Origin: a virus
Lineage: Duplodnaviria > Heunggongvirae > Uroviricota > Caudoviricetes
Reading direction: 5' to 3' (one strand)
IMG/VR virus record: IMGVR_UViG_3300033994_001334
Coordinates: 64,001-78,391 of that record
DNA: 14,391 bases
The notes under the pieces are model-generated. The model did not search any database. It saw only the letters and a program-made list of their open reading frames with translations, and was not told where the DNA came from. This document shows positions 1 through 14,391 of this stretch, in pieces (within the stretch, counting starts at the first letter, position 1; each line of letters begins with the position of its first letter). Made by a program: the position numbers and the translations under genes.

Positions 1-219
1 ACTTAGTTTATTTTCTTTGTTTTCCTGTGAAGTTTCATCTAATTCATCCTCAATCCCCTTTACTTCCTTATCATATTCTTTAAATCTATTAGGGTTTGAC
101 ATCATTGCACTTTTAGGGAATAATCTCTTCTTACGAGTATTTGCAAGTGAGCGAGACCTTTCATCTAAATTACTATCGATGATTTTTTTTAGTTGTGATT
201 CTGTTACTATGAATTTCAT
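1..219 (-). CDS. Hypothetical protein with TESQL leader, 3' end runs off the window
   Basis: Not in ORF track. Manual translation from ATG at 219 gives MKFIVTESQLKKIIDSNLDERSRSLANTRKKRLFPK..., open to base 1. Start lies 1 nt after the upstream stop (221-223). Confidence 0.85.
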   Translation of the reverse strand, partial: MKFIVTESQLKKIIDSNLDERSRSLANTRKKRLFPKSAMMSNPNRFKEYDKEVKGIEDELDETSQENKENKLS

Positions 220-220
220 T

Positions 221-736
221 TTATTTATTTTCGTTAAAGTTATTCTGTATTTTAGATTTCATTGTTTTAAGTTTCTTAACCATATCGGTATTATCTTTGA
301 TGATGATTACTTTAGGTTCCGGTTCGGGAATTCTCATTTCAACAACGTCACCATTTGACCCATTTCCCTCATCAACTCTTTTCACGGTCATCTCATTGTT
401 TTTAATTATTGTTTGTTTATTTGAACGCTCAGCATCTTTAATCATACCGTTAACAATGTTCATTATTTCTTTTTGTTTCTCAATTAAATTATTGGTACAT
501 TCTTTCTGTCCGGTTAATACTTGGGTGTTAAGTTCATTAACTCTTTGATTTAATTCAACGATTTGTTGTTCTTGACTTTTAAGTCTTATTGTCAATTCAT
601 CACACGTACTTGTATTAGAATTAATCAATGAAGGACCGAGTGTTATTGTTACAATTGATATTACCAATATTAATAAAGCCAAAATTCTTTGACCCTGAGT
701 GAAACTCTTTAATATTTGTGAGATGTATTCGAACAT
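221..736 (-). CDS. Single-pass membrane protein with coiled coil (i-spanin-like topology), 171 aa
   Basis: Start moved from TTG 754 to ATG 736 because the TATTTATA motif lies at 740-747. N-terminal TM ILALLILVISIVTITLG, then a Q/E/N-rich heptad region with two Cys. Confidence 0.8.
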   Translation of the reverse strand: MFEYISQILKSFTQGQRILALLILVISIVTITLGPSLINSNTSTCDELTIRLKSQEQQIVELNQRVNELNTQVLTGQKECTNNLIEKQKEIMNIVNGMIKDAERSNKQTIIKNNEMTVKRVDEGNGSNGDVVEMRIPEPEPKVIIIKDNTDMVKKLKTMKSKIQNNFNENK

Positions 737-739
737 ACC

Positions 740-747
740 TATAAATA
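740..747 (-). promoter_or_regulatory. TATTTAT upstream motif (putative late promoter/initiator)
   Basis: Sense TATTTATA, 3 nt before ATG 736. Confidence 0.6.
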
Positions 748-857
748 TCACCAATGTTATTAATAGATAATGGAAAATTTTTTCTAAAAATGGTCGTTTA
801 GTGGAAAAAAATCTATGTTTTAATTAAATAAACAGGTTTTAGTGGAAAAAATTACAT

Positions 858-886
858 AAAAAAACCCATCCTTGTGAGATGGGTTT
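858..886 (-). terminator. Intrinsic terminator after 908..1894
   Basis: Minus strand AAACCCATC-TCACAAG-GATGGGTTT followed by a T-run. Confidence 0.8.
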
Positions 887-907
887 AATAATTTTAAATT
901 ATGTGTT

Positions 908-1894
908 TTACCATTTAAAATCACTTAATCCTTTAACTCTTGTGGCATGTCCTGCACCCCAAGAACTAATTTTTAATTGTTTGCCACCATCAATAAAATC
1001 TATCTGTAATGGGTTATTTTTACCACTATCTACTTCAGGTGATGAAACAACTACAGTAAGACGACCACCAAAAGCTTCAGATGGGTCAGAATTTTTAAAA
1101 TTAGGTTGCCAATCCCAATATTTAACAGAATATTTAGATAATATATATTTTTTACCATCAGCAAGTACTTTATATATACTTGATGAATATGTGTTATCAT
1201 TATCAGGTAATTGATATCCTATATATATGTTACTCATCCAAGGGTCATCTTCCGACTGAGCCCATATCATAACTTGTTGATTATCACTTCTACATTTATC
1301 TGTAAATTTCCAATATCCAATCCAAGGTGCGTCATTCCTAGCAACTGCCGAATCAGGTAATTCCATCTTAACGTTAGGTTTCAGGGTCATTTGTTTATAT
1401 TGTACTGTATCGTTTTTCACAGACTTAGGCTTAGGTATATATTTACCTAAACCATATACTATATTATCTAAATCAACAGTTTTACCTGCGGTGTTTAAAA
1501 AATCAACAGATTCACTATTTTGTTCAATTTTAGATGGGTCGACAGTTTTTTCTATTTTAGCTGGTTCAATATCATCTGAAGATACTTTACTACAAGAGGT
1601 AACCCCAACTGCAGATATTATACAAAGAGCATATGTTCTAAGTTTAGAGTTTAAATCTTCTGTCATTTCTTCTGAATATTCATCATTATCGCCAGATAAA
1701 TCAACTGAAAGTGTTTTATGGTCACCTTCGTCACTATCTCTATAATCAATTATTTTAACCTTAACGGTCCCTTCTTTTTCTGGGTCTAAATCTTTTAGAC
1801 TATTGAATATTACATCTGAAGTATTTTCAGATTCATTAATGGACATTAATCCTTTAATTCTTCTGATTTCACTTATTATTTTTCTGTTCATCAT
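908..1894 (-). CDS. Hypothetical protein: leader, acidic linker, internal hydrophobic segment ending TSC, Trp/Tyr-rich C-terminal domain
   Basis: 328-aa ORF with upstream motif at 1898-1905 and downstream terminator. Leader ISEIRRIKGLMSINE; internal YALCIISAVGVTSC. Confidence 0.88.
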   Translation of the reverse strand: MMNRKIISEIRRIKGLMSINESENTSDVIFNSLKDLDPEKEGTVKVKIIDYRDSDEGDHKTLSVDLSGDNDEYSEEMTEDLNSKLRTYALCIISAVGVTSCSKVSSDDIEPAKIEKTVDPSKIEQNSESVDFLNTAGKTVDLDNIVYGLGKYIPKPKSVKNDTVQYKQMTLKPNVKMELPDSAVARNDAPWIGYWKFTDKCRSDNQQVMIWAQSEDDPWMSNIYIGYQLPDNDNTYSSSIYKVLADGKKYILSKYSVKYWDWQPNFKNSDPSEAFGGRLTVVVSSPEVDSGKNNPLQIDFIDGGKQLKISSWGAGHATRVKGLSDFKW

Positions 1895-1897
1895 CTA

Positions 1898-1905
1898 TAT
1901 AAATA
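1898..1905 (-). promoter_or_regulatory. TATTTAT upstream motif
   Basis: Sense TATTTATA, 3 nt before ATG 1894. Confidence 0.6.
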
Positions 1906-1969
1906 TAAAAACATTTAACTTATTTTATTTTAATTTTTGATATTATTAATCCGATTAATTTACGGAAAC

Positions 1970-2000
1970 AAAAAACCCCATCCTTGTGAGATGGGGTTTT
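1970..2000 (-). terminator. Intrinsic terminator after 2017..2937
   Basis: Same 19-bp core as 865-883 (1977-1995) with one extra stem pair and a T-run. Confidence 0.8.
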
Positions 2001-2016
2001 AATATTATTTTAAATA

Positions 2017-2937
2017 TTACTTTGATGAACGATTATAACCAAGGAAACCGTCGCAAATTGGATTTTCACCCATTTGTGAATTACGTAAATTTAAATTATT
2101 AACATAAGACTTACAAAAATTATTTACTTTAGACTTACTATCAACAATCATTTTACTAGCTACTCCACCACTTTTCTTATCTAGTAATGCTTTCCATGGG
2201 GTACCCAAATTCTTTCCATTTGTTTTTACATACCATAGTTTTAAAAATTCATTTTGTGTTGGTAAGTCAAAACTAGTCCACATGTTAGCTGCATTTTCAA
2301 TAAAATTGACATCACCCCCAGGAGCAGTTGAACCAATAATTCCGTTATATAATGAGTCAACGGCGGTTTTAGCATTTGAACTACTACCTTTAGGCCAACT
2401 TTTACTTCCCGCTTTGTTTAACCAAACATCTTTTCCATCTGGTGTTTTATAACCTTCACCTCCAACAACAGATGATGTTGGTGAATAAATCGTGTTTTTA
2501 TCAATCCAATAAGTAGGAGCGGTTTGCGTTCCTTTTGAAGGTAACATTTGCTCAACTAATGGTTTTAAATTTTTGTTATGTTGATTGTATATTTTTCTTA
2601 ATAATAACTGTCCTTCGTTTAAACTAATTTCATTTTCTCTAATTGATAGGTTATCCAAATCACTCATTGTTCCTTCAAAACCTGGCATGTCTTCAATACC
2701 ATTTTCGTCTTCTTCATAATTTGAATCTCCATTATTTTGTTCAATATCTGAACATACTTCCTTAACTAAATCCCAATCTTGCATTTCCATTGCGTTGTTA
2801 AGTTTATCAGATATGTAATTTAAAAAATCTGGATTGTTTTTAAAATCTGATGATTCCGGTTCATCCATCATTTCATTAAGTGCTTTATGTTTAGCAATCA
2901 TTTTCAATTGCGATTCTGTTATTTTAATTTTAGCCAT
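2017..2937 (-). CDS. Hypothetical protein with TESQL leader (putative virion-internal protein)
   Basis: 306-aa ORF. MAKIKITESQLK...ALNE leader, acidic region, then second LNE/LVE motifs before a distinct C-terminal domain. Confidence 0.88.
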   Translation of the reverse strand: MAKIKITESQLKMIAKHKALNEMMDEPESSDFKNNPDFLNYISDKLNNAMEMQDWDLVKEVCSDIEQNNGDSNYEEDENGIEDMPGFEGTMSDLDNLSIRENEISLNEGQLLLRKIYNQHNKNLKPLVEQMLPSKGTQTAPTYWIDKNTIYSPTSSVVGGEGYKTPDGKDVWLNKAGSKSWPKGSSSNAKTAVDSLYNGIIGSTAPGGDVNFIENAANMWTSFDLPTQNEFLKLWYVKTNGKNLGTPWKALLDKKSGGVASKMIVDSKSKVNNFCKSYVNNLNLRNSQMGENPICDGFLGYNRSSK

Positions 2938-2952
2938 TGTTTGTGTTTTTTA

Positions 2953-2960
2953 TATAAATA
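2953..2960 (-). promoter_or_regulatory. TATTTAT upstream motif
   Basis: Sense TATTTATA, 15 nt before ATG 2937. Confidence 0.6.
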
Positions 2961-2974
2961 TCTGATTATTTCAA

Positions 2975-3223
2975 TTAATATCGTCCTGACAAATAAACAT
3001 ACATAACCTCGGGGATTTTTGTACAAATTTGTTTGTTACCTTCGGAATCCGTACAATCAATATAGGGTAAACCTTGGATATAACTTCTTATTTCTTTTGG
3101 TGTAATAAAAAATCCTTTTTGGTTTTTCATATTTAATTTTTTAACCAAAAATTCCCTATTATACAATTTTTCAGAATCGTAATTTTCAGTTATTAAGGAA
3201 TTAAATGTAGATAATAATTTCAT
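2975..3223 (-). CDS. Small hypothetical protein
   Basis: 82 aa. N-terminus MKLLSTFNSLITE resembles T4 capsid-targeting sequences; motif at 3229-3236. Confidence 0.8.
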   Translation of the reverse strand: MKLLSTFNSLITENYDSEKLYNREFLVKKLNMKNQKGFFITPKEIRSYIQGLPYIDCTDSEGNKQICTKIPEVMYVYLSGRY

Positions 3224-3225
3224 TA

Positions 3226-3309
3226 TTATATAAATAGTCGTTTTATTGAATAAACTATCATCAATGTGATAAATATGGTAGCATATAATAAATTACCAAT
3301 TGTTTTCAC
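3226..3309 (-). CDS. Possible 27-aa hydrophobic micro-ORF
   Basis: GTG start 2 nt after the stop at 3312 gives MKTIGNLLYATIFITLMIVYSIKRLFI. Fills the gap exactly but is very short. Confidence 0.25.
   Translation of the reverse strand: MKTIGNLLYATIFITLMIVYSIKRLFI
3229..3236 (-). promoter_or_regulatory. TATTTAT upstream motif
   Basis: Sense TATTTATA, 5 nt before ATG 3223. Confidence 0.6.
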
Positions 3310-3311
3310 AA

Positions 3312-3485
3312 TTATTCTACTTCACTAGTTGTTTGGAGATAATAACGTACACCCATGTAGGTGATATATTGGCTTGTTGGCATTTGTGTTGTCCAAACTT
3401 CCGTGATACCCTTACCTTTTTTTTCCAAAGGTCTCATCGTTATTTTTTTAGGTGTGATTTTAATAGTTCTTAATTCTTTTGTCAT
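3312..3485 (-). CDS. Small basic hypothetical protein, 57 aa
   Basis: Below the ORF-track cutoff. Manual translation MTKELRTIKITPKKITMRPLEKKGKGITEVWTTQMPTSQYITYMGVRYYLQTTSEVE; fills the gap on the same strand as its neighbours. Confidence 0.55.
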   Translation of the reverse strand: MTKELRTIKITPKKITMRPLEKKGKGITEVWTTQMPTSQYITYMGVRYYLQTTSEVE

Positions 3486-3572
3486 GATATGTCCCTTTTA
3501 AAATATGGGGTCGTTAAAATATAAGGATTATTAATATGATTGTAAAGGAATGCCGATTCCGGCGCCCAACCA

Positions 3573-3770
3573 TCACTTTTTTCGATACCGGCTCCAGAGG
3601 TTAGGTTTCATTTTTTTAAAAAATCTTTTTTTCTTTTTTGTTACCTTATTAACCGTGGTTTTATTATCAGTCTGATACTTTGCGGATATATTATCAATCT
3701 TAATCATATCCTCTTTCTCACAAGAGACAAATAGGAATGACACCATCAATACAAAAACAAAACGAATCAT
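3573..3770 (-). CDS. Small putative lipoprotein with Lys/Arg-rich tail
   Basis: MIRFVFVLMVSFLFVSC is a signal peptide II with lipobox Cys17. Start abuts the upstream stop at 3771-3773. Confidence 0.75.
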   Translation of the reverse strand: MIRFVFVLMVSFLFVSCEKEDMIKIDNISAKYQTDNKTTVNKVTKKKKRFFKKMKPNLWSRYRKK

Positions 3771-4388
3771 TTATTTATTATTATGAACCGAAAGATATCC
3801 AGCCAATCTTTCACCCTTCTCCCTGAAGTAATCAATTTTAGTGTCATTCATGTGGGTCGATTCTAAAAAGTCAATACCGATTGTCCCCATAAGTTTACCC
3901 GTACCAAAATCAAAAAGACCAAGAATATAACTTGCTCTTGCTCCGGTCGCTTCAGCTGCGGGTTTTAATCCATATGTTGCAACCTCGGGATTATGATAAT
4001 CACAAATACCAATGAATCTACTCCTTAAAACCTCAACAAACAATCTCGAGTATAAGGATATTGGCATATTTGTAAAAATGGTCGATACGGAAGAAACACC
4101 GGGGGAATTTACCTCATAAACAACGGAGAATTTTTGCATCGATTTATTTGAATGTAAGAAGTGTCCTCCGTTATGTATTTGAGTAACCCATACTCTATCA
4201 CATTCTAAGTGATTTAAGACTTCCTCTAATTCCAAATTTATTTTTTCAATTTGGTTGAGTTCAACCTTTAAAGTGTCTACTGGTTTTGTGAATTTTCTCT
4301 TCACCCACATAATTGCAATTGGCCCAAAAAAAGCGGTAATTAAGGCTACTAAGACACTTCCGAAAATCTCTAACATGTGATTAAGCAT
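3771..4388 (-). CDS. Putative holin-like protein (N-terminal TM, coiled coil, GAF-like domain; T4 T-type architecture)
   Basis: TM GSVLVALITAFFGPIAIMW, helical linker, then DRVWVTQIHNGG...KFSVVYE...MGTIGIDF, a GAF-like pattern recalled from phage holin-like proteins. Start may be 4376. Confidence 0.55.
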   Translation of the reverse strand: MLNHMLEIFGSVLVALITAFFGPIAIMWVKRKFTKPVDTLKVELNQIEKINLELEEVLNHLECDRVWVTQIHNGGHFLHSNKSMQKFSVVYEVNSPGVSSVSTIFTNMPISLYSRLFVEVLRSRFIGICDYHNPEVATYGLKPAAEATGARASYILGLFDFGTGKLMGTIGIDFLESTHMNDTKIDYFREKGERLAGYLSVHNNK

Positions 4389-4394
4389 TTTTAA

Positions 4395-4994
4395 TTAAAA
4401 TCTATTACCGCAGTAATCTCTCTTATCCATGAATAAACCTTCAACTAACCATATTAAGTTTAACAAAAGGAAGAATCCAACAATTACGGTTAAACACATC
4501 AATGGGAATGAAGCCATAACAATTGCAACTACCCCTTGTTCATTAACTTGTGCAACTTGACCGTTATTTGTTGGTTGTGTTGTTTTACCGGTATTTTGGT
4601 CAGTTTTAACACCAATCATTTGGAATATCTTTTGTGCAGCTGTTTTTGGTTGTGTTATAAGACCTTTAATTGTTTTAATTGAGTTCTTAACCATATCCTT
4701 ATTGGAGTTCTTTACAAATGTTATCATTTTTGATACGATTTCTCTAGTTTGGTCTTCAGGAACTTTTAAAGAAACTAATTTATTTGTAAGATTATTGGCT
4801 AATGAACTTACTTTAACGTTCTGAGAACAAAATTGGTCTTTATTAACCATCTTTTTTTGGTCTAAAACATCCAATGTATCACTAAAAACTTGTATGTTAT
4901 TATCAGGTTCATTCATTGGTAAATCGTCAGTCTCGTTTAATATTTTAGTAACTACTTTTTTTAAATCGGACTCGGTTAATCGTATTATTTTCAT
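4395..4994 (-). CDS. Leader-bearing protein with C-terminal membrane segment
   Basis: MKIIRLTESDLKKVVTKILNE leader; second VNE motif followed by GVVAIVMASFPLMCLTVIVGFFLLLNLIWLV. Confidence 0.85.
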   Translation of the reverse strand: MKIIRLTESDLKKVVTKILNETDDLPMNEPDNNIQVFSDTLDVLDQKKMVNKDQFCSQNVKVSSLANNLTNKLVSLKVPEDQTREIVSKMITFVKNSNKDMVKNSIKTIKGLITQPKTAAQKIFQMIGVKTDQNTGKTTQPTNNGQVAQVNEQGVVAIVMASFPLMCLTVIVGFFLLLNLIWLVEGLFMDKRDYCGNRF

Positions 4995-5012
4995 GTGTGT
5001 ATATGTTTACAT

Positions 5013-5020
5013 TATAAATA
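5013..5020 (-). promoter_or_regulatory. TATTTAT upstream motif
   Basis: Sense TATTTATA, 18 nt before ATG 4994. Confidence 0.6.
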
Positions 5021-5032
5021 TAAAGAAATAAT

Positions 5033-5061
5033 AAAAAAAAACCCACCTTTTTGGGGTGGGT
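5033..5061 (-). terminator. Intrinsic terminator after 5084..5413
   Basis: ACCCACC/GGTGGGT stem plus a T-run on the minus strand. Confidence 0.75.
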
Positions 5062-5083
5062 GATTAATATTTTTTATTTTATT

Positions 5084-5413
5084 TTAATCGGTATAAATGG
5101 AATATGTTACCATACCACCTTTAATTGTCACCTCAAGTTGTCCGAACCCTTTTAAATCAGAGAACATTAACTTGTCGTTATCACTTCCGGTTATTTTATC
5201 ATTACCCGATACCATCATGTTTTTGGTACACATATTACCGTTAATTTTAATTGACTTACCGCAATTTAGAACTTTTAATTTTTGTCCTTTATATTTGGTA
5301 TAGATATTACCGACATTTTTACCTGTTGATAATGTTTGTCCACCTTTACCTGACGGCATTGACTCCTCAATAATTTTTTTTAGTTGGGATTCTGTTATAA
5401 TAATTTTTCTCAT
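5084..5413 (-). CDS. Small protein with TESQL leader
   Basis: 109 aa, MRKIIITESQLKKIIEE. Upstream motif at 5433-5440; terminator downstream. Confidence 0.85.
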   Translation of the reverse strand: MRKIIITESQLKKIIEESMPSGKGGQTLSTGKNVGNIYTKYKGQKLKVLNCGKSIKINGNMCTKNMMVSGNDKITGSDNDKLMFSDLKGFGQLEVTIKGGMVTYSIYTD

Positions 5414-5432
5414 GTTAAATTCGTTGTTTAAA

Positions 5433-5440
5433 TATAAATA
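5433..5440 (-). promoter_or_regulatory. TATTTAT upstream motif
   Basis: Sense TATTTATA, 19 nt before ATG 5413. Confidence 0.6.
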
Positions 5441-5469
5441 TCAAGGAAATTAAATTGTTTCTTTATTTT

Positions 5470-6060
5470 TTAATTATTATAATCAGGTTCATCATTCGGT
5501 TCATAATCGGGTTCATTGTCCGCTTGACTCTCACGTTCCTCGTCTTGGATTGATTCATCCATTGTTTTCACAATAAAATCAGATGACATTTCACCATTAC
5601 TTAATTTAATATCCATAATACCCGTGAAATCATTTCCTTTATAAATTACCCCACTACTGGTCTCATCATTAAGATTGGTAACACTTTTTACTAATTCAAC
5701 ACTTGTTATGTCAAGGTCATACTCAGCGTTTTCACCCTCAGCAGGATAACTATCGTCATTACTTGTACCATACCTTGCTGGTGTGTATGATGAACGTTGA
5801 GTATAGGTTATATCAAAATTATAATTAAGGATATATTGGGTATCACCTACCGGTTCACCTCCAATTGCAAACCAACCATCACTTGAACTTACATTAAAAG
5901 TATCAATCTCAGGATTCTGAATGAAGTTGTTTATTATCTTGGTTGATTCTCGTCTAACATCCAAAGGAATCTCAGATTCAACAGGTTTATCAAAAGAACC
6001 CTCATTGATGGTCTTCATCATTTGTTTAATACGTTCTATGTCGTTACCTAAATTTTTCAT
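5470..6060 (-). CDS. Acidic hypothetical protein with IxRIK leader
   Basis: 196 aa, DIERIKQMMKTINE leader, acidic C-terminal EPDY repeats. Confidence 0.85.
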   Translation of the reverse strand: MKNLGNDIERIKQMMKTINEGSFDKPVESEIPLDVRRESTKIINNFIQNPEIDTFNVSSSDGWFAIGGEPVGDTQYILNYNFDITYTQRSSYTPARYGTSNDDSYPAEGENAEYDLDITSVELVKSVTNLNDETSSGVIYKGNDFTGIMDIKLSNGEMSSDFIVKTMDESIQDEERESQADNEPDYEPNDEPDYNN

Positions 6061-6073
6061 ATAGTAATTTTAT

Positions 6074-6081
6074 AATAAATA
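6074..6081 (-). promoter_or_regulatory. TATTTAT upstream motif
   Basis: Sense TATTTATT, 13 nt before ATG 6060. Confidence 0.55.
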
Positions 6082-6135
6082 CCAAATTAATCAAAAAAGG
6101 GTCTCCAAGTCTGATGTTAATTAATTCAGATTATC

Positions 6136-7137
6136 TTATTTCATAACTTGTTCAAGACTCTTAATTAAAATATCAGTACTATCTTTAACGTACTCTAAAT
6201 TATTCCAAACACCAGTTTCATTTTTTGGAAGTCTTTTTTGAATATCATTTATTTCACCAACTACTCTATATGCTTCTTCCATAAAATACTTCAAATTAAA
6301 GTTCGCGTTTTTTGAAATGGTTTGGGACATATTTTTTAAATTTGTTAATGCAATATCAAGACCATTATATTCTATTTTAGTGCTATTACCTACTGTACCA
6401 TATTTTTTTATAGTTTTTAAACTACTTAAAATATTTCCTTTACGGCCATTAATTGTGTTAAAAAAGAAATCATTTACCTTAATGTTTGGTGTTTTTTGTA
6501 AAAAAAGTTTAACATTTTGAGGTATTAACGATGTAGACCCACCTGTAACGGGAATAAGATTTTTTGAACCCCCACTTTGAGCAAAAGAAGGTTTGGGTTT
6601 AAATGAAGATTTAACCTTATTAATTTCAGATAAAATTAAATCCTTTTTTTGTGCAATTCTTTTCGCTACCGCCATTTCATTAGGTAATAACTTTGCACCT
6701 GTAGATATTTTTTTACCTAATTCTCCTAAAGCTTTAGCTCCCCATTTAGATAATCCTAATTTACTTGCCAACCCACCTACACCAGGTATAACTGAAAATA
6801 CACCAACTAATCCTGCGGTTTTTTTATCCCCTTCATTATAATACATTGCAGCATCTGCTAACCCAATACCCATAGAAATAAAAGGTCCAACAAAAGGAAT
6901 AAATGCAGTACCGATTTGTAATATCGTCATGGCTGTGTGTTTATCCATATTACCCATGGTAACATCCATTGCTTTATTAGTAACCCTGTTTACCGTATTA
7001 TAATCCTCTTGACTTCTATTTCCAAGACTACGAGAAATTGCATTTGATTGAGCATCCATTGCATAATCACTTTTTTGTTCGTATAAACCTCTAATGTGTT
7101 TTCTATCTTGTTCTGTTATAACAAATTTTCGACTCAT
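6136..7137 (-). CDS. Leader-bearing protein with pre-toxin-like hydrophobic hairpin, 333 aa
   Basis: Start moved to ATG 7137 (MSRKFVITEQD) since the motif is at 7150-7157. Contains AFIPFVG...GLADAAMYYNEGD...AGLVGVFSVIPGVGG. Confidence 0.8.
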   Translation of the reverse strand: MSRKFVITEQDRKHIRGLYEQKSDYAMDAQSNAISRSLGNRSQEDYNTVNRVTNKAMDVTMGNMDKHTAMTILQIGTAFIPFVGPFISMGIGLADAAMYYNEGDKKTAGLVGVFSVIPGVGGLASKLGLSKWGAKALGELGKKISTGAKLLPNEMAVAKRIAQKKDLILSEINKVKSSFKPKPSFAQSGGSKNLIPVTGGSTSLIPQNVKLFLQKTPNIKVNDFFFNTINGRKGNILSSLKTIKKYGTVGNSTKIEYNGLDIALTNLKNMSQTISKNANFNLKYFMEEAYRVVGEINDIQKRLPKNETGVWNNLEYVKDSTDILIKSLEQVMK

Positions 7138-7149
7138 AAATTTTTTATT

Positions 7150-7157
7150 AATAAATA
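7150..7157 (-). promoter_or_regulatory. TATTTAT upstream motif
   Basis: Sense TATTTATT, 12 nt before ATG 7137. Confidence 0.55.
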
Positions 7158-7169
7158 TCCACAAATGTT

Positions 7170-7574
7170 TTATATTCCATACCACTCCAAGATTTCTTCA
7201 CCCGATTTAATATCCCGAAGTGTTTTACCAAAACCATCCACGTTTTGATTTTCTTTATATGGATATGAGGAGTTACAAAAGGATGATGAATGAACAAGAT
7301 AATTTAACCCATTAAAGAGTCTTATTATTTTATAATCGGGGTCATCGTCAATGAAATTCATATTAATCATTTTCAATACCGGTGCGGGAAGTTCATTTAA
7401 TCTATTTTTCGGTATTCTATAAATTCCAGTACCATTTGACCATTTTGTGAATATGTAAGTATTTTTGGGAATATCAACAATTGCAAATACACCAATACCA
7501 TGAACCTCTGATAAACGAAGTTCGGTTAGGATATTATGTTTTAAATGGTAAATTACCTCATCCGTTATATCCAT
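7170..7574 (-). CDS. SET-domain protein (putative protein lysine methyltransferase)
   Basis: SEVHGIGVFA (motif I), YLVHSS..CN (variant of the NHS motif), RDIKSGEEILEWY (terminal GEE..Y motif). Confidence 0.8.
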   Translation of the reverse strand: MDITDEVIYHLKHNILTELRLSEVHGIGVFAIVDIPKNTYIFTKWSNGTGIYRIPKNRLNELPAPVLKMINMNFIDDDPDYKIIRLFNGLNYLVHSSSFCNSSYPYKENQNVDGFGKTLRDIKSGEEILEWYGI

Positions 7575-7743
7575 TTACAATATACTTTTTTACATCATTA
7601 CTATGGATATTAACGAATGTACCATTTGCTCTTTTAAATGATACATATATTTCTCCGTATGAGGTTACATAAGTTTGTATTGGTACCATATCAATACCGT
7701 GAAAAATAAACTTCAGTTCTTCAATTTTTGTTGAGTCTCTCAT
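7558..7743 (-). CDS. Small hypothetical protein
   Basis: 61 aa; motif at 7760-7767; overlaps the SET gene start by 17 nt. Confidence 0.7.
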   Translation of the reverse strand: MRDSTKIEELKFIFHGIDMVPIQTYVTSYGEIYVSFKRANGTFVNIHSNDVKKYIVNGYNG

Positions 7744-7759
7744 TTTATATTCGATAATT

Positions 7760-7767
7760 TATAAATA
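7760..7767 (-). promoter_or_regulatory. TATTTAT upstream motif
   Basis: Sense TATTTATA, 16 nt before ATG 7743. Confidence 0.6.
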
Positions 7768-7768
7768 C

Positions 7769-8302
7769 CTACAAATTCTTAAATTGTTTAAATCTGTAGT
7801 TGAGGACAGCATTAAACCCGAATCCAGGATTAATTGCATAATTGTAGTTTGTTGTAAGCCTAAATTGGAGATTATTACTTTGGGATAATTTTATTCCCTT
7901 ATAATAAAAAGATAATGACATTTGTGGAACAAAATCGGTTTTTGGATAATAACCCATTAAACCAATAGGAGATATTACCACATCAAATTTTTCAAATCTA
8001 CGACCGAAATCAAGTTGGGTTGTTAATATTGAATTTGGAATTTGTCTTTCTTGCATTTGACCTTGTCGTGACATAACCAAACAATAAGAACCATTAAAGT
8101 GAATTATTAATGGGTATTTATTATCGGTGATTTCTATTTCACCCGTCATCCCTATAATGGGACTACGTAAGAAACTGTTTACTCCACCCATACTTGATAA
8201 CCATACCTTTCTGTACGTTGTGTCTAAAGGGGTCGGTTGACCACTTATTGGTGATACACCAATAATAAGGAATGTGATAAGTAAAAGAACTGAAAGTTTC
8301 AT
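7769..8302 (-). CDS. Secreted protein, candidate small outer-membrane beta-barrel
   Basis: Signal peptide MKLSVLLLITFLIIGVSPISG followed by Q; alternating hydrophobic strands; terminal GFGFNAVLNYRF. Start may be 8308. Confidence 0.6.
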   Translation of the reverse strand: MKLSVLLLITFLIIGVSPISGQPTPLDTTYRKVWLSSMGGVNSFLRSPIIGMTGEIEITDNKYPLIIHFNGSYCLVMSRQGQMQERQIPNSILTTQLDFGRRFEKFDVVISPIGLMGYYPKTDFVPQMSLSFYYKGIKLSQSNNLQFRLTTNYNYAINPGFGFNAVLNYRFKQFKNL

Positions 8303-8305
8303 ATA

Positions 8306-8313
8306 CATAAATA
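8306..8313 (-). promoter_or_regulatory. TATTTAT upstream motif
   Basis: Sense TATTTATG, 3 nt before ATG 8302. Confidence 0.55.
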
Positions 8314-8340
8314 TCTAATGGACATCCTATTTTATATAAA

Positions 8341-8463
8341 TTTTCCCAAAAATTTTTATTTTGAAATCGACCACCTTTTCCCTTTTTTAGGTTTTTTCCC
8401 AAAAATTTTTATTTTTTATATAGGGGGTCTTTCAGATAAATCGACTTTTTCCAAAAAAATTCT
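8341..8463. repeat. Phased A/T-tract direct repeats
   Basis: TTTTCCCAAAAATTTTTATTTT at 8341-8362 and 8394-8415; degenerate third copy from 8447. Period 53 bp. Confidence 0.75.
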
Positions 8464-8512
8464 GGAAAAATTTCAGTTACGGCATTGTCCCCCCTATACA
8501 GACATCGAAATA

Positions 8513-8570
8513 GGGGGTATATAAGGGGGGATACGGGAGGGGGGGTATCATAGGGGGGTGGTGTAGGGGG
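8513..8570 (+). other. G-tract run fitting the G-quadruplex pattern
   Basis: G5-N7-G6-N4-G3-N1-G7-N7-G6-N7-G5. Confidence 0.75.
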
Positions 8571-8574
8571 TAGG

Positions 8575-8594
8575 TTGCCCCTCTATAAGTTTTT
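8575..8594 (+). repeat. Intergenic module A, right arm
   Basis: TTGCCCCTCTATAAGTTTTT; a degenerate left arm may lie at about 8466-8484 (AAAAATTTCAGTTACGGCA). Confidence 0.65.
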
Positions 8595-8636
8595 CACCCG
8601 TCAGGTTCATCAGGGTTTCCCGTTGTGTTGGTATAG

Positions 8637-8702
8637 TGTGGATAACTTTATAGAAGAAATATAAAATAGTTCTTGTTATATTCAAAACTAATCTTATCTT
8701 TG
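8637..8702 (+). promoter_or_regulatory. DnaA box plus Bacteroidota-type sigma70 promoter (cassette 1)
   Basis: TGTGGATAA 8637-8645; TTG 8673-8675; TATCTTTG 8695-8702. Confidence 0.8.
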
Positions 8703-8737
8703 TACCCGTTGTAACAAACCAAACAACATTAAATAAA

Positions 8738-9307
8738 ATGACTACAATAGTAAAACAACAAGTAGAAGTAACACCAACTGAAATGGTGGAAATCCTTAAA
8801 GGAGTAGAGGGTAACCCTAATGTACCTTTCGTAAATTGTAAAATGAAAACATTATATAGTGATGTTTTAAAAACTTGTAAAAGTGACGGAACAATTAACC
8901 CATACTTTAAACAAATTTACAAAGTGAGTAGTAAGAATTACAAGTTAGTTACCAACTACGAACAAAGGGTAAAAAACAATTTAATTAAAGAGGGTAAAGA
9001 CCCCAATAGTTTTGTTGTCGAAAGTCCGAAAGGAAAAAAACATATTTCAAAATCGTGTTTAACCGATAAGGAAACCGAAACAAAACTATATGTTATGTTG
9101 GAGTGGTTTCCCGAAATTAAAGGAACAACTGAATACGAATTTGAGGGTAATAGTATTGACAAACAAATTTTTGAAAAGTGGATTTCAACAAGTGAGAGTT
9201 CAAATAAAAAACAAGGTTTGGATAGAGAGATACACCCAATAACCCCACTAATCTCAAATATAATATCAATTTCAGTTAATGGAATGGTTTATATCATTAA
9301 GGAATAA
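8738..9307 (+). CDS. Phage hypothetical protein (cassette 1)
   Basis: 189-aa ORF between a promoter and a terminator; no Ala. Confidence 0.9.
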   Translation: MTTIVKQQVEVTPTEMVEILKGVEGNPNVPFVNCKMKTLYSDVLKTCKSDGTINPYFKQIYKVSSKNYKLVTNYEQRVKNNLIKEGKDPNSFVVESPKGKKHISKSCLTDKETETKLYVMLEWFPEIKGTTEYEFEGNSIDKQIFEKWISTSESSNKKQGLDREIHPITPLISNIISISVNGMVYIIKE

Positions 9308-9326
9308 AAACCCCTTAAAACTAATT

Positions 9327-9360
9327 AAAACACTATCCGAAAGGGTGGTGTTTTTTTTTT
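9327..9360 (+). terminator. Intrinsic terminator, cassette 1
   Basis: AACACTATCC-GAAA-GGGTGGTGTT plus T-run. Confidence 0.85.
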
Positions 9361-9411
9361 GTCCAAAAATTTGTGGATTGAATTTTTTTGGTGGGACCAT
9401 GTTCCATCCGT

Positions 9412-9473
9412 AAAATAGAGGGGCAATTTTGTTTTTGGTGGGTTCTATTTGGGTTTGCCCCTTTAAAAGTTTT
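9412..9473. repeat. Intergenic module B, inverted arms
   Basis: AAAATAGAGGGGCAA (9412-9426), 28-nt spacer, TTGCCCCTTTAAAAGTTTT (9455-9473). Confidence 0.8.
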
Positions 9474-9516
9474 CATGGTCCCTGAGTTTCCGACTCAAGT
9501 CCTTCAGTTCACATTG

Positions 9517-9563
9517 TGTGGAAAACTTTATCTTGTTTTATAATAGTATCCATGTTATATTTG
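9517..9563 (+). promoter_or_regulatory. DnaA box plus promoter (cassette 2)
   Basis: TGTGGAAAA 9517-9525 (fits TTWTNCACA); TTG 9533-9535; TATATTTG 9556-9563. Confidence 0.8.
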
Positions 9564-9586
9564 TATTCAGTTAAACCAAACATATT

Positions 9587-9880
9587 ATGTATACTAAAGA
9601 AGAAATTCAACACAACCTCTCCACTAATCCTAAATGGATTGAAAGAAGTCTTATCGTATTGTACCAAAGACAAACCCAAGATGAACAACAAGTCGGTGGT
9701 ACTTTTGTTCAAAACAATGTAGGTTTTAATAGTTCCGATAGTCGTTACCTCTCTTATTGTAGTAGGTGGTTACTACAAGGTAAACACCTTGACAATGGAC
9801 ACCTTGAAAAGTGTGGTGGGAAATTAAAGAAGTATTGGAAACAGATTGAAAGTATAATCAAGGAAAAGGGGAACAATTAG
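9587..9880 (+). CDS. Phage hypothetical protein with RQTxDE and NNVGFN motifs (cassette 2)
   Basis: 97 aa between promoter and terminator. Motif pattern recalled from widespread phage hypotheticals; function unknown. Confidence 0.88.
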   Translation: MYTKEEIQHNLSTNPKWIERSLIVLYQRQTQDEQQVGGTFVQNNVGFNSSDSRYLSYCSRWLLQGKHLDNGHLEKCGGKLKKYWKQIESIIKEKGNN

Positions 9881-9895
9881 TTCTCCTTTTTTTTT
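9864..9895 (+). terminator. Intrinsic terminator, cassette 2
   Basis: AAAAGGGGAAC-AATTA-GTTCTCCTTTT plus T-run; overlaps the stop codon. Confidence 0.8.
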
Positions 9896-9933
9896 GACCA
9901 CAGATTTTAGAATACCACCCGGTCTTCCATCCG

Positions 9934-9998
9934 GAAAATAATGGGGCAATCGGTATGACAAATGTTGGTATCGGTATGACATTTGCCGACATAAATCC
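9934..9998. repeat. Intergenic module C, inverted arms
   Basis: GAAAATAATGGGGCAA (9934-9949), 33-nt spacer holding two TCGGTATGACA, TTGCCGACATAAATCC (9983-9998). Confidence 0.8.
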
Positions 9999-10019
9999 AA
10001 ACCGTGACGACAGGTGAAG

Positions 10020-10086
10020 GTAACATTACTAAATAAAAAAAAATAAAAAGAAATTCTTGTTTTATTCAGAAATTATATTACCTTTG
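10020..10086 (+). promoter_or_regulatory. A-tract class promoter (cassette 3)
   Basis: GTAACATTAC 10020-10029; A-tract; TTG 10057-10059; TACCTTTG 10079-10086. Confidence 0.8.
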
Positions 10087-10120
10087 TGTCGTTGTAATAA
10101 ACCAAACAACATTTAAAAAA

Positions 10121-10324
10121 ATGAAAAATCTATTTATCTACTTAACATTTATTGTTATTACTTTCTTTTCGGTGTATGGTGCATTTACTATGGACATACC
10201 AACCGACAACCAAATTGGGATGTTATTTTTTGGTTCATTGTCTTTTAGTGTTTTGTTAATGGTAACCTTTTATGATATTCGTATGTTTATCAAAAATAGA
10301 AAACCAAGACCTCAAACTTTCTAA
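10121..10324 (+). CDS. Small two-TM membrane protein (cassette 3)
   Basis: 67 aa, two hydrophobic stretches, basic C-terminal tail. Confidence 0.8.
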   Translation: MKNLFIYLTFIVITFFSVYGAFTMDIPTDNQIGMLFFGSLSFSVLLMVTFYDIRMFIKNRKPRPQTF

Positions 10325-10343
10325 TCTTTCATTTTGTATCTTA

Positions 10344-10374
10344 AAGACCTCATCAGAAATGGTGGGGTTTTTTT
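10344..10374 (+). terminator. Intrinsic terminator, cassette 3
   Basis: ACCTCATCA-GAAA-TGGTGGGGT plus T-run. Confidence 0.8.
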
Positions 10375-10416
10375 GTGTCTGAAGTTTTTAGAATACCACC
10401 CGTGTCCTTCCATCCG

Positions 10417-10596
10417 GAAATTAAATCGGCAAAATCCATATCTGAAGATTTAGTAACATTACTTTCTGTGTCCATGAAAAAGATTTATCGGGGCAACGAC
10501 ACCAAATTATGTGGGGGTTTAATGTGAAATTGCCCCATTAAAAGTTTTCCTCTCAGGGTTCACGGTCAGGACGAATTGTGGTGGATTCGTATGACA
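10417..10596. repeat. Intergenic module D
   Basis: Left arms 10417-10432 and 10481-10496, right arm 10530-10548, CGTATGACA 10588-10596. Confidence 0.8.
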
Positions 10597-10602
10597 AAAA
10601 AA

Positions 10603-10648
10603 TGTGGATAACTTTTTCTTGTTTGTAAAAGTATTTGTATTATATTTG
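10603..10648 (+). promoter_or_regulatory. DnaA box plus promoter (cassette 4)
   Basis: TGTGGATAA 10603-10611; TTG 10619-10621; TATATTTG 10641-10648. Confidence 0.8.
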
Positions 10649-10670
10649 TACTCGTTAAACCAAACATAAA

Positions 10671-10853
10671 ATGAAAGATTTATTAATTACAAAAGTCGTA
10701 ATACTCATAGTAGTATTATTATTAATCACCCTCACAAGTTGTGGGACTTATCAAGTCGTGGGAAGTACAACCTATAACAAAGAGTATAGGACTGATTCAA
10801 CAATCACAAGAGTTTATTATGATTCAACAACAATTAGAATGAGTAAAAATTAA
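10671..10853 (+). CDS. Small putative lipoprotein (cassette 4)
   Basis: Hydrophobic VVILIVVLLLITL followed by lipobox LTSC(24)GTY. Confidence 0.75.
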   Translation: MKDLLITKVVILIVVLLLITLTSCGTYQVVGSTTYNKEYRTDSTITRVYYDSTTIRMSKN

Positions 10854-10857
10854 AATT

Positions 10858-11043
10858 ATGAAAACAATATTTGTATTATTCGTGGATAATAAACCAAAAG
10901 GTATCCTATCTGAAATTCAGTTGGAAAATTATAGTGGTCGTAGTTGGTGGACGACATTTAAAAAAATGTTAGTTCCAACCGAAAAAATAGATGACCTAAA
11001 CATTGGTAACGTAGAAAAATACCTTACCTTATACGGAATTTAA
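10858..11043 (+). CDS. Small hypothetical protein (cassette 4, second gene)
   Basis: 61 aa, starts 4 nt after the previous stop, followed by a terminator. Confidence 0.75.
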   Translation: MKTIFVLFVDNKPKGILSEIQLENYSGRSWWTTFKKMLVPTEKIDDLNIGNVEKYLTLYGI

Positions 11044-11063
11044 TTGAAGTTGGTTTGTGAATT

Positions 11064-11094
11064 AAGGGGTAGAGAAATCTACTCCTTTTTTTTT
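11064..11094 (+). terminator. Intrinsic terminator, cassette 4
   Basis: AAGGGGTAGA-GAAA-TCTACTCCTT plus T-run. Confidence 0.85.
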
Positions 11095-11154
11095 GTTTAA
11101 AAAATTTGGGTTCGGAAGAAAAGTTCGGATGTTTGTGGGGACAGGTCCGTCGGG

Positions 11155-11258
11155 GAAATTAACTCGGCAAACCAGGTAAATACGTTGGGTACGTATGACA
11201 CTTGCCCCATTAAAATTTTTCGTCCGAAGGTTCTGAGATGGTCGGGATTCGTATGACA
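11155..11258. repeat. Intergenic module E
   Basis: Left arm 11155-11170, CGTATGACA 11192-11200, right arm 11202-11220, CGTATGACA 11250-11258. Confidence 0.8.
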
Positions 11259-11262
11259 AGAA

Positions 11263-11308
11263 TGTGGATAACTTTATTTGTTTTATATTCTAAACTAACC
11301 TACATTTG
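11263..11308 (+). promoter_or_regulatory. DnaA box plus promoter (cassette 5)
   Basis: TGTGGATAA 11263-11271; TTTG 11277-11280; TACATTTG 11301-11308. Confidence 0.82.
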
Positions 11309-11333
11309 TATCGTTAAACTAAAAAAATATAAA

Positions 11334-12122
11334 ATGAAAATTAAAGAAGAGTCGTTACTTACCATTGTAAATGAAAAAAACTACATTAGTCATCACGTTG
11401 GTCATATAATGAAATCAATGACCATAGACAAAGTGAATGAAAATGTCTACGTTAGTAAAATGAAATTATTTGAAACTAATGTAAATTGGAGGAGGTTAGT
11501 ATTTTCTGAAAAATCAAAGAAAAATTTAGAAAATTACACAATACCAAAAGATATTCGTGTTGAGGTGTTGAGGTCGTTACCTAATAGAAACGACATCATT
11601 TTAATTGATGAATATAATTGTATAAAATATATAAAAACCGATAATGAATTAATAGTATCATTTCATTATACAAATAAAACACATTTAAATGATTATGGTG
11701 CACCCGTACTTTATATGTTTTATTTTCAAGTTAATTTGATAACCGGTAAAATTTCATCCGACCAAATGGATTTTGAAAGTAATAAAATGGTGGATTATGA
11801 AATGTTAATCGAAAAGTTTTATAGTCGTTTTTTGGTGGTGATTACATATTTGGAATTGACCGAAGTAACATTAAATGTAATTGAAGGTGGTAAATCGTTT
11901 GGTACTTGGAATAGTGGTAAGATTAAAAACAAAACAAAAAATAGAATTATAATGGTTAATACAAATTGGAATGTAGAAACCATTAGTCTAAATAGTTTTT
12001 CAGTTCGTGGACATTGGAGATTACAACCTTGTGGTGTTGGTAGAAGTCAGTTTAAATATGTTTACATTAAACCATATGAAAAAGGTTTGATTAGAAGATT
12101 ACCACAAAAAGAATTGGTTTAA
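11334..12122 (+). CDS. Phage protein with C-terminal VRGHWR motif, 262 aa (cassette 5)
   Basis: Start moved from 11238 to 11334 because the track extension runs through the promoter. C-terminal SVRGHWRLQPCG...YIKPYEKG. Confidence 0.88.
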   Translation: MKIKEESLLTIVNEKNYISHHVGHIMKSMTIDKVNENVYVSKMKLFETNVNWRRLVFSEKSKKNLENYTIPKDIRVEVLRSLPNRNDIILIDEYNCIKYIKTDNELIVSFHYTNKTHLNDYGAPVLYMFYFQVNLITGKISSDQMDFESNKMVDYEMLIEKFYSRFLVVITYLELTEVTLNVIEGGKSFGTWNSGKIKNKTKNRIIMVNTNWNVETISLNSFSVRGHWRLQPCGVGRSQFKYVYIKPYEKGLIRRLPQKELV

Positions 12123-12127
12123 CAACG

Positions 12128-12161
12128 AAAATTTCCTCAACGAAAGTTGGGGATTTTTTTT
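12128..12161 (+). terminator. Intrinsic terminator, cassette 5
   Basis: TCCTCAAC-GAAA-GTTGGGGA plus T-run. Confidence 0.85.
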
Positions 12162-12205
12162 GCGCTAACGCTGCTCTGGTTTGCGCAACAGCTGCTGGTT
12201 CAGGT

Positions 12206-12289
12206 GGAATTAGTTCGGCAACGTATGACACTTGCCCCATTAAAATTTTTCCTCTCAGGGTTCGGGAATCAGGGTGGACTCGTATGACA
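12206..12289. repeat. Intergenic module F
   Basis: Left arm 12206-12221, CGTATGACA 12222-12230, right arm 12232-12250, CGTATGACA 12281-12289. Confidence 0.8.
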
Positions 12290-12293
12290 ATAA

Positions 12294-12339
12294 TGTGGAT
12301 AACTTTATTTTTTTTATAATGGTATATGTGGTATATTTG
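12294..12339 (+). promoter_or_regulatory. DnaA box plus promoter (cassette 6)
   Basis: TGTGGATAA 12294-12302; -33 element degenerate; TATATTTG 12332-12339. Confidence 0.75.
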
Positions 12340-12367
12340 TATCTCAAACCAAAAATAAATAAATCAA

Positions 12368-12583
12368 ATGAAAGTAGTATCATCTCGTATCACCGACCAA
12401 CCAAAAAGTTTCTTTGACCCAATCCCACAAGTGTTCGTAACTTTAGAAAATGGGGAAGAACAATTCTTATTCGATTACTATCCCGATGAAATCAGTTTCA
12501 CACCTAATGAGTTCGTGGGTTTGACACTTGATGAGTGTAGACACTTGAAGTTTGTAAAAGATAAAAGATACCTAACAAGTTGA
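12368..12583 (+). CDS. Small phage hypothetical protein with YPDEISF motif (cassette 6)
   Basis: 71 aa directly behind a promoter. Confidence 0.85.
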   Translation: MKVVSSRITDQPKSFFDPIPQVFVTLENGEEQFLFDYYPDEISFTPNEFVGLTLDECRHLKFVKDKRYLTS

Positions 12584-12614
12584 TGTCATGGAAAAACTAT
12601 CGTGTAAAGAAAGA

Positions 12615-12695
12615 ATGAAAGAGTTATTGGGAATACTAATTGTTTTACCGATACTAATTTATTACGGAATCCGATTTTTAATAAGGGGTAGATAA
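12615..12695 (+). CDS. Possible 26-aa single-TM peptide (35 aa if started at 12588)
   Basis: Manual translation MKELLGILIVLPILIYYGIRFLIRGR; fills the space up to the terminator. Confidence 0.45.
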   Translation: MKELLGILIVLPILIYYGIRFLIRGR

Positions 12696-12713
12696 TTCTA
12701 CTCCTTTTTTTTT
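12683..12713 (+). terminator. Intrinsic terminator, cassette 6
   Basis: AAGGGGTAGA-TAAT-TCTACTCCTT plus T-run; same stem as cassette 4. Confidence 0.85.
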
Positions 12714-12763
12714 GTCCAAAAATTTGTGGTTTGAAAAAAATCGAGGAGATGTTGGGTGAATCC

Positions 12764-12865
12764 GAATTTAACTCGGCAATCGTATAACACCTTATACTCG
12801 TATGACGATTGCCCCATTAAAAATTTTCGGGGACGAGCTCTGAGATGGTCTGAATTCGTATGACA
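12764..12865. repeat. Intergenic module G
   Basis: Left arm 12764-12779, CGTATAACA 12781-12789, CGTATGACG 12799-12807, right arm 12809-12827, CGTATGACA 12857-12865. Confidence 0.8.
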
Positions 12866-12869
12866 AGAA

Positions 12870-12915
12870 TGTGGATAACTTTATTTGTTTTATATTCCAA
12901 ACTAAACTACATTTG
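12870..12915 (+). promoter_or_regulatory. DnaA box plus promoter (cassette 7)
   Basis: TGTGGATAA 12870-12878; TTTG 12884-12887; TACATTTG 12908-12915. Confidence 0.82.
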
Positions 12916-12948
12916 TATCGTTGTAATAAACCAAACAACACCAATTAT

Positions 12949-13395
12949 ATGAAATTCAATACAAAATCATTAGACCACAAATTCTATGGTAAGACCATTA
13001 GAACATTTACTGAATTAGAAAGTAAATTATTTGAACTTGACCTATTAATGTCAATGACCTTTATGGTTAGTAAAATGGGTGAAGAAACCAAAGAATTAAA
13101 AGAAACCTTAAACGATATGGGTAAGGTTCGTTTTGTTATTTCTTGTGAACTTTTGGGTTACTCTGAAACTCACATTTCAATCATTCCATTTGAAACAATA
13201 ATGGAAAAAATTGAAGAGAGTGATTATGGGTTCACTAAATTTTTACAAGACCACCAAGAAAATTCTAAATTAATTCCAAAAGAAGATGTGGAGATGATTG
13301 AAAAGTTGTTAAGGAACGAACTTTCAAAGAAAGAAGATGTAGTCGGTCAGATGTCTGATAGTGTTAGACAACAACCGAGTTATATGTGGAACTAA
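12949..13395 (+). CDS. Helical hypothetical protein, 148 aa (cassette 7)
   Basis: Start moved from 12871 to 12949 because the track extension runs through the promoter. Confidence 0.85.
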   Translation: MKFNTKSLDHKFYGKTIRTFTELESKLFELDLLMSMTFMVSKMGEETKELKETLNDMGKVRFVISCELLGYSETHISIIPFETIMEKIEESDYGFTKFLQDHQENSKLIPKEDVEMIEKLLRNELSKKEDVVGQMSDSVRQQPSYMWN

Positions 13396-13423
13396 TTTTG
13401 TCTATCATAGTTGTTCTATGACT

Positions 13424-13453
13424 AACCCTCACCCGAAATGGTGGGGGTTTTTT
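13424..13453 (+). terminator. Intrinsic terminator, cassette 7
   Basis: AACCCTCACC-CGAAAT-GGTGGGGGTT plus T-run. Confidence 0.8.
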
Positions 13454-13492
13454 ATTTCCCGTATCTTGAGTCGGAGATGTTCGTCCCTTCCC

Positions 13493-13611
13493 AAAACTAA
13501 GTCGGCAACGTATGACACTTGAGTCGGGAATTCCGTCGTTACCGTCCGGGACAGATGAAATTAGGTTTGCAACGTATGACATTTGCCGAACTAATTTCCG
13601 GATTACGACGG
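13493..13611. repeat. Intergenic module H
   Basis: Left arms 13493-13508 and 13557-13572, CGTATGACA 13509-13517 and 13573-13581, right arm 13583-13598. Confidence 0.8.
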
Positions 13612-13623
13612 TTCTGAGAAAAA

Positions 13624-13685
13624 GTAACGTTACAAAAAAAAATAAAAAGAAATTCTTGTTTTATTCAGAAATTGTATTACCTTTG
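13624..13685 (+). promoter_or_regulatory. A-tract class promoter (cassette 8)
   Basis: GTAACGTTAC 13624-13633; A-tract; TTG 13656-13658; TACCTTTG 13678-13685. Confidence 0.8.
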
Positions 13686-13713
13686 TTCTTGTTAAACCAA
13701 TAGAAAAAATAAA

Positions 13714-14076
13714 ATGAAAAAAGGAATTTTAATCGATGTTCATAACAGAACAATCACAGAAGTAGAAGTAACCAAAGATGAAAATGGTTCTCAATTACAA
13801 TCAATGTACAATCACATTAAATGTGGAATTGTGGAGTGTGTTGGTTTTGATGAAAAAAATGATGTGTGGGTTGATGAAGAGGGGTTATTAACTTTAACAC
13901 CCGATTCGATGTTTTTTAAATTTGAGGGGTATCCCGATTTTTTATGTGGTAATGGTTTGGTTATGGGTTTTGATAATGAAACGGGAGAAAGTGTTGATAC
14001 GACCTTAACTATTGATGAAGTAAAATCAATGGTAGAATTTCGTACACTAAACGAAGTAAGAAGACAGTTAGTTTAA
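13714..14076 (+). CDS. DUF3846-like protein (cassette 8)
   Basis: L..MY.HI.C..VE.V.....D.WVDEEGL...LCGNGLV matches my recollection of the DUF3846 (N/D)EEG pattern. Confidence 0.65.
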   Translation: MKKGILIDVHNRTITEVEVTKDENGSQLQSMYNHIKCGIVECVGFDEKNDVWVDEEGLLTLTPDSMFFKFEGYPDFLCGNGLVMGFDNETGESVDTTLTIDEVKSMVEFRTLNEVRRQLV

Positions 14077-14095
14077 TGTAATGTTTGGTTCATGG

Positions 14096-14128
14096 AAATT
14101 TCCTCACCGAAAGGTGGGGATTTTTTTT
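14096..14128 (+). terminator. Intrinsic terminator, cassette 8
   Basis: TCCTCACC-GAAA-GGTGGGGA plus T-run; near twin of cassette 5. Confidence 0.85.
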
Positions 14129-14171
14129 GCGCTAAAATTACTGGTGTTTGCGCATGGTGACTAGTCAGAAT

Positions 14172-14250
14172 GGAATTAGTTCGGCAACATTTAAATATGG
14201 TGTTGTTGCCCTTTTAATTTTCCTGGAGGACCTGTCGACTTCGACTCAAG
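14172..14250. repeat. Intergenic module I
   Basis: Left arm 14172-14187 (identical to module F), right arm TTGCCCTTTTAATTTTC from 14206, CGACTCAAG 14242-14250. Confidence 0.78.
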
Positions 14251-14267
14251 ATTCTATGTAAATATAA

Positions 14268-14313
14268 TGTGGATAACTTTTATTTTTTTATACCGAAAAT
14301 TAAACTACATTTG
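14268..14313 (+). promoter_or_regulatory. DnaA box plus promoter (cassette 9)
   Basis: TGTGGATAA 14268-14276; -33 element degenerate; TACATTTG 14306-14313. Confidence 0.75.
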
Positions 14314-14347
14314 TATCGTTGTAATAAACCAAACAACATTTAATTTT

Positions 14348-14391
14348 ATGAACATAATTAAAACATTAGAGTATTCAATGGACTACTCACA
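14348..14391 (+). CDS. 5' fragment of the cassette 9 gene
   Basis: ATG after the conserved leader; MNIIKTLEYSMDYS is open to the window end. Confidence 0.7.
   Translation, partial: MNIIKTLEYSMDYS

Follow-up and report, generated by a model that had tools for sequence, protein, structure and literature searches.

A shared, exchangeable peptide tag on unrelated proteins of a giant T4-related lake-water phage: a candidate capsid-loading and cleavage signal

The tagged gene array

The 14,391 nt analysed here (the window) belong to a 78,391 bp IMG/VR fragment, designated G000, which amounts to 25 % of the roughly 300-kb genome of a T4-related giant phage from lake water. Eight minus-strand ORFs of the window, starting at positions 219, 1894, 2937, 3223, 4994, 5413, 6060 and 7137, have the related N-terminal leaders that an earlier note had read there, and at least six more occur in the rest of the record (genome 37254−, 52049−, 58595+, 62548−, 62618+ and 63574−). 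This makes at least 14 tagged, otherwise unrelated proteins in a quarter of the genome, and all 14 tags begin at residue 1. The tag is an interchangeable, bipartite peptide of about 20–21 residues: type 1 consists of M-x-K-I-I-I-T-E followed by an amphipathic helix, S-Q-L-K-K-I-I...[IL]-x-E, and type 2 is the amphipathic helix only, the first part being absent.

The genes described in this and the next paragraph are all on the minus strand. The window opens with the 5′ part of g76 (1–219; full gene, genome 63683–64219), with the type-1 tag MKFIVTESQLKKIIDSNLDE at 160–219. This gene is chimeric, corresponding to parts of two separate genes in G001, a 288-kb, 92 %-complete relative in which 59 of the 103 G000 ORFs match in synteny. 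It lacks its own promoter motif and adjoins the upstream gene g77 (221–736), an untagged putative late gene whose product has an N-terminal membrane helix and a coiled coil and which is preceded by TATTTAT at 741–747; g77 and g76 are probably co-transcribed. Gene g78 (908–1894; TATTTAT at 1899–1905) carries the type-2, helix-only tag ...EIRRIKGLMSINE at about 1832–1894, on a body that has no homologue among the relatives. It is followed by g79 (2017–2937; TATTTAT at 2954–2960), with the type-1 tag MAKIKITESQLKMIAKHKALNE at 2872–2937, and by g80 (2975–3223; TATTTAT at 3230–3236), with the short tag MKLLSTFNSLITE at 3185–3223, in place of which its G001 orthologue has a full type-1 tag.

Three untagged genes, each without its own promoter motif, lie inside the array at 3312–4388: g81 (57 aa), g82 (65 aa, with a lipoprotein-like signal) and g83 (205 aa, with an N-terminal membrane helix; phrog_38864). 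Beyond them, g84 (4395–4994; TATTTAT at 5014–5020) has the type-1 tag MKIIRLTESDLKKVVTKILNE at 4932–4994 and codes for a protein with a hydrophobic helix at its C-terminus, and g85 (5084–5413; TATTTAT at 5434–5440) has the type-1 tag MRKIIITESQLKKIIEE at 5363–5413 on a beta-rich body whose orthologues elsewhere bear a different, type-2-like tag. Gene g86 (5470–6060; TATTTAT at 6075–6081) has the type-2 tag MKNLGNDIERIKQMMKTINE at 6001–6060, and g87 (6136–7137; TATTTAT at 7151–7157) has the tag MSRKFVITEQDRKHIRGLYE at 7078–7137, followed by a body with two hydrophobic helices rich in glycine. An upstream GTG was considered as the start of g87 and rejected in favour of the ATG at 7137, because the promoter-like motif falls between the two.

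Tagged genes carry the upstream motif TATTTATA, which is also found at terminase, portal, protease and scaffold genes. In G000, TATTTAT(A) is situated 11–28 nt upstream of 12 of the 14 tagged genes versus 15 of the 89 others (p=7e-7), and in G001 upstream of 11 of 14 tagged genes versus 48 of 350 others (p=2e-7); in the latter it also precedes the terminase, the portal, the protease and the gene in the scaffold position. Conversely, none of the nine plus-strand genes of the window is preceded by it. The shared motif suggests that the tagged genes may be late genes, expressed along with the head genes. The locus was present in no RNA run.

Conservation, spread and exchange of the tag

A search of the genome and its relatives with a leader HMM, as proposed in the earlier note, was carried out with 10 leaders as input. 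In G000 the leaders scored 24–35 bits, versus 3.5 bits for the next protein. In four related IMG/VR records outside the training set the profile matched at 9–13 places each, with per-genome E-values down to 7e-9, and 13 related loci with 227 ORFs gave 47 matches, 43 of them beginning at residue 6 or before. Worldwide, the tag profile matches 590 protein clusters (50 % identity, E≤0.001) among 1.84 billion representatives. About 80 of the 90 clusters examined were without a Pfam domain, and no housekeeping enzyme, a class among which scattered hits would have spoken against the earlier note's reading, was tagged either in these clusters or in the record. The leader HMM did not find the tag in the nearest isolate, the cultured T4-like Flavobacterium phage immuto, and the phage collection contained no nucleotide match to this DNA.

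The position of the tag at the start of many genes, beside a shared upstream motif, would also agree with conservation of the nucleic acid itself, be it a DNA repeat or an element acting in the mRNA or in translation initiation. Nevertheless, codons at identical leader residues were the same in 103 of 187 comparisons, versus 90.9 expected from codon usage, and differed in the other 84; serine alone is encoded in the leaders by TCC, TCA, TCG, TCT and AGT. Since this variation is what codon usage predicts, conservation is at the protein level and there is no DNA repeat; there are, in addition, in-frame internal copies, and we give a nucleic-acid element an almost negligible probability. Judged by the synonymous variation, the tag peptide is under purifying selection.

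The bodies behind the tag are unrelated, as they had looked in the earlier note: the best body-versus-body BLASTP E-value was 0.26, and they differ in length (82–415 aa), charge and predicted fold. One body resembled a PT-TG domain by language-model similarity, weakly (0.82), and Pfam gives no support to this resemblance. One short leader common to many unrelated small proteins is the logic of RiPPs, in which the tag would be the leader that a modifying enzyme recognises. Nonetheless, a radical-SAM gene was absent from G000–G004, including the 92 %-complete relative, while all the control genomes scored, and no maturase-like gene is evident in the tagged array, which makes a RiPP-type leader very improbable.

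Close orthologues differ in their tags, and tag and body meet immediately behind the Glu. In g87 the sequence reads ...GLYE|QKSDYAMDAQ, whereas an orthologue with a 92 %-identical body and a canonical tag reads ...KVLNE|QKSEYAMDAQ; the corresponding junctions for g85 and its orthologue are ...KIIEE|SMPSGKGGQ and ...NTNE|QSIPAGKKGQ, and the same exchange occurs in g73, g80 and g74. These swaps bear on the idea that the tag is the conserved N-terminal remnant of a single diverged paralogous family, or marks a recombination hot spot, with no addressing role. The clustering of the tagged genes in a hypervariable region and the existence of chimeras such as g76 are in its favour. Against it are the substitution of other tag types on bodies about 90 % identical, the lack of detectable similarity among bodies so different in size, charge and fold, the 590 clusters headed by the tag and the purifying selection on the peptide, and we thus find this idea improbable.

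Head genes of the relatives and the proposed reading

Head genes are absent from the G000 fragment which, by synteny, stops just before the terminase/head module; the evidence on the protease and the capsid is therefore drawn from relatives at about 65 % amino-acid identity. A prohead protease of the Peptidase_S77 family is encoded in G001 (79.7 bits) and G004 (80.9 bits), both of which also code for a Gp23 capsid protein (216 bits). G001 contains, additionally, portal and terminase genes, and its head genes are in T4's order, 20-67-68-21-22-23. His (LNHP), Ser (SSRG) and Asp columns of catalytic type are invariant between the relatives' protease and T4 gp21. In the capsid protein alignment, the T4 gp23 site E65|A66 (L-T-E|A) lies opposite I-N-E60|S61 of G001, and the G004 protein has I-N-E|A at the corresponding maturation site, so that the I-N-E of the relatives' capsid maturation site, as placed by homology, matches the [IL]-N-E at the end of many leaders. 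Likewise, T4 Alt is cut by gp21 at I-T-E-6 and L-T-E-619 (PMC5694885), the first of which matches the first candidate site of the leader, I-T-E|S. Candidate site 1 was present in 34 of 34 leaders and site 2 in 32 of 34, with both in 19 of 321 background proteins, although [ILV]-x-E is a low-information motif that occurs in 18–26 % of other proteins in the same residue windows.

These data suggest, with a probability of about 0.6, that the tag is the counterpart, in this lineage, of the T4 capsid-targeting sequence (CTS)/propeptide and would load proteins into the capsid and then be clipped off. The module would attach cargo proteins made late in infection to the scaffolding core while the prohead assembles. 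A serine protease of the T4 gp21 type (S77) would then cleave behind the Glu of one or both of the [I/L/V]-x-E sites, and the mature cargo would stay inside the head together with the DNA. Docking to the core, cleavage, presence in the virion, ejection into the host and an anti-host role of the cargo are all predictions from sequence. The earlier note had likewise proposed addressing and cleavage tags, and this part of its reading gains from the S77 protease, the T4 order of the head genes, the I-N-E|S site that matches the leader ends, the published gp21 site I-T-E, the upstream motif common to leader genes and head genes, the Glu-exact swaps and the lack of leaders on housekeeping enzymes. 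On the other hand, the tag is not strictly N-terminal, and the term effector is without support because almost no cargo shows a recognisable domain.

Tag copies lie inside the protein in 44 of the best 150 global representatives, and there are eight C-terminal copies, plus one complete gene in G001. This internal and C-terminal occurrence is a new finding, which a purely N-terminal address does not predict and which indicates that the tag is a position-independent module. The frequency of such copies would suit a docking helix for some other shared partner, a helix that is never removed and in which the motif ending in Glu is incidental. Possible partners are a component of the virion or membrane, an assembly chaperone, or the ClpB/ClpC-like AAA+ ATPase that the phage itself encodes. 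Such a helix would also suit the AlphaFold model of one tag, in which residues 8–17 are a free helix, the presence in G000 of a Clp-type ATPase gene, with a product 84 % identical in a relative, and the frequency of [ILV]-x-E by chance. The docking helix leaves unexplained, however, both the Glu-exact junctions of the swapped orthologues and the I-N-E at the homologous maturation site of the capsid protein, and since internal and C-terminal cuts are made by T4 gp21 too, L-T-E-619 of Alt being one such site, the internal copies fit a protease model as well; we regard a permanent docking helix as unlikely, if worth considering.

Under the capsid-loading reading, we tentatively raise the possibility, itself rather unlikely, that the 21-residue unit is a position-independent dock-and-cut cassette, which would mark polyprotein junctions when placed between domains or at the C-terminus, so that multi-domain precursors would be packaged and cut into several cargoes in the head. 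The two tag types, full and helix-only, could sort cargo into different classes. Additionally, several cargoes look envelope-directed, with membrane helices or an internal lipoprotein-like signal, which are unusual for DNA-embedded internal proteins, or with an OmpA-type wall-binding domain in an orthologue; part of the payload may thus act on the envelope of the next host and not in the cytoplasm.

Comparison with known systems and significance

The T4 internal proteins IPI, IPII, IPIII and Alt are described as carrying CTS/propeptides that are removed by the prohead protease gp21 (Mullaney and Black, 1996, as reviewed in PMC9026906, PMC3012670 and PMC5694885), and the internal proteins of T-even phages as 'highly diverse ... 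with only a conserved CTS' (PMC3012670; also PMC9026906). We confirmed the T4 CTS, MKTYQEFIAE, in the T4 record, where there are two identical copies, and the tag has no detectable sequence similarity to it. What they share in sequence is a general pattern only, in which Met is followed by a basic residue, then hydrophobic ones, then [IL]-x-E. Each is a short peptide with [I/L]-x-E as its ending, and each stands at the N-terminus of unrelated proteins, late ones in T4 and putatively late ones here. In either lineage an S77 protease occurs together with a capsid protein of the gp23 type whose maturation site, in the relatives placed by homology, has this motif, and there are several sites per propeptide, here candidate ones, with the I-T-E| of Alt matching I-I-T-E|S. 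Nevertheless, the tag is about twice as long as the T4 CTS, is bipartite, constitutes a separate sequence family with at least two interchangeable types, and has internal and C-terminal copies; it heads at least 14 genes in a quarter of a genome, versus about 4–7 in T4, and is a system known from sequence alone. Like the polymorphic internal-protein loci of T-even phages (Repoila et al., 1994, as cited in PMC9026906), the loci are hypervariable, and close relatives differ in which bodies they have but retain the tag, with the difference that in the present lineage orthologues have swapped tags as well.

The ejection and inner-body proteins of phiKZ, 201phi2-1 and SPN3US (PMC5694885) are also from giant phages, in which dozens of proteins inside the head are cleaved behind Glu, a cleavage that is predicted here. 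They include paralogues with identical N-terminal propeptides, some membrane helices, as in ejection proteins of SPN3US (PMC5694885), and multiple and internal sites. In contrast, those phages use a diverged S80 protease (gp175/gp245) that cuts at (S/A/G)-x-E, with a small P3 residue (PMC5694885), and lack one consensus tag in front of unrelated families. The N-terminal trafficking domains of bacterial polymorphic toxins likewise join a constant addressing module, a putative one here, to variable cargo reshuffled by recombination, although they work with secretion systems instead of the capsid proposed here, and there is no homology.

The idea of capsid targeting is thus already known from T-even phages; what is new here is the scale, the tag family and its modular behaviour, and not a new mechanism. 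Should the tag function as its T4 counterpart does, the protein payload that a whole clade of uncultured giant Bacteroidota phages packages, and probably injects, would become readable from sequence. Hundreds of domain-less families (590 clusters at 50 % identity) would then be candidate first-strike proteins, among which anti-defence functions like that of IPI* from T4, an anti-GmrSD inhibitor (PMC3012670), would be expected. The exact tag/body junctions of the swapped orthologues are precise predictions of mature N-termini, and the defined tag is a possible handle to load foreign proteins into phages of Bacteroidota.

A leader peptide shared by unrelated proteins

Eight minus-strand ORFs of the window start with related leaders, all eight N-termini being as the earlier note had written them, and a scan of the whole record identified six further tagged proteins beyond the window. 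With an HMM built from ten leaders, the tagged proteins scored 24–35 bits, and the next best protein of the record 3.5 bits. As had also been proposed, the bodies are unrelated, with a best body-versus-body BLASTP E-value of 0.26, their lengths being 82–415 residues and their pI values 4.1–9.8.

A nucleic-acid-level element, such as a DNA repeat or an mRNA element, might underlie the likeness of the leaders, but this is contradicted by the codon data. Codons at identical leader residues were the same in 103 of 187 comparisons, close to the 90.9 predicted by genome codon usage, and Ser is encoded in the leaders by five different codons, which indicates conservation at the peptide level. The full tag (type 1) consists of M-(x)-[KR]-[IVF]-[IV]-[IVL]-[TK]-E (part A) followed by an amphipathic helix, S-[QD]-L-K-K-[IV]-[IV]-x-x-x-[LI]-x-E (part B). 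The second type of leader of the earlier note (type 2), x-I-x-R-I-K-x-[LM]-M-x-x-I-N-E, aligns with part B alone. The start of g80, MKLLSTFNSLITE, is a genuine alternative tag, since the corresponding place in the orthologue from a relative is taken by a complete type-1 tag.

Searched against 1.84 billion representatives, a profile built from 34 tags matched 590 clusters at 50% identity (E ≤ 0.001). In 143 of the best 150 representatives a copy begins at or before residue 6, in a ranking that favors N-terminal copies because position 1 of the profile is Met. The leader is not spread over housekeeping enzymes (none among 90 representatives with 100 or more residues), as the proposal of a dedicated tag had anticipated, and around 80 of these 90 lack any Pfam domain. 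P0079 (957 aa) was rejected as a tagged protein, being a phage-tail-repeat (PTR) protein with repeats of the form I-T-[IE]-S-Q-V-x-x-L-[IV]-D-D-L, and four further representatives with a Peptidase_S74 tail-fibre chaperone domain and weak E-values are possibly false matches. A tblastn search of the phage collection with the 25-aa tag was negative, probably owing to the short query, and a word-based protein search with residues 1–40 of g76 retrieved only g76 orthologues and no other tagged families.

Lineage of the record and genes around the tags

The 78,391-bp record, of which the window forms the final 14.4 kb, has a G+C content of 31.8% and a completeness of 25% (CheckV). It encodes a ClpB/ClpC-type ATPase, a T4 Rnl1/gp63-like RNA ligase, a band-7 protein and a type IX secretion sorting-domain protein, the last of which points to a Bacteroidota host. 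None of 50,697 deposited phages matched the record at the nucleotide level; near-identical DNA is present in many lake-water metagenomes, at least nine non-source runs containing at least half of the locus, and no RNA run was found to contain it. An IMG/VR related-locus search with g87 as query found no relatives, and a search via the back-translated pattern I-I-T-E-S-Q-L-K-K-I-I yielded 12 IMG/VR contigs, including the syntenic related genome G001 (288,260 bp, 92% complete). Matches in G001 exist for 59 of the 103 record ORFs, with identities mostly of 55–85%, and synteny places the left end of the record one gene short of the G001 terminase.

A prohead protease (Peptidase_S77) and a capsid protein of the Gp23 family are encoded by both G001 and another relative, G004, accompanied in G001 by a portal and a large terminase. 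The head genes of G001 are ordered as portal, two small genes, protease, acidic scaffold-position gene and capsid protein, which is the T4 order 20-67-68-21-22-23, and the protease has in common with T4 gp21 the invariant L-N-H-P His, the S-S-R-G Ser and one Asp column. Further putatively late genes of G001, among them those for large tail-like proteins and a candidate late sigma factor, received no PHROGs annotation. In the cultured, T4-like Flavobacterium phage immuto the capsid protein is 41% identical, and the tag has no counterpart.

The motif TATTTAT(A) is situated 11–28 nt 5′ of the ATG in 12 of 14 tagged versus 15 of 89 other genes of the record (p=7e-7), and in 11 of 14 tagged versus 48 of 350 other genes of G001 (p=2e-7), where other genes with the motif in front are those of the terminase, portal, protease and scaffold position, along with a large number of very long genes, probably for the tail. 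It occurs within 45 nt upstream of 27 and 59 genes of the record and G001, respectively, for which a uniform distribution predicts 1.8 and 3.7; the nine plus-strand genes on the right half of the window all lack it. By its likeness to the T4 sequence TATAAATA, we infer that TATTTAT(A) would be a late promoter. The presumed core on the coding strand, TATTTATA, is the reverse complement of the T4 late promoter, with minus-strand examples upstream of presumed late genes at window 7151-7157, 6075-6081 and 5434-5440; it is often just 11–13 nt from the ATG, with scant room for a leader and a ribosome-binding site.

Across all window proteins, a further six tagged proteins from elsewhere in the record and ten taken from related genomes, Pfam and PHROGs returned almost nothing, the exceptions being phrog_38864 on the untagged neighbor g83 and an OmpA domain on one orthologue of g74. 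This orthologue (392 residues; L040:14697-15875, minus strand, on a syntenic ENA scaffold) contains an OmpA-family peptidoglycan-binding domain (30.7 bits), and g74 of the record ends at 206 residues, short of this domain. For the g85 family, an AlphaFold model (pLDDT 72.5) had no fold match in the PDB at E ≤ 0.001, and the ESM Atlas yielded only weak leads for g79 and g87. Hydrophobic helices are found in cargo proteins g84 and g87. Additionally, g78 contains an internal lipoprotein-like signal with a lipobox Cys, M-T-E-D-L-N-S-K-L-R-T-Y-A-L-C-I-I-S-A-V-G-V-T-S-C (window about 1586-1660, minus strand; residues about 79–103), around 80 residues past the tag and an acidic linker; an internal start site is one possibility, a signal exposed only once the N-terminus is processed another.

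Untagged genes within the array look envelope-directed: g77, a type-II membrane protein with a coiled coil (window 221-736), g82, a 65-residue lipoprotein-like peptide (window 3573-3770), and the adjoining g83, a protein with an N-terminal membrane helix (window 3771-4388), all on the minus strand. These could be genes of lysis or spanin type, as could an endolysin-like gene with a peptidoglycan-binding repeat (genome 57673-58500). The gene immediately upstream of the tagged array codes for a 134-residue SET-domain protein (window 7170-7574, minus strand; Pfam SET 29.3 bits, above cut-off), a putative phage-encoded lysine methyltransferase; it seems to belong to an operon with a TATTTAT motif in front, at 7761-7767. 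Outside the window, the tagged gene g41 heads a conserved minus-strand operon (genome 32279-37564; L002:12279-17564 in a segment of the record), whose downstream genes (729, 202 and 305 residues) likewise have helix-like N-terminal peptides with [IL]-x-E at the end, such as ...N-L-M-E-S-I-E and ...K-Q-I-N-E. Because all of the operon is conserved in G001, its genes may encode core head-internal proteins, not variable cargo.

Exchange of tags between orthologues

In L040, a 190-kb scaffold, the body of the g87 orthologue is 92% identical and a canonical tag replaces the variant I-T-E-Q-D-R-K-H-I-R-G-L-Y-E, with similarity restarting directly after the Glu, at Q-K-S-[DE]-Y-A-M-D-A-Q. In 16 homologues of the g85 body, the common body begins directly after a type-2-like tag ending in K-I-N-E (some in N-T-N-E). 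Tag replacement also occurs at g73, g74 and g80, and g76 is chimeric, its front matching one G001 gene and its body the neighboring one. Neither G001 nor L040 has counterparts of g78 and g84, and further window genes are absent from G001 only. The tags are exchangeable modules with their junction at the Glu. T-even internal-protein loci show a like hyperplastic behavior, but here the tag itself is also swapped. A diverged paralogous family, related leaders being then a remnant of common descent, is contradicted by the unrelated bodies as well as by the replacement of tags on near-identical ones.

Cleavage motif and candidate role in capsid loading

The earlier note interpreted the leaders as addresses for loading into the head, removed by cleavage, and this reading is supported in part. 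We consider it fairly probable (around 0.6), judging from sequence comparisons, that the tag would dock cargo into the capsid and then be cut off. The 34 leaders, from five genomes, all have [ILVFM]-x-E ending at residues 6–11, and 32 have a second such site around residues 17–23; in the relative, both sites are present in only 19 of the 321 other proteins. Several sites in one propeptide are normal, and the processing sites of T4 Alt are I-T-E-6 and L-T-E-619 (PMC5694885), so that the first site of the tag, I-T-E/S, is a documented motif of gp21. With Asp in place of the P1 Glu, processing in T4 is blocked, whereas targeting is not (PMC9026906). In a three-way alignment, the maturation Glu of T4 gp23 (L-T-E65/A66) forms an invariant column with I-N-E60/S61 of the G001 capsid protein, and that of G004 has I-N-E/A at this position. 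Many tags end in [IL]-N-E (ILNE, ALNE, SINE, TINE, VINE); the g87 and g41 tags end in L-Y-E, which is present in the capsid propeptide too, and a small gene at the gp67/68 position of G001 starts with ...K-L-T-E-S. A complex prediction of protease and tag scored 0.02, below the mark, which argues neither for nor against.

The simple picture of an N-terminal address is complicated by copies elsewhere in the proteins. Of the best 150 representatives, 44 have one or more further full copies inside the protein, mostly with K-K in place of Met in front, and eight copies are within 12 residues of the C-terminus. A complete 108-residue gene of G001 (239809-240135, plus strand; segments L034:19809-20000 + L035:1-135) ends in a full copy, K-K-K-V-I-K-L-N-E-S-E-L-I-K-V-I-K-K-V-I-K-E-N-S-K-I-stop, and its stop overlaps the start of the next gene, which begins with a type-2 tag. 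These internal and C-terminal copies show that the tag unit is position-independent. T4 gp21 cuts Alt near its C-terminus too, and giant-phage inner-body proteins are cut internally (PMC5694885). Position-independence fits a cassette for docking and cutting, and fits equally well an uncleaved docking helix for another partner, the serious alternative, albeit an unlikely one. A RiPP-type recognition leader is not supported, as there was no candidate enzyme and a radical-SAM gene was found in none of five records, with all control genomes scoring.

With docking followed by cutting, the tag would work like the capsid-targeting sequence (CTS) of T4, with which it agrees in the T4-type protease of its relatives, in the cleavage motif and in its N-terminal place on unrelated proteins, though its sequence shows no similarity to T4's own CTS. 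The latter comprises the first 10 residues of IPIII, and T-even internal proteins are "highly diverse ... with only a conserved CTS" (PMC3012670, PMC9026906). We found no account in the literature of this tag family, nor of CTS-like tags in Bacteroidota giant phages. The concept of capsid loading itself is established, from T4, and the CTS has already been suggested as a general loading route for varied proteins in T4-like phages (PMC3012670, PMC9026906).

Follow-up and report, generated by a model that had tools for sequence, protein, structure and literature searches.

A lake phage of Bacteroidota with a probable PeSL-like array of self-contained early transcription units

The stretch of viral DNA analysed here, called the window, has a length of 14,391 nucleotides and covers positions 64,001 to 78,391 of the IMG/VR record IMGVR_UViG_3300033994_001334. 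From position 8575 onwards it carries what is probably a PeSL-like array of autonomous early transcription units of a large (jumbo-class) lake phage of Bacteroidota, with Flavobacterium-type bacteria as its hosts.

The modules between the genes follow a common order. An intrinsic terminator is followed by imperfect 16-20-bp inverted arms, which often flank the motif GTATGAC, and by a spacer of 29-30 nt; then come a DnaA box or a palindrome with an A-tract, the promoter, the leader and one or two small unrelated genes. This multi-motif grammar, repeated nine times, had been described by a sequence-only reading and is confirmed by intergenic alignment and motif counts. The genome-wide count proposed there gave nine copies: an nhmmer profile of the nine segments from right arm to ATG has exactly nine matches on the whole 78,391-bp contig (E 1e-12 to 1e-33), all of them on the + strand at genome positions 72575-78350, which corresponds to 8575-14350 of the window. 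Nine modules are a lower bound, with the tenth gene cut by the contig end, and the 78-kb fragment represents only about 25% of the genome according to CheckV. The gaps without genes measure 240-346 bp for gaps 2-9 and 429 bp for gap 1, so that of the range of 240-390 bp given earlier the lower end holds and the upper end does not, the largest internal gap being 346 bp. The parts are as follows.

8309-8574, no strand: divergent control region between the leftward genes and the array, with A/T-rich TTTTCCCAAAAATTTTT-type repeats and a G-run block (about 8480-8574)
8575-8737, + strand: module 1, with right arm TTGCCCC, spacer, DnaA box (8637-8645), -7 element (8695) and AAACCAAAC in the leader, without left arm
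8738-9307, + strand: cassette gene F1, 189 aa, unknown fold family
9308-9586, + strand: module 2, with terminator (9327-9354), arms (9422 and 9455), box TGTGGAAAA (9517) and -7 element (9556)
9587-9880, + strand: cassette gene F5, 97 aa, phrog_21015 (unknown function)
9881-10120, + strand: module 3, box-less class, with arms flanking two GTATGAC, a terminator overlapping the stop codon, palindrome GTAACATTAC (10020), A-tract and -7 element (10079)
10121-10324, + strand: cassette gene, 67 aa, hydrophobic
10325-10670, + strand: module 4, with terminator (10343-10372), two left arms, palindrome (10453), right arm (10530), a spacer 11 nt longer than in the other modules, GTATGAC (10589), box (10603) and -7 element (10641)
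10671-11043, + strand: two-gene cassette, 60 aa (10671-10853) and 61 aa (10858-11043)
11044-11333, + strand: module 5, with terminator (11064-11087), arms (11166 and 11202) flanking GTATGAC (11193), proximal GTATGAC (11251), box (11263) and -7 element (11301)
11334-12122, + strand: cassette gene, 262 aa, AcrVA2-like fold (candidate)
12123-12367, + strand: module 6, the type example, with terminator (12134-12153) followed by a T-run, left arm (12206-12221), GTATGAC (12223-12229), right arm (12232-12251), variable 30-nt spacer (12252-12281), second GTATGAC (12282-12288), DnaA box (12294-12302), -7 element (12332-12339) and a leader running to the ATG at 12368
12368-12695, + strand: two-gene cassette, F8 of 71 aa (12368-12583) and a 35-aa ORF (12588-12695)
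12696-12948, + strand: module 7, with terminator (12683-12706), arms (12775 and 12809), GTATGAC (12800 and 12858), box (12870) and -7 element (12908)
12949-13395, + strand: cassette gene, 148 aa
13396-13713, + strand: module 8, box-less class, with terminator (13424-13449), two units of arm and GTATGAC, palindrome GTAACGTTAC (13624), A-tract and -7 element (13678)
13714-14076, + strand: cassette gene F6, 120 aa, DUF3846 (Pfam: PF12957, E 1e-12)
14077-14347, + strand: module 9, with terminator (14101-14120), arms (14183 and 14206) without GTATGAC, box (14268) and -7 element (14306)
14348-14391, + strand: cassette gene F7, start only, cut by the contig end

Seven intrinsic terminators, each a hairpin with a T-run, were found 3' of genes by scan, and the eighth, which overlaps a stop codon (9866-9895), was read by eye; module 1, located in the divergent control region, is without one. 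The right arm TTGCC is found in all nine modules and the left arm, GGCAA or TGCAA, in eight; the arms are 16-20 nt long and 75-82% complementary. TGTGGAWAAC has seven sites, all on the + strand, where 0.13 are expected, and 0 of 200 shuffles reached seven. GTATGAC has 11 + strand sites within the array versus 1.3 expected window-wide. Genome-wide, seven of the eight TGTGGAWAA sites and all eight CGTATGACA sites lie inside the array. In modules 3 and 8, whose promoters are 98% identical, GTAACRTTAC with an A-tract replaces the DnaA box; this palindrome (general form GTAAYRTTAC) occurs three times in the window versus 0.16 expected. The spacer has a fixed length, with one variant 11 nt longer, and a sequence unrelated between modules (mean ungapped identity 0.28). 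The promoter TTG-N19/20-TAnnTTTG is exact in seven of nine modules and the leader motif AAACCAAAC in six of nine leaders, and the leaders are strain-specific. TAnnTTTG is a Bacteroidetes-specific promoter consensus (PMC10309648), and by this match the module promoters appear to be Bacteroidota-type promoters with -33 TTG and -7 TAnnTTTG.

In the mechanism that we propose, the terminator would close the upstream transcript and transcription would restart at a host sigma-A-type promoter (-33 TTG, -7 TAnnTTTG), giving a leader without Shine-Dalgarno sequence. About 110 bp 5' of the promoter would form a nucleoprotein control region of fixed geometry, in which the inverted arms may be bound by a sequence-specific factor whose site drifts between phages, with GTATGAC boxes alongside. 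DnaA boxes and the palindrome with A-tract are alternatives and thus indicate two promoter classes. Promoters of class one, with one or two consensus DnaA boxes, would most likely be the target of host DnaA, the replication initiator, which would serve as upstream activator or sense the growth state, and those of class two would use the palindrome and A-tract in place of boxes. Promoter consensus and fixed geometry together suggest co-regulation and early timing. We infer promoter activity, the binding of DnaA and its sign, as well as the identity of the arm and GTATGAC binders.

In the window, five modules have 38 bp between box start and -7 start, one has 39 and one 58. Six modules have 61-62 bp from right arm to box and one has 73, and the right arm precedes the -7 element by 95-101 bp in seven modules, by 111 bp in another and by 120 bp in the remaining one. 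Six contigs of relatives have the box 37-39, 48-49, 58-59 or 70 bp upstream of the -7 element. These box-to-promoter distances come in helical steps, so that the box stays on one helix face, and they are kept while the arms drift between phages. The box itself is an optional sub-module: relatives L079 and L080 have the same architecture with zero DnaA boxes, and in L002 nine of 20 promoters are without one.

It is conceivable, though unlikely, that the TGTGGATAA boxes are not read by host DnaA and instead serve a phage-encoded factor or belong to an extended upstream promoter element, resembling the DnaA consensus by chance. The box sits at the position of an UP-like element (about -50 to -42), an A-tract takes its place in the box-less promoters, and the relatives just mentioned manage without it. 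This reading has to be set against the box 9-mer, which is a perfect DnaA consensus or the TTTTCCACA variant in all seven window cases, and against the relatives in which the box forms a classical direct pair with 11-bp spacing. The exact double-box 21-mer is found on 69 unrelated IMG/VR contigs with a GC content of 0.30-0.66, nearly always as a single, origin-like tandem cluster with 11-bp phasing, a distribution that speaks for a universal reader protein of the host. Furthermore, a search of four phage fragments for a DnaA-like DNA-binding domain found none, and the 78-kb fragment (about 25% of the genome) has no DnaA gene. The box appears to be a generic DnaA site.

The relatives are lake metagenome assemblies, in which repeated junctions can produce chimeric joins, and the contig L098 has an odd 83-nt duplicate at its start; the main rearrangements nevertheless recur, in the independent assemblies L100 and L101 and as an inversion in both L075 and L077. 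The layout is kept among relatives with different arm sequences (L002, L080, L079 and L077). Strains whose shared genes have 83-94% nucleotide identity differ in cassette content and order. Between the 189-aa gene (90% nucleotide identity to the window) and the DUF3846 gene (83%), L074 has three cassettes and the window six, all unrelated, and the homology ends just 3' of the terminator. L098 has two additional cassettes, and its F1 cassette (window 8637-9359, 91%) has moved to after DUF3846. The 148-aa gene precedes the 262-aa gene in L100/L101, the reverse of the window's order, with which L099 agrees. The control-region block is conserved at 70-87% in L002, L073, L075, L077 and L100/L101; in L075 and L077, F1 is inverted and with it the relative orientation of block and 189-aa gene. 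The gene order of L002 is not colinear with the window, and L002 has two F1 and two F7 paralogues; some order differences could reflect duplication and then differential loss instead of movement. Breakpoints between close strains lie in the leader beside the ATG, about 30-50 nt past the terminator, at the DnaA box and in the interval from terminator to arms. A fixed order without breakpoints in modules had been named beforehand as the outcome that would speak against reshuffling. The relatives vary in order and content, with breakpoints within modules and with one cassette translocated and one inverted, and reshuffling survives.

The mean identity of the upstream 80 nt is 0.69-0.73 within genomes versus 0.49-0.72 between orthologous genes, and two changes common to the four long leaders of L098 set them apart from all four in the window. 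Promoter-leader segments are thus homogenised within genomes, which implies that junctions recombine with each other. The junction is present as 9 to >20 direct repeats with inverted arms, so that it would lend itself to homologous recombination and gene conversion. Recombination between junctions would delete, duplicate, replace, translocate and occasionally invert whole cassettes, and the accessory gene set would consequently turn over fast while the regulatory frame stays.

That the repeats are purely regulatory and the junctions bystanders of the illegitimate recombination that is general in phage accessory regions seems quite improbable to us. Hyperplastic early regions are known in many phages and part of the breakpoints are not placeable to the nucleotide, but every mapped homology end between close strains falls within a junction. 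Moreover, sub-parts of junctions are mosaics themselves: the L074 junction before DUF3846 has the terminator and left arm of window module 6 (96-100%) fused to the promoter of module 8 (83%).

A dedicated integron- or shufflon-like system, in which a phage recombinase acts at the arms to excise, insert and invert cassettes, is very improbable. The arms are inverted repeats around a variable spacer of 10-80 bp and change in concert per genome, one L074 module has the segment between the arms exactly inverted (TGTCATAC twice, versus GTATGACA twice in other modules), and an entire cassette is inverted in L075 and L077. However, the breakpoints between close strains are scattered over several positions and none lies at the arms themselves, the fixed and helically phased distance from right arm to promoter fits a regulatory site, and each of the cassettes comes with a promoter. 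RecA-type, tyrosine and serine recombinases are absent from the 78-kb fragment of the incomplete genome (about 25% by CheckV). The plug-and-play machinery suggested by the sequence-only reading is thus not borne out, and ordinary homologous recombination between the repeated junctions, as for PeSLs, would be the simpler mechanism.

We give hardly any weight to the modules being mainly replication elements, either DnaA-dependent transcription-activated origins or a datA-like sink titrating host DnaA to halt host replication, as which they could pass with consensus boxes (7 to 18 per array) adjoining A/T-rich tracts and strong promoters and with an origin-like look of both the nearby G-rich and A/T-repeat block and the 48-bp tandem repeats found in L002. 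The one or two boxes of a module keep to distances from the -7 element that differ by steps of about 10.5 bp, as predicted for contact with RNA polymerase and unneeded for an unwinding element or sink, the other 69 phage contigs have their boxes in a single cluster, and the box-less modules have an otherwise identical layout.

The closest known system is that of the PeSL (promoter-early stem-loop) cassettes, which T4-type phages carry in their hyperplastic regions (Arbiol et al. 2010, PMC2839356; Comeau et al. 2014, PMC4122927). The comparison was already drawn in the sequence-only reading and is apt: in both, composite junctions of terminator and host-type early promoter are repeated before small ORFans clustered in a variable region, and indels, replacements and reordering between close relatives break in these junctions. 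PeSLs are compact, with a sigma-70 promoter that is A/T-rich in its upstream part and has a stem-loop inside or beside it, whereas the junction of the array has 240-346 bp, with the terminator 150-250 bp upstream of a Bacteroidota -33/-7 promoter and with inverted arms, GTATGAC, spacer and DnaA boxes or palindrome in between, all helically phased. Host phylum and phage lineage differ as well. New compared to PeSLs is the phase-locked upstream region of roughly 110 bp with candidate host DnaA boxes.

Like the array, integron cassettes (attC) turn over and have an imperfect inverted repeat with variable centre behind each of their small, unrelated genes. Integron cassettes have no own promoter and require IntI and attI, whereas the units of the array have their own promoter and terminator; the arms are unlike the attC core, breakpoints lie away from them and no integrase is found on the 78-kb fragment.

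The host-takeover module of Bacillus phage SPO1, located in the terminal redundancy, also seems an apt analogue. Stewart et al. 1998 reportedly described 24 genes that are organised as 12 short operons, with terminators and strong early promoters of the sigma-A type. As predicted for the array, the module has dense rows of short early units, each promoted and terminated, with small anti-host proteins. SPO1 is not known to have DnaA boxes or an upstream region of several motifs common to its units.

DnaA stimulates lambda pR, and the early promoters of phi29 and Nf are said to have Spo0A boxes. As predicted for the array, sites of a global host regulator lie at phage early promoters, coupling phage development to the state of the host. 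In phi29 the sites are repressive and belong to a sporulation regulator, whereas the predicted DnaA boxes of the array are at activator-like phased positions and repeated at 7 to >11 promoters.

The accessory gene set appears to be at least partly anti-defence. This had been suggested earlier for the small genes and finds some support in the fold of the 262-aa protein and in the DUF3846, DUF4314 and DUF932 genes, which recur across the arrays of the window and its relatives. The 262-aa protein is an anti-CRISPR candidate with an AcrVA2-like fold, with structure matches to 7ci2/7ci1 (Z 7.3 and 6.9; next best 3.7) and a faint match to AcrVA2-like (Pfam: PF26125).

Comparing the cassette genes of the window with one another gave no common family, and family searches with the 67-aa hydrophobic protein (10121-10324) and the 148-aa protein (12949-13395) found none. 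F1 has 43 metagenomic homologues with 50-95% identity. F5 has homologues in L002, L075 and L077, F8 in L002 (16808-17062) and the 148-aa gene in L098 and L100/L101, and the 61-aa gene (10858-11043) is present again in L099 and L100/L101. Full-length homologues of F7 are found in L074 (1456-1797), L002 and L098.

The nine gene-free stretches that separate the small genes at the right end of the window align to one consensus module. A profile hidden Markov model (HMM) of the module core, which runs from the right arm of its inverted repeats to the ATG, matches the 78-kb contig exactly nine times, always on the plus strand and always between window positions 8575 and 14350. This contig-wide count bears out the sequence-only reading, which had described an array of nine repeated modules. 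All nine are part of one 5.8-kb array of small genes, mostly without known family. The parts of the module, from 5' to 3', are:

Hairpin and T-run terminator, absent from the first module; seven by scan, an eighth over the stop codon at 9866-9895
Left arm, type GAAATTAnnTCGGCAA
GTATGAC, often
Right arm, TTGCCCCATTAAAAnTTTTC
Spacer
Second GTATGAC, often
TGTGGAWAA, the DnaA-type box, in seven modules; GTAACRTTAC and an A-tract in modules 3 and 8
Predicted promoter, with the -7 element TAnnTTTG in 9/9 junctions and TTG 19-20 nt upstream in 7/9
Leader, AAACCAAAC in six
One or two small genes (the cassette)

Terminators are found in eight of the nine junctions, 150-250 bp upstream of the promoter, and the arms, boxes and spacer are positioned in between. 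The element TAnnTTTG is the Bacteroidetes-specific promoter consensus (PMC10309648). The motif counts of the module far exceed chance, with seven TGTGGAWAAC found versus 0.13 expected, three copies of the palindrome GTAACRTTAC versus 0.16 expected and 12 GTATGAC in the window versus 1.3 expected, 11 of them on the plus strand inside the array. No Rfam family matched in the array at E-values up to 0.1. We infer that the cassettes are co-regulated and expressed early.

The window is the terminal 14.4 kb of one viral contig of 78,391 bp with 32% GC and an estimated completeness of about 25% (CheckV). The contig is open, without terminal repeat and with ORFs running off both ends. Genes are on the minus strand left of about position 8300 and on the plus strand right of it, where the GC skew also flips sign, and the array takes up the entire rightward arm of the window. 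Since the contig end falls inside a tenth gene, the array may be longer than seen. One of the leftward genes encodes a 134-aa protein (7170-7574, minus strand) with a SET lysine methyltransferase domain (Pfam: PF00856, E-value 1e-6); its neighbours are otherwise without family. Searches of a phage collection by megablast, blastn and tblastn gave no public match for the DNA. Of the sampled words of the array, 60-95% recur in 20 metagenome runs on lake water or fresh water, which belong to 20 studies between 2016 and 2024 and indicate that the phage lineage is widespread and persistent; the public runs listed for the phage include no RNA run.

The contexts of relatives were fetched via F1, the 189-aa first cassette gene, which has 43 metagenomic homologues. 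The sequence-only reading had further proposed that the cassettes are reshuffled, and this is what the relatives show: cassette order and content are not fixed, as the contigs L074, L098, L100/L101, L075/L077 and L002 all differ from the window. The breakpoints of indels, replacements and rearrangements between these close relatives and the window fall in the junctions. In L074, F1 has 90% nucleotide identity to the window and the DUF3846 gene (120 aa) with its promoter 83%, and between these two genes there are three cassettes versus six in the window, with zero genes in common. The homology starts about 10 nt upstream of the F1 ATG and stops about 30-50 nt past the F1 terminator. The L074 junction before the DUF3846 gene is a mosaic of the terminator and left arm of window module 6 (96-100%) and the promoter of module 8 (83%), and in one L074 module the inter-arm segment is exactly inverted.

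L098 is colinear with the window from the gene of a 262-aa protein to the DUF3846 gene (83-94%), with two cassettes added. The F1 cassette of L098 (window 8637-9359, from the box to just past the terminator, 91%) is positioned after the DUF3846 gene and not beside the G-rich block of the divergent region. In the independent assemblies L100 and L101, a 148-aa gene precedes the 262-aa gene, opposite to the window, whose gene order is confirmed by L099. L075 and L077 have the F1 cassette in opposite orientation both to the G-rich block and to the remaining array. L002 has shared families in different order (F1/F5, F8/F6 and F7/F6, with F5 the 97-aa gene, F6 the DUF3846 gene, F7 the tenth, cut-off gene and F8 the 71-aa gene), with F1 and F7 each in two copies. 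The relatives all come from metagenome assemblies, where repeats can yield chimeras. Paralogues are present, so some order differences could reflect duplication and loss. Logan contigs from four lake metagenomes break at every junction; they contain many junction-junction joints with sides of only 20-38 nt, which may stem from co-occurring relatives or repeats and were therefore not counted for circles or rearrangements. L098 begins (1-195) with an identical 83-nt copy of the 262-aa gene start, then a second junction copy and the full gene; either the junction is duplicated in tandem or the assembly is wrong at a repeat.

The 80-nt upstream segments have a mean identity of 0.69-0.73 within a genome, above that of orthologous genes between genomes (for instance 0.56 between the F1 genes of L074 and the window). 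Moreover, all four long L098 leaders have two changes in common relative to all four of the window. Both observations indicate that junctions recombine with each other. The breakpoints are found at several different positions within the junction, and neither the DnaA and RecA families nor the tyrosine and serine recombinase families (Phage_integrase and Resolvase) have a match in the roughly 25% of the genome that the 78-kb fragment covers. With breakpoints dispersed and no recombinase nearby, we prefer ordinary homologous recombination and gene conversion among the repeats to a site-specific system dedicated to the cassettes. Homologous recombination between repeats was also proposed for the promoter-early stem-loop (PeSL) cassettes of T4-type phages (PMC2839356, PMC4122927).

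The cassette proteins are mostly without family, one being DUF3846, and the cassette genes of the window have no family in common among themselves. In the arrays of relatives we found DUF4314, DUF932, DUF1281_C, DUF6011, a methyltransferase and a weak ART-PolyVal match. Families of this sort are common in early-entering regions of phages and conjugative elements; a literature search on DUF3846, DUF932 and DUF4314 found nothing directly relevant. For the 262-aa protein (11334-12122, plus strand), the family counts more than 100 metagenomic proteins. Their neighbours vary from strain to strain, and many of these proteins carry a precomputed, only "faint" match to the AcrVA2-like family (Pfam: PF26125). 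Its structure model (pLDDT 83) was compared by VIA-align with the AcrVA2 crystal structures 7ci2 and 7ci1, giving a Z-score of 7.3 for 7ci2_A (rmsd 5.6, 194 residues aligned) and 6.9 for 7ci1_B, and the next best entry reached 3.7. Foldseek matches to AcrVA2 were weak (E-values 0.06-0.14), the local Pfam scan of the protein gave nothing, AcrVA2 was not retrieved by a profile search against PDB sequences and a search in viral contigs found no 262-aa homologue. Because of the weak Foldseek and negative local Pfam results, we call the protein a candidate AcrVA2-like protein in fold only. This predicted fold lends some support to the anti-defence content that the sequence-only reading had expected of the cassettes; for that content it is a hint, and most cassette proteins are without family.

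The geometry of the module is constrained, beyond mere inheritance. In the window, five modules have 38 bp from the box start to the -7 element and the other two with a box have 39 and 58 bp, and the distance from the right arm to the box is 61-62 bp in six modules and 73 bp in one. Over six contigs of the subclade, the box is 37-39, 48-49, 58-59 or 70 bp from the -7 element, in steps of about 10.5 bp. The spacer between the right arm and the box-proximal part is 29-30 nt, with a sole exception that is 11 nt longer, and its sequence in one module is unrelated to that in the others (mean ungapped identity 0.28). Protein contacts on one face of the DNA predict this pattern, a length that is fixed while the sequence varies freely and indels that amount to full helical turns, and the fixed, phased spacing points to a regulatory complex including RNA polymerase. 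The G+C content of the spacers (12252-12281 and equivalents) is much above that of the rest of the array, and a short word AGG(G)TTC is found near the start of several of them.

Among the relatives, L002 (65% protein identity) repeats the terminator, arms, boxes and promoter, with a leader of its own, in at least 20 units, and its arms are of the types TTTGTCTGGAA and TTCCAGACAAA, flanking GTATGAC. In L080, the arms AAATTTAATCTGCCC and GGGCAGATTAAATTT surround a GTTCCACGTGGAAC palindrome, followed by an A-tract and the promoter, without DnaA box. L077 and L079 have further versions of the arms and L036 has an intermediate arm, TTGTCTGGCAA. Both arms change together, genome by genome. Judged by these comparisons, the grammar of the module is old and its words change between phages.

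The left and right arms are asymmetric throughout (TCGGCAA versus TTGCCCC), with no compensatory change within copies. A hairpin or RNA reading of the arms was dropped for these reasons, and a sequence-specific protein that co-evolves with its sites fits better. The F1 model (pLDDT 85) had no match in the PDB, matched only uncharacterised AlphaFold DB clusters and gave no hint of arm binding, nor was there a usable match in the protein atlas. A first motif scan of IMG/VR gave a chance match (L001) as its sole result. The arm pattern was not found in viral contigs; in metagenomes, it was found in one true relative (L073) and one chance match (L072). In 185,579 prokaryote genomes, the pattern of arm and GTATGAC had 17 single matches over unrelated phyla, which is about chance, so neither a host regulon nor the host is identifiable from them. 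Mimicry of CRISPR repeats or Cas12a handles by the terminator stems was rejected by eye because the strand order of the stems is wrong.

The boxes follow the TTATNCACA consensus, six of them being TGTGGATAA and one TGTGGAAAA, all on the plus strand, and each is a perfect DnaA consensus or a one-base variant. L002 has a direct pair of boxes at 11-bp spacing at seven promoters and a single box at four. The 21-mer TGTGGATAACTTGTGGAAAAC, in which two DnaA boxes are 11 bp apart, has exact copies in 69 IMG/VR contigs (L003-L071) with a GC content of 0.30-0.66. Nearly all of these contigs have it inside one tandem cluster with two to six boxes in 11-bp phase, as at origins, and the cluster resembles an origin or DnaA-recruiting element that is widespread among phages. 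Near-identical flanks around the 21-mer are seen in a group of contigs of about 35 kb, all from one sample. A universal host protein is the best explanation for a box common to such unrelated phages, and the box is most simply read as a putative host DnaA site. Peculiar to this array is that the boxes are distributed over promoters, one or two at a time and in phase.

With the -7 element at about -12 to -5, the box spans about -50 to -42 in the window and is at about -60 and -71 in L002. At bacterial promoters in general, such positions are typical of upstream activators. The C-terminal domain of DnaA is not encoded on the four phage fragments searched, the 78-kb fragment and three relatives, which are only 17-27% complete, so the absence of DnaA, RecA and recombinase families says little. 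We consider it possible, if rather doubtful, that the early anti-defence promoters of a jumbo phage have the host replication initiator DnaA as their phase-locked upstream activator or sensor. DnaA would act in a nucleoprotein complex of about 110 bp, together with an inverted-arm factor that co-evolves with its sites and a reader of GTATGAC. Early expression would be tuned to the replication or growth state of the host, and the same junctions would drive cassette exchange. Host regulators at phage early promoters have precedents in the Spo0A boxes of phi29 and DnaA at lambda pR; a literature search on DnaA boxes at phage early promoters found nothing directly relevant.

The closest known system is the PeSL cassette. 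As in PeSLs, the repeated motif contains an early promoter consensus of the host sigma factor (predicted TAnnTTTG, 9/9 junctions), the modules are found in a variable region directly 5' of ORFans, and breakpoints between close relatives fall in the motifs. PeSL stem-loops are positioned within or adjoining the promoter (PMC2839356, PMC4122927), whereas such a compact motif of promoter and stem-loop is absent from the array, with its terminators 150-250 bp upstream. Furthermore, the array junctions are 240-346 bp long with at least four extra motifs in helical phase, and promoter type and lineage differ. The array works like PeSLs yet is outside the PeSL sequence family. Unlike integron cassettes with attC sites, which are promoterless under a common Pc, each array cassette has its own promoter, and no adjacent integrase match is found on the 78-kb fragment (about 25% of the genome). 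The SPO1 takeover module is a looser architectural analogue. The general kind, a PeSL-like array, is already known, and the new part is the phase-locked upstream region with DnaA boxes.

With these results, shuffling by regulatory cassettes of the PeSL type extends to jumbo phages of freshwater Bacteroidota, in a lineage that is uncultured and widespread. Translocation and inversion are visible between near-identical strains, which makes the array a natural system for watching the turnover of accessory or anti-defence genes. The junction is much richer than promoter and terminator, and its motifs hold helical register with free intervening sequence. A universal DnaA box at 38, 48-49, 58-59 or 70 bp from the -7 element raises the hypothesis of DnaA as a transcription factor of Bacteroidota phage early genes; to our knowledge, there has been very little work on how phages control transcription in this phylum. 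The array also flags candidate counter-defence genes, including the AcrVA2-like protein, and we know of few such genes in these hosts.

Two repeat regions beside the arrays were also noted. In L002, an iteron-like 48-bp unit with the right-arm word TTCCAGACAAAAT and an A-run is present in four to five tandem copies (7560-7810), which just precede the first full cassette of the L002 array. The divergent region of the window (8309-8574) contains repeated A/T boxes of the type TTTTCC(C)AAAAATTTTT, followed by a block of G5-7 runs with a consensus around TATAAGGGGGGATACGGGAGGGGGG. The G-run region is also found at L002:7060-7345, L073:1-80 (minus strand), L077:2290-2530 and L100:314-542, and the block is 70-87% conserved among relatives that otherwise share little here. 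Its possible functions are replication origin, packaging site or G-quadruplex control element. In L075 and L077, the block is found on the opposite side of the 189-aa gene, inverted.

Follow-up and report, generated by a model that had tools for sequence, protein, structure and literature searches.

The last part of the window (the whole 14,391-nucleotide stretch analyzed here) reads as an array of self-contained gene cassettes, each with a composite putative operator upstream of a host-type promoter and phase-locked to it, and with cassette shuffling as a second consequence; we hold this reading with roughly even confidence. The stretch belongs to a giant (jumbo) freshwater lake phage of Flavobacterium-type bacteria. 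The array occupies the end of a jumbo-phage contig of 78 kb, and a whole-contig scan confines its motifs to the last 6 kb. Nine cassettes fall within the window, and extension through the near-identical strain contig L278 brings the array to at least 17 modules. A control region of many parts is repeated before every small gene unit, in the order terminator, left arm, zero to two GTATGACA boxes, right arm, GC-rich linker, DnaA-type box or A-tract, and a promoter of the Bacteroidota host type (TTTG / TAnnTTTG). The genes are presumed early.

Every transcription unit has a predicted promoter (-33 TTTG, -7 TAnnTTTG), an A-rich leader without a Shine-Dalgarno sequence and, at its end, a predicted terminator (hairpin plus T-run). 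The cassette genes, on the + strand from 8738 to 14076, start at 8738, 9587, 10121, 10671 (with 10858), 11334, 12368 (with 12590), 12949 and 13714, followed by 14348, which the window end cuts. Their products are mostly ORFans; 13714-14076 encodes a DUF3846 protein. Exactly one right arm precedes each promoter, 95-120 bp upstream of the -7 motif, in all nine cases, and a motif scan of the window found neither promoter nor arms at the internal operon genes 10858 and 12590.

The original prediction described 16-bp arms; the actual arms are longer, left and right being the two orientations of a single bipartite element of 19-23 nt (CCGGAAA..TTAAnnnGGCAA). The right arm follows the pattern TTGCC..TAA..TTTCC and starts about 110 bp upstream of the likely transcription start, and the left arm has this element in inverted orientation. 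Measured against dinucleotide shuffles of the window, TTGCCNNNNTAA with at most one mismatch occurs 30 times where 14 are expected (reached by 0/200 shuffles), its 12 exact matches all lying inside 9455-14217, and SGTATRAC occurs 13 times where 1.4 are expected (again 0/200). The twelve predicted (C/G)GTAT(G/A)AC boxes are all present, from 9952 to 13573 and all on the + strand; GTATGACA copies either abut the inner arm ends or lie upstream of the DnaA-type box, 13-15 bp from its start. That box sits at about -50 to -38. With at most one mismatch, TGTGGATAAC is found 8 times in the window against 1.4 expected from the same kind of shuffle, and of the DnaA-box 9-mer TTATCCACA there are seven copies, six of them exact and the seventh with one mismatch, each appearing on the + strand as TGTGGATAA. 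Arm spacers of 28, 33, 33, 31, 10, 29, 10 and 18 nt were also recovered, the seventh requiring a degenerate inner left arm at 13557-13572; every count and distance of the original prediction that was checked could be reproduced.

All modules lie on the + strand. The array's first, module 1 (8575-8702), has a right arm only (8575-8596) and no left arm; its DnaA-type box, TGTGGATAACTTT, is at 8637-8649 and its -7 motif, TATCTTTG, at 8695-8702, giving 62 bp from arm to box, 58 from box to -7 and 120 from arm to -7. A conserved G-rich tract (8486-8574) lies directly upstream of it. Module 2 (9408-9563) has a left arm at 9408-9426, a spacer of 28, a right arm at 9455-9476, the box TGTGGAAAACTTT at 9517-9529 and a -7 motif at 9556-9563 (arm to box 62, arm to -7 101). 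Module 3 (9931-10086) is of the A-tract type and has no DnaA-type box: its left arm (9931-9949) is followed by GGTATGACA boxes at 9952-9960 and 9973-9981, 21 bp apart, then by the right arm TTGCCGACATAAATCC (9983-9999), an A-tract at about 10043-10057 and the -7 motif at 10079-10086, 96 bp from the arm. Module 4 (10414-10648) carries two left arms (10414-10432 and 10479-10496), a spacer of 33 and a right arm at 10530-10551, with CGTATGACA at 10588-10596, the box at 10603-10615 and the -7 motif at 10641-10648; here arm to box is 73, through indels of +9 and +2 relative to module 6, and arm to -7 is 111.

In module 5 (11153-11308) the left arm is at 11153-11170, one CGTATGACA (11192-11200) abuts the right arm (11202-11223), a second lies at 11250-11258, and the box (11263-11275) and -7 motif (11301-11308) are 61 and 99 bp from the arm. 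Between the arms of module 6 (12204-12339; arms 12204-12221 and 12232-12253) the 10-nt spacer amounts to one CGTATGACA (12222-12230); another follows at 12281-12289, then the box at 12294-12306 and the -7 motif at 12332-12339 (arm to box 62, arm to -7 100). Between the arms of module 7 (12762-12915; left 12762-12779, right 12809-12830) lie CGTATAACA at 12781-12789 and CGTATGACG at 12799-12807, and on its promoter side CGTATGACA at 12857-12865, the box at 12870-12882 and the -7 motif at 12908-12915 (61 and 99 bp from the arm). Module 8 (13491-13685), again of the A-tract type, has a left arm (13491-13508) abutting CGTATGACA (13509-13517), the degenerate second left arm (13557-13572) with CGTATGACA at 13573-13581, the right arm TTGCCGAACTAATTTCC at 13583-13601 and a -7 motif at 13678-13685, 95 bp from the arm. 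Module 9 (14170-14313) has arms at 14170-14187 and 14206-14225 separated by 18 nt, a box at 14268-14280 and a -7 motif at 14306-14313 (arm to box 62, arm to -7 100).

The phase-locking rests on these distances. Those originally given from TTGCC (+ strand) to TGTGGA (62, 62, 73, 61, 62, 61 and 62) were reproduced, and the set was widened to ten modules with a DnaA-type box from the window and L278. Across these, arm to box measures 62, 62, 73, 61, 62, 61, 62, 62, 63 and 51; box to -7 measures 58, 39, 38 (five times), 58, 38 and 70; and arm to -7 is 99-101 in six modules, 111 in one and 120-121 in three. Departures from the common spacing (+11, -11, +20 twice and +32) each miss a whole number of turns by at most 1 bp (Monte Carlo p = 0.0027), and the two +20 cases occur in modules with sequences unrelated to each other. 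The proposed helical register of right arm, DnaA-type box and core promoter thus holds in all ten modules. Flanking intervals are looser, varying by 13-40 bp; terminator to left arm runs from 37 to 76 and -7 to ATG from 30 to 43, and the arm spacer from 5 to 74. Helical phasing is supported because the departures are whole turns while neighboring intervals vary freely, and a right arm set a whole number of turns from box and promoter points to bound proteins cooperating on one DNA face; since the modules are paralogues, the distance counts are not fully independent.

The linkers vary in sequence, as had been claimed (between-class gapless identity 0.21-0.44 against a shuffled mean of 0.25), and those of the window form at least three unrelated classes of near-random identity whose length is nevertheless held. 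Linkers of the modules with right arms at 11202 and 12809 share an identity of 0.77, and these modules are, judging by this likeness, recent duplicates. By eye, three L278 linkers seem different again. The whole-turn rule is limited to promoters with a DnaA-type box. At the two of nine window promoters where an A-tract replaces the box (10079 and 13678), and at A-tract promoters elsewhere, there is no clear phasing (arm to -7 of 85-96 bp in this phage, 69-99 in relative G005 and 97-145 in L258). The right arm is not obligatory, because two box promoters in L278 are without one, and in G001 and G003 tandem DnaA-type boxes 10-11 bp apart account for part of the 11-bp stepping. Nor are the GTATGACA boxes, which the original prediction placed in helical phase with the promoter, all mutually in phase: arm-proximal and promoter-proximal copies are 58-59 bp apart, or about 5.5 turns.

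Class I CRP promoters, the Fis sites of rrnB P1 and phi29 p4 are well-known cases of phase-dependent upstream factor sites, and the likeness here is an upstream site apparently movable only by whole turns. The present arm differs in lying farther upstream (about -110), in having a second box between itself and the promoter, and in having an inverted partner that belongs to the neighboring cassette.

Related phages share the layout with other arms (TTTTGGCAGTA/TACTGCCAAAA, TTTAGTCTGGAAT/ATTCCAGACTAAA, TTTGTTTGGCTC/GAGCCAAACAAA and GAAATTAGTGGGGCAA/TTGCCCCACTAATTT), uniform within each phage, and in two of these arm to box is 51-53 or 62-64. Five phages have a GTAT(G/T)ACA box adjoining their arms, and many share the DnaA-type box. 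In relative G001 the inter-arm slot is filled by TGTTTCACGTGGAACA, a match to the chromosomal parS consensus (PMC7022226), and one protein encoded in the G001 array has ParB_N and HTH_ParB domains and resembles Spo0J, KorB and Noc; the slot can therefore hold an operator for the array's own protein. The parS-type TGTTNCACGTGNAACA, present in G001, is absent from the window and the 78-kb contig; PF02195, likewise present in G001, was not found in that contig (about 25% of the genome). No ParB family member is among the precomputed Pfam hits of the L278 array, and no recognizable DNA-binding domain was found in the 78-kb contig or the 15.5-kb L278 array. The KorB paradigm is a ParB-family protein at upstream sites acting on many promoters, to which G001, with parS palindromes upstream of cassette promoters and an array-encoded ParB/KorB-like protein, bears a likeness. 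In the KorB/OB-KorA system of plasmid RK2, long-range silencing by KorB sliding is distance-independent (PMC11790492), whereas spacing in the present phage is quantized. On the promoter side, host RNA polymerase was shown by experiment to use the A-tract + CTTG + TAnnTTTG promoters of Cellulophaga phage phi14:2 (bioRxiv 10.1101/2020.03.07.982082), and we checked the phi14:2 promoter sequences for this combination.

The arms do not form one fixed dimer site, in agreement with the original prediction: their spacers span 5-74 bp, and each arm lies in a different recombining module. From the arrangement of homologies, the left arm is evidently part of the preceding cassette's terminator module and the right arm part of the promoter module. 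It can be envisioned, though we consider it rather unlikely, that arms and boxes have no regulatory role and persist through copying and homogenization by homologous recombination, as in modular shuffling of the promoter-early stem-loop (PeSL) type, in which case the fixed arm-to-promoter distance would be inherited, not selected. Homology among paralogous modules does break between the arms (modules 6 and 9 are alike from the terminator as far as the left arm and differ beyond it). An extra 72-aa cassette of strain contigs L279 and L282 lies between two copies of a duplicated module 9 (~190 bp), while the window and L278 each retain a different copy of the duplicated module; in 4/4 lake metagenome runs the same leader/terminator modules are joined to other contents, circles and paralogous copies being indistinguishable there. 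Arms that are uniform within a genome and different between genomes are also as expected of concerted evolution. Against this stand linkers that, at random identity, keep their length within 1 bp or change it by whole turns, next to intervals that tolerate indels, and GTATGACA and DnaA-type boxes kept across phages with different arms; this conservation speaks for selection acting on the sites themselves.

The PeSL cassettes of T4-type phages, as characterized in the abstracts of Arbiol et al. 2010 (PMC2839356) and Comeau et al. 2014 (PMC4122927), consist of promoter and stem-loop alone. Both systems have small repeated terminator plus strong-host-promoter modules flanking many small ORFans in a hyperplastic region; here 9/9 modules have a predicted hairpin and T-run terminator followed by TTTG / TAnnTTTG. 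Both also gain and lose cassettes between close strains by copy-to-copy recombination, as the 72-aa cassette does here. Relative to the PeSL so described, the present modules have about 150 extra bases holding the inverted arms, GTATGACA boxes, a length-locked linker and the DnaA-type box, and their promoter is of the Bacteroidota -33/-7 type. Strain comparison shows that the ~190-bp repeated modules recombine with one another, adding, deleting and reshuffling cassettes. Shuffling and operator are compatible, and we treat the former as a demonstrated side effect. Integron attC-type cassette sites were rejected: the cassettes have their own promoters, and the tyrosine-recombinase family PF00589 was not found in four contigs (incomplete genomes).

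It is quite improbable that the modules are instead decoy or docking sites titrating or recruiting host DnaA (through TGTGGATAAC) and ParB (through the relative's parS), or origin-like elements made of DnaA box, iteron-like boxes, inverted repeats and AT-rich DNA. The 9-mer is a perfect match to the DnaA-box consensus, with seven occurrences within 6 kb in one orientation; in relatives the boxes are tandem or head-to-head, parS sites of the consensus type are present in G001, and GTATGACA forms iteron-like tandem repeats 20-21 bp apart. But the box is fixed 38 bp before -7 in this phage, bar the +20 and +32 cases, and searching IMG/VR for the box with TAnnTTTG downstream yielded more than 120 loci, the gap peaking at 25-26 nt (60/130 hits), the same spacing in more than 60 other phage contigs; such fixity is typical of a promoter element. 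There is also one copy per gene, unlike an origin, and the parS of G001 need not serve the host because G001 encodes its own ParB-like protein. DnaA-regulated promoters of the dnaA and nrdAB type share a perfect TTATCCACA beside the promoter; here, in contrast, the box is fixed just upstream of -33 in many phage promoters, has extra conserved flanks (C and TTT), and in other modules gives way to an A-tract UP-like element.

Very doubtful is extrusion of the inverted arms as a cruciform or hairpin displaying the spacer, which could either function as the early hairpin promoters of phage N4 do or absorb supercoils generated by transcription. Relatives do have perfect 13-19-bp arms with hairpins far stabler than shuffles (z -5.7; L259 units), and a spacer of G005 is found in either orientation between arms that are identical, as hairpin strand-switching would give. 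But the arms of this phage are imperfect with a conserved 2-3-nt mismatch, their loops run from 5 to 74 nt, the left arm assorts independently of the right, the promoters are of ordinary host type, and single-strand DNA folds no better than shuffles in 6/8 arm pairs (z +0.3 to -1.8, with 9 to 126 of 200 shuffles folding equally well). Only 12761-12830 (z -4.4) and 13556-13602 (z -2.2) stand out, and whole-intergenic folds give z +0.7 to -2.4. Cruciform extrusion, which had been suggested earlier, is thus unlikely in this phage, and an N4-type hairpin promoter element was rejected on the imperfect arms, the 5-74-nt spacers, the shuffle-like folds and the host-type promoters.

On the composite-operator reading, the arms are candidate targets of a DNA-binding protein, a different one for each phage lineage, GTATGACA a candidate site of a second, more widely conserved factor, and TGTGGATAAC a DnaA-type site possibly occupied by host DnaA. 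Right-arm protein, box protein and RNA polymerase may be in mutual contact on one DNA face, and the contact would act like the phase-dependent upstream activators or repressors exemplified by CRP, Fis and p4. The "enhanceosome or synaptic complex" of the original prediction is an analogy. The whole cassette set would switch on or off together. A further proposal, improbable in our judgment, is that the inverted arms bracket each transcription unit (right before the promoter, left after the terminator) and that one phage protein bridges them, looping the cassette into its own topological and regulatory domain, with host DnaA at the phase-locked box as a co-factor of early transcription. If so, the short variable "spacers" would be mere junctions between neighboring loops.

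The window forms the end (14.4 kb) of a 78.4-kb IMG/VR virus contig estimated to represent about 25% of the genome, and its stretch is contained in lake-water metagenomes of 20 studies. The DNA has about 30% GC and switches both its gene direction and its GC skew near 8,500; to the right of this point lie small genes on the + strand. Within the window SGTATRAC occurs 13 times (1.4 expected), the DnaA-type box 8 times (1.4 expected) and the core of the inverted-repeat arms 30 times (14 expected), counts that none of the shuffles matched, and arm and box motifs are confined to the last 6 kb of the whole contig. The measurements of the original prediction were recovered in full: TTGCC-to-TGTGGA distances of 62, 62, 73, 61, 62, 61 and 62 bp, twelve (C/G)GTAT(G/A)AC boxes on the + strand only, and arm spacers of 28, 33, 33, 31, 10, 29, 10 and 18 nt.

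Modules of this array run in the order terminator, left arm, zero to two GTATGACA boxes, right arm, linker, DnaA-type box or A-tract, and promoter. Read from the sequences, left and right arms are inverted copies of a single bipartite 19-23-nt element, CCGGAAA..TTAAnnnGGCAA. A predicted terminator (hairpin and T-run) closes every transcription unit; in the window each promoter has exactly one right arm, and operon-internal genes have neither promoter nor arms. GTATGACA boxes adjoin the arms as GGCAA/CGTATGACA and CGTATGACA-n-/TTGCC (slash, junction), and in four modules another copy lies between the GC-rich linker of about 45 nt and the DnaA-type box; the copies near arm and promoter are separated by 58-59 bp, a non-integral number of turns. 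The nine promoters share the Bacteroidota -7 motif TAnnTTTG, with TTTG or CTTG about 20 nt 5' and an A-rich leader free of a Shine-Dalgarno sequence 3'. Seven carry TGTGGA(T/A)AACTTT, the DnaA-type box, which starts 38-39 bp 5' of the -7 motif, or 58 bp in module 1, and therefore sits directly 5' of the -33 element; an A-tract replaces it in the other two. Direct sequence comparison matches the A-tract form to the middle promoters of Cellulophaga phage phi14:2, for which primer extension and in vitro transcription demonstrated use by host-type RNA polymerase (bioRxiv 10.1101/2020.03.07.982082). These "tripartite" promoters, checked directly, have the A-tract but lack the DnaA-type box.

Spacing could be examined over a longer array through L278, a near-identical strain contig found by looking up the exact 120-aa cassette protein, in which the array runs 10 kb beyond the window's end. 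Together the two hold 17 right arms, in 10 modules with a DnaA-type box and 7 with an A-tract. In the box modules the distance from right arm to box is 62, 62, 73, 61, 62, 61, 62, 62, 63 and 51 bp, that from box to -7 motif is 58, 39, 38, 38, 38, 38, 38, 58, 38 and 70 bp, and arm-to-(-7) totals are 99, 99, 100, 100, 101, 101, 111, 120, 120 and 121 bp. The module with an arm-to-box distance of 51 bp is the one with 70 bp from box to -7 motif; parts and total are thus each shifted by whole turns. The two modules with a +20 departure are unrelated in sequence, and the mean offset of the departures (11, 11, 20 and 32 bp) from multiples of 10.5 is 0.6 bp, a fit that random departures of 4-36 bp equalled in 0.27% of trials. 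At least three sequence classes of linker can be told apart, with between-class gapless identities of 0.21-0.44 (0.25 for shuffles), and their lengths agree to within 1 bp across these unrelated classes. Other intervals of the same modules vary in the window: 37-76 bp from terminator to left arm, 10-33 bp between arms and 30-43 bp from -7 motif to ATG. Because linker length is kept despite sequence divergence and departures come close to whole turns, we conclude from these spacings that right arm, box and core promoter are held in helical register at promoters carrying the box. The helical phase of the original prediction is accordingly supported for these 10 modules; its further step, that proteins share one DNA face there, remains an inference. 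Arm-to-(-7) distances in the seven A-tract modules are 94-96 bp in five, 88 and 85 bp, and no phasing was seen in the A-tract promoters of two relatives, G005 and L258.

The two arms are best read as separate sites of adjacent modules, as comparison of module boundaries suggests. From terminator through left arm, modules 6 and 9 share about 85-100% identity, then diverge sharply up to the box, which argues that left arms descend together with the terminator before them and right arms together with the promoter after them. At the start of the array, module 1 carries no left arm, only a right one, and is preceded by a G-rich tract conserved in two relatives; in two modules of L278 a left arm, or none at all, stands immediately 5' of the box. 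With arm spacers of 5-74 bp across the extended array, the earlier view that the arms do not act as one fixed site holds up. Cruciform extrusion, which had also been raised, is unlikely in this phage because folding is weak: for arm pairs folded as single-stranded DNA, six of eight units had z-scores between +0.3 and -1.8, and for whole intergenic regions the range was +0.7 to -2.4. Of the other readings considered and dropped, a sigma-54 promoter does not fit the GG/GC spacing and a Pho box shares no more than a 7-mer with the reverse of GTATGACA; MITE or transposon ends and RNase III sites were set aside as well.

The G-rich tract (8486-8574, including tatataaggggggatacgggagggggg) lies precisely at the change from leftward genes to rightward cassettes, immediately 5' of the partner-less right arm. 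The relative G003 keeps nearly every letter of it and G001 has a similar version, with counterparts at L259 ~2085-2143 and on the reverse strand of L260 ~8155-8237, and the tract could be a G-quadruplex-prone boundary, origin or terminus signal. Immediately left of the array, a 134-aa protein (7170-7574, - strand) matches the SET domain (Pfam, E = 1e-6), making it a possible lysine methyltransferase.

The pairing of box and promoter extends well beyond this array. When IMG/VR was scanned for the box with TAnnTTTG after it, more than 120 loci emerged, and the gap between the two peaked at 25-26 nt (60 of 130 matches), which indicates that the unit is widespread in phage contigs with the Bacteroidota-type -7 motif. 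TGTGGATAACTTT stands 25-26 nt 5' of TAnnTTTG in at least 60 promoters of many unrelated phage contigs (IMG/VR loci L012-L131), often armless and immediately 3' of a terminator. Its position suggests an upstream promoter element in general use among phages with this promoter type; no description of it was found in the literature searched. The same scan of bacterial genomes was uninformative, with matches from all phyla.

Several jumbo-phage contigs have the full architecture with other arms: TTTTGGCAGTA / TACTGCCAAAA in G001 and G002, TTTAGTCTGGAAT / ATTCCAGACTAAA in G003, TTTGTTTGGCTC / GAGCCAAACAAA in L258, TTTGGCG / CGCCAA in L257 and GAAATTAGTGGGGCAA / TTGCCCCACTAATTT in G005. Within a phage the arms are alike and from one phage to another they differ; common to the phages are GTAT(G/T)ACA and the DnaA-type box. 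Such a pattern fits a fast-evolving, phage-specific arm binder acting with conserved or host factors, although arms would also be made uniform by recombination-driven concerted evolution. In G001 and G003 arm-to-box distances are 51-53 or 62-64 bp, a stepping partly due to tandem boxes 10-11 bp apart. In G005 one 24-nt inter-arm spacer, gtaccctatggaatggtgaggtcg, occurs in both orientations between identical perfect arms (L263 ~7976-8001 versus L263 8473-8498 and L274 2884-2909), its single reverse complement representing an inter-arm inversion.

G001 offers a clue to what the slot between arms can hold. Five of its modules have tGTTTCACGTGGAACA there, and three of these exactly match TGTTNCACGTGNAACA, the chromosomal parS consensus (PMC7022226); parS sites lie at L259 2161, 3272 and 6676, and the five promoters downstream carry the DnaA-type box. 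A 259-aa protein of this array (L276 1420-2199) combines ParB_N and HTH_ParB domains and is related to Spo0J, KorB and Noc; the parS-type site TGTTTCACGTGGAACA is its candidate target. The slot can therefore accommodate an operator for an array-encoded DNA-binding protein, an arrangement that recalls KorB, which controls many RK2 promoters through upstream sites (PMC11790492). parS is absent from the window, and no ParB was found in its contig, an incomplete genome.

Cassette genes are ORFans except for DUF3846, DUF4314, DUF932, GP88 and a faint AcrVA2-like match. The DUF3846, DUF4314, DUF932 and AcrVA2-like families (L278 5203-9818; window 11334-12122 and 13714-14076) are typical of the anti-defence "leading regions" of conjugative plasmids, and an early counter-defence role for the array would fit this gene content. 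The 97-aa and 120-aa cassette genes have their homologues mostly in phages without the array motifs. A 189-aa protein (8738-9307, + strand) has homologues in every related array examined (L074, L274, L260, L259, L258 and L257) and in 43 database clusters, with no Pfam or PHROG family. Its AlphaFold model (pLDDT 87) retrieved only uncharacterised proteins and weak WYL/Sm-like barrels (Z ~5.6), so no function can be assigned. As the only protein common to all arrays sharing the GTATGACA box it is a candidate binder of that box, a speculative proposal.

Cassettes are also gained and lost. In strain contigs L279 and L282 an extra 72-aa cassette lies between two near-identical copies of a stretch of about 190 bp that extends from the left arm to the leader. 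Of these copies, the window and L278 keep different ones, which points to crossovers that fell at different places in the repeat. In a 60-aa gene, what seemed to be a strain difference was purely one of gene calling. Shuffling of this kind at repeated modules resembles the behaviour of promoter-early stem-loop (PeSL) cassettes, as described for T4-type phages (PMC2839356, PMC4122927). Metagenome contigs from four lake runs link the same leader/terminator modules to other contents, with many joints at repeated modules, although these contigs are short and their joints compatible with excision or paralogous copies alike. Four related contigs, all incomplete genomes, yielded neither a tyrosine recombinase nor a Y1 transposase.

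Searches of INPHARED phages with the region gave no match by megablast or blastn, and one promoter module gave chance blastn matches only; a permissive Rfam scan of the window returned two sub-threshold chance matches. Literature on the box sequence, Bacteroidota phage promoters and Flavobacterium phage intergenic repeats did not describe the modules, and no RNA run is among the sequencing runs listed as containing the window's stretch. No account of the architecture turned up in the searchable literature; its nearest counterpart is the PeSL cassette, to which a phase-locked operator region has been added. That cooperating proteins on one DNA face control these host-polymerase promoters has about an even chance of being right; no protein binding the arms or boxes was identified.

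To our knowledge, almost nothing is known of how the first genes are controlled in Bacteroidota phages, especially uncultured jumbo phages. The array amounts to a natural experiment, compact and repeated, in which one promoter occurs with or without each upstream part, and since parts vary and spacing shifts only by whole turns, face-of-the-helix cooperation is directly testable with reporters. Its modules show, between natural strains, gain and loss of small genes driven by repeated regulatory DNA, several of those genes belonging to families of plasmid anti-defence regions. A DnaA-type box 5' of the -33 element in many unrelated contigs, to which one relative adds parS and its own ParB-like protein, hints that phages with Bacteroidota-type promoters may build them around sites of host chromosome-maintenance proteins.

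Follow-up and report, generated by a model that had tools for sequence, protein, structure and literature searches.

Seven of nine small-gene promoters at the end of a giant-phage contig carry an upstream DnaA box, held in constant orientation and on a constant face of the helix. Judging from the sequence, we propose with a probability of roughly 0.55 that host DnaA serves at these boxes as a phase-locked upstream activator of promoters used by the host RNA polymerase (RNAP). The layout is common to many phages of the phylum and to host dnaN and nrd promoters, which suggests a borrowed and so far undescribed class of DnaA-controlled promoters.

The box array in the phage contig

The contig comprises 78,391 bp and is 25% complete; roughly 75% of the phage genome lies outside it. 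The giant phage comes from lake water, and its hosts are Flavobacterium-type Bacteroidota, the level to which the host was placed. The window, that is, the whole analysed stretch of 14,391 nucleotides, contains the following features.

8738..14391, plus strand: nine small-gene transcription units, with an intrinsic terminator after each
8637..8646, plus strand: DnaA box TGTGGATAAC of cassette 1, 58 bp upstream of the -7 element at 8695-8702
9517..9526, plus strand: DnaA box variant TGTGGAAAAC (= TTTTCCACA) of cassette 2, 39 bp upstream of the -7 element at 9556-9563
10603..10612, plus strand: DnaA box TGTGGATAAC of cassette 4, 38 bp upstream of the -7 element at 10641-10648
11263..11272, plus strand: DnaA box TGTGGATAAC of cassette 5, 38 bp upstream of the -7 element at 11301-11308
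12294..12303, plus strand: DnaA box TGTGGATAAC of cassette 6, 38 bp upstream of the -7 element at 12332-12339; -33 region T-rich, without TTG
12870..12879, plus strand: DnaA box TGTGGATAAC of cassette 7, 38 bp upstream of the -7 element at 12908-12915
14268..14277, plus strand: DnaA box TGTGGATAAC of cassette 9, 38 bp upstream of the -7 element at 14306-14313; -33 region T-rich, without TTG
10020..10086, plus strand: box-less promoter of cassette 3 (gene 10121), with GTAACATTAC palindrome, A-tract, -33 CTTG and -7 TACCTTTG at 10079
13624..13685, plus strand: box-less promoter of cassette 8 (gene 13714), with GTAACGTTAC palindrome, A-tract, -33 and -7 TACCTTTG at 13678
9953..13580, plus strand: 11 GTATGAC motifs in intergenic modules

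All six copies of TGTGGATAAC and the single TGTGGAAAAC are exact matches on one strand, and none of 200 shuffles held as many box copies as the window. The original prediction of a box at a fixed site upstream of seven of nine promoters was thereby borne out, with distances, measured from where the box begins up to the T of TAnnTTTG, of 58, 39 and (five times) 38 bp. A check of the contig agreed: every copy is promoter-linked, and the 9-mer TGTGGATAA has no further copy on either strand of the whole 78,391-bp contig. Boxes are spaced 576-1398 bp apart along the array, one per promoter, and each forms a conserved island within flanking sequence that varies from cassette to cassette. Cassette 1 has a 20-bp A-rich insert between box and -33 element; in the syntenic relative L306 the insert is absent and the cassette 1 box lies at 38 bp.

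Genes of the nine terminator-bounded units start at 8738, 9587, 10121, 10671 (with 10858), 11334, 12368, 12949, 13714 and 14349. They are small ORFans, one encoding a DUF3846 protein, and the cassettes end in a hairpin followed by a T-run (11 terminator-like sites observed, 4.2 expected). The array reaches the contig end and in L306 goes on for at least 10 kb.

The promoters are of the Bacteroidota sigma-ABfr type (-33 TTTG / -7 TAnnTTTG; numbering after PMC6847099), and a -7 element TAHHTTTG fits all nine cassettes. With TTG at 17-22 bp upstream of the -7 as the criterion, a -33 element is present, at 19-20 bp, in seven of the nine; the other two, cassettes 6 and 9, offer a T-run only, which fits the need for an activator. 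A look through RNA runs found none that contains the stretch. In cassettes 3 and 8, a UP-like A-tract takes the box position. A UP element (A/T-rich at about -40 to -60) was considered for the boxes themselves and rejected: their place would suit one, but they are TGTGG-rich, and true A-tracts fill that place in cassettes 3 and 8 and in the relative G053.

A second, lineage-specific factor probably binds the GTATGAC motif. In cassettes 4-7 the proximal copy of the motif begins 12-14 bp upstream of the box; cassettes 5-7 have a partner copy another 58-59 bp upstream, and cassette 4 has a single copy.

Identity of the motif

The six perfect 9-mers, which also form the R1/R4-type 10-mer, and the one TTTTCCACA match the consensus TTATCCACA / TTWTNCACA. 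The latter copy is identical to the E. coli mioC/R5 box (PMC5835720). Variants TGTGGAAAA and GGTGGATAA remain within TTWTNCACA, at positions that DnaA tolerates, and relatives carry the degenerate forms TGTTGATAAC and TGTTAATAAC at the same promoter position. Doubled boxes with 9-mers 2 bp apart occur in the relatives L252 (at least seven cassettes, at 48 and 59 bp), L306 (one, at 59 and 70 bp) and L061. E. coli DnaA prefers pairs 2-3 bp apart and in vivo mostly requires them (PMC11317965), so that the exclusively single boxes of the window count against host DnaA as their reader. A further point against it is that the phage motif is a 12-mer, TGTGGAWAAC-TT, longer than the boxes of host promoters, which could indicate another reader. 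On the host side, the DnaA of Flavobacteriales genomes is canonical and includes domain IV (E about 1e-29).

Geometry across phages and hosts

When 557 promoter-like sites from the window and from relatives in this phage group were counted without bias, forward boxes fell at 38 (23 cases), 39 (5), 47-49 (22) and 58-59 bp (11), with almost none elsewhere and only three boxes in reverse orientation. Together with the 70 bp seen in L306, these positions advance by integral helical turns along one face. Of 79 distinct sequences from IMG/VR contigs whose promoters are of the Bacteroidota type, 47 have the box at 38-39 bp. Across 49 carrier contigs searched, Bac_DnaA_C was absent from the 10 complete (>=90%) genomes, which makes a shared host factor the economical reader. 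Box and A-tract can stand in for each other or be stacked as upstream modules, a behaviour that a positive element would be expected to show.

Host genomes show the same preference. Distances from forward box to -7 in 151 Flavobacteriales genomes peak at 47-49 (67 of 150 rows) and 38-39 (23 of 150) over an expected background of about 5 per bin, and the reverse orientation is flat; many of the host matches are orthologous promoters rather than independent events. The 38-bp group is the dnaN promoter (L291, L296). Other Bacteroidota box promoters belong to nrdD (L155), nrdB (L157), smc (L173), a topoisomerase IV B-like gene (L184), carA and pyrE, and those of dnaN, nrdD, nrdB and smc match the phage layout in orientation and distance. 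This set resembles a DnaA regulon when compared with E. coli (PMC11317965). Some host boxes precede genes unrelated to replication, such as PPDK, pckA and those of secreted proteins. The promoter-linked box is rare, at 1-3 copies per genome. Perfect boxes were neither enriched (34 versus 38 in the control) nor clustered in one complete Flavobacteriales genome, and tandem perfect pairs were absent from six genomes; the host's preferred box is thus left without independent support, which argues against the host-DnaA reading.

A proposed model of DnaA-dependent activation and its alternatives

With the T of TAnnTTTG set at -12, the 9-mer spans -50 to -42 and is centred at about -46; further up, by one, two or three turns, lie the boxes of cassette 1 and of relatives, with centres at about -57, -67 and -78. 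In this model the 10-mers are genuine high-affinity DnaA boxes working as upstream operators of ordinary sigma-ABfr-type (-33/-7) promoters of the host RNAP. Bound host DnaA would most likely touch RNAP, through alpha or sigma region 4, and so activate transcription, taking the slot that the A-tract fills in box-less cassettes. In this way a set of small and probably early phage genes may be expressed according to how much host replication initiator is present or available, by a promoter design that would be common to phage and host dnaN, nrd and related genes. The sequences directly show the motif, its geometry, how widely it is spread and its counterparts in hosts; DnaA as the binder, activation as its effect and the early timing are all points that we infer; for activation this is because helical phasing is also typical of alpha-CTD/UP elements and of looping repressors. 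The original prediction of a DnaA box acting in transcription thus gained ground by comparison, through consensus variants, 2-bp pairs and host promoters; its titration and replication parts did not, and the growth-state sensor that it proposed is speculative.

An unlikely alternative, though one with a concrete candidate, is that a phage protein of the same specificity reads the boxes, as had also been suggested. This would be a 132-aa stand-alone DnaA domain IV, acting as a later off or on switch or displacing host DnaA, with its gene in the roughly three quarters of the genome beyond the contig. The relatives G053 (310 kb, 93% complete), G004 (335 kb) and G069 encode such a protein, made up of Bac_DnaA_C alone (E 1e-20 to 1e-21); its alignment with E. 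coli domain IV (1J1V) shows the DHTT..H recognition motif retained, and its gene has a conserved neighbourhood. A marker protein is 89% identical in G053, where the gene lies about 80 kb from that marker, which would place it about 28 kb past the end of this contig; all array-carrying contigs are fragments that end near the array. However, gene presence and box use are uncoupled among the relatives. G053 has the gene, yet of its about 17 promoters just 2 carry a box and the others A-tracts, and G004 has 4 boxes in 335 kb. The complete relative G054 is without the gene, neither G000 nor any array locus yielded a copy, and all ten complete genomes among the carrier contigs searched are without a DnaA DNA-binding domain. 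A lone domain IV cannot oligomerise, whereas the doubled boxes show the 2-bp spacing of full-length DnaA dimers. For these reasons we rank the phage protein behind host DnaA.

Repression by host DnaA appears improbable. Under it, the genes would stay silent until DnaA is titrated or inactivated, or be shut off as DnaA accumulates. DnaA is autorepressive in E. coli, acting at dnaA, mioC and rpoH. Most well-studied E. coli DnaA targets are indeed repressed (PMC11317965), the box abuts the -33 and could occlude an alpha-CTD or UP contact, and the probable site of the GTATGAC factor adjoins it. Nonetheless, no box overlaps a -33 or -7 element, and the 10-10.5-bp steps continue out to about -78, where simple occlusion fails. 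The box also replaces or stacks on the A-tract in the manner of a positive module, and two box promoters have poor -33 elements.

We give very little weight to the array being mainly a DnaA sink (datA-like, blocking host initiation) or part of a phage replication origin, two roles raised by the original prediction that the geometry speaks against. Phage replication would multiply seven or more strong boxes, the first of which adjoins an iteron-like TAGGGGG cluster and a GC-skew minimum, and among other phages whose promoters are of the Bacteroidota type, some do have ori-like clusters, such as the 10 boxes within 350 bp of G017. Here, by contrast, single dispersed boxes are locked to their promoters in orientation and helical phase, which neither titration nor an origin needs; the window showed no box cluster, and next to the boxes neither an AT-rich unwinding element nor an IHF-type site was seen. 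In close relatives A-tracts stand in place of boxes, which would end a sink.

Least probable is a coincidental likeness to DnaA boxes, the motif being an extended upstream element contacted by RNAP (alpha-CTD/sigma) or the site of an unrelated factor: the UP-element position, the phasing typical of alpha-CTD sites and the 12-mer form exceeding the 9-mer would suit it, but the first half of the box is G-rich, unlike UP elements, the motif is rare in host genomes, where promoter-linked copies include replication and nucleotide genes, and it is the exact universal high-affinity box, with DnaA-type variants and 2-bp pairs.

Significance

A broader reading of host DnaA as activator is tentative, at somewhat less than even odds on sequence comparison. 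Bacteroidota may possess a dedicated class of DnaA-activated promoters, with a single oriented box at about -46, -57 or -67 and with dnaN, nrd and related genes among its members. Phages of the phylum, from 30-kb phages up to 310-kb jumbo phages, would have captured this class repeatedly for their first-expressed genes, infection thus reading the host replication state, and some jumbo relatives might rewire it with a DnaA decoy consisting of domain IV only. The stand-alone domain IV genes of relatives suggest such an extra layer of initiator mimicry. If this is true, viruses widely couple their initial gene expression to the host replication initiator, which bears on slow-growing Bacteroidota of lakes and guts and on how expression tools for the phylum are designed. 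Even for E. coli, little is understood of how DnaA activates transcription (PMC11317965). Because hosts and many unrelated phages reuse it, a promoter class in which one phased box keeps a fixed orientation offers a clean, testable architecture for the DnaA-RNAP contact.

Comparison with known systems

Messer and Weigel reportedly treated DnaA as a transcription factor in 1997, and to our knowledge nothing is known experimentally of the Bacteroidota protein. The nrd, dnaN/dnaA, polA and similar promoters at which DnaA acts in E. coli, B. subtilis and Caulobacter (Stringer et al. 2024, PMC11317965) have the same 9-mer and the same tolerated variants. Likeness to the E. coli-type regulon extends to the 2-bp pairs in relatives and to host-side targets rich in nucleotide-synthesis and replication genes (dnaN, nrdD, nrdB). 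The present promoters differ in their one fixed orientation and in discrete phased centres at about -46, -57 and -67 relative to -33/-7, and this oriented, helix-phased layout was not found described for any phylum in the literature searched.

DnaA stimulates transcription from phage lambda pR, and P1 and plasmid origins carry DnaA boxes. Lambda (context in PMC3985674) resembles this phage in putting the host initiator to use at regulatory sites in its own DNA. In lambda the DnaA sites are found downstream of one promoter and serve origin activation, whereas here numerous small-gene promoters, independent of one another and spread over many unrelated phages, each have one box upstream. The E. 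coli loci datA and DARS likewise have strong DnaA boxes outside the origin; they are tight clusters with IHF sites that act on the nucleotide state of DnaA, in contrast to the dispersed phage boxes. Class I and II activators such as CRP bind at -41.5, -61.5 and -72.5. The phage promoters resemble these and UP-element promoters in having the site upstream of the -35 equivalent, on a strict helix face and in interchange with A-tracts; unlike a CRP-type palindrome or an A/T-rich alpha-CTD site, the phage site is asymmetric and matches the box of the replication initiator.

Architecture of the box promoters

The small-gene array comprises nine transcription units, each with a TAHHTTTG -7 element, a leader of 30-43 nt, a small ORF, and a closing hairpin with a T-run terminator. 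In most of them, a TTG lies 19-20 bp upstream of the -7 element. Seven units carry a DnaA-box-like sequence, six as TGTGGATAAC and one as TGTGGAAAAC.

Boxes in the window
8637, 9517, 10603, 11263, 12294, 12870, 14268 (+): box starts

This count was reached in 0/200 shuffles. Measured from the box start to the T of TAnnTTTG, the spacing is 38 bp for five cassettes (4, 5, 6, 7, and 9), 39 bp for cassette 2, and 58 bp for cassette 1; in the box-less cassettes 3 and 8, an A-tract occupies the box position. The original prediction of a box at a fixed place before seven of nine promoters thus holds in positions, distances, and shuffle statistics. The perfect 9-mers are confined to the array, and the rest of the 78-kb contig has none on either strand. 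Since the box and the next TT are invariant among cassettes while the flanking sequence varies, the box is a conserved island and not a by-product of recent duplication. The cassette genes are ORFans, with a DUF3846 protein as the sole exception (13714-14076, +; homologues in 52 metagenome contigs of the same phage group), so that the label "early" is an assumption. In the window and 10 further phages alike, every gene behind a box promoter is an ORFan or has no assigned function.

Other motifs occur in and beside the array. GTATGAC is found eleven times at 9953-13580 (+), always intergenic and on one strand (0/200 shuffles). Its proximal copy begins 12-14 bp ahead of the DnaA box, with another 58-59 bp further upstream; the motif resembles a binding site for a second factor specific to this lineage. 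The palindrome GTAAC(A/G)TTAC (10020, 10453, and 13624; 0/200 shuffles) lies directly upstream of the A-tract in both box-less promoters, and again at A-tract promoters of the syntenic relative L306. It is possibly the operator of a different regulator. Five TAGGGGG(T) copies (8421-8570) lie in the intergenic region that separates the divergent leftward and rightward blocks of genes, where the cumulative GC skew has its minimum; this iteron-like cluster might serve as an origin or as a regulatory hub. At 7170-7574 (-), the window encodes a SET-domain protein (E 1e-6).

Three features agree in supporting the identification of the motif as a DnaA box. The window 10-mer matches that of the strong R1/R4 sites of E. 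coli oriC. For these sites, only the 9-mer TTATCCACA is given (PMC5835720). The sole variant in the window, TTTTCCACA, is that of the mioC/R5 box (PMC5835720), and doubled boxes in relatives consist of 9-mers exactly 2 bp apart, the gap favoured by E. coli DnaA when it binds as a dimer (PMC11317965). The DnaA of Flavobacteriales possesses a canonical domain IV. A second, degenerate box placed by eye 2-3 bp from the window's boxes matches at only 4/9 positions and is unsupported, and a CRP-like palindrome was ruled out because the motif has no TCACA half-site. A link to the crAss-like phage phi14:2 and its virion RNAP was also rejected, as the phi14:2 genome contains no perfect box; its one-mismatch matches are no commoner than the control, and the phi14:2 paper describes early transcripts without a common motif.

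Helical phasing in related phages

Similar arrays are present in G001/G002 and G003, related through a 691-aa marker protein (77-89% identity to the window's phage), and in G005, which gave no marker match and was linked by a homologue of the cassette-1 gene (65% identity). At least seven cassettes of the G005 locus (L252) carry the doubled box TGTGGATAA-CT-TGTGGAAAA, with starts 59 and 48 bp ahead of the -7 element. Box distances are 38 and 47-48 bp at locus L045, and 39 and 49 bp at locus L061. In L306, which is syntenic with the window at 82-96% nucleotide identity, the cassette-1 box lies at 38 bp, and the 58 bp in the window is therefore due to a 20-bp A-rich insert. The L306 array extends at least 10 kb beyond the point matching the window's end. 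It contains box promoters alongside A-tract promoters, as well as degenerate boxes and one double box (59 and 70 bp).

Distance was left unconstrained in a census of 557 distinct promoter-like sites, drawn from the window, the loci named above, and 52 further metagenome loci from relatives. Forward boxes were found at 38 (n=23), 39 (n=5), 47-49 (n=22), and 58-59 bp (n=11), with almost none elsewhere; only three boxes were reverse-oriented. On the F. johnsoniae numbering of the -7 element (T-12 A-11 .. G-5; PMC6847099), the 9-mer centres fall near -46, -57, -67, and -78, on one helix face in 10-10.5-bp steps.

The equivalent array of a close relative (L284, G053:36000-56000) has about 17 promoters, nearly all with a AAAATAAAT-type A-tract replacing the box, and shares almost no nucleotide similarity with that of the window. 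Array gene content and upstream modules undergo very fast turnover. All contigs that carry an array stop close to it, probably as a result of assembly breaks at the repeats.

Occurrence across phages and hosts

The window is the 14.4-kb end piece of a linear IMG/VR contig of 78,391 bp, for which CheckV estimates 25% completeness, implying a phage of about 310 kb; complete relatives measure 310,542 and 310,691 bp. A T9SS sorting-domain protein, together with the TAnnTTTG promoters, points to a Bacteroidota, Flavobacterium-type host. The stretch occurs in 20 lake-water DNA metagenome studies, and no RNA dataset is listed as containing it. Megablast of the region against GenBank phages returned no match, nor did an exact 44-mer from the contig end against metagenome contigs.

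In IMG/VR, at least 120 contigs matched a pattern made up of the box with TTT, then TAnnTTTG after a gap of 20-30 nt. Removal of near-duplicates and tandem-box artefacts left 79 distinct sequences among the matches listed, 47 of them with a gap of 25-26 nt (38-39 bp) and 1-6 for each other gap length. The carriers among these listed matches are many different contigs, including small complete phages of 29-63 kb, and usually display the order terminator, box, TTTGG, -7 element, and ATG of a small ORFan. The DnaA domain IV family Bac_DnaA_C was found in 0/10 complete (≥90%) genomes among 49 carrier contigs searched. A large phage contig with box-type promoters, G017 (IMGVR_UViG_3300006103_000007), also packs ten perfect DnaA boxes into 350 bp (44709-45058), an ori-like cluster.

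Among 151 Flavobacteriales genomes, there were 161 matches to TGTGGATAA with TAnnTTTG 16-46 nt downstream. In the 150 listed, distances of 47-49 bp (67/150) and 38-39 bp (23/150) exceed the roughly 5 expected per bin; the reverse-orientation box gave 106 matches with a flat distribution but for one orthologous family. The group at 38 bp corresponds to the dnaN promoter (L291, L296; Pfam DNA_pol3_beta). A scan of all genomes placed the box with the same geometry upstream of other genes. Many host matches are mutually orthologous, and some genes downstream of them are unrelated to replication.

Host genes with an upstream box of the same geometry
Porphyromonas: nrdD
Saprospiraceae: nrdB, smc
Bacteroidota: topoisomerase IV B-like gene, carA, pyrE, PPDK

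One complete Flavobacteriales genome shows neither enrichment nor clustering of perfect boxes, and tandem perfect boxes are absent from six. At a conserved Flavobacteriales locus (for example G129:C5:1591-1644 and G118:C1:65414-65467), TTATCCACA precedes three 9-mer-like repeats that contain GTGG, placed 54 bp upstream of a -7 element. The locus is possibly a promoter that is regulated by DnaA or lies near the origin.

Candidate readers of the box

The box would be an upstream element of activator type, recognised by a factor touching RNAP. This fits because the box lies outside the core elements, keeps a constant orientation, shifts only by whole helical turns, replaces or stacks on an A-tract UP-like module, and accompanies two promoters without a -33 TTG. 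Host DnaA would be its most economical reader (probability about 0.55), since unrelated phages share the element without a DnaA-like domain of their own and host dnaN and nrd promoters follow the same design.

A phage protein of the same specificity was originally allowed for, and relatives supply a candidate. In G053 (93% complete), G004 (100%), and G069, a 132-aa protein consists of DnaA domain IV only (PF08299, E 1e-20 to 1e-21).

Stand-alone domain IV genes (132 aa)
L283:1408-1803 (-): G053
L253:1384-1779 (+): G004
L289: G069

The protein can be aligned with 1J1V, the structure of E. coli domain IV, and retains the DNA-recognition motif DHTT..H. Its gene lies in a conserved neighbourhood, beside that of a conserved 182-aa protein; PHROGs annotates stand-alone domain IV proteins as unknown function. 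Synteny would place the gene about 28 kb beyond the contig end, and Bac_DnaA_C is absent from the sequences of G000, G001, G002, G003, and G005, all fragments and thus uninformative on this point. Gene and box use, however, are not matched: G053 has the gene, yet only two of its roughly 17 promoters have boxes, and G004 has it with four boxes in 335 kb, whereas it is missing from the complete relative G054 and from complete small phages that have box promoters. That this protein, and not host DnaA, reads the boxes is thus doubtful. It may coexist with host DnaA as a competitor, and is a candidate DnaA-box decoy or competitor.

Repression by bound host DnaA is quite improbable, as it fits poorly with phasing out to -78. 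The titration sink or replication origin first proposed appears highly improbable, because neither role needs an orientation- or phase-locked geometry and relatives replace boxes by A-tracts. Contact purely by RNAP, as an extended -33/UP element, is scarcely credible given the box sequence and its rarity in hosts.

Relation to known DnaA systems

DnaA is well known as a transcription factor; it stimulates lambda pR, and DnaA boxes occur in phage and plasmid origins. The new part would be the oriented, helix-phased single-box promoters, of which we did not find any description in the literature on DnaA boxes, Bacteroidetes/Flavobacterium, and phage promoters, or for the sequence itself. Nor did this literature describe their use across phages with Bacteroidota-type promoters or the matching host dnaN/nrd geometry; a jumbo-phage review leaves DnaA unmentioned. 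All functional claims made here are inferred: with host DnaA as reader, box promoters would give the interaction of DnaA with RNAP a defined architecture, and phage gene expression could plausibly be coupled to the replication state of the host. The E. coli DnaA regulon is compact and comprises nucleotide-synthesis and replication genes (PMC11317965), and the gene set behind Bacteroidota box promoters resembles it.

Follow-up and report, generated by a model that had tools for sequence, protein, structure and literature searches.

Avoidance of short words relative to base composition is widespread in prokaryotic viruses and is read as escape from a sequence-reading nuclease, typically of a restriction-modification system (Rusinov et al., 2018; PMC6286503). 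In Autographiviridae, experiments showed that only restriction-modification motifs in the leading, first-injected region decide sensitivity (Martinez-Cazorla et al., 2025; PMC12455610), the avoidance being limited to a region of early, variable, anti-defence-type genes while the rest of the genome keeps the motif. T7 and T5 provide the classical cases. The GpC dinucleotide is itself a battleground, as phages carry C5-methyltransferases specific for GpC or GpCY, working with TET and glycosyltransferases (Burke et al., 2021; PMC8256090), with M.CviPI of chloroviruses as a further example. At the RNA level, vertebrate-infecting viruses are depleted in CpG, including at synonymous sites, with the CpG-binding RNA sensor ZAP as one accepted cause (discussed in PMC8844275), while GCU-free mRNAs of E. 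coli escape the mRNA interferase MqsR. Finally, host-takeover modules of large lytic phages, such as the SPO1 terminal-redundancy module and the T5 pre-early region, are arrays of many small early genes, each with its own strong host-type promoter and terminator.

The window, the whole stretch of DNA analysed, spans 14,391 nucleotides (IMGVR_UViG_3300033994_001334:64001-78391) and is the last 14.4 kb of a 78,391-base fragment (hereafter the record) of a ~310-kb freshwater jumbo phage, probably of a Bacteroidota host. It is not a whole small genome with two arms, as the preliminary description had framed it. That description reported a near-total loss of GpC and an essentially alanine-free early proteome at positions 8738-14076, and this observation is confirmed. 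The stretch is present in Logan contigs of 20 lake or freshwater metagenome runs from 20 studies, and is therefore not a one-off assembly artefact. The features of the block are as follows, with promoters, terminators and transcription units being predictions from sequence.

8309..8737 (no strand): divergent intergenic region, the left edge of the purged block, holding the first promoter (-7 box at 8695) and one TTGCC word (GpC at 8577).
8738..9307 (+): early gene 1, 189 aa, 0 Ala, 0 GpC, no family found.
9587..9880 (+): early gene 2, 97 aa, 0 Ala, matching phrog_21015 (function unknown).
10121..10324 (+): early gene 3, 67 aa, 1 Ala (GCA; GpC at 10181).
10671..11043 (+): early genes 4 and 5 (60 and 61 aa, 10671-10853 and 10858-11043) in one cassette, 0 Ala.
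11334..12122 (+): early gene 6, 262 aa, 1 Ala (GpC at 11700), AcrVA2-like, an anti-CRISPR-like family; the start is placed behind the promoter at 11301, not at 11238.
12134..12161 (+): example of an intrinsic terminator whose stem and T-run contain no GpC, others lying at 9327-9360, 10343-10374, 11064-11094, 12683-12713, 13424-13453 and 14101-14128.
12162..12240 (no strand): example of "zone A", the ~100-nt stretch directly after the T-run that holds the GpCs of a spacer, here a GCGC-rich element (8 GpC in 33 nt) followed by CGGCAA and TTGCCCC arms; a second copy lies at 14129-14213.
12241..12367 (+): example of "zone B", the GpC-free stretch between the arms and the ATG, containing CGTATGACA boxes, a TGTGGATAA (DnaA-box-like) word, a -33 TTG and the -7 box TATATTTG at 12332.
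12368..12583 (+): early gene 7, 71 aa, 0 Ala, a widely conserved phage protein of unknown function, used here as the anchor to find relatives.
12949..13395 (+): early gene 8, 148 aa, 0 Ala; the start is placed behind the promoter at 12908, not at 12871.
13714..14076 (+): early gene 9, 120 aa, 0 Ala, DUF3846 (PF12957).
14348..14391 (+): start of a tenth cassette gene, cut off by the end of the record, beyond which the block probably continues.

Gene starts were each placed behind a Bacteroidetes-type promoter, with a -7 box TAnnTTTG and an upstream TTG/TTTG. Nine such boxes (TATATTTG, TACATTTG, TACCTTTG, TATCTTTG) lie 17-35 nt upstream of the nine ATGs, in agreement with the sigma-A promoter consensus of this phylum, and their use moves two starts, to 11334 and 12949. 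The result is nine proteins of 1075 aa in total with 2 Ala, exactly as first described, with P(<=2 Ala) = 6e-15 at the 3.6% Ala of the rest of the record. The assignment of the 262-aa protein rests on precomputed PF26125 hits for about half of 107 homologs, including a 98%-identical one, while the nearest Atlas cluster carries the family on 16% of its members and a direct hmmscan search against Pfam gave no hit.

Positions 8738-14076 contain 27 GpC against 136 expected from base composition (odds ratio 0.20), with CpG at 0.96. The earlier count of 34 GpC in 8575-14391 is exact, and 19 of these are the GC of GGCAA/TTGCC-type arms, one being a TTGCAA variant. The only two coding GpCs lie at 10181 (previously given as 10161) and 11700, both in GGTGCA and both in Ala codons. 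At the codon level, NGC accounts for 0 of 101 NGY codons, G|C junctions at synonymous NNR codons for 0 of 56, and Met or Trp followed by C for 0 of 49, while AGT, TGT and GGT stay common. This supports the earlier proposal that the pressure acts on nucleic acid and not on tRNA-Ala. The boundary is sharp, at window positions ~8000-8500, with per-kb odds ratios of 0.11-0.17 to the right and 0.3-1.0 over the other 72 kb of the record. That the left part is not purged, as previously stated, also holds; however, the whole record is depleted at synonymous sites about 6-fold, with an overall GpC odds ratio of ~0.6 record-wide, so that the block is the extreme of a genome-wide pressure. In the block the purge also takes Ala codons, Met|C and Trp|C junctions, and terminator stems. 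Synonymous GpC is 0 in the block against ~6.8 expected at the depletion of the rest of the record, indicating stronger pressure there and not only weaker protein constraint. Phage tRNA genes are also GpC-poor (0.59-0.72, against 0.96 in 38 bacterial tRNAs). For comparison, 80 bacterial loci lie at 0.82-1.76 and 32 Bacteroidota loci at 0.89-1.33, which excludes host mimicry for the genomes sampled.

The purge extends to related metagenome contigs, where blocks reach 13 kb (25 genes, 2688 aa, 1 Ala), and it is shared by a large clade of lake phages while being specific to lineages among relatives. Pooled over six purged blocks, NGC/(NGC+NGT) is 5/1059 against 47% C at other NNY codons, NNG before C is 4/650 against 40% otherwise, Met or Trp before C is 2/503, and Ala is 22 of 11,969 codons. 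Synonymous GpC is thus at 0.5-0.6% where 40-47% would be expected, a depletion of about 100-fold.

One possibility is that no special pressure exists in the block, and that young or de novo ORFans simply mirror a GpC-poor background under relaxed protein constraint. Most block genes indeed have no known family, and Ala-poor small ORFs also occur elsewhere in the record and in another genome, G174. However, two block genes have homologs with Ala in non-depleted phages, and so lost Ala rather than never having it. In the 71-aa family, 33 of 34 homologs in depleted genomes have 0 Ala and one has 1, while all 24 in non-depleted genomes have 1-8. In the AcrVA2-like family, 88 of 107 homologs have <=2 Ala in ~265 aa, down to 40% identity. 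One of the two is 93% identical between lineages and is therefore constrained. In G174, 12 of 25 ORFs with <=1 GpC cluster in 3% of the genome. Together with the deeper synonymous purge, the ortholog comparison largely refutes this explanation, which is considered very unlikely.

A second possibility, raised as the alternative in the preliminary description, is mutational decay, in which GpC cytosines are methylated by a phage or host enzyme, or attacked by a GC-context deaminase, and decay to GpT/ApC, with unconstrained early ORFans drifting to a GpC-free, Ala-free state while functional words are kept by selection. The record-wide synonymous depletion, the roughly uniform NGCN contexts and a layout of small GpC islands next to promoters in a GpC desert, resembling vertebrate CpG islands, would fit this view. 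Block-wide, Val (+1.8 points) and Thr (+1.5) rise by about the size of the Ala deficit, and GT and AC odds ratios are 1.19 and 1.15. Conversely, the conserved Ala columns of the 71-aa family, whose replacements had been proposed beforehand as a discriminating test, became Ser/Cys, Glu/Asp, Pro and Cys, which need transversions, rather than Val or Thr, although over two families some Val is also seen. No PF00145 C5-methyltransferase was found in 30 related records, two of them 92-93% complete. No TET or TGT was found in these relatives either, although the control of the TET search also gave no hit, which makes that absence weak. Relatives carry one PF01555 methyltransferase of undetermined specificity with a TSPPY motif, which is typical of N4-cytosine enzymes. 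The ~100-fold deficit far exceeds the ~5-fold CpG deficit that 10-15-fold hypermutability produces in vertebrates, block edges are sharp, neighbouring genes in the relative G002 differ in Ala content, and the sampled Bacteroidota show no GpC deficit. Selection therefore fits better, and decay is regarded as unlikely.

The distribution of the surviving GpCs bears on the nature of this selection. Predicted transcription units, running from promoter to terminator T-run, total 3892 nt and hold 2 GpC against 85.5 expected (odds ratio 0.02), while spacers total 1920 nt and hold 32 against 67.4 (0.47, the genome average). A cruder split of 14 related loci gives 0.01-0.07 for units and 0.24-0.42 for spacers. 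Terminator stems are built without any GpC, and in two cassettes a GCGC-rich element starts at the first base after the T-run. However, zone B, the ~110-150 nt between the last GpC word and the -7 box, should be untranscribed yet is also nearly GpC-free (1 GpC against roughly 13 expected at the genome-average depletion, by estimate), which fits a DNA-level pressure or an unrecognised upstream start. In addition, nearly all spacer GpCs lie in repeated, presumably functional words, so that their survival may only reflect constraint, and in the most purged relative non-motif spacer GpCs are also rare. As GpC is its own complement, no strand test can separate RNA from DNA.

These repeated words have suggested a further reading, namely that GpC is reserved as a signal for a regulator, nickase or methyltransferase of the phage's own, acting upstream of each early promoter, with stray GpCs purged because off-target action is harmful. 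In four lineages the word differs yet always carries the only GpCs (CGGCAA/TTGCCC here, TTTGGCG/TTGGCAA in G002, ACAGCT in the relative L202 and AACTGC/GCAGTT in L188), and the words often form inverted pairs, like operators. Against this, several other repeated words in the same spacers have no GpC, a 12-16-bp word of this composition has by estimate roughly even odds of holding a GpC by chance, and neither the avoidance across the rest of the genome nor that in tRNA genes is explained. This reading is likewise improbable.

The interpretation first proposed, that the block is the first DNA exposed in the cell and has shed GpC to avoid restriction-type cleavage or another GC-requiring DNA sensor until protection is expressed, is only partly supported. 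The precedents outlined above, the AcrVA2-like gene, the sharp edges of the block (on both sides in L202), and the GpC-free zone B speak for it. However, the record bridges the two ends of a 310,691-bp relative, so the map is circular, and in 288-324-kb contigs the block lies internally, so that a fixed first-entering end is not shown. Every spacer keeps 1-10 GpCs, 20-38 per block, including AGCT in all spacers of the fully purged L202 and GCGC clusters in this window, and the block would still be cut by any enzyme reading GC or short GC words. The rest of the genome keeps thousands of GpCs, no single 4-mer context is singled out, and no restriction enzyme, or nuclease, with a 2-bp site is known to us, whereas RNases and RNA sensors with 2-3-nt specificity are established (MqsR at GCU; ZAP at CpG). 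DNA-level escape thus remains the closest rival but is considered rather unlikely.

The block is best explained as an array of early, host-RNA-polymerase-driven cassettes of small genes, at least one of them anti-defence-like, which have been under very strong selection to contain no GpC in what is predicted to be transcribed. The analysis itself demonstrates that the purge is at the nucleic-acid level and specific to the dinucleotide, that it is ~100-fold at synonymous sites in purged blocks, that it is strong enough to remove alanine from orthologs that carry it in other phages, that it is shared by a large clade of lake phages, and that surviving spacer GpCs lie almost entirely in repeated words in a ~100-nt zone just after each predicted terminator. 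What is inferred from this is that GpC is a liability in the first-made transcripts, or in the DNA while it is being transcribed; the cause would be an as yet unidentified nuclease or sensor with GC-level specificity acting early in infection. An RNA-level agent is slightly favoured, for instance a GC-cutting ribonuclease or RNA sensor, such as a host abortive-infection or toxin-type RNase, or the phage's own host-shutoff RNase, although no GC-specific RNase is known to us in Bacteroidota or their phages, no candidate was identified, and in G002 some cassettes with the same promoter type keep normal Ala content. A per-site, quantitative cost of that kind would also explain the milder genome-wide avoidance. 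The probability that selection at the nucleic-acid level is the cause is put at about 0.7, while the RNA or transcription-unit version remains tentative, at about 0.4.

Compared with the described systems, the block shares with the SPO1 and T5 modules an array of many small early genes in cassettes, each with its own predicted host-type promoter and terminator, although no dinucleotide purge or amino-acid loss is known to us for those modules. In contrast to GpC-methylating phages, which show that GpC cytosines need protection, the sites here are removed and not modified, a passive counterpart, with no C5-methyltransferase or TET found in this phage group. With regard to MqsR, the word is 2 nt rather than a triplet, the scale is tens of genes, no RNase is known, and residual Ala codons elsewhere in the record show no bias against GCU or GCA. 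As in the CpG depletion of vertebrate-infecting viruses, a single self-complementary dinucleotide is purged, including at synonymous sites, but it is GpC, the setting is bacterial, the depletion is far deeper and no sensor has been identified. Relative to genome-wide restriction-site avoidance, no cognate system or site is known and all 16 NGCN contexts are affected about equally. With the leading-region avoidance of Martinez-Cazorla et al. (PMC12455610) the block shares under-representation that is stronger in the early region than elsewhere, although its early entry is not shown; here, however, a dinucleotide is removed and not a 4-8-bp site, motif-bearing words are kept in each spacer, and the removal goes as far as deleting an amino acid almost completely from 9 to ~25 consecutive proteins.

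The 14,391 bases constitute the last part (64,001-78,391) of a 78,391-base IMG/VR virus record rated 25% complete, and its layout matches that of G174, a 310,691-bp relative rated 93% complete. The record (1-62026) aligns to G174 286,426-308,692 and then to 506-30,707, bridging the two ends of that contig, so that the map of the ~310-kb genome closes on itself, which means either permuted ends or terminal repeats. The record carries 25 tRNA genes and a protein with a type IX secretion sorting domain, and the purged block occurs in contigs of 20 lake or freshwater metagenome runs from 20 studies, while no RNA data set was found to contain it. The preliminary description had pictured a small genome with two arms, which is wrong, although its sequence observation is not. 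A megablast search of the window against cultured phages gave no match, as did tblastn searches of the 294-aa ORF and of a 71-aa protein of the block against the same set. A search for loci related to the 294-aa ORF returned no relative, and an exact promoter-word scan of viral contigs and a 34-mer scan of metagenome contigs were likewise without match. PHROG and Pfam scans left most of the block genes unnamed.

The observation of a near-total loss of GpC and alanine is confirmed. Positions 8738-14076 of the window hold 27 GpC against 136 expected (odds ratio 0.20), with CpG at 0.96. Per-kb odds ratios are 0.11-0.17 over the last 6.4 kb, apart from one kb that holds a GC-rich spacer element, while the other 72 kb of the record lie at 0.3-1.0. 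The step is located at ~8000-8500, where leftward genes meet rightward genes. The only coding GpCs are at 10181 (originally given as 10161) and 11700, both in GGTGCA. Each gene sits behind a predicted Bacteroidetes-type promoter with a -7 box TAnnTTTG, which puts two of the starts at 11334 and 12949. With these starts the block has nine proteins, 1075 aa and 2 Ala, exactly the numbers first reported, with P = 6e-15 at the 3.6% Ala of the rest of the record. Features of the window that are relevant here are as follows.

7170-7574, minus strand: a 134-aa protein with a SET domain (PF00856, E 1.2e-06, above the curated cut-off), just left of the block.
8525-8580: an unusual G-run-rich stretch (several GGGGGG-type runs) in the divergent intergenic region at the left edge of the block.
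8640-8660, 9520-9540, 10600-10620, 11262-11275, 12293-12306, 12871-12884 and 14265-14278: a TGTGGATAA word (DnaA-box-like) at a fixed distance upstream of the -33/-7 promoter in most cassettes; two ORF calls (11238 and 12871) start inside or upstream of this promoter region and are too long.
11334-12122, plus strand: a 262-aa protein, a possible anti-CRISPR-like early gene product (AcrVA2-like).
12368-12583: the 71-aa protein through which relatives were found.

The pressure is genome-wide and the block is its extreme, as is evident when the 72 kb outside the block are compared with the block itself.

Table. Codon-level measures outside and inside the block.
Measure; outside the block; in the block
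NGC among NGY codons; 3.7% (other NNY pairs, 20-43% C); 0 of 101
NNG among NNR codons when the next base is C; 4.3% (19.6% otherwise, Fisher 1e-43); 0 of 56
Met or Trp followed by C; not depleted; 0 of 49
Ala; 3.6%; 2 of 1075

Residual GpCs outside the block are essentially Ala codons. Synonymous GpC in the block is 0, against about 6.8 expected even at the depletion of the rest of the record, and the block is therefore under stronger pressure, not only under weaker protein constraint. Given the GpC count, the 16 NGCN contexts are roughly uniform (0.58-1.44), indicating that the dinucleotide is the target rather than a particular 4-mer. An explanation by tRNA-Ala shortage or by an anticodon nuclease was rejected, because AGT, TGT and GGT, which are read by GCN anticodons, stay abundant and G|C junctions are purged too. 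An MqsR-like GCU/GCA specificity was also rejected, since residual Ala codons show ordinary third-base usage. Mimicry of the host is ruled out for the genomes sampled, in which 80 bacterial loci have GpC odds ratios of 0.82-1.76 and 32 Bacteroidota loci have 0.89-1.33. The depletion is, in addition, specific to lineages: relatives found through a glycosyltransferase fall into GpC-depleted (0.44-0.63), undepleted (~1.0) and CpG-depleted groups. The phage contigs of loci L110, L111, L119 and L121, which share the glycosyltransferase, are CpG-depleted (0.30-0.47) but not GpC-depleted, and sister lineages therefore carry different dinucleotide signatures.

Relatives show the same blocks, often in a more extreme form. 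The 71-aa protein has 93 relatives in metagenome contigs, and many of these loci hold long stretches with per-kb odds ratios of 0.0-0.1. For the large metagenome contigs (324 kb and 288 kb), IMG/VR equivalents were used in record searches. In locus L202, part of a 324,478-bp contig, the purged stretch is 13 kb long with sharp edges on both sides, holding 25 rightward genes, 2688 aa and 1 Ala, and almost every GpC sits in one repeated spacer word containing ACAGCT. Locus L188 is alike, with the word AACTGC/GCAGTT, whereas relative G002 has TTTGGCG/TTGGCAA and is mosaic, in that some cassettes keep normal Ala content. In G174, 12 of the 25 ORFs with <=1 GpC lie in 41.3-50.5 kb, which is 3% of the genome. 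A low-GpC stretch in relative G005 at 32-40 kb was considered and rejected as an early block: it arises from a 2940-aa protein (G005:30676-39498, minus strand, loci L126-L127) made of Gly/Val/Thr-rich repeats, with only 26 Ala, and is unrelated to the early block.

Table. Counts pooled over six purged blocks (about 12,000 codons).
Measure; observed; comparison
NGC/(NGC+NGT); 5/1059; 47% C at other NNY codons
NNG before C; 4/650; 40% when the next base is not C
Met or Trp before C; 2/503; -
Ala; 22/11,969; -

Orthologs of block proteins have lost alanine. In the 71-aa family, 33 of 34 distinct homologs in depleted genomes have 0 Ala and 0-1 GpC, one having 1 Ala, while all 24 homologs in undepleted genomes have 1-8 Ala and 3-19 GpC. 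Some lineages (L192, L189, L199, L208) have an 86-aa version of this protein with a Cys/His-bearing C-terminal extension. The conserved Ala columns became Ser/Cys, Glu/Asp, Pro and Cys, which, by the criterion set beforehand in the preliminary description, speaks for selection and not for deamination. The 262-aa protein belongs to a family of 107 metagenomic homologs, about half of which carry a precomputed AcrVA2-like (PF26125) hit, although a separate Pfam scan gave no hit. Of the 107, 88 have <=2 Ala in ~265 aa, down to 40% identity. Its one well-conserved Ala column became Pro or Ser, while hydrophobic columns are Val or Ile. Block-wide, Val and Thr are raised by about the size of the Ala deficit, and the replacement spectrum is therefore mixed.

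Each cassette reads in a constant order. The gene is followed by a predicted hairpin terminator, whose stem has no GpC, and a T-run. Next comes zone A, about 100 nt, which holds all GpCs of the spacer, with GCGC-rich elements that start at the first base after the T-run at 12162 and 14129, then CGGCAA and TTGCCCC arms. Zone B, about 150 nt and GpC-free, harbours CGTATGACA boxes, a TGTGGATAA word, a -33 TTG and the -7 box, and is followed by the ATG. Predicted transcription units (3892 nt) hold 2 GpC against 85.5 expected, while spacers (1920 nt) hold 32 against 67.4. A cruder split of 14 related loci gives 0.01-0.07 for units and 0.24-0.42 for spacers. Phage tRNA genes are also GpC-poor, at 0.72 and 0.59 against 0.96 in 38 bacterial tRNAs.

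Methylation-driven decay is disfavoured by these data. No C5-methyltransferase was found in 30 related records, including G174 and a second near-complete relative, G175 (92-93% complete), and no TGT was found. Searches for TET (PF12851) and for a T7-type RNA polymerase (PF00940) returned nothing, but neither gave a hit in any control genome, so these blanks are weak. The replacements at conserved Ala sites need transversions, and a ~100-fold synonymous deficit is far beyond the ~5-fold deficit that CpG hypermutability gives in vertebrates. One caveat remains, in that the near-complete relatives encode one PF01555 DNA methyltransferase (L288:1447-2304, minus strand, equivalent to G174:106063-106920) with a TSPPY motif, which is typical of N4-cytosine rather than N6-adenine enzymes, whose hits to NCBIfam adenine methyltransferases fall below their cut-offs and whose specificity is unknown. 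A cluster (L291, G174:101805-105446, and L288:3-842) comprises a 430-aa ThyA-like protein with an insertion, a HAD phosphatase, a NUMOD3 protein and two GlnII-type glutamine-synthetase-like genes, and could represent nucleotide metabolism or a base-modification pathway. The ThyA-like gene of the relatives scores as an ordinary thymidylate synthase.

Selection at the nucleic-acid level is therefore the best reading (probability about 0.7). The counts themselves show the purge, its depth at synonymous sites and the loss of alanine from orthologs, whereas selection as the cause, its action on transcripts and any responsible activity are inferred. The interpretation first offered, an escape of first-entering DNA from a DNA-level defence, is only partly supported. 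It has a good experimental precedent, in which only motifs in the leading region decide sensitivity to a Type I system (PMC12455610), and phage methyltransferases specific for GpC show that this dinucleotide matters in phage-host conflict (PMC8256090). However, every spacer keeps GpCs, including AGCT or GCGC, no 4-mer stands out, the rest of the genome keeps thousands of GpCs, and a fixed leading end is not shown. The near-perfect match of the purge with the predicted promoter-to-terminator units, the GpC-free terminator stems, the reappearance of GpC right after the T-run and the graded genome-wide avoidance fit a per-site cost on transcripts better. This RNA version is held tentatively (about 0.4), with the GpC-free zone B and the location of spacer GpCs in repeated words counting against it, and the DNA version is considered less likely still. 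As GpC is its own complement, no strand test can decide between the two.

A further possibility, held with low confidence, is that freshwater Bacteroidota, or their jumbo phages, possess a nuclease or sensor that reads the bare dinucleotide GpC in early transcripts or in transcribed DNA. It would be a bacterial counterpart of CpG sensing by ZAP, which a whole clade of phages would have answered by rewriting dozens of early genes without GpC, and so without alanine. The finding shows how far nucleic-acid-level selection can override protein composition, gives natural alanine-free versions of protein families, including an AcrVA2-like one, and points to an unidentified activity with GC-level specificity in lake bacteria or their phages. 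GpC-free blocks could serve as a purely compositional marker for early or anti-defence modules in uncultured jumbo phages, and they offer a handle for finding the responsible defence system by co-occurrence.

No report of GpC purging or of alanine-free phage proteins was found in the literature searched, where one apparent "GpC" match concerned the lambda protein gpC. Word avoidance by phages, on the other hand, is known, and the present case is classed with it, the open possibility being a truly new GpC-reading activity. It differs from that known avoidance in that a dinucleotide is avoided so strictly that one of the twenty amino acids all but disappears, with up to ~25 neighbouring proteins affected in relatives and the state persisting across homologs that share only 40% identity.
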